From an uncultured bacterium (GTDB lineage: Bacteria > UBP14 > UBA6098 > B30-G16): a stretch of 11,980 bases of DNA. Under the pieces are notes generated by a model. That model had not been told where the DNA came from, ran no database searches, and was given only the letters and a program-made list of their open reading frames with translations. The stretch is taken from positions 1-11,980 of the forward strand of contig CAYUDB010000072.1 of NCBI GenBank assembly GCA_964443405.1. The letters are read 5' to 3'. Numbering within the stretch: position 1 is the first letter of the stretch; every line of letters starts with the position of its first letter. This document shows, piece by piece, positions 1 through 11,980 of this stretch. The position numbers were made by a program, and so were the translations under genes.

Positions 1-1
1 A

Positions 2-187
2 CCTTGTTTGGGTGCGTTGAATTGGTTGAACATACCGTTTGCTCTCATCGGGATTTTGGTTAGTGCCATAGCAATGTCGGGCGCAGGCGAAAAGAACAGA
101 ACGCTGAGCGTAATTGGTTTAGTTTGTTGTATAGTGGCGGTTCTTTTTGGCTTGGCACGTCTTGTTTTGGGCGGTGGCATACTCTAA
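2..187 (+). CDS. Partial CDS, 3' end of a gene that starts beyond the left edge; hydrophobic membrane-protein-like C-terminus (…IPFALIGILVSAIAMSGAGEKNRTLSVIGLVCCIVAVLFGLARLVLGGGIL*)
   Basis: Frame 2 is open for 61 codons from the window edge to TAA at 185-187, read by hand. The translation is strongly hydrophobic and resembles transmembrane helices. It is absent from the ORF track because it has no start codon in the window. It is convergent with the minus-strand gene ending at 231. Confidence 0.3.
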   Translation, partial: PCLGALNWLNIPFALIGILVSAIAMSGAGEKNRTLSVIGLVCCIVAVLFGLARLVLGGGIL

Positions 188-230
188 AGTATCATGTCAA
201 ACTTGGCATAGTTATTATCGCACGGCGCTT

Positions 231-926
231 TTAGTTTGTGCATGAGCGCCAAATGTAAAAAACATTGCGCCCGGCATTTTCTTGTTCTCGTCTGTGTGAA
301 TGCAGCCACGAATTCGAGAATGTTGAGTGCGGGAAAATTGCTACATTACGCACGCCAACTTGCATGAGCCGGTGTTTTATCTCCAATGGCAAATCAAAAA
401 AAGCTTTGCCATTGCGTAAAAATGTGCTGTGTGGAAAAATTTCGAAAAACTCTTCACCAACCTCATAGTCATCAGCATGAATGCATGGTCCTATATAAGC
501 TCTCATTGTTGATGCATCAATACCCTGCTTGAGAAAAAGTTGAACCGCATTTTCGCAAATGTCAAGAGCTGTGCCTCGCCAACCTGCATGCACTGCACAT
601 ATGGCGTTTGTTTTCGGCGAGAAAAAAACAACCGGTGCGCAATCGGCAACTCTTATTGCTAAGGCAGTATCTGCAAGCTCGGTAAAAAGCCCATCTGCCT
701 GTGGTGGTGGTTCGATGGAAAGGTTTTCGGTATCGACACGTAGTATGATGTTTGAATGTATTTGTTTTATGCGCGCAATGCTGCACGGCAGAATGGCGTT
801 TTGGTGAGCACAAGATGCCTCAAAAACATCGTGCGGCATGGGAGATTTTACGCTTAATGCCGCATATATTTCGTTGAGTGCATTGGGCATGTGCAAGATT
901 ACAGTGTTTTGCGGAAAAATATCCAT
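231..926 (-). CDS. pgeF: YfiH/PgeF (DUF152) family protein, annotated as purine nucleoside phosphorylase / peptidoglycan editing factor / laccase-domain protein
   Basis: The 231-aa ORF has an ATG at 926-924. It shows the family motifs ...VADCAPVVFF...AICAVHAGWRGT... and a C-terminal ...ENAGRNVFYIW that matches the E. coli YfiH C-terminus (…RRDKTTGRMASFIW). The N-terminal region is somewhat shorter than E. coli YfiH. No obvious SD is present upstream. Confidence 0.85.
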   Translation of the reverse strand: MDIFPQNTVILHMPNALNEIYAALSVKSPMPHDVFEASCAHQNAILPCSIARIKQIHSNIILRVDTENLSIEPPPQADGLFTELADTALAIRVADCAPVVFFSPKTNAICAVHAGWRGTALDICENAVQLFLKQGIDASTMRAYIGPCIHADDYEVGEEFFEIFPHSTFLRNGKAFFDLPLEIKHRLMQVGVRNVAIFPHSTFSNSWLHSHRREQENAGRNVFYIWRSCTN

Positions 927-939
927 AGTAATGAAAAAA

Positions 940-962
940 CGGGCAATTCGTTCAATTGCCCG
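940..962 (-). terminator. Probable rho-independent terminator after the SPFH gene, or an attenuator-like hairpin abutting the pgeF start
   Basis: A perfect 9-bp stem (cgggcaatt / aattgcccg) with a 5-nt loop lies at 940-962. On the minus strand it is followed directly by U6 (complement of A6 at 934-939). It sits between the SPFH stop (984) and the pgeF ATG (926), only about 7 nt before that ATG. Confidence 0.45.
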
Positions 963-983
963 TCGAAAGGGAGAGGTTTGTTG

Positions 984-1826
984 TTATTTTGATGTGGGTA
1001 AGATCATCGGCATGGATTTCAAATCATCAGGGATTATGACAATGGTATTGTTCTGCGAAGTTACAAGCTGCTTAAGCATTTCTATGCGATACCAAGCAAT
1101 GTAACTAGAGGTAAGTCCTTGTGCGATGATTTTGTTAGCTTCGCGTATGCCCTCTGCTTCGATGATCTTGCGTTCTTTTTCTTGACGTTCTTTGTCGAGT
1201 ACAAACTGCATACGCCTTGCCTCTTGGTCGGCAGATATTTTGGCATTGATAGCATTTTCGATATCCTTGGGCAACTTGACATTGCGTAAGAGAATGTTAT
1301 CGAGCAAAATGCCTTTGCCTGCAATTAAGGAATCGGCGCGCGACTTTATGGCAACTATGTATTCATCGCGACGACCAGAGTAAAGGTCTTCGGCTGTGTA
1401 CTTAACTGTGATGTCTCGAATGGCAGTGCGAAGCAAAGGGCGCACGATTTTTTCCTCGTAATCGAGACCTATTGTGCGATATAATTCGGGCGCATTTTCC
1501 GGGATTAGTTTATACCATGCTGTTAGGTCGAGGCGAACGAGCAAGCCTTCGGACGTGAGTGCATCGATAGCATCGTCGCCATATTCACCGCCCTCGGTTG
1601 TAGCGATGGACATAGTATAGGTTTGCAGTCGCGCATCGGTTTTCACTATGTTTAGAAGCGGGTTTACAAGATGAATACCGTTTTCGAGGTAGCCCGGCAT
1701 GACTTTGCCAAAAAGTACTTTGATACCAATGTGCCCCGAAGGAATTATCACAATCGGGTTTAGAAAAATTAGAACGAGCACCGCAATAATCACAATCACA
1801 ATAAACACACCAGAGATTTTTTTCAT
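984..1826 (-). CDS. SPFH / band-7 (prohibitin/HflC-like) membrane protein with an N-terminal transmembrane anchor
   Basis: The ORF track extends to 1892, but the better start is the ATG at 1826-1824 (MKKISGVFIVIVIIAVLVLIFLNP…). It is preceded by AAGGAGGA 5 nt upstream (revcomp of 1828-1840). One N-terminal TM helix is followed by an SPFH-like body with a charged coiled-coil tail (…QEARRMQFVLDKERQEKERKIIEAEGIREANKIIAQG…) typical of HflC/prohibitin family proteins. Confidence 0.9.
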   Translation of the reverse strand: MKKISGVFIVIVIIAVLVLIFLNPIVIIPSGHIGIKVLFGKVMPGYLENGIHLVNPLLNIVKTDARLQTYTMSIATTEGGEYGDDAIDALTSEGLLVRLDLTAWYKLIPENAPELYRTIGLDYEEKIVRPLLRTAIRDITVKYTAEDLYSGRRDEYIVAIKSRADSLIAGKGILLDNILLRNVKLPKDIENAINAKISADQEARRMQFVLDKERQEKERKIIEAEGIREANKIIAQGLTSSYIAWYRIEMLKQLVTSQNNTIVIIPDDLKSMPMILPTSK

Positions 1827-1886
1827 TTTGTCCTCCTTTACTAAATAGTAAATGCTGGAGCAGCTTTGAGCAACGTTTTTTTTGAA

Positions 1887-1910
1887 GTTCACAAATCGTT
1901 AACTGTGAAC
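1887..1910. promoter_or_regulatory. Perfect inverted repeat GTTCACA-N10-TGTGAAC in the SPFH upstream region; candidate operator for a dimeric regulator
   Basis: The 7-bp arms at 1887-1893 and 1904-1910 are exact reverse complements with a 10-bp spacer. The spacer holds the GTTAAC palindrome. The repeat lies 61-84 bp upstream of the SPFH start codon and just downstream of the purM terminator. Confidence 0.3.
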
Positions 1911-1915
1911 AAATC

Positions 1916-1940
1916 AAAAAAAAGCGCCCATCGCAGGCGC
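1916..1940 (-). terminator. Rho-independent terminator downstream of purM
   Basis: On the minus strand a GC-only 5-bp stem (ggcgc/gcgcc, 1924-1928 paired with 1936-1940, 7-nt loop) is followed by U8 (complement of A8 at 1916-1923). It lies 26-50 nt after the purM stop at 1966. Confidence 0.55.
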
Positions 1941-1965
1941 CTTGAAAGTGGAATTTCGTGTCGTT

Positions 1966-2988
1966 TCAATTGGAGTAGAGTTTTACATCGCCAATGCCAT
2001 TTTCGATTGTGCCGCATTCGAAAGCACCGAAGCTATTGAGTTCGTTGAGAAGGGTTTGTGCATTTTCGCGCGCGAGCACAAAGATAAAACCTACACCCAT
2101 GTTGAAAGCACGAAACATTTCATCGTTGTCGATGTCGCCCAAACGTTCGATGAGTGAGAAAATTTTTGGCACTGCAATTGCGTTTTTATCGATGCGAGCG
2201 CAAGTGTCCTTCGGCAAAACTCTGCATAGATTTCCGGTGATGCCGCCGCCTGTTATGTGTGCCATGCCGTGGATATCACATGTGGCACGCGCAATTTGCA
2301 TGGCACTAAGATATAAAGTATGTGGTGCCATGAGAGCTTCGGTTAAAGTGCTTTCTAGGAAAGGGACATATGTTTGTGGTGTGAGTTTGGCATGTTCGAA
2401 GAGCACTTTGCGGGCGAGAGAGTATCCATTTGTGTGCAAACCGTTTGAAGGTAGCGCGATAATTGTGTCACCTTTCTTAATGTTTGCACCGGTGATAAGC
2501 TGCGATTTTGCCACTTCTCCAATAATCACACCTGCTAAATCGAAATGTGATGGCGCGTATAATCCGGGCATTTGAGCTGTTTCGCCACCGATGAGTGCGC
2601 AGTTGGCATTTTTGCAACCCTCTGCTAATCCGGCAACAATATCGGCAATGGTTTGTGGCGGTAGATCGCAGTGTGCAATATAATCGAGAAAAAACAGCGG
2701 TTTTGCGCCGTGAACAGCTATATCGTCCACACAGTGGTGCACAAGGTCGATGCCGATGGTTTGGTAGTTACCAATTTCGGCAGCGATCATTATCTTTGTG
2801 CCCACACCATCTGCCGATGAAAGCATAAGTCGATCGTTGCCAATATCGTATGCACCTGCAAAAAGTCCAATTTCGGAAGCCACTTGCGGAGTGAAAGTGC
2901 TTTTCGCTAATGCAGCTATGCGTTTTTTTGCCTCGTCTGCGGCGCAAATGTCCACACCAGCAGATGAATACGTTATTTTCTCGCTCAT
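1966..2988 (-). CDS. purM: Phosphoribosylformylglycinamidine cyclo-ligase (AIR synthetase), purine biosynthesis
   Basis: The 340-aa protein begins MSEKITYSSAGVDI… and has the conserved blocks …GLFAGAYD…DGVGTKIMIA…VNDIAVHGAKPLFFLDY…ALIGGETAQMPG…HITGGG… characteristic of PurM. ATG is at 2988-2986 with a weak GGTGGA upstream. Confidence 0.95.
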   Translation of the reverse strand: MSEKITYSSAGVDICAADEAKKRIAALAKSTFTPQVASEIGLFAGAYDIGNDRLMLSSADGVGTKIMIAAEIGNYQTIGIDLVHHCVDDIAVHGAKPLFFLDYIAHCDLPPQTIADIVAGLAEGCKNANCALIGGETAQMPGLYAPSHFDLAGVIIGEVAKSQLITGANIKKGDTIIALPSNGLHTNGYSLARKVLFEHAKLTPQTYVPFLESTLTEALMAPHTLYLSAMQIARATCDIHGMAHITGGGITGNLCRVLPKDTCARIDKNAIAVPKIFSLIERLGDIDNDEMFRAFNMGVGFIFVLARENAQTLLNELNSFGAFECGTIENGIGDVKLYSN

Positions 2989-3066
2989 TTAAATGTCCAC
3001 CGTAGTTGAGTTGAACAGAACAATAATTTAGATAGCAAGTGTTTTGCAAATGTTTTCTGTGCGGAT

Positions 3067-5769
3067 CTATTTCATGAAAACAGCACGTTTATTGGCAACT
3101 TTGCCATCGGGTGTCTCGATGTGGATAAAATACATGCCCGAACCTAGATTATCGGGTTGCCAGATGTATTTTTCTGTAACTCGCGCGGCTGCAGGTGCTG
3201 CATTTTTTTGCCATACAAGCTTGCCCGAAAGCGAATAAATGTATACATTTGCGCCAGCCGGTGCATCGATTTCGAGTGCTGCGTTGAAAGGGTTTGGAAA
3301 TATCTGAGTTTCGAAAGACTGTGGGGTGGATAATATGGTTTCGGAAATTTTATCGGGCAAAAATCCACCGAGTTTCATGGTCCAGACAGTGGGGTAGCTC
3401 AAAAGAGGCTCAGTTGTATAACCGGTAACGAAAACCGAACCGTCAAGCCCTGTGCAAATAGCTGCAACCGAATCTTTTCCCGATTTTGAAAACTCACGAG
3501 TGAAAGTTGTGTCGCCATCGTCATCGATTCCAAAAATAAGCCAGTTTGGTTCCATAGAAGGCAATCTGCGGCGCAAACCTGCACCTGTGAAGCCATCAGC
3601 GGTTGCAGTTATAGCAAATGCTACATAACCCTGATCGAAATAGTGCTTTGTCCAAGTTATTGTGCCCGATGTGGAAATTTTTGCGAGATAGATATTTGAA
3701 AACCGGTTTATGCTCGCAGAGTATCTTTCGCCTGCAACGACATAACCATCGTCAACGGCAATTATGTCGCAGCCCGTATGGCGTGTTGTATCGCCAATGA
3801 TGCAAGTCCATAAACTTTCGGCAGCTGCAGAAAATTTTTGCACAAACACCTTAGACGGCGGTACAGCAGGTATTGGATCGACAATCCATTTTCCAACAAT
3901 GGCAAATGTGCCATCTGTAGCGCGACAAATGGCTTCGGGAATATAATTGGTGCCAAAAACAACAGTCTCAGTTTCAACGCCGTCGGAATTTGTAAGTATG
4001 AGTGCTGCCTGAGAAATTCCTTCGGCAGTTATTGCAGCAGCAATAGCGTAACCTGTTGGAGTAGCAACAACATCCACAGCTTTCCCGCCCTCTGGTATGG
4101 GATAGGTCCTTTCCCAAATAACACTGCCAAGCGAATCGATTTTTGCAAGCGCTGGAGCATTATCTTGGACAAATGCAACGACCATGTTTCCGTGGTCTAT
4201 CGCTTGTGCCAAAGCATACGCTTTCCCAGAAATTGCCAAGTTTTCATGGAATACGAGATTGCCGCCAGCGTCGTAGCGGAATAAAAATGGTTCGATGACG
4301 CCACCAAATTCATAATTACCCACACCAAAGCAGCCCGAATCGGCACAGGCAACTAAATCGACACCATAGGTTTGGAGATTAGTGAAAGCTCTTTCCCAGC
4401 CGCCAGTTATGCCTGATGTGATACTAAGTGATTCTTGAGGGCTTACACCGTCATCATAGATCGCGTCGATTTTGTAGAGGTAGTTTGTAAGCTCGGTGGG
4501 CACGGTTTCATCGATGAAAAACCGAGCGGGTGTGGTTGCCAGAAGTTCGCCATTGCGCCAGATACGATAGTTGCGCACGGGAACTGTGATTCTGGTTGGC
4601 GCGTCCCAAGTTAGCTTTATGTGGAGGTCGCGCTTTTGCTGAGAGGCGAAATTTATAGGTGGGCGCTTGGAAACGTAATTTGGAACGATGTTGCCGACTG
4701 TGCTTGTATGTGCGGTCAATCCAGACGGAACTTCGGTGGGCAACGCATAAAATCCGTCAGCAACGCCGCCCCAACCTAAGTTCAGATGATAATAATGTAT
4801 GGAGTCTTCCATTTTGTAGCCATCGCAGACGAGGCAGTGACCAGCCTCGTCGCCCGAGAAAGAGAGCAAAGTTGGCAGATGGTCGAGTGCATTTGTGCGC
4901 ATGACCTCATAAGCGCTTGAAGCAATATTTGCGGCGCGTGCATAATCCCAAGCACCGATAAGGACCATTGGTATGGCAGATGTATTTGCGGCGGAGCCTT
5001 CGTCGGCATATTGCATGCCCAAAACCACTCCACATGCATAACTGATGCGTGCGATCATGTCGGCAGTTGGGTGATTTCCGCTGGCATTGTAATCGATTTC
5101 GGGAATTGAAGCGAGAGTTGCATCGATCCATATTCGCGGTGATGTGGCAGAAGAATAATAACTGTTACGTTCATCGAACATCATCGAGCGCGGATACTCC
5201 CAGTAGTTAACAAGTTGGGCGAATGCGGTGGCAACGCAACCAACTGGGCAAAGGTTTTCGGTGGTAGGGTCAACTGGGCAATAAATATTGTAAGGGTCAC
5301 CTTGATTCCACTGGGTATCGACAAAAGGTCCAACTTCATCAATTGCAGCGGTTTCCAGCATTGTGTAAACCGTGCCGTGCAACAGTTTGTGCCAAATGGC
5401 TTCGTTATGAGCAAGAATTTTTCTATCCAGTTGTGGAACAAAGTTTTGTCGAATTGACATATCGGCGCATAATATATCAAAAAGCGGATTTGACATGTTT
5501 TTTGCGCCGAAATCGTTATCGAATGAATATGCAACAATTGGTGCAATGGTTGTTGCAGGGGCAATCACGATGTAACCTTTCGGCTCGAGAATTGCCAAAT
5601 AAAAGAGGATTTGCCCCTCTTTCTCGATTGTTTCGAAATTTTGGATGGTGCGATTTCCTGCAAAAGCTTTGAATTCTGCCACTTTTTGCGCGGAAAAATA
5701 ATCGACTGGTGCGGCGAAACAAATGTACGTTGCAATAAATGCGATGATAACTAGTGTTGTTTTTTTCAT
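3067..5769 (-). CDS. Secreted multidomain cysteine peptidase, family C10 (streptopain/SpeB/PrtT-like), with an N-terminal signal peptide and pro-region, beta-propeller-like repeats, an FN3-like domain and a C-terminal T9SS (Por) sorting domain
   Basis: ATG at 5769-5767 is preceded by GGAGAG. The signal peptide reads MKKTTLVIIAFIATYICFAA. The C10 active-site blocks match SpeB: QWNQGDPYNIYCP…GCVATAFAQLVNYWEYP (catalytic Cys at about residue 178) and GHCLVCDGY…YHLNLGWGGVADGFYALP (catalytic His region). The middle region has repeated G..A…DG..V/A.G…W motifs and one FN3-like segment. The last ~75 aa (…FPNPFNAALEIDAPAGANVYIYSLSGKLV…GMYFIHIETPDGKVANKRAVFMK) match the T9SS CTD pattern. Confidence 0.9.
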   Translation of the reverse strand: MKKTTLVIIAFIATYICFAAPVDYFSAQKVAEFKAFAGNRTIQNFETIEKEGQILFYLAILEPKGYIVIAPATTIAPIVAYSFDNDFGAKNMSNPLFDILCADMSIRQNFVPQLDRKILAHNEAIWHKLLHGTVYTMLETAAIDEVGPFVDTQWNQGDPYNIYCPVDPTTENLCPVGCVATAFAQLVNYWEYPRSMMFDERNSYYSSATSPRIWIDATLASIPEIDYNASGNHPTADMIARISYACGVVLGMQYADEGSAANTSAIPMVLIGAWDYARAANIASSAYEVMRTNALDHLPTLLSFSGDEAGHCLVCDGYKMEDSIHYYHLNLGWGGVADGFYALPTEVPSGLTAHTSTVGNIVPNYVSKRPPINFASQQKRDLHIKLTWDAPTRITVPVRNYRIWRNGELLATTPARFFIDETVPTELTNYLYKIDAIYDDGVSPQESLSITSGITGGWERAFTNLQTYGVDLVACADSGCFGVGNYEFGGVIEPFLFRYDAGGNLVFHENLAISGKAYALAQAIDHGNMVVAFVQDNAPALAKIDSLGSVIWERTYPIPEGGKAVDVVATPTGYAIAAAITAEGISQAALILTNSDGVETETVVFGTNYIPEAICRATDGTFAIVGKWIVDPIPAVPPSKVFVQKFSAAAESLWTCIIGDTTRHTGCDIIAVDDGYVVAGERYSASINRFSNIYLAKISTSGTITWTKHYFDQGYVAFAITATADGFTGAGLRRRLPSMEPNWLIFGIDDDGDTTFTREFSKSGKDSVAAICTGLDGSVFVTGYTTEPLLSYPTVWTMKLGGFLPDKISETILSTPQSFETQIFPNPFNAALEIDAPAGANVYIYSLSGKLVWQKNAAPAAARVTEKYIWQPDNLGSGMYFIHIETPDGKVANKRAVFMK

Positions 5770-7016
5770 CGTAACTCTCCATCGATTAAAAGGATTTTCT
5801 TGTAGTAATATTCGTTTGATGTTCTAAGGACCACAAAATAAATACCGGTTTCACAATTTAAAAGCTCGATTTTGCAGTTTTTAGAAAAAGTTTTTTCAAA
5901 TACTTGTTTTCCAGTTAACGAGAAAATTTCTATCGAAGCTGGTGAAAAGTTATAATCATTTAGAGTAATTAAATTATATGATAAGGAAATTTTTTCAGTT
6001 GTTGAACTATTTTCATATATCGAAGAACTTTCTGCTATGTCAACTCTAATAATCATAGTATCAATGAAACAACTATTTTGTGCAATTAAACTTACATTAT
6101 ATACTCCATTTTCAAAGTAATGCACTGGATTATTATCGTATGAAGCACTTCCGTCATCAAAATTCCATTCAAAAAATGTTGCATTCTCACATAGATTTGT
6201 AAAAAACACAGTATTCTCTAAAATTTCAACGCTGAAATTTGCATTTGGCACTGGTGAAAATTCATAACATACATCTCGCATTTCCAAAAAAGTCTCTGAT
6301 GCAATATTTTGCAAAAATAAACAAGTTTCAGAATCAAGTGTATGAAAAAAGCTACTTCGTAAATAGGCTTTATCAAACATAATAGCGTAAAAAATACATG
6401 CCCCAAGATAACTTCCCTCAACAGATGGATGACTATTGTCTGCATCCCAAAGATTTATCGTTTCATCAGCAAGTTTTGCATTAACAAATGCTCGCCCTAC
6501 TGGCACTAAAATTGCGTCGCTCATCTGCGCAAATCGAAAATATACTGCCTCTAATGTATCAGTCATTTCCTCAAAATCTTCAAATGCTATGCTGCAAAAT
6601 ATATCAATACACTGAATTCCTCCAAAACGTCGCCCCCATGTTGCATACATTACCGGTAATGAACAATTATAATCACATAAACTATCTAAAACTCGCAAAC
6701 CAATTATACTTTGCGTCTCACGTAAATATTCTATTGTCGGCATTTGACTTTGATCTTGCAATATTACATAATCCCAACGCCGAGATCTCAGTAAACTCAA
6801 CGTCGGTTCATATGTACTGTGCATATATAATGAATATCCACCAGGTGTGCTAGTTTCATAAATTAATGTGTCTCCTAAACTTTCCGCAATTCTTGATATA
6901 AGATCTGGCAAATTATTGTAAAAAGTATAACTGTTTCCTATAAACAAAACTGTTTTCGTACATCCAAAAATTACTGTTGAAATAAACAAAAAAATTATAA
7001 ATACATACTTTCTCAT
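5766..7016 (-). CDS. Secreted SGNH/GDSL-like hydrolase (DUF4886-like catalytic domain) followed by a PKD domain and a T9SS C-terminal sorting domain; possible lipoprotein
   Basis: ATG at 7016-7014 is preceded by GGAGGA. The N-terminus MRKYVFIIFLFISTVIFGC is a signal peptide with a Cys at residue 19. SGNH block I reads VLFIGNSYT and block V reads WDADNSHPSVEGSYLGACIFY. The PKD signature reads FEWNFDDGSASYDNNPVHYFENGVYNVSLIAQN. The C-terminus …IEIFSLTGKQVFEK…ETGIYFVVLRTSNEYYYKKILLID is CTD-like. Its TGA stop overlaps the ATG of the C10 peptidase (ATGA, 5769-5766). Confidence 0.8.
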   Translation of the reverse strand: MRKYVFIIFLFISTVIFGCTKTVLFIGNSYTFYNNLPDLISRIAESLGDTLIYETSTPGGYSLYMHSTYEPTLSLLRSRRWDYVILQDQSQMPTIEYLRETQSIIGLRVLDSLCDYNCSLPVMYATWGRRFGGIQCIDIFCSIAFEDFEEMTDTLEAVYFRFAQMSDAILVPVGRAFVNAKLADETINLWDADNSHPSVEGSYLGACIFYAIMFDKAYLRSSFFHTLDSETCLFLQNIASETFLEMRDVCYEFSPVPNANFSVEILENTVFFTNLCENATFFEWNFDDGSASYDNNPVHYFENGVYNVSLIAQNSCFIDTMIIRVDIAESSSIYENSSTTEKISLSYNLITLNDYNFSPASIEIFSLTGKQVFEKTFSKNCKIELLNCETGIYFVVLRTSNEYYYKKILLIDGELR

Positions 7017-7083
7017 AATATTTCCTCCAGTAAATTATTTATTTTATTAAGTAAATATCTTACTTTGATTCTTAAACTAAATA

Positions 7084-7113
7084 AAGAAACTACCAAAATT
7101 GATAGTTTCTTTA
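7084..7113 (-). terminator. Possible intrinsic terminator between the ligase gene and the SGNH hydrolase gene
   Basis: A perfect 10-bp stem (aaagaaacta / tagtttcttt) with a 10-nt loop lies 44 nt downstream of the ligase stop. The downstream tract is only moderately U-rich on the minus strand (UAUUUAGUUUAAG). The plus-strand side shows AUAGAAUUUUUU. The stem is AT-rich. Confidence 0.35.
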
Positions 7114-7156
7114 TAGAATTTTTTAAGCGAGTTTATTAATTTTGTTTGTCAGTTAA

Positions 7157-8365
7157 TTATACTAAATCAAACAAAATATCATTCTTTTTTCCATAATGCC
7201 TATATATTTTACCATCACTTATAAGCTTTTCAAGCTTTTGTTCTACTAAATATGCAGGCAATGGAACTCGCATATACACATAACTTAATGGTGTATCTTT
7301 TGATATAGTTTCCATAAATATTCTATCTAGAGATACATTACTTACAAGATTTTTACTATATGTATAAGAAATCCAATTAGTAAAATCAATATTCTTTGCA
7401 AATACTCTTATAAGTTCTGTGCATATAACAAACTTATCATTGCTATCTCCAAAAATATCATAGACAAAATCTGCAGGACATAGTTTCTTTTGTGCCAGAG
7501 ATTTTAGTGTATCTAAACTATGTTCATTCGCTTCAAAACTATCTGCTACACTTAATGCATTCGGTATTATCGTATTTAATAATAATTTGCTAACTGCAAT
7601 TTCTTTTTCATTAATTATAAAAGTTGCAGCAGCACCGTTCAAAATTGCATTATATCTATTCAAACCATATTCATATATATTTGGCTTTAATAATTTCGTT
7701 TTTGGAGTATTTGCCAAATATTTCGAAAATAATGCAAACAAAAGCCCTAGTTCATAAACCATTCGCCAATGTATTTGACTATCAAATGCACGAAATTCTA
7801 ACGTTACTTTGCGAGGATATTTAATACATACATCTGTTCCCCACAATAATGGAGAATTTTCAACATCAATTAAAGTCATTGGTCGCGCACAATGACCTGC
7901 ATTATCTCTCAAACGAATTGATTTAAACTCTCCATCAATGCTTGGAGACGAACATGAAATTGCTATAAACGCTGGAACATATGGTAATATCGCATTATGA
8001 ATTTTAACAATATCTTCATAAGATGAAAAACTACCAAGATGAACATGTCCACCAGCTGGATTTTCATCTATATATCTAAATCCACCAGGTACTATTACAC
8101 ATCCATGCTTTTGCGCAACTCGTTGAGCTGTTGTATAGGCAATAAAAATTTTTTCCTCAAGCTCATAAACATTTGTAGTCATACCTATACGAAGTTCTAA
8201 CAAATCAATATCCTCTCCAATACCATACGAAGGTAAAATATTCCTTAGCTCCAAAAGTATTTTCTCATACTTTTGCTTATCTGCCGAAAAGCCTGTATCA
8301 ATATCATTTACAAAAACTTCCCAGTCAATGCCAAGAGTTAGTTTTTCTAAAATGTGACTACTCAT
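7157..8365 (-). CDS. YbdK / glutamate-cysteine ligase family 2 (GCS2) carboxylate-amine ligase
   Basis: The 402-aa protein has an ATG at 8365-8363 preceded by AAGGAGAG. Its blocks align by eye to E. coli YbdK: LTLGIDWEVFVND vs FTLGIELEMQVVN; HGCVIVPGGFRY vs HHLEICGGGTHPF; GGHVHLG vs GQHVHVG; LPYVPAFIAISCSSPS vs RFVPHFIALSAASPY; TLEFRAFD vs TVEVRVMD. Confidence 0.8.
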   Translation of the reverse strand: MSSHILEKLTLGIDWEVFVNDIDTGFSADKQKYEKILLELRNILPSYGIGEDIDLLELRIGMTTNVYELEEKIFIAYTTAQRVAQKHGCVIVPGGFRYIDENPAGGHVHLGSFSSYEDIVKIHNAILPYVPAFIAISCSSPSIDGEFKSIRLRDNAGHCARPMTLIDVENSPLLWGTDVCIKYPRKVTLEFRAFDSQIHWRMVYELGLLFALFSKYLANTPKTKLLKPNIYEYGLNRYNAILNGAAATFIINEKEIAVSKLLLNTIIPNALSVADSFEANEHSLDTLKSLAQKKLCPADFVYDIFGDSNDKFVICTELIRVFAKNIDFTNWISYTYSKNLVSNVSLDRIFMETISKDTPLSYVYMRVPLPAYLVEQKLEKLISDGKIYRHYGKKNDILFDLV

Positions 8366-8533
8366 TTTCTCTCCTTAACTATCTTTTTCATTAATGTAAA
8401 AGATAATTTTCACTATACTTTTTTCTATATTATCAAGTATATTAAGTTTTTAATTAATAAAATATACTTTTTTAATTTCAGAAAAAAGTTTATAGTGAAA
8501 ACTATATTTCACATAATAAGTTTTCAATAATTT

Positions 8534-9679
8534 CTACGCACGTGGAATTATTACAGCTTCACTGCGAGGTGTTGCGTAAGTTCCATTAGTTGCCCAAACT
8601 TGCATGCGTAAATCCATTTCACTATCTGGTCGAACATACATATAATTTACTGTAATTGGATCACCAAATTCCTCATCATTTGCTAATACCAAATAAAACA
8701 TAGGAATCGGAAGTTCATCCCATCTCAACATCATTTCAGATGCATCATATCTCAAATTTTTTATAGACATATACGCTTCAAGTGTAACTCTTATCGAAGC
8801 TGTTGCATCACTTTCATCATTTCCTGAAATACTTCTTACACGAAAATCATGCGTTCCAAAATACGGATCTTTCATTATCCAATATGTATTTTTAGTCTCC
8901 GCGACAATTGTATAATTCTCTTCAGAAGATTTTTTCATTTCAATACGATATTCTTTCGCATTATCAGCAGCTATCCACTTAAAGCGAGCTGCTTTATTAT
9001 CATATATAAATCCTGTAGGTGGCAATAATTTATGTTGTATAGGTCTATTCCAAACTTCAAAACCATATTCAGAAAGATGTTGATCGTATTTTTTATATGG
9101 TAACTTTATATAAAGCCAATTTCTAATCTTTGCCAAAACTTCTATATATTCCTTCCGTTTAAAATCTCTTTTTTGAGTTGCAGTAGTCGATATTGCCTGA
9201 GTTTCATTTGAATTACGAACTGCATCGGAATAAATTGAAAGTTGTGTAATAATATCATTTTTAACTTGCGCATCGATTTGCTGAGGTGTTCCATCCCAAT
9301 CATTAAGATGGGGGATAGTTACACTTCTTACAAGCGTGATGAGTTCATTTGAAACTTTTGGCAAAAGAATATCAACACCAAGTCGATGGAACATAATGTT
9401 TGACAATTCTTTGTCGGCAACAACACGAATAAACTTTTTCATGTCGTAAATTGTTTCGATAAGCACATTTTGCTCTTCGGCAGCCTTTTTGACAAGTGCT
9501 TCTTTTGAGATACGCAAATCTAACACTTGCGCCTGAATTGTGCGAAACTCATGAAAAACTGTATTAAACTCGGCGAACAATGCAGCAGGAAGCACCCAAG
9601 CTTCGGCAGCATATTTGTTGTTTGCATCGGTTATCATGTAACCTTGCGTTATAAGGTCGTCAAATGATACTGTAGCCAT
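8534..9679 (-). CDS. Hypothetical cytoplasmic protein: alpha-helical N-terminal domain of about 215 aa plus two C-terminal fibronectin-type-III-like beta-sandwich repeats
   Basis: ATG at 9679-9677 is preceded by AAGGGGGA. No signal peptide is present. C-terminal segments such as PPTGFIYDNKAARFKWIAADNAKEYRIEMKK…YTIVAETKNTYWIMKDP…FRVRSISGNDESDATASIRVT and …LRWDELPIPMFYLVLANDEEFGDPITVNYMYVRPDSEMDL…VWATNGTYATPRSEAVIIP have an FN3-like pattern (W…Y…L…Y/F hydrophobic alternation). The N-terminal domain has no motif I can name. Confidence 0.6.
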   Translation of the reverse strand: MATVSFDDLITQGYMITDANNKYAAEAWVLPAALFAEFNTVFHEFRTIQAQVLDLRISKEALVKKAAEEQNVLIETIYDMKKFIRVVADKELSNIMFHRLGVDILLPKVSNELITLVRSVTIPHLNDWDGTPQQIDAQVKNDIITQLSIYSDAVRNSNETQAISTTATQKRDFKRKEYIEVLAKIRNWLYIKLPYKKYDQHLSEYGFEVWNRPIQHKLLPPTGFIYDNKAARFKWIAADNAKEYRIEMKKSSEENYTIVAETKNTYWIMKDPYFGTHDFRVRSISGNDESDATASIRVTLEAYMSIKNLRYDASEMMLRWDELPIPMFYLVLANDEEFGDPITVNYMYVRPDSEMDLRMQVWATNGTYATPRSEAVIIPRA

Positions 9680-9898
9680 TTTGTCCCCCTTGTTTGTTTG
9701 TTTTCACTAAAAATATACACATTTTTTTTGAGAAAAAAACTTTTTTTTTCATTTCATCAAACTTTTTTTCAAAATCTTTTGTAAATGAATTATATGCACA
9801 ATCAAAGTATTTTGTTAAGCTTTTGCAGATGTAATTTGTTTATAGAAATATAGTTAAGCATTTAGCAAAGTTTAGTATATCACTCAAAAAGAAAGTTT

Positions 9899-10345
9899 TT
9901 CATCAAGTAAAAATCTTATTTCATTAAGCAAAGTATCCATTTCATCAAATAAAAATTTCATTTTAATAGTTCCACAAACCATTTCATTAACCAAAAATTT
10001 TATTTCATTAACCAAACCTTTTATTTCAACAACTCAAAAAAACTTTTTCACAAGTAAAAATCTTTTTACATAATTTCCATTTATTATTTCATTAACAAAA
10101 CTTTCTTCAGAAGTATTTCCAAATTTCATTTTATTAAATCCAAATTTTTTGTCATCAAGTAAAAATTATTCAGCAACAGTTCCAAACTTTTCAGAATCAA
10201 GTAAAAATTCTTTATCAATAGATAAATTTTTCATTTTATTAGTTCCAAATTTCATTTCATTAAATCCAAAACTTTTTTCATCAACTAGAAATTTTATTTC
10301 AGTTCATCCAAATTATTTATTATTACTTCCAAAAAAGTTTTTCAT
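9899..10345. repeat. Degenerate tandem array of about 21 copies of a 21-bp unit (consensus approximately TTTCATYAASYAAAAATTTTAT), with a superimposed 63-bp higher-order period, in an 800-bp non-coding AT-rich spacer
   Basis: TTCA(T/C/G) cores begin at 9899, 9920, 9941, 9957, 9983, 10004, 10025, 10047, (10066), 10088, 10106, 10125, (10150), 10169, 10190, (10212), 10230, 10251, 10277, 10298 and 10341. Spacings cluster at 21 (or 16+26, 41-43). Each unit carries an A4-6T3-4 tract. The 63-bp super-repeat is clear between 10181-10240, 10241-10300 and 10301-10345. Confidence 0.8.
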
Positions 10346-10388
10346 AAAAAATTTGAGTAAATAATCAAATAAAAAATCATAAAAGAAA

Positions 10389-10419
10389 GGCTACCCAATT
10401 ACTTGAGTAGCTTTTTTTT
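10389..10419. terminator. Hairpin with flanking A/T runs; a bidirectional intrinsic terminator. It is strongest on the plus strand (T8) and also closes the minus-strand 420-aa gene.
   Basis: The stem is ggctac…gtagc(t), with internal caa/ttg pairing in the loop. The plus strand has the stem followed by TTTTTTTT at 10412-10419. The minus strand has the stem followed by CUUUCUUUUAUGAUUUUUU. It lies 65-95 nt downstream of the stop at 10484. Confidence 0.5.
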
Positions 10420-10483
10420 CTTTCTCATCGACCAAAAATAATTATATTGACAGTCGAGTTTTTCTGTAAAACTACAAAAACTT

Positions 10484-11746
10484 TCAGATAGTCATGCCGG
10501 CAAATTTGCAATTGACAAAATCTTTATCAACATTTACGTAACCAATGTGGTTCATTCCGGAAATTGAAAGTTTGATTGGCAAAACTTTTGTTTCATTTTC
10601 AAAATGTATTTCGACAGTTTTGTCACGCAAATTTTGAGTCGATGCGATAATTATTGCAGTTTTGCCTTCATGTTGAACTTTTGCCAAACAATTTCCATTG
10701 TCAATAACAAATTCATCGCACACAGCCAAAGCAAGTTTATTCTCTGTAACTTTTTGTGCATTAACCTTATGCTCTTTAAAAAGAACTCGCATTTGAGGTA
10801 TAATCGCATATTTATTCATCCAAACTTTAATCACATCATTTGGGTTTGTAGCACAAATAAATTTTTCATTAATGTCATCAAAAGTTGCTATAAAGAAAAA
10901 TTTTGCGCTATCATCTAGAAGAGTTTCGTCAGTTTCAAAATCTTCCATAAGCGCCCAAACTTCCGAAAAAGGTGTTTTTGAAAACTTTCGTGCATCATCT
11001 TTTGGAACAAAAATAGTAACGCCAGTGTTTCCAATGCCAGATTCACGTAAATTTATAAACGCAGAGGAGCTTTGTTTTTTTGAATCGGCTTTTTCATCAT
11101 CGATATTAACTGATGTAGAGATCTCAAAAAATGGATTTTCTACATCACAATTAACGTTAACATTTCCGACAAATGCTTTTTTCTTCACTTGGAACAGAAA
11201 ATTCTTTGAACTTTTCAATAAAGTAGTTTTATCATGTAAAATTTTGAACGGCAAAAACTTTTCGGAAAGCGCTGAAAATATTCCTTCCTTTCGTGAACGA
11301 AAATAAATGCCAGTTGCAGTTTTTACTGTAACTCCATAAAAAACTTTGGACATTAGCAAATTTTGTTTGTTTATTTTTGAGAAATTTGTAATATTACACC
11401 CACGAATAGGCGACATGCGCAAATTTGCAAATGCATTTGAACAATCAAACTCATCATATCCATCGCCATCAATGTCGCCTAAGAAAAATGAGTTTTTCGT
11501 TATGTGAAATTCTTTTGCAAACTGCGAAAGTATTTTTTCTGTTTGATCGTTTGTTAGAGCAATAATATCTCCAACTTCGGGCATAATTGAATTTTTATCG
11601 AACGTTCTTTCAATAATAAATTCTATACCGCGAAGTTTTGAGGAAATCTTTGCAGTATCGGCAGTAGTATTTTGAGCGCGACATTTAAGAGTGAAATTGT
11701 TGTCATTCGCTCCAAAAACATCGATAACTTTGGCTATAATTTGCAT
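10484..11746 (-). CDS. Hypothetical protein, 420 aa, no signal peptide, with a single DxDxDG calcium-binding-like loop (FLGDIDGDGYDEF)
   Basis: The ORF track starts at a TTG at 11758. The better start is the ATG at 11746-11744 (MQIIAKVIDVF…), preceded by GGAGG with a 5-nt spacer (revcomp of 11747-11760 is ATTTGGAGGTTGAA). I recognise no catalytic motif. Composition is low-GC, like its neighbours. Confidence 0.7.
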   Translation of the reverse strand: MQIIAKVIDVFGANDNNFTLKCRAQNTTADTAKISSKLRGIEFIIERTFDKNSIMPEVGDIIALTNDQTEKILSQFAKEFHITKNSFFLGDIDGDGYDEFDCSNAFANLRMSPIRGCNITNFSKINKQNLLMSKVFYGVTVKTATGIYFRSRKEGIFSALSEKFLPFKILHDKTTLLKSSKNFLFQVKKKAFVGNVNVNCDVENPFFEISTSVNIDDEKADSKKQSSSAFINLRESGIGNTGVTIFVPKDDARKFSKTPFSEVWALMEDFETDETLLDDSAKFFFIATFDDINEKFICATNPNDVIKVWMNKYAIIPQMRVLFKEHKVNAQKVTENKLALAVCDEFVIDNGNCLAKVQHEGKTAIIIASTQNLRDKTVEIHFENETKVLPIKLSISGMNHIGYVNVDKDFVNCKFAGMTI

Positions 11747-11902
11747 TTCAACCTCCAAATTTTTTCTAGCAACCAGTTAATCATTTATAGAGTAAAAACT
11801 TTTATAATTTGTGTCAAGTAGTTTTTTCACTTCAACGTAAAAACTGTAAATTTTATTTAATCGATAAACTTTTTCAAATCATCATTAATTTTTGATAATT
11901 AC

Positions 11903-11939
11903 AAAAAAAACTCCGAACTTTTATTAATTAAGTTCGGAG
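11903..11939 (-). terminator. Strong rho-independent terminator for a minus-strand gene lying beyond the right edge of the window
   Basis: A perfect 10-bp stem (ctccgaactt / aagttcggag, 11911-11920 and 11930-11939) has a 9-nt loop. On the minus strand it is followed immediately by U8 (complement of A8 at 11903-11910). Confidence 0.55.
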
Positions 11940-11980
11940 CTTATGCGAAAAAACTTTTTAATTGAATAAAATTTTCAGTC

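Follow-up and report, generated by a model that had tools for sequence, protein, structure and literature searches.

Introduction

Operon pairs that join a native gene to an ORFan have been described, and overlaps between adjacent genes form by deletion or by loss of a stop codon (Price, Arkin and Alm 2006, PMC1480536). Among larger units, most atypical gene clusters do not lie beside tRNA genes, only about a third of them adjoining one (PMC2718499); this proportion does not bear out the premise of the original prediction for the locus described here, that a clean four-base overlap across a compositional boundary is unusual.

The locus is a step in GC content that coincides with a four-base overlap between two genes. 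The window, by which we mean the whole stretch of DNA that was analysed (11,980 nucleotides), holds eight genes, every one on the minus strand (Table 1). Three readings of the step had been offered. Foreign DNA set against a native operon fits best, an assembly or binning chimera is disfavoured, and a genome of heterogeneous composition remains a rival; a mistake in binning does not come into question, as the window is a single complete contig.

Table 1. Features of the window, in order of position within each group
Feature	Position	Strand	Remarks
mid-GC segment (left half)	1-5769		45.6% GC; intergenic spacers short, 57-78 nt
AT-rich block (right half)	5770-11980, reaches contig end		30.2% GC; intergenic spacers long, 16-22% GC
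GC change-point support interval (2 log units)	5692-5785		best estimate 5716-5720; spans ATGA overlap
pgeF	231-926	-	mid-GC segment; PgeF supported by domain searches
SPFH gene	984-1892, probable start 1829	-	mid-GC segment; domain searches
terminator-like hairpin after purM	1921-1943	-	first such site downstream of the junction
purM	1966-2988	-	mid-GC segment; domain searches
C10 (streptopain-like) peptidase gene	3067-5769	-	900 aa; predicted secreted, I69 propeptide and T9SS type A tail; GC 0.465, GC3 0.425; first gene of mid-GC segment
ATGA overlap	5766-5769	-	plus strand TCAT; TGA (5768-5766) of DUF4886/SGNH-like gene overlaps ATG (5769-5767) of C10 gene
codons D-G-E-L-R	5769-5783	-	4-5 residue C-terminal extension past usual T9SS sorting-domain end (KKILLI); coincides with C10 leader
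GGAGAG, Shine-Dalgarno (SD) site of C10 gene	5775-5780	-	5 nt before ATG; read as Gly-Glu codons of upstream ORF
DUF4886/SGNH-like gene	5766-7016	-	416 aa; PKD and T9SS type A tail; GC 0.317, GC3 0.213; last gene of AT-rich block
terminator-like hairpin after GCS2-like gene	7081-7114	-	last such site before DUF4886 gene
YbdK/GCS2-like gene	7157-8365	-	weak YbdK/GCS2 match
381-aa gene	8534-9679	-	AT-rich block
21-nt periodic array	about 9884-10340		AT-rich block
420-aa gene	10484-11746	-	AT-rich block

Results

The genes at the junction

Domain searches supported the following gene calls: C10 with a T9SS tail, DUF4886 with PKD and a T9SS tail, purM, SPFH, PgeF and a weak YbdK/GCS2 match; an FN3 label on the 381-aa protein has no Pfam support. 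Both junction ORFs are complete, and both of their products are predicted to be T9SS type A cargo, having signal peptides with hydrophobic N-termini and full C-terminal sorting domains that score above the curated cut-offs (30.0 and 33.1 bits for PF18962, cut-off 27; 35.9 and 34.2 bits for TIGR04183, cut-off 23). The 900-aa protein can be assigned to the C10 family, with a PF01640 match that spans the full profile at 125 bits (cut-off 26), and it contains the motifs GCVATA and GHCLVCDG, which, by analogy with SpeB, we take to carry the catalytic Cys and His. A replicon made up of the 21-nt array as iterons and the 420-aa protein as Rep was rejected, this protein being modelled as a galactose-mutarotase-like β sandwich.

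A pattern scan of the minus strand from 7081 to 1943 found no terminator-like site between the DUF4886 and C10 genes, nor between C10 and purM, so that a single transcript probably covers the esterase, peptidase and purM genes. The junction pair has the arrangement of a coupled pair, with both genes on the same strand, an ATGA overlap, an SD site within the upstream gene and no terminator-like site between the two in the same pattern scan; the peptidase would be translated from its own GGAGAG, possibly with coupling assisting. It had been suggested that related genomes be searched for the gene pair, but neither a DUF4886-C10 nor a C10-purM adjacency was present in the homologue neighbourhoods examined, every homologue being distant.

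The composition step

Recomputation of GC and GC3 along the sequence places an abrupt change at the gene junction, as had been claimed. Mean GC is 0.456 over positions 1-5769 and 0.302 over 5770-11980, and GC3 by gene is 0.39-0.48 on the left against 0.16-0.25 on the right (means about 0.43 and 0.22). The step, originally put at 20 points, is therefore about 15 points in the mean and reaches about 21 only at third codon positions. A single change point fitted by maximum likelihood falls at 5716 and raises the log-likelihood by 155. When the sequence is segmented by dynamic programming, a break at 5720 survives in all models, and the BIC has its minimum at two segments (tied with four), which argues for a step and not a ramp; the segmentation supports neither a gradient nor a further break in the 5' region of the peptidase gene (5300-5720, GC about 0.40). 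Spot counts of 52, 28 and 23% GC were roughly right (0.49, 0.28 and 0.33 when recomputed). The statement that the right half is uniformly low in GC did not hold, as its 200-nt windows span 0.19-0.42.

The two halves differ in more than GC content. At third codon positions of the coding strand, G:C is 252:504 in the left half and 221:134 in the right (P=1e-19), GC skew changes sign near 6007, and the proteins follow: the share of FYMINK amino acids is 0.29 in the left proteins against 0.35 in the right, and that of GARP amino acids 0.27 against 0.18. For A/T-ending codons in four-fold boxes, codon preference in one half correlates with that in the other at r=0.64, short of significance (P=0.08). 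The reversal of G:C, the flip in skew and the shift in amino acid use imply that the two halves do differ in history.

The overlap and the end of the upstream protein

The stop/start overlap can be read directly from the sequence, three bases of TGA and ATG being common to the two ORFs, and the peptidase's own GGAGAG lies inside the 3' end of the low-GC gene, both as originally noted. The upstream protein ends in KKILLIDGELR, and its extra codons are exactly the leader that contains the SD site. In 18 of 19 homologues the end lies 3-5 residues past the conserved Lys, compared with 9 residues in the DUF4886 protein of the window; one homologue (P0009) likewise has a long C-terminal tail, and an extension of this kind is thus no proof of read-through. 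A clean four-base overlap across a compositional boundary had been thought unusual, yet four-base overlaps are common in the loci that we fetched.

Relatives and mobility searches

A related contig, L018, has counterparts of the 420-aa gene, the array and the 381-aa gene, arranged as in the window. Its nucleotide identity to this part of the block is 78-81%, with dN/dS about 0.10 and dS 0.8-1.2, and to judge from this comparison the tested genes of the AT-rich block are real and conserved. This is the only relative found (L018/L019); it has the distal part of the block and stops short of the junction. Close relatives of the left half were absent from the purM scans, in which the best match is 45% in genome contigs and 48% in metagenomes, with matches of 43-48% scattered over many phyla. 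The 381-aa protein had no match in the metagenome scan, three window proteins had no exact copy on record, and no contig independently spanning the joint was found; the two genes that meet there are 42% and 37% identical to their nearest homologues. The DUF4886/SGNH-like gene has more than 1000 homologues; no synteny is shared around the nearest DUF4886 and C10 homologues.

There is no integrase or transposase gene and no tRNA, tmRNA or other Rfam match in the window, beyond which the far end of the block lies. Pfam, NCBIfam and PHROGs identify no mobility, phage or plasmid genes in the right half, whose block continues past the contig and may carry such genes there, and its proteins have no relatives in IMG/VR, in phage or plasmid collections or among viral contigs; with zero matches in these searches, a phage, plasmid or defence island was rejected as the nature of the right half. 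Nor is there a repeat or conserved sequence at the joint, the longest k-mer in common with the rest of the window being 12 nt, and nothing in the region 5600-5950 matches the fetched loci or other parts of the window over more than 16 nt. By the usual signs of an island, the block has the atypical composition and codon usage; mobility genes and a tRNA gene are absent from the window, and repeats from the joint, the second edge of the block lying beyond the window.

Signatures common to both halves

Strong GGAGG or GGAGAG sites precede genes in both halves, and all right-half genes have one. Bacteroidota rarely use SD sites, and an origin of the right half in Bacteroidota, to which named DUF4886 matches pointed, is doubtful when set against the strong site at each of its genes. 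GGCC is absent throughout (18 occurrences would be expected in the left half and 3 in the right) and from L018 as well; GATC stands at 0.52 and 0.53 times expectation in the two halves, GTAC is avoided in both, and each half has AGCT at 1.5 times expectation and rho(GC) of 1.47. The tetranucleotide z-scores of the halves correlate at 0.42, compared with medians of 0.20 between loci and 0.49 within loci in a small calibration (17 loci, 6-kb pieces), and no pair of different loci that lie 10 or more GC points apart has a delta* as low as their 71.6. The left half correlates equally well (0.41-0.43) with two fetched loci, L011 and L014, so the signature backs the same broad lineage more than the same genome.

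Delta* alone is a weak discriminator, the right half being equally near to unrelated Planococcaceae loci (72-78) and to the left half.

Discussion

How did genes of such different composition come to share four bases? Our preferred explanation, which we hold with about even confidence, is that an AT-rich accessory block has been pressed against core genes in one genome and that the junction is an ordinary edge of that block. The host is most likely an uncultured, poorly sampled T9SS-using bacterium, with the junction real and within one genome. A join by the assembler of two co-occurring organisms (about 45% and 30% GC, perhaps of the same phylum) we regard as improbable. It would account for composition, codon preference and GC skew all shifting within one 300-nt stretch of a single short metagenome-derived contig whose proteins are on no other contig, and for the lack of left-half genes on L018, the relative of the right half; two related organisms would, moreover, also match in phylum-level signature. 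Against this, both genes are complete at the joint, on one strand and in a canonical overlap, in a 15-nt zone that by a rough estimate a random join at a shared k-mer would hit some 1-2% of the time. There is no repeated or conserved sequence at the joint, and its two sides are alike in SD use, T9SS tails and GC-normalised signatures. More doubtful still is the opposite polarity, in which most of the genome is AT-rich and the left half, with its mid-GC genes (C10, purM, SPFH, pgeF), is the acquired or atypical part. In its favour, the wide scatter of the purM matches leaves purM without clear vertical neighbours, but the left half carries housekeeping genes with short spacers, and its GC by codon position is mutually consistent with a genome of 42-48% GC, an estimate from regressions reportedly due to Lawrence and Ochman. 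The ORFan-like genes and long, very AT-rich spacers of the right half are typical of accessory DNA.

A rather less likely account than our preferred one, though one to be taken seriously, is that the AT-rich block is a long-resident, vertically inherited part of a patchy genome, kept AT-rich by AT-biased mutation where selection is weak or expression low, or by some other local regime, and that the junction is an ordinary operon boundary. A relative at dS 0.8-1.2, L018, keeps part of the block in the same order under purifying selection, and there the flanking gene has GC3 near that of the block (0.32 against 0.35); the block lacks mobility genes and the hallmarks of phage, plasmid or defence DNA; and it shares with the left half its avoidance of GGCC, GATC and GTAC and its dinucleotide biases. 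We count in its favour, too, the caution in reviews that differences within a genome are often taken too readily for transfer (PMC4462595). A long resident should nevertheless match the synonymous choices of its neighbours, yet here GC3 lies 21 points apart, the third-position G/C balance is reversed and the skew flipped. The block proteins themselves are shifted to AT-rich codons, and segmentation finds no comparable patchiness in the left half.

Under the preferred explanation, of an accessory block pressed against core genes, the block would have evolved at about 25-32% GC, probably in an organism of lower GC within the same broad lineage or in that lineage's flexible gene pool, and would now lie directly upstream of the core segment with its peptidase, purM, SPFH and pgeF genes. 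The spacer between the two was presumably lost, leaving the last gene of the block without a stop codon where its secretion domain normally ends. It would then read 4-5 codons through the RBS leader of the peptidase gene, until stopped by the TGA that is formed from the peptidase ATG and the first A of the next codon, AAA (Lys). Because the stop is supplied by the peptidase start, the ATGA overlap follows from juxtaposition itself; it looks like a by-product, and is no evidence of long co-evolution. That the fusion is ancient, as one reading in the original prediction had it, is doubtful, as codon usage has no sign of equilibration.

A variant that we consider very unlikely places the boundary at synonymous sites inside the upstream gene's secretion domain, recombination having attached a foreign passenger (esterase plus PKD) to a T9SS sorting-domain end that was already resident, together with the operon downstream of it. 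In post hoc tests with small counts, GC3 is 0.37 in the last 38 codons of the DUF4886 gene, where the background is 0.22, and third-position G:C is 6:13 in its last 80 codons, with C preferred as in the left half, compared with 50:20 in its first 336; the GC-skew change point, at about 6007, is also within this gene. First and second positions of those tail codons stay AT-rich in type. If this variant were true, T9SS tail-coding DNA would be a docking site for the exchange of cargo genes between lineages.

The locus opens no new question; its use is as an example for triage, in that a GC step on overlapping genes can arise without any assembly error or exotic fusion. Four tests can be made without reads: whether the genes are intact, whether the sequence at the joint is shared, whether GC-normalised signature and restriction-site avoidance agree, and whether the upstream protein runs past its family's usual end. 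If the joint is true, it provides a clean natural case in which a compositionally foreign gene for a secreted enzyme has been built into a native operon (peptidase, purM) of a lineage with very few samples.

The locus can be set beside described systems. Like genomic islands and atypical gene clusters, the block has an abrupt drop in GC and GC3 and a change in codon usage that extend over several kilobases, is more AT-rich than its neighbours, and has ORFan-like accessory genes with no adjoining tRNA gene (PMC2718499, PMC4462595). It differs from islands in that the window has no integrase, transposase, tRNA or visible flanking repeat, that one edge only is in view, that the block is partly conserved in a diverged relative, and that its GC-normalised oligonucleotide signature matches that of its neighbours. 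With an inter-genome chimeric contig it shares the change of several composition measures at one point, on a short metagenomic contig with no independent copy. In contrast to such a contig, both genes are intact, nothing is in common at the joint, and translation signals, secretion tails and palindrome avoidance agree. A close parallel at the scale of the gene is the native-ORFan operon pair (PMC1480536), in which a compositionally foreign gene similarly stands against a native and functionally unrelated one, on one strand and with a four-base ATGA overlap, the upstream protein being a few residues longer, as with a lost stop or spacer. Here, however, the foreign gene is upstream, whereas the E. 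coli ORFan is more often downstream; it is no ORFan, given its homologues, and co-transcription is only inferred. We conclude that the junction looks like a feature of a known kind, and neither an assembly error nor a new type of feature.

Composition step at the gene junction

The change in GC content is a step, and at the resolution of our models it coincides with the junction between the gene for a DUF4886 protein, a putative esterase, and that for a C10 peptidase. GC content falls from 0.456 left of the junction to 0.302 right of it. A model with one change point puts this break at 5716 (log-likelihood gain 155), with a support interval, 5692-5785, that covers the ATGA at 5766-5769, as the original prediction of a step at this site would have it. 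Dynamic-programming segmentation keeps a break at 5720 in every model and leaves the left half undivided; its BIC minimum is at two segments, tied with four. The step averages 15 GC points, however, rather than the 20 first estimated, and the right half is not uniformly low in GC, as had been supposed, since its 200-nt windows span 0.19 to 0.42.

In the genes, GC3 spans 0.39-0.475 left of the junction and 0.164-0.252 right of it; between genes, GC is 0.35-0.46 and 0.16-0.22, respectively. The third-position preference between G and C is reversed (G:C 252:504 left, 221:134 right; Fisher P=1e-19), plus-strand GC skew is +0.08 before and -0.17 after a change point at 6007 (flip region about 5949-6148), and the proteins differ in their content of FYMINK residues (0.29 left, 0.35 right) and GARP residues (0.27 and 0.18). 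Because GC3, third-position G:C, GC skew and protein composition all differ, we conclude that the two halves have different histories. The skew change point lies ~240-290 nt to the right of that for GC content, with gene orientation the same throughout. Lawrence and Ochman reportedly derived codon-position regressions relating gene composition to genome GC; applied to the window values, these fit the left genes to a genome of 42-48% GC; for the right genes, codon positions 1 and 2 fit ~25% GC, and position 3 fits ~32%.

Gene content

All eight long ORFs lie on one strand.

Features of the window, from right to left, with terminator-like hairpins listed last
Feature	Position	Strand	Basis
420/424-aa protein	11746/11758-10484	minus	ORF call
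21-nt periodic array	about 10340-9884	minus	
381-aa protein	9679-8534	minus	ORF call
YbdK/GCS2-like protein	8365-7157	minus	domain search
DUF4886/SGNH-like protein with PKD and T9SS tail	7016-5766	minus	domain search
C10 peptidase with I69 propeptide and T9SS tail	5769-3067	minus	domain search
purM	2988-1966	minus	domain search
SPFH protein	1892 or 1829 to 984	minus	domain search
pgeF	926-231	minus	domain search
Terminator-like hairpin	10411-10390	minus	pattern scan
Terminator-like hairpin	7114-7081	minus	pattern scan
Terminator-like hairpin	1943-1921	minus	pattern scan
Terminator-like hairpin	964-938	minus	pattern scan

Each junction protein occurs only once in a collection of 15 billion proteins, and the window is a complete contig of a metagenome-derived assembly. 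For the SPFH ORF the mechanical start is the GTG at 1892; translation probably begins instead at the ATG at 1829, which opens MKKISGVF and follows a perfect AGGAGG at a distance of 4 nt. The presumed YbdK-like ligase matches the GCS2/YbdK models over ~45 residues only (102-152), far under the equivalog cut-offs, and would be at best a very divergent relative.

The overlap at the junction

The plus-strand TCAT at the junction reads ATGA on the minus strand, the upstream TGA and downstream ATG having three bases in common, and a GGAGAG at 5775-5780 stands 5 nt ahead of the peptidase ATG; both the gene overlap and the peptidase's own Shine-Dalgarno (SD) site, as originally described, are thus present in the sequence. 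Of the 19 homologues of the DUF4886 protein that were compared, 18 stop 3-5 residues past the conserved Lys of the type IX secretion system (T9SS) tail (…TKFIK, …QKIIIL, …KPVVYVK). The window protein ends …KKILLIDGELR, 9 residues past this Lys, and the extra codons of its gene, GAT GGA GAG TTA CGA TGA, coincide exactly with the peptidase leader, SD site included. The simplest reading would be that the DUF4886 gene lacks its own stop and reads through the neighbouring peptidase leader, to end at a TGA made by the ATG and the first A of AAA, the Lys codon at the start of the peptidase signal peptide. This reading is suggestive rather than proven, since one homologue, P0009, has a comparable C-terminal tail. 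Such a route is on record: canonical overlaps form by deletion, and overlaps often arise through disruption of the upstream stop, adding coding sequence (Price et al., PMC1480536). Four-base overlaps are frequent in the comparison loci that we fetched.

In a pattern scan of the minus strand, no terminator-like hairpin separates C10 from DUF4886 or from purM, so that the three genes may form one transcription unit crossing the compositional boundary. At the 3' end of the DUF4886 gene, GC3 is 0.37 in the last 38 codons (P about 0.02-0.05; post hoc) and the last 80 codons have a third-position G:C of 6:13, compared with 50:20 before (P=0.003; post hoc); codon positions 1 and 2 stay AT-rich in type. 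These values hint at recombination inside the T9SS tail but do not amount to a finding.

The AT-rich block and its relatives

What is the AT-rich block? We found in it no mobility, phage, plasmid or defence hallmarks, and no tRNA or known RNA family. The 420-aa protein matches no family, and a set of 1.8 billion representatives contains only 10 homologues of it. Its model (pLDDT 72, pTM 0.71) resembles galactose-mutarotase-like β-sandwiches at the fold level only (E about 1e-7, TM about 0.35-0.39), and the protein carries a conserved D-x-D-G-Y-x-E motif. Its gene probably starts at the ATG at 11746, behind a GGAGG, rather than at the TTG at 11758. Long AT-rich inverted repeats, whose arms of 31-33 nt are 79-81% complementary, occupy intergenic parts of the block at 8394-8514 and 11843-11979, the second of them reaching the contig end.

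One homologue of the 420-aa protein, 79% identical, leads to two ENA contigs, L018 and L019, in which the 420-aa gene, the array and the 381-aa gene follow one another as in the window, with 78-81% nucleotide identity. ENA lists this relative under ERZ28615714 (sample SAMEA7428479) and ERZ15185739. Between the window and L018, dN/dS is 0.11 and 0.10 and dS 1.2 and 0.8; the block genes compared are real and the two copies old. The array comprises about 20 degenerate 21-nt units. One of its minus-strand frames encodes a heptad-like FLLDEK / FGNTSEK repeat interrupted by TAA and TGA stops; the L018 array (2927-3379) is an unbroken 150-aa ORF, and the two align gap-free and in register (dN/dS 0.70). 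The array could be a repeat-protein gene that is decaying or evolving fast, or else phased A/T tracts that encode no protein. L018 is less AT-rich than the block (GC3 0.35, and 0.32 in a flanking membrane-protein gene), without GTAC and nearly without GATC. This would suit a relative of lower GC whose own composition the block matches, and also a donor pool inside the same broad lineage. L018 provides no test of the joint, because it ends before the junction.

Do both halves come from one host?

Both halves probably come from one host or lineage. Strong GGAGG/GGAGAG sites precede genes in both, and both junction proteins have type A T9SS tails. Bacteroidota seldom use SD sites, and the strong sites ahead of the right-half genes thus argue against a Bacteroidota origin for that half, despite the named Bacteroidia matches among the DUF4886 homologues. 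In GC-normalised signature the halves are similar, with a tetranucleotide z-score correlation of 0.42 and a delta* of 71.6, against medians of 0.49 and 50.6 for 6-kb pieces of the same locus and 0.20 and 167 for different loci in a small calibration set. Between-locus pairs as similar as the two halves were only related or orthologous loci, and among calibration pairs 10 or more GC points apart none had so low a delta*. GGCC is absent from the whole contig (18 expected left, 3 right, ~21 in all) and from L018 (0 against 6 expected), GATC is at 0.52 and 0.53 times expectation in the left and right halves, GTAC and CATG are depleted in both, and AGCT (1.5 times) and rho(GC) (1.47) are the same in both. 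The shortage of GGCC, GATC, GTAC and CATG suggests that restriction systems, of HaeIII type and others, exert pressure in the lineage. The left half, however, correlates equally well with two comparison loci, L011 and L014, as with the right half, and GGCC depletion is seen also in the Cloacimonadota loci L012 and L015. Given these observations and the small calibration, the data back the same broad lineage more firmly than the same genome.

An assembly chimera is improbable. The contig is single and short, every compositional measure shifts within 300 nt, and a phylum-level signature would also be common to two related organisms in one sample. Against this, both junction genes are complete and on the same strand, with a canonical overlap inside a 15-nt zone; the longest match anywhere is 16 nt, so that an assembler had no repeat or conserved stretch through which to cross; and translation signals, secretion tails and palindrome avoidance are consistent across the joint. 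If the joint is real, the block could be a native, long-lived AT-rich patch, which we consider rather unlikely, or the genome could itself be AT-rich, with the mid-GC left half as the atypical part, which is very improbable. The reading we favour, with about an even chance of being correct, is a real joint at which a block of separate, AT-rich origin has come to abut the left half with loss of the spacer.

Comparison with known systems

The block has the atypical composition of a genomic island and, within the window, neither the mobility genes nor the tRNA of one. The feature resembles the edge of an atypical-gene cluster together with an operon pair of one native and one foreign gene. The literature describes both well (PMC4462595, PMC2718499, PMC1480536), and the junction is an instance of this known kind, in a poorly sampled lineage.

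Follow-up and report, generated by a model that had tools for sequence, protein, structure and literature searches.

A predicted GCS2-type carboxylate-amine ligase gene paired with a dedicated partner gene, and an independent repeat-associated gene situated between them in an uncultured bacterium

Ligases of the YbdK/GCS2 type are expected to activate a carboxylate with ATP and then to form an amide, and the Pup ligase, which is derived from a GCS2-like ancestor, has GCS2 as its closest relative (PMC2588565). According to the same work, the GhExE motif in the first core strand shows absolute conservation in GCS2 and PafA, and the roles of this motif and of the arginines are set out there as well (PMC2588565). 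What GCS2/YbdK-type ligases do in the cell has long been a gap in knowledge, and a stand-alone YbdK offers no concrete handle on function. Such a handle is provided by the ligase clade described here, which has an obligate, co-evolving partner that probably carries a carbohydrate-associated fold.

The window, that is, the whole stretch of DNA that was analysed, comprises 11,980 nucleotides of an uncultured bacterium (contig CAYUDB010000072.1), and its GC content falls from 42-52% left of about position 5750 to 21-37% to the right. Three co-oriented open reading frames occupy the minus strand of the low-GC part: a gene for a 420-aa protein (10484-11746), whose ATG at 11746 is preceded by a GGAGG ribosome-binding site, a gene for a 381-aa protein (8534-9679) and a gene for a 402-aa ligase with its own AAGGAG ribosome-binding site (7157-8365). 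The 420-aa and 381-aa genes are separated by a tandem array with a period of 21 nt, seen by autocorrelation at about 9860-10345. No N-terminal signal-like hydrophobic stretch was seen in any of the three proteins when the translations were read by eye. An earlier sequence-only reading of this DNA had reported the genes, the lack of a signal peptide, the intervening repeats and the drop in GC, all of which are real, but its interpretation was right only in part. Each of the three genes is under purifying selection, with dN/dS values of 0.09-0.15 against a relative at 82% identity (0.11 for the 420-aa gene and 0.09 for the 381-aa gene). None of the three window proteins matched the anti-phage defence models of PADLOC-DB 2.0.

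A terminator-like hairpin followed by a T-run (10390-10411, minus strand) lies directly 3' of the 420-aa gene, and a second terminator-like hairpin (7081-7114, minus strand) is found 3' of the ligase gene. No terminator was detected between the 381-aa and ligase genes, and these two are probably co-transcribed in the window lineage. Two promoter-like sites on the minus strand come from a consensus scan only. The first, TTGAAA-16-TAAAAT, lies upstream of the 420-aa gene (11850-11877; 10 of 12 consensus positions), in AT-rich DNA where such matches are expected by chance; the second, TTAACA-18-TATAAT, is found 5' of the 381-aa gene, on the near side of the array (9789-9818; 11 of 12), and its match to the consensus does not in itself indicate function.

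The 402-aa protein had been said to match the YbdK motif set closely. Three catalytic blocks are indeed collinear with those of YbdK (GIDWE/LGIELE, GGHVHLG/GQHVHVG and TLEFRAFDS/TVEVRVMDT), but the closeness was overstated, as the significant alignment with YbdK covers only about 45 residues and the scores fall below all the NCBIfam YbdK/GshA models (TIGR02050, NF010040), at 43.9 bits against a cut-off of 176.4 and 40.6 against 425. The protein passes the gathering cut-off of the Pfam GCS2 family (PF04107; 32.1 bits against 21, E=1e-7) with only aa 104-151 aligned, and a profile search of the PDB returned YbdK structures as the sole matches (E=4e-5). Across nine members of the clade, G12-I-D14-W-E16, E57/R59, H107/H109 and E190/R192/D195 are invariant. 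The histidine block GGH107-V-H109-LG aligns with GQHVHVG of YbdK, in line with membership of the superfamily, and the Glu/Arg block of core strand 5 (arginine finger), T-L-E190-F-R192-A-F-D195, aligns with TVEVRVMDT. The first-strand signature is GhDxE throughout the clade rather than GhExE, a conservative Glu-to-Asp replacement at the first acidic position, and the activity of these proteins could differ from that of GhExE enzymes. Judged by its motifs, the 402-aa protein is a carboxylate-amine ligase of the GCS2 superfamily that belongs to a divergent clade and is not an ordinary housekeeping YbdK. Since the metal/ATP and arginine motifs are kept, the enzyme would be expected to turn a carboxylate into an activated acyl-phosphate and then to join it to an amine. 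Only three word-index matches were found among 5.8 billion proteins, and the ligase has about a dozen relatives among billions of proteins.

In every recovered locus with readable upstream DNA, the close relatives of the window aside, a gene of the 420-aa family lies directly 5' of the ligase gene. These paired loci (L005-7, L014, L015-L024) come from about ten additional lineages, with 38-47% identity; the two genes overlap by up to 8 nt or lie up to 13 nt apart, and the genes that flank the pair vary between lineages. The 420-aa protein of the window matches its counterpart in L005 with E=4e-20 over 379 aa (BLASTP). The 420-aa and ligase genes form a rare two-gene operon with the same order in every lineage found, which strongly supports the link between the ligase and this neighbour that had been proposed before. 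The pair is not embedded in any sugar or polysaccharide gene cluster, which weighs against the reading that we prefer below. Among the lineages of ligase and partner, that of the window is the most divergent branch.

The strict coupling of the ligase to one protein partner, in a family closest to the Pup ligase (PMC2588565), raises protein tagging as an explanation. By analogy with PafA/Pup or RimK, the ligase might put an amino acid or a peptide on the 420-aa partner or on another protein, or it might link the carboxylate of the partner to a target. Two observations would suit such a role: evolution of the partner is faster than that of the ligase and of the flanking genes, and Glu is the last residue in 6 of the 12 full-length partners aligned. 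However, the C-terminus of the partner is not conserved (the window protein ends ...GMTI), and 420 aa is far above the size of any known tag. Moreover, no conserved small Pup-like ORF was found in the flanking sequence at six loci (the window, L002, L014, L015, L016 and L020), and neither a match of the ligase to the Pup_ligase family nor any proteasome or depupylase gene was detected. We consider protein tagging unlikely.

The 420-aa family is itself small, with about 10 members among 1.84 billion representative proteins. It had been noted that the window protein carries a DxDxDG loop and has no recognisable domains otherwise. The loop is real (DIDGDGYDE, aa 91-99), and D91, D95, G96 and E99 are near-invariant in the family; the second part of the statement is not quite right, as the loop opens a signature of the beta-sandwich of the GH57 C-terminal type, albeit at sub-threshold scores. 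Six of 13 family members match PF09095, always from profile position 1 to about 40 and over the first 35-44 of 284 profile positions, with a best E=2e-4 and 21.4 bits against a cut-off of 22; the window protein itself does not match this profile. Residues 388-428 of PDB 1k1w match the family with E=0.005, and GH36N, the GH94 supersandwich and DUF6807 gave weak collinear matches. For the partner, AlphaFold reaches a pLDDT of only 27, too low for a usable model. Taken together, the profile matches suggest that the 420-aa protein probably consists of an N-terminal domain of ~85 aa followed by a beta-sandwich of the GH57-C/galactose-mutarotase type that opens with DIDGDGYDE...SPIRGC. Remote homology places neither this protein nor the 381-aa protein in a housekeeping family.

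For the 381-aa protein, AlphaFold models aa 1-205 with a pLDDT of about 90 and the remainder with values under 50, with low-confidence beta structure in the C-terminal half, and fold searches returned generic helical bundles only, with no recognised DNA-binding fold. The two FN3-like domains previously assigned to it are hinted at by a PHROG tail-protein profile of the FN3 type that matches aa 234-298 (E=3e-5), but Pfam fn3 (PF00041) reaches E=0.03 at best, in two of nine members of the family, and the model falls below a pLDDT of 50 there. The protein is predicted to start with a bundle of long helices (aa 1-205) and to continue with FN3-like beta domains.

The sequence-only reading suggests a model of a single system with three components, namely the 420-aa protein, the ligase and, as scaffold or substrate, the FN3 protein. 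The order 420-aa gene, array, 381-aa gene, ligase gene is kept in L001-L004, the 381-aa and ligase genes are apparently co-transcribed, and purifying selection acts on all three genes, as such a system would have it. However, L001-L004 are close relatives (79-97% amino-acid identity), and the arrangement is limited to them. None of the about ten distant ligase lineages has a 381-family gene at its locus, and no ligase lies near the 381-family homologues whose surroundings were examined elsewhere (L008-L013); the neighbours of these homologues are restriction-modification, IS110, acyl-CoA dehydrogenase or phosphofructokinase genes. The co-occurrence of the three genes, the very check that had been suggested, comes close to refuting the three-component model, which we regard as highly improbable, and removes the misleading lead of a cytoplasmic FN3 scaffold next to a ligase. 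The 381-aa gene belongs to a separate module, independent of the ligase pair. Within the lineage of the window, where the genes stay together and are probably co-transcribed, a local functional link between the 381-aa protein and the ligase is possible.

The array of the window is degenerate and AT-rich, with about 23 units, a higher order of 42/63 nt and autocorrelation peaks at lags of 21, 42 and 63. It contains in-frame stops and shows no excess variability at third codon positions, and it is probably non-coding. Arrays with periods of 21/42/63 nt lie directly upstream of 381-family genes in five of the six lineages examined, L013 being the one without; loci with comparable arrays at this position include L001-4, L008/9, L010 and L011/12, and no period-21 array was found beside the ligase pairs of other lineages; the array belongs with the 381-aa gene rather than with the pair. 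That the 21-nt period is conserved from lineage to lineage and the repeat sequence is not is an unexplained regularity. One explanation is that the arrays are cis-acting DNA, either phased protein-binding sites or curved DNA, which would work with the 381-family protein, for example by being bound by the protein encoded downstream, so that array and gene form a self-contained repeat-plus-protein element. Beyond the recurrence of the arrays despite their different sequences and the lack of a coding signature, this is favoured by the higher-order periods in L002 and L008, which are mostly multiples of 21 (42, 63, 105, 168, 189, 210, 231, 273, 357) and thus keep the phase of two helical turns, and by the large difference in array length between the syntenic loci L008 and L010. 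In L002, a segment with the same hairpin as that 3' of the 420-aa gene has been amplified to about 9 copies of a 189-nt unit. Against a cis-acting role stand the array-free locus L013, the lack of a recognised DNA-binding fold in the 381-aa protein, and the fact that 21 is also a multiple of 3, with long ORFs running through the arrays of L008 and L002. Additionally, no Rep, Par, replication or partition family turned up in loci L001-L013 or the window, where an iteron or centromere would be expected to have a cognate gene beside it. We see a cis-acting role as possible but doubtful.

Two independent modules are interleaved here, and their independence is shown by the data, as are the gene order, the co-occurrence and the conservation of motifs. 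Our preferred reading, held tentatively and a little short of probable, is that the first, module A (the 420-aa and ligase genes), encodes a two-subunit carboxylate-amine ligase making a small-molecule amide; the chemistry is proposed with low confidence. The ligase would have the GCS2/glutamine-synthetase fold and would form an acyl-phosphate before joining the carboxylate to an amine, and the partner would be a non-catalytic subunit with a carbohydrate-associated beta-sandwich like the C-terminus of a GH57 glycoside hydrolase. Because their genes abut or overlap, the two proteins probably form a stoichiometric complex, in which the partner may bring in or choose the second substrate, presumably with a carbohydrate-type ligand. 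The most likely product would then be a small-molecule amide, for example of an amino acid and a sugar-like amine or acid. Module B comprises the period-21 array, the promoter-like site and the 381-aa helical/FN3 gene, a separate unit of variable genome regions; no relatives of it were found in phage or viral collections. In the lineage of the window, module B sits between both genes of module A, so that the 420-aa gene is now closed by a terminator of its own, and the ligase gene is probably read from the promoter of the 381-aa gene. The distribution of arrangements suggests that module B was inserted into the pair, although the window lineage is the most divergent one and the polarity is therefore not fixed.

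A bolder version, which we put forward as a long shot, would see module A as a new kind of amide synthetase that consists of two subunits and belongs to T9SS-bearing, FCB-like bacteria. A sugar-binding subunit of the GH57-C type would present a glycoside amine or acid to the GCS2-type ligase to give a new amino-acid-sugar conjugate, such as a low-molecular-weight thiol or a compatible solute, or else the ligase would covalently modify its partner. Separately, the period-21 arrays and the 381-family protein would make up a new repeat-plus-protein element of variable genome regions.

With the iteron- or centromere-like arrays that plasmids and phages carry at a spacing of about 20-22 bp, module B shares tandem degenerate units, a spacing of two helical turns and a position beside the gene for a lineage-matched protein, but its setting is chromosomal, without Rep, Par or other replicon genes and without a recognised DNA-binding fold in the protein. 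[quoted passage not shown] The YbdK/GCS2 ligases (PF04107; E. coli YbdK, PDB 1r8g; Salmonella, 1tt4) resemble the ligase in size (372-396 aa against 402 aa here) and in the collinear catalytic blocks, and theirs are the only solved structures found with its profile. Unlike them, the ligase has a conserved extra C-terminal tail of ~60 aa, GhDxE in place of GhExE, scores far below all NCBIfam YbdK/GshA models, extreme rarity and an obligate neighbouring partner gene. To our knowledge, such a partner gene has not been reported for YbdK. As for the partner, its family differs from GH57 enzymes in having an unrelated N-terminal domain of ~85 aa in place of the GH57 catalytic domain, and resembles their C-terminal beta-sandwich (PF09095, AmyA-gluTrfs_C; 4-alpha-glucanotransferase of T. 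litoralis, PDB 1k1w) in the opening motif D-x-D-x-DG-x-x-E ... N ... SP-x-(R/Y)GG, which begins at profile position 1.

The conserved unit at this locus is a two-gene module, made up of the gene for a 402-aa GCS2-superfamily ligase (7157-8365, minus strand, with its own AAGGAG) and the gene for a 420-aa partner (10484-11746, minus strand, its start ATG preceded by GGAGG). In a relative whose ligase is 40% identical, the gene directly upstream of the ligase encodes a full-length counterpart of the 420-aa protein (BLASTP E=4e-20 over 379 aa), and a scan of the GTDB species genomes returned one MAG, JAGGZE010000058, in which the gene for a 428-aa homologue and the start of the ligase gene share 8 nt. 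Ten further ligase loci (39-47% identity) came from a metagenome scan with the ligase alignment as the query; the alignment of the 420-aa family had no stretch that was conserved enough. Based on local HMM searches, a 420-family gene stands immediately 5' of the ligase at every locus with upstream sequence, and a 381-family gene is absent from all these distant ligase loci. The flanks vary among them and include Hdr/Mvh-type oxidoreductases with riboflavin genes, PorP/SprF-like with Ig-domain proteins, and GldA/F/G-like ABC genes. This constant adjacency without a 381-family gene, amid differing flanks, indicates that the unit consists of two genes. The pair is fixed and independent of the FN3-like gene that encodes the 381-aa protein, and the ligase retains its catalytic residues. 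The sequence-only reading had placed all three genes in one low-GC neighbourhood. Its observation was largely real, and the ligase and its 420-aa partner do co-occur across homologues; the FN3-like gene does not do so beyond four close relatives of the window locus (L001-L004), and the three-gene interpretation is thus only partly supported.

Both members of the pair are rare. When 1.84 billion representative proteins were searched exhaustively with HMMER, only about ten belonged to the 420-aa family, and among 5.8 billion proteins searched by word index the ligase had three matches, at 95, 82 and 40% identity. Between the related genomes of L016 and L020, two of the distant pair loci, the partner is 41% and the ligase 55% identical, compared with 64-78% for the neighbouring DUF3857/transglutaminase-like genes, which indicates that the pair evolves comparatively fast. 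No published description of the pair was found in the literature searched.

All genes of the 11,980-nt window, which is an entire NCBI contig, are on the minus strand. The left half (GC 42-52%) encodes a YfiH/laccase-type protein, an SPFH protein, PurM and a C10 peptidase with a T9SS sorting domain, and in the right half, which begins at about 5750, the GC content is 21-37%. The step, from about 45-50% to about 30%, is sharp and coincides exactly with the overlap of the C10-peptidase gene start and the stop of a DUF4886-PKD-T9SS protein gene (5766-5769). The latter gene (5766-7016) opens the low-GC block, which reaches the contig end, so that its right boundary is outside view. The coordinates that had been given from the sequence alone proved correct. 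The 381-aa protein gene (8534-9679, minus strand) lies between the pair genes, separated from the 420-aa gene by an AT-rich tandem array (about 9860-10345). A terminator-like hairpin marks the end of the 420-aa gene (10411-10390), a promoter-like site is present between the array and the 381-aa gene (9818-9789), and a hairpin follows the ligase gene (7114-7081); no terminator was found between the 381-aa and ligase genes. All three genes are under purifying selection: comparison with L002, an 82%-identical relative, gives dN/dS values of 0.11 (420-aa gene), 0.09 (381-aa gene) and 0.15 (ligase).

Several gene types recur near the pair, namely secreted DUF3857/transglutaminase-like protein pairs, T9SS cargo, PorP/SprF-like genes and GldA/F/G-like genes (L015/L016 8282-12550; L020 11401-15030 and 1-5572; window 3067-7016; L014 1264-4615). 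This recurrence may merely reflect their abundance in FCB-type genomes. The transglutaminase/DUF3857 neighbours were rejected as functional partners: they are confined to two related lineages, have signal peptides, and lie either convergent to the pair or far from it. Two repeats were also seen at distant pair loci. In L014, the locus from the distant MAG, which has no 381-family gene, the ligase gene is closely followed by a hairpin-containing 187-nt tandem repeat (2.4 copies, 87% identity; 7551-8000). In L020, the heptanucleotide AATGGAG is repeated 9.6 times in an intergenic region (10231-10297) that lies downstream of the pair, a few genes away.

The 381-aa gene and its array form a second module, separate from the ligase pair. 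Homologues of the 381-aa protein, 30-39% identical over the full alignment, are found in other contexts with no ligase. In L008 the gene comes after those for an N6/N4 methylase and a HinfI-type restriction enzyme (2-2098), and in L013 after an ORF that, judged by eye, resembles the C-terminus of a PD-(D/E)xK restriction enzyme (1-705); in L011/12 it has an acyl-CoA dehydrogenase gene on one side and an IS110 transposase gene on the other (L011 3286-4308), and in L008 and L010 it is upstream of a phosphofructokinase gene. The restriction-modification and IS110 neighbours suggest that 381-family genes occupy variable or defence-type regions. A phage or viral origin was considered and rejected: the 381-aa protein had no tblastn match among phages, and neither the 381 family nor the ligase had relatives in IMG/VR. 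In PHROG, the 381-aa protein has an FN3 match at the domain level only. Assignment to a defence system was likewise set aside, as none of the three proteins had a PADLOC match.

The strangest element of the locus is the set of period-21 arrays that go with the 381-aa family. Of the six lineages examined, five have a tandem array with a period of 21, 42 or 63 nt directly before the 381-family gene (window 9860-10345; L008 2545-3480 and 4715-6888; L010 209-440; L011 1873-2131; L002 4494-4920); none was found before the gene in L013. The unit sequence varies by lineage, being AT-rich GATGAAA...TTTTTACTT in the window, GTGGAAAACGACCCAGCGCTT in L008 and CGTGGAGGATGACCA... in L010, and the 21-nt period is common to them. 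Downstream of the 381-family gene, L008 has further arrays of 42, 105, 189 and 357 nt; higher-order periods are mostly multiples of 21, and array size is very unequal between the syntenic L008 and L010. In L002, a 189-nt unit (9 x 21 nt) is repeated in 8.8, or about nine, copies at 89% identity (2826-4497), and each copy bears the terminator-like hairpin of the 420-aa gene, of which the window has one copy only (10390-10411). At loci with the ligase pair but no 381-family gene, no such arrays adjoin the pair. A heptad-repeat protein gene was rejected as the main reading of the arrays: several in-frame stops occur in the window and L010, the ORFs differ in length (87, 161 and 328 aa), and third codon positions vary least rather than most, so that the arrays have no coding signature. 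Nor did an RNA gene find support, since no Rfam family reached its gathering score in the window and six related loci. The most economical idea is that the arrays may be phased cis-acting DNA that acts with the 381-family protein.

The four close relatives share the window layout, in the order 420-aa gene, array, 381-aa gene and ligase. Because the pair genes abut or overlap elsewhere, the simplest reading is that the array and 381-aa gene were probably inserted between them in the window lineage.

The partner may contain a carbohydrate-associated fold. An AlphaFold model built from a two-sequence alignment was unusable (pLDDT 27). In a Pfam scan, 6 of 13 family members matched PF09095, the C-terminal beta-sandwich of GH57 alpha-amylase/4-alpha-glucanotransferase (best E=2e-4, 21.4 bits vs a cut-off of 22), each time from profile position 1; the window protein itself had no match. 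The family profile also matched residues 388-428 of the T. litoralis 4-alpha-glucanotransferase 1k1w (E=0.005). Based on these two results, a DxDxDG loop in the 420-aa protein is plausibly, at sub-threshold scores, the opening motif of the sandwich, D-x-D-x-DG-x-x-E ... N ... SP-x-RGG. The loop had been noted beforehand in a protein said to have no other recognisable domains; the loop is present, and that description gives way to a putative PF09095-type sandwich. Further along the protein, single weak matches to GH36N, the GH94 supersandwich and DUF6807 follow in collinear order, and a further domain of about 85 aa lies N-terminal to the predicted sandwich.

At 32 bits, the ligase clears the Pfam GCS2 gathering threshold of 21, with only aa 104-151 aligned, and falls far under the cut-off of each NCBIfam YbdK/GshA model (e.g. 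44 bits vs 176). A clade profile matched only two PDB structures, both YbdK (1r8g and 1tt4, E about 4e-5). Between the window ligase and YbdK, three blocks align in the same order: GIDWE with LGIELE, GGHVHLG with GQHVHVG, and TLEFRAFDS with TVEVRVMDT. Residues G12-I-D14-W-E16, E57/R59, H107/H109 and E190/R192/D195 are invariant in nine clade members. Taken together, these scores, blocks and motifs indicate that the protein is not a YbdK orthologue and is probably a divergent, active carboxylate-amine ligase.

We infer that the partner and ligase proteins form a complex, in which the ligase would phosphorylate a carboxylate and then couple it to an amine, while the beta-sandwich subunit would bind or select a carbohydrate-like substrate. 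The product would be a small-molecule amide. Protein tagging by the ligase, the other possible role, is weakened because the partner C-terminus is not conserved, no Pup-like ORF was found in the flanks, and Pup-system genes are absent.

Iyer et al. reported absolute conservation of GhExE, which belongs to the Mg/ATP site, in GCS2 and PafA, and also described a strand-5 arginine (PMC2588565). In contrast to this canonical signature, the whole ligase clade carries GhDxE (aa 12-16), a conservative variant. A C-terminal tail of about 60 aa (aa 340-402; ...DTP...PLP..Y.E.....GK....G.KN...), absent from YbdK, is likewise conserved in the clade. The 420-ligase module falls within the GCS2 ligase superfamily.

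What the first reader, a model, noticed from the sequence alone, without database searches (positions are those of the whole stretch)
9899..10345. Helically phased 21-bp tandem repeat array (about 21 units, 63-bp super-period) in a long non-coding spacer
TTTCAT cores recur with a dominant 21-bp spacing across about 450 bp. Each unit carries an A(4-6)T(3-4) tract. Twenty-one bp is two helical turns, so the AnTn tracts are in phase. That is the classic recipe for strong intrinsic DNA curvature. The array sits upstream of the FN3-protein gene, whose GGGGGA SD and start are at about 9690, and downstream of the 420-aa gene. It reads as about 20 iterated protein-binding sites. The alternatives I can see are: (a) a curved-DNA or nucleoid-protein regulatory platform controlling the ligase/FN3 cluster; (b) iteron-like binding sites of a replication or partition protein; (c) a plus-strand repeat-rich non-coding RNA (a protein 'sponge'), because the array is followed on the plus strand by the best terminator in the window (hairpin plus T8 at 10389-10419) although no plus-strand gene exists. 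Because the period is exactly 7 codons, the plus strand also stays open for 71 codons, but that ORF is an artefact of the repeat.
Basis: seen in the sequence. Interest (0 to 1): 0.7.

Follow-up and report, generated by a model that had tools for sequence, protein, structure and literature searches.

The report
Phased 21-bp site array beside orphan gene
The 21-base repeat is real, is not a gene, and belongs to a conserved two-part unit – an array of short DNA motifs spaced exactly two helical turns apart next to an uncharacterised helical/FN3 protein gene – found in about eleven distantly related lineages, and its function is still unknown.

Summary
Window 9884-10345 contains 22 head-to-tail 21-bp units with no phase slip (autocorrelation z about 7-8 at lags 21 to 126). 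The 63-bp super-period is not significant in the window. A simple wedge model does not predict curvature above shuffled controls.

The array is non-coding. Its heptad frame carries five stops. Substitutions against two orthologues show no third-position excess, yet the array diverges more slowly than four-fold sites.

Every homologue of the adjacent 381-aa protein that I could retrieve, about 11 lineages at 30-97% identity, has a 21-nt-period array touching the gene. The arrays have drifted in sequence, but a short purine-rich core and the exact 21 spacing persist. Twelve to fourteen units is typical.

Array position and orientation vary. Most arrays lie upstream in sense, two are upstream but inverted, and one is downstream. 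This argues against a leader peptide or an obligatory sense-strand RNA and favours a double-stranded DNA site array.

The hairpin at 10390-10411 is the minus-strand terminator of the upstream gene, not the end of a plus-strand RNA.

The protein has a novel helical domain plus two FN3 domains, is acidic, and matches no known family. The ligase gene is not part of the conserved unit. The binding factor and the function remain unknown.

The parts
9884..10345 (-). Array of 22 head-to-tail 21-bp units. Gene-strand consensus is roughly RATGAAAWRAAWTTTKKAMYT, with cores ATGAAA and TTTGGA/TTTTTAC. GC is 21%.
   Evidence: Autocorrelation z about 8 at every multiple of 21. Units stack in register. PWM hits occur at exact 21-nt steps. 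The array is collinear with L001 and in register with L002. It diverges more slowly than four-fold sites.
9680..9876 (-). Conserved promoter-proximal region between the array and the start codon. There are no indels against either orthologue.
   Evidence: 5 differences in 197 nt against L001. Identity to L002 is 0.81-0.95 per 21-nt bin in most bins, with no gaps.
9733..9753 (-). Isolated unit-like site (AATGAAAAAAAAAGTTTTTTT) about 55-75 nt upstream of the ATG and out of phase with the array by 4 bp.
   Evidence: It is the best PWM hit outside the array (16.3 bits). It is conserved in L001 and L002.
9789..9818 (-). Sigma-70-like promoter match TTAACA-18-TATAAT, lying downstream of the array.
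   Evidence: 11 of 12 matches. Both hexamers are conserved in L002. It is a consensus match only. Bacteroidota promoters differ from this consensus, so its function is not established.
9708..9715 (-). Bacteroidota-type -7 box candidate: TATTTTTA in the window and a perfect TATTTTTG in L002.
   Evidence: Pattern scan for TAnnTTTG and alignment. Its function is inferred.
8534..9679 (-). Gene for the 381-aa acidic protein with a novel all-helical N-domain (residues 1-205) and two FN3 domains. This is the only gene consistently linked to the array.
10390..10411 (-). Intrinsic terminator hairpin of the upstream 414-aa gene (tail CTTTCTTTTA reaching about 10380). It marks the upstream boundary of the array region and is not the end of a plus-strand RNA.
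   Evidence: It is the only terminator-like site found, and it is on the minus strand: 9 pairs, 4 of them G-C. The stem is conserved in L001.
10149..10364 (+). Plus-strand 71-codon ORF. It is an artefact of the repeat, not a gene.
   Evidence: Listed. The corresponding frames carry 6-13 stops in L002.

Best explanation
The array is a non-coding, double-stranded-DNA cis element. A short recognition core recurs once every 21 bp, which is two turns of B-DNA, so all cores lie on one face of the helix. It forms a heritable two-part unit with the adjacent gene for an acidic helical/FN3 protein.

The most likely mechanism is this. A sequence-specific protein binds the cores cooperatively and builds an extended nucleoprotein complex. 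That complex covers about 250 bp (12-14 sites) in most lineages and about 460 bp (22 sites) here. It sits beside the gene and controls its transcription. In the window it would lie about 65-530 bp upstream of the candidate promoter.

Shown:
- the periodicity and the strict spacing;
- the non-coding nature;
- slower-than-synonymous divergence;
- conservation of a core plus spacing while the spacers drift;
- linkage to this gene family in about 11 lineages;
- freedom of orientation and position.

Inferred:
- that a protein binds;
- that binding is cooperative and on one face;
- that the output is transcriptional control.

The binder is unidentified. The neighbouring protein is the only co-inherited candidate, but it is acidic and has no recognisable nucleic-acid-binding fold.
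For: (1) Period. Lag-21 z is about 8 with no phase slip over 22 units.

(2) Linkage. In each of 14 loci, the strongest lag-21 window of the whole locus abuts the homologue. Arrays are present in the window/L001/L002 group, L005/L007, L008, L010, L011, L012, L013, L014, L017, L018 and L019.

(3) Core plus spacing. L017 has 12 invariant TT[TC]CCC cores separated by 15 variable bases. Eleven spacings are exactly 21, and one core can be read at either of two adjacent positions, which gives a 20/21 spacing. TRF misses this array. L018 has 13 cores, L014 has 12 and L007 has 14, nearly all at exactly 21. L008, L010 and L011 keep AATAGAG at spacings of 21 or 42 with variable spacers.

(4) Selection.
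- Window against L001: array divergence is 20/469 = 0.043, against 26/280 = 0.093 at four-fold sites (Fisher p = 0.007).
- Window against L002: array divergence is about 0.30, against 0.41 pooled four-fold divergence (my arithmetic gives z about 3.1).
- The 546 nt upstream of the ATG align with L002 without a single indel.

(5) Not coding.
- The heptad frame has 5 in-frame stops in the window and 4 in L001.
- L007 and L011 have in-frame stops, and L012 and L013 have 20-nt units that break the frame.
- Substitutions by codon position are 8/5/7, against 6/5/23 and 15/10/35 in the flanking genes.
- Orthologue identity by codon position is 0.67/0.71/0.72.
- In L005 and L017 the third base before the core is invariant while the first and second bases, and therefore the amino acid, vary.

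(6) DNA rather than sense RNA.
- The array is inverted relative to the gene in L017 and L018 and lies downstream in L019.
- RNA folding shows no consistent structure (z -3.7, -6.7 and -0.3).
- There is no Rfam match.
- In the window lineage the best promoter candidates lie between the array and the gene.
Against: - No binding protein is identified.
- The only co-inherited protein is acidic (pI 4.1-6.1 across the family). Its confident model matches only FN3 domains.
- Nine of eleven lineages keep the purine-rich strand in the sense orientation. In L011 the array runs to within 12 nt of the start codon. Both facts would also fit a transcribed leader.
- Transcription start sites are unknown, and the sigma-70 consensus scan is of doubtful relevance to Bacteroidota.
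- L018 has a second 21-bp array that is not next to a homologue, so linkage is not absolute.
- The sample is about 11 lineages out of roughly 40-60 cluster representatives with the N-domain.
- Most contigs are short metagenomic fragments.
Confidence: 0.5

Rival explanations
1. The array acts as RNA. It is transcribed with the gene, as a 5' leader in most lineages and a 3' trailer in L019. Its purine-rich 21-nt repeats bind many copies of an RNA-binding protein or the ribosome (some cores are Shine-Dalgarno-like). This would tune translation or mRNA stability, or the RNA would serve as a scaffold or sponge.
For: - The purine-rich strand is the sense strand in 9 of 11 lineages. Sense-strand purine content is 0.49-0.64, with L002 the exception at 0.49.
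- Arrays end 12-50 nt from the start codon in L011, L012, L013 and L014, leaving little room for a promoter.
- Several cores resemble SD sequences: GGAGGA in L007, AGAGGGAGG in L008 and GGGAG in L018 and L019.
- The window sense strand folds better than shuffles (z -3.7), whereas the antisense strand does not (z -1.1).
Against: - In L017 and L018 the array is inverted, and in L018 only 52 bp separate it from the gene's ATG. A purine-strand transcript would need its promoter inside the gene.
- No secondary structure is shared across lineages (L005 z -0.3).
- There is no Rfam family match.
- In the window lineage a conserved promoter-like site lies downstream of the array.
- The window cores (ATGAAA, TTTGGA) are not SD-like.
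Confidence: 0.2
2. The array is, or recently was, a protein-coding heptad-repeat gene on the purine-rich strand. It could be a leader peptide, a repetitive partner protein or a RiPP-like precursor. On this view the gene is intact in some lineages and decayed in the window.
For: - One frame, the same homologous frame in every lineage, is open across the whole array in L002 (161 codons), L005 (286), L014, L018 (102) and L017 (84).
- Public gene callers called these ORFs.
- Gene-like neighbourhood variants occur: same strand upstream, divergent, and downstream.
- In the window that frame has the fewest sense-strand stops (5, against 15 and 34).
Against: - A 21-mer repeated with few changes is expected to keep a stop-free frame by chance, so open frames in homogeneous arrays carry little weight.
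- The frame is broken by stops in the window, L001, L007 and L011. In L012 and L013 it is broken by 20-nt units. In L008 the units themselves carry an in-frame TGA.
- Four of the stops are shared by the window and L001, although the array is under constraint.
- There is no third-position excess of change.
- The third codon base is invariant while the amino acid changes.
- The peptides are not conserved between lineages whose proteins are 80% identical (VENDPAL against VEDDHDY).
- There is no family match for the translations.
Confidence: 0.07
3. The units are iterons or a centromere-like site of a replication or partition module belonging to an integrated mobile element, with the neighbouring protein as the cognate initiator or adaptor.
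For: - Direct repeats at a two-turn period next to a co-inherited gene, sometimes on both sides of it (L005), resemble the Rep-iteron and centromere-operator layouts known from textbook cases (P1, F, R6K, parC, sopC). This resemblance rests on my own knowledge.
- Genomic contexts differ between lineages, and an IS110 transposase follows the gene in L008.
Against: - No Rep, ParA, ParM or TubZ gene is nearby.
- The protein is acidic and consists of a helical domain plus FN3 domains, with no winged-helix or RHH fold.
- No homologue is found in 72,556 plasmids or 50,697 phages.
- The flanking genes are ordinary chromosomal genes: purM, PFK, AdoHcyase and acyl-CoA dehydrogenase. PFK synteny is kept between L005 and L007.
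Confidence: 0.08
4. The array is a neutral minisatellite or an intrinsically curved A/T-tract spacer with no sequence-specific partner.
For: - The array has low GC (21%) and A/T runs in every unit.
- Higher-order repeats in relatives show unequal crossing-over.
Against: - An array persists next to the homologue at 30-97% protein identity, with a conserved core and exact spacing while the spacers drift.
- Divergence is below four-fold sites.
- Unit number is identical in the window and L001, and 546 nt align with L002 without indels.
- Predicted curvature is not above shuffles in the window. Across lineages it ranges from strongly curved (L005) to straighter than random (L014).
Confidence: 0.08

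Closest known systems
Iteron arrays of theta-replicating plasmids and phage-plasmids (R6K gamma ori, P1 incC/incA, F oriS/incC, pSC101)
   Same: Both are direct repeats of about 17-22 bp at a period of about two helical turns. Both lie directly beside, and sometimes on both sides of, one co-inherited gene. In both, the core is conserved and the spacer is looser.
   Different: - The present arrays have 12-44 units, against the usual 3-9.
- The neighbouring protein is not a winged-helix Rep.
- The context is chromosomal.
- No homologue occurs in the plasmid or phage collections.
- No DnaA boxes or unwinding element were identified.
Centromere/operator repeat arrays of partition systems (parC of R1, sopC of F with 12 x 43 bp, tubC)
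   Same: Both are long arrays of phased direct repeats next to the genes they serve. In known systems the array is bound cooperatively into a higher-order complex and can double as an operator. About 12 units is typical in both.
   Different: - No partition NTPase and no small RHH or HTH adaptor gene is present.
- The period and the sequence are different.
- The linked protein is acidic and consists of a helical domain plus FN3 domains.
Phased multi-site regulatory regions bound by oligomeric regulators (for example Lrp/AsnC-type wrapping at ilvIH and pap, or OmpR/PhoB box arrays)
   Same: Both have several sites on one helical face upstream of a promoter. Both depend on position but are more tolerant of orientation.
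   Different: Known cases have 2-6 sites rather than 12-44. No regulator gene is linked here. The cores (ATGAAA/TTTGGA, GGGRAA, AATAGAG) match no motif known to me.
Repeat-rich regulatory RNAs and leaders (CsrB/RsmZ GGA repeats, the TRAP-binding trp leader, CrcZ A-rich motifs)
   Same: Both have many copies of a short purine-rich motif at regular intervals. Some are located in a 5' leader.
   Different: - The orientation is not fixed relative to the gene (L017, L018).
- No shared structure is found.
- There is no Rfam match.
- The exact 21-nt period equals two DNA turns.
Intrinsically curved A-tract DNA upstream of promoters
   Same: Both are AT-rich, with A and T runs recurring with the helical repeat in the window.
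   Different: Curvature is not predicted above shuffles in the window. GC-richer relatives lack A-tracts yet keep the period and the core.

Membership tests
Iteron-type replication origin | Tandem direct repeats of 17-22 bp at a period of about two helical turns | tested here: met
   22 units at exactly 21 bp.
Iteron-type replication origin | Adjacent gene encodes a Rep initiator (winged-helix, Rep_3-like) | tested here: not met
   No Pfam, NCBIfam or PDB match. The model is a helical bundle plus two FN3 domains. The protein is acidic.
Iteron-type replication origin | Located on a plasmid, phage or other autonomous replicon | tested here: not met
   The flanking genes are chromosomal. tblastn finds no homologue in the plasmid or phage collections.
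Iteron-type replication origin | Origin activity (autonomous replication, unwinding element, DnaA boxes) | not testable with these tools
   This needs a replication assay or marker-frequency data.
Partition centromere (parC/sopC/tubC type) | Array of direct repeats next to the par genes | tested here: inconclusive
   An array is present, but no par genes are available to define adjacency.
Partition centromere (parC/sopC/tubC type) | Linked NTPase (ParA/ParM/TubZ) and centromere-binding adaptor | tested here: not met
   Neither is found among the neighbours in any locus.
Protein-coding heptad-repeat gene | Uninterrupted reading frame with a start codon, conserved across relatives | tested here: not met
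   Five stops in the window and four in L001. L007 and L011 have stops, and L012 and L013 have frame-breaking 20-nt units.
Protein-coding heptad-repeat gene | Substitutions concentrated at third codon positions, with amino acids more conserved than nucleotides | tested here: not met
   Substitutions by position are 8/5/7 against L001. Identity by position is 0.67/0.71/0.72 against L002. The third base is invariant where the amino acid varies.
Intrinsically curved A-tract DNA | A/T tracts in phase with the helical repeat | tested here: inconclusive
   Window units carry A4-6 and T3-5 runs. GC-richer homologous arrays mostly do not.
Intrinsically curved A-tract DNA | Predicted curvature clearly above composition-matched controls | tested here: not met
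   0.740 against 0.754 +/- 0.125 in the window, and inconsistent across lineages. The wedge parameters were recalled from memory.
Known structured or repeat RNA family (Rfam) | Match to a curated covariance model | tested here: not met
   Only a tRNA in L011 reached the gathering score across 10 sources.
Known structured or repeat RNA family (Rfam) | Fixed strand relative to its promoter or gene, and a conserved fold | tested here: not met
   The array is inverted in L017 and L018. Folding z-scores range from -0.3 to -6.7.
CRISPR array | Identical repeats of 23 nt or more, separated by unique spacers of similar length, usually with cas genes | tested here: not met
   The period is 21 nt in total, the conserved core is only 6-11 nt, and no cas genes are present.
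Phased cis-regulatory binding-site array (generic) | Short conserved core at a fixed helical phase with variable spacers, under purifying selection | tested here: met
Phased cis-regulatory binding-site array (generic) | Demonstrated binding protein and an effect on transcription | not testable with these tools
   This needs EMSA, DAP-seq or ChIP, and reporter assays.

The most novel reading that the evidence does not exclude
The array and the acidic helical/FN3 protein form a new kind of two-component chromosomal module. It is present in Bacteroidota-type contigs and on at least one archaeal-looking contig. In this reading, a platform of about 12 units (22 units here) at a 21-bp period nucleates a defined higher-order nucleoprotein assembly involving the neighbouring protein, either directly or through an unknown adaptor. 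Its purpose would go beyond ordinary promoter control, for example anchoring or organising a DNA segment. It would be unrelated to known Rep-iteron or Par-centromere systems.
Probability: 0.2. Interest if true: 0.8.

Novelty: new variant of a known kind. Interest (0 to 1): 0.62.

Why it matters
If the array is a protein-binding platform, it is an unusually long and strictly phased one. It has 12-44 sites and exact two-turn spacing, maintained while the spacer sequence turns over. It is tied to a protein family with no annotation at all.

It would define a new cis-element/gene pairing. It would give that orphan family its first functional handle. It would also offer a natural system for studying how helical phase and site number are kept under selection.

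There is a practical consequence as well. Public gene callers repeatedly annotate these arrays as hypothetical proteins of 75-286 aa. Recognising the element removes those false genes, and it explains why contigs break at these loci.

Tried and rejected
- Exact look-ups of the window's own proteins in public assemblies found nothing.
- The two genome-contig scans found no relative. One viral-contig scan found none. The first alignment was too diverse to search with.
- A RiPP-precursor idea (heptad peptide plus GCS2-like ligase) was dropped. The ligase is absent from distant loci, and the frame is broken and shows no coding signature.
- A recoded-phage reading (TGA or TAA reassignment) was dropped. 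The window is a Bacteroidota-type chromosome and two of the stops are TAA.
- A defence-system reading failed, with no PADLOC match.
- I tested whether the 189-bp repeat of L002 is a nine-unit higher-order repeat of the 21-mer. It shows no internal lag-21 signal.
- Literature searches for 21-bp repeats in prokaryotes returned only eukaryotic, viral or unrelated papers, and one query was malformed. My statement that the element is undescribed therefore rests on a limited search.
- Promoter assignment is unresolved. The sigma-70 and Bacteroidota -7 pattern matches are only consensus hits.

Full report
**1. The observation**

The window is a Bacteroidota-type chromosomal segment. It carries two proteins with T9SS sorting domains, a C10 peptidase, purM and an SPFH protein. 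All genes lie on the minus strand.

The 804-bp spacer between the 414-aa gene (10484-11728) and the 381-aa gene (8534-9679) has 22% GC, against 38% for the whole window.

Within the spacer, self-matching of 9880-10360 jumps from about 0.34 to 0.54-0.56 at lags 21, 42, 63, 84, 105 and 126. That is z = 7.1-8.4 against Markov simulations, and no other lag is raised. TRF reports periods of 21 and 42.

Stacked in register, the array is 22 units (10345 down to 9884) without a single indel.

- The 63-bp super-period cannot be distinguished in the window (0.555 against 0.541 and 0.538).
- A wedge-model path is no more curved than dinucleotide shuffles (0.740 against 0.754 +/- 0.125). The wedge parameters were recalled from memory, so this test is rough.

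**2. Strand and boundaries**

On the gene (minus) strand, TTTCAT reads ATGAAA, and the units read as heptads (FLLDEKx / FGxNxMK) with five in-frame stops.

There it is followed by CTTTCTTTTA, 73 nt after the stop codon of the 414-aa gene. It is that gene's terminator.

A sigma-70-like TTAACA-18-TATAAT (9818-9789) and a Bacteroidota-type -7 box candidate lie between the array and the ATG. The -7 box is perfect in the orthologue. Both sites are conserved, but they are consensus matches only.

**3. Orthologues**

The 381-aa protein is rare. One search gave eight hits, and none carries a name.

*L001 (97% identity).* The spacer is collinear with the window's, with the same 22 units and no indel. 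Divergence by segment is:

| Segment | Differences | Divergence |
|---|---|---|
| Array | 20/469 | 0.043 |
| Array to ATG | 5/197 | 0.025 |
| Terminator-side segment | 18/138 | 0.130 |
| Four-fold sites of the two flanking genes | 26/280 | 0.093 |

The array is significantly slower than the four-fold sites (Fisher p = 0.007). The 20 changes fall 8/5/7 on the three codon positions of the heptad frame. The flanking genes give 6/5/23 and 15/10/35.

*L002 (87% identity).* The 546 nt upstream of the ATG align ungapped. Array units are 70% identical, while four-fold sites differ by 30-51%. Identity by codon position is 0.67/0.71/0.72, so the third position is not the most variable. The heptad frame happens to be open there for 161 codons, and a gene caller annotated it. 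The window's open plus-strand frame is closed there.

The array is therefore constrained, but not as a coding sequence.

**4. Distant homologues**

Using protein hits, a metagenome scan and three representatives from an exhaustive HMM search, I obtained loci for about 11 lineages at 30-97% identity.

In each of 14 loci, the strongest lag-21 window of the whole locus touches the homologue. The unit sequences have drifted:
- ATGAAA/TTTGGA in the window;
- GTGGAAAAC in L005;
- GTGGAGGA in L007;
- GGGGAAGAAGAA in L012, L013 and L014;
- AATAGAG in L008, L010 and L011;
- TTGGGAGAAATGAAAA in L018;
- TTGGGAGTGAAGTGCA in L019.

All share a purine-rich run preceded by YTY, and the spacing is held:
- 11 of 11 spacings are exactly 21 in L014, and 12 of 12 in L018.
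- In L017, twelve invariant TT[TC]CCC cores are separated by 15 freely varying bases. Eleven spacings are exactly 21, and one core is readable at either of two adjacent positions (20/21). TRF does not detect this array.

Twelve to fourteen units is typical (L007, L011, L014, L017, L018, L019). The window lineage has about 22 units. L005 has about 44, organised in a 210-bp higher-order repeat.

The GCS2-like ligase and the 414-aa gene are found only in the close relatives. The conserved unit is therefore the array plus the helical/FN3 gene.

**5. DNA, RNA or peptide?**

*Peptide.* This reading is rejected on several grounds:
- The frame is broken by stops in the window, L001, L007 and L011. In L012 and L013 it is broken by 20-nt units. 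In L008 the units carry an in-frame TGA.
- In L005 and L017 the base before the core is invariant at a third codon position while the encoded residue changes: V/R/E/M/G in L005 and M/L/P in L017.
- The peptides differ between lineages whose proteins are 80% identical.
- Open frames in homogeneous arrays are expected by chance, because most 21-mers have a stop-free frame.

*RNA.* Points in favour:
- The purine strand is the sense strand in nine of eleven lineages.
- Some arrays reach almost to the ribosome-binding site.

Points against:
- In L017 and L018 the array is inverted, and in L018 only 52 bp separate it from the ATG.
- In L019 the array lies downstream of the gene.
- Folding z-scores are inconsistent.
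- Rfam finds nothing.

*DNA.* A double-stranded DNA element explains all the arrangements. It also explains why the period is exactly two helical turns.

**6. The neighbouring protein**

With a 37-sequence alignment, AlphaFold gives a confident model (pLDDT 92.7). It shows a helical N-domain with two 56-residue helices, followed by two FN3 domains.

It is the only co-inherited candidate for a partner of the array, but nothing marks it as a nucleic-acid binder. The binder therefore remains unknown.

**7. Verdict**

The curvature, ligase-cluster, iteron/partition and plus-strand-RNA details are not supported.

I estimate these likelihoods:

| Reading | Likelihood |
|---|---|
| Phased DNA site array controlling, or acting with, the adjacent gene | about 0.5 |
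| Transcribed repeat RNA | about 0.2 |
| Replication or partition element | about 0.08 |
| Decayed or translated heptad gene | about 0.07 |
| Functionless minisatellite or curved spacer | about 0.08 |

I found no description of this element in the searchable literature, but that search was limited.

Noticed in passing
L002:2826-4497: There are 8.8 tandem copies of a 189-bp unit (89% matches) between the 420-aa gene and the 21-bp array. Each copy carries the hairpin plus T-run that is single-copy in the window (10390-10411). The unit has no internal 21-bp signal, and its meaning is unknown.
   Followed up: partly
L005:4715-6888: A 2.2-kb mosaic lies downstream of the homologue. It is built from a 42-bp module with the hairpin GTGGCTACGCCAC and a 105-bp module, giving higher-order periods of 168-357 bp, all multiples of 21. 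A related hairpin occurs upstream in L005 and, inverted, at the start of L007.
   Followed up: partly
L018:5078-5574: A second 21-bp-period array (CCGTTGAGGTTGGAAAGCGCG, with 62-84-bp higher-order spacing) lies about 2 kb from the homologue and is not adjacent to any family member. Such arrays may therefore occur independently of the gene.
   Followed up: no
L019:4001-6131: The homologue is annotated as a 633-aa protein because an unrelated upstream ORF runs into it in frame. The likely real start is about 4962, after AGGAGGAGG. The downstream array begins in the last codons and stays in frame beyond the TAA stop (VKCxxxG heptads).
   Followed up: partly
L001:1395-1658; L002:4466-4951; L005:2666-3526; L007:279-506; L017:3584-3838; L018:1877-2185: Public gene callers annotate ORFs of 75-286 aa running through these arrays, on whichever strand is purine-rich. 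These are probably false genes.
   Followed up: yes
L017 (NCBI GCA_015657915.1, contig NPIE01003670.1): A homologue lies next to archaeal-type GatD and GatE genes. Its N-domain is 62-64% identical to those of homologues in bacterial-type contexts (L018, L008). This suggests recent transfer between domains or a mis-binned contig.
   Followed up: no
window:9684-9689 and the equivalent sites in L005, L007, L008, L010, L013, L014 and L019: Strong Shine-Dalgarno-like sequences (GGGGGA, GGAGGTG, AGGAGG) precede the start codon of this gene family. This is so even in contigs with Bacteroidota markers, a phylum in which SD use is generally rare (my own knowledge).
   Followed up: no
window:10433-10470: A good promoter-like site (TTTACA-18-TATAAT overlapping a TAnnTTTG box) sits between the stop codon of the 414-aa gene and its terminator hairpin. 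A transcript starting there would begin with the hairpin.
   Followed up: no
window:7157-8365 and 10484-11728: The 402-aa protein matches GCS2/YbdK carboxylate-amine ligases over only about 45 residues, far below the family cut-offs. The 414-aa protein has no family match. Both are restricted to the close relatives.
   Followed up: partly
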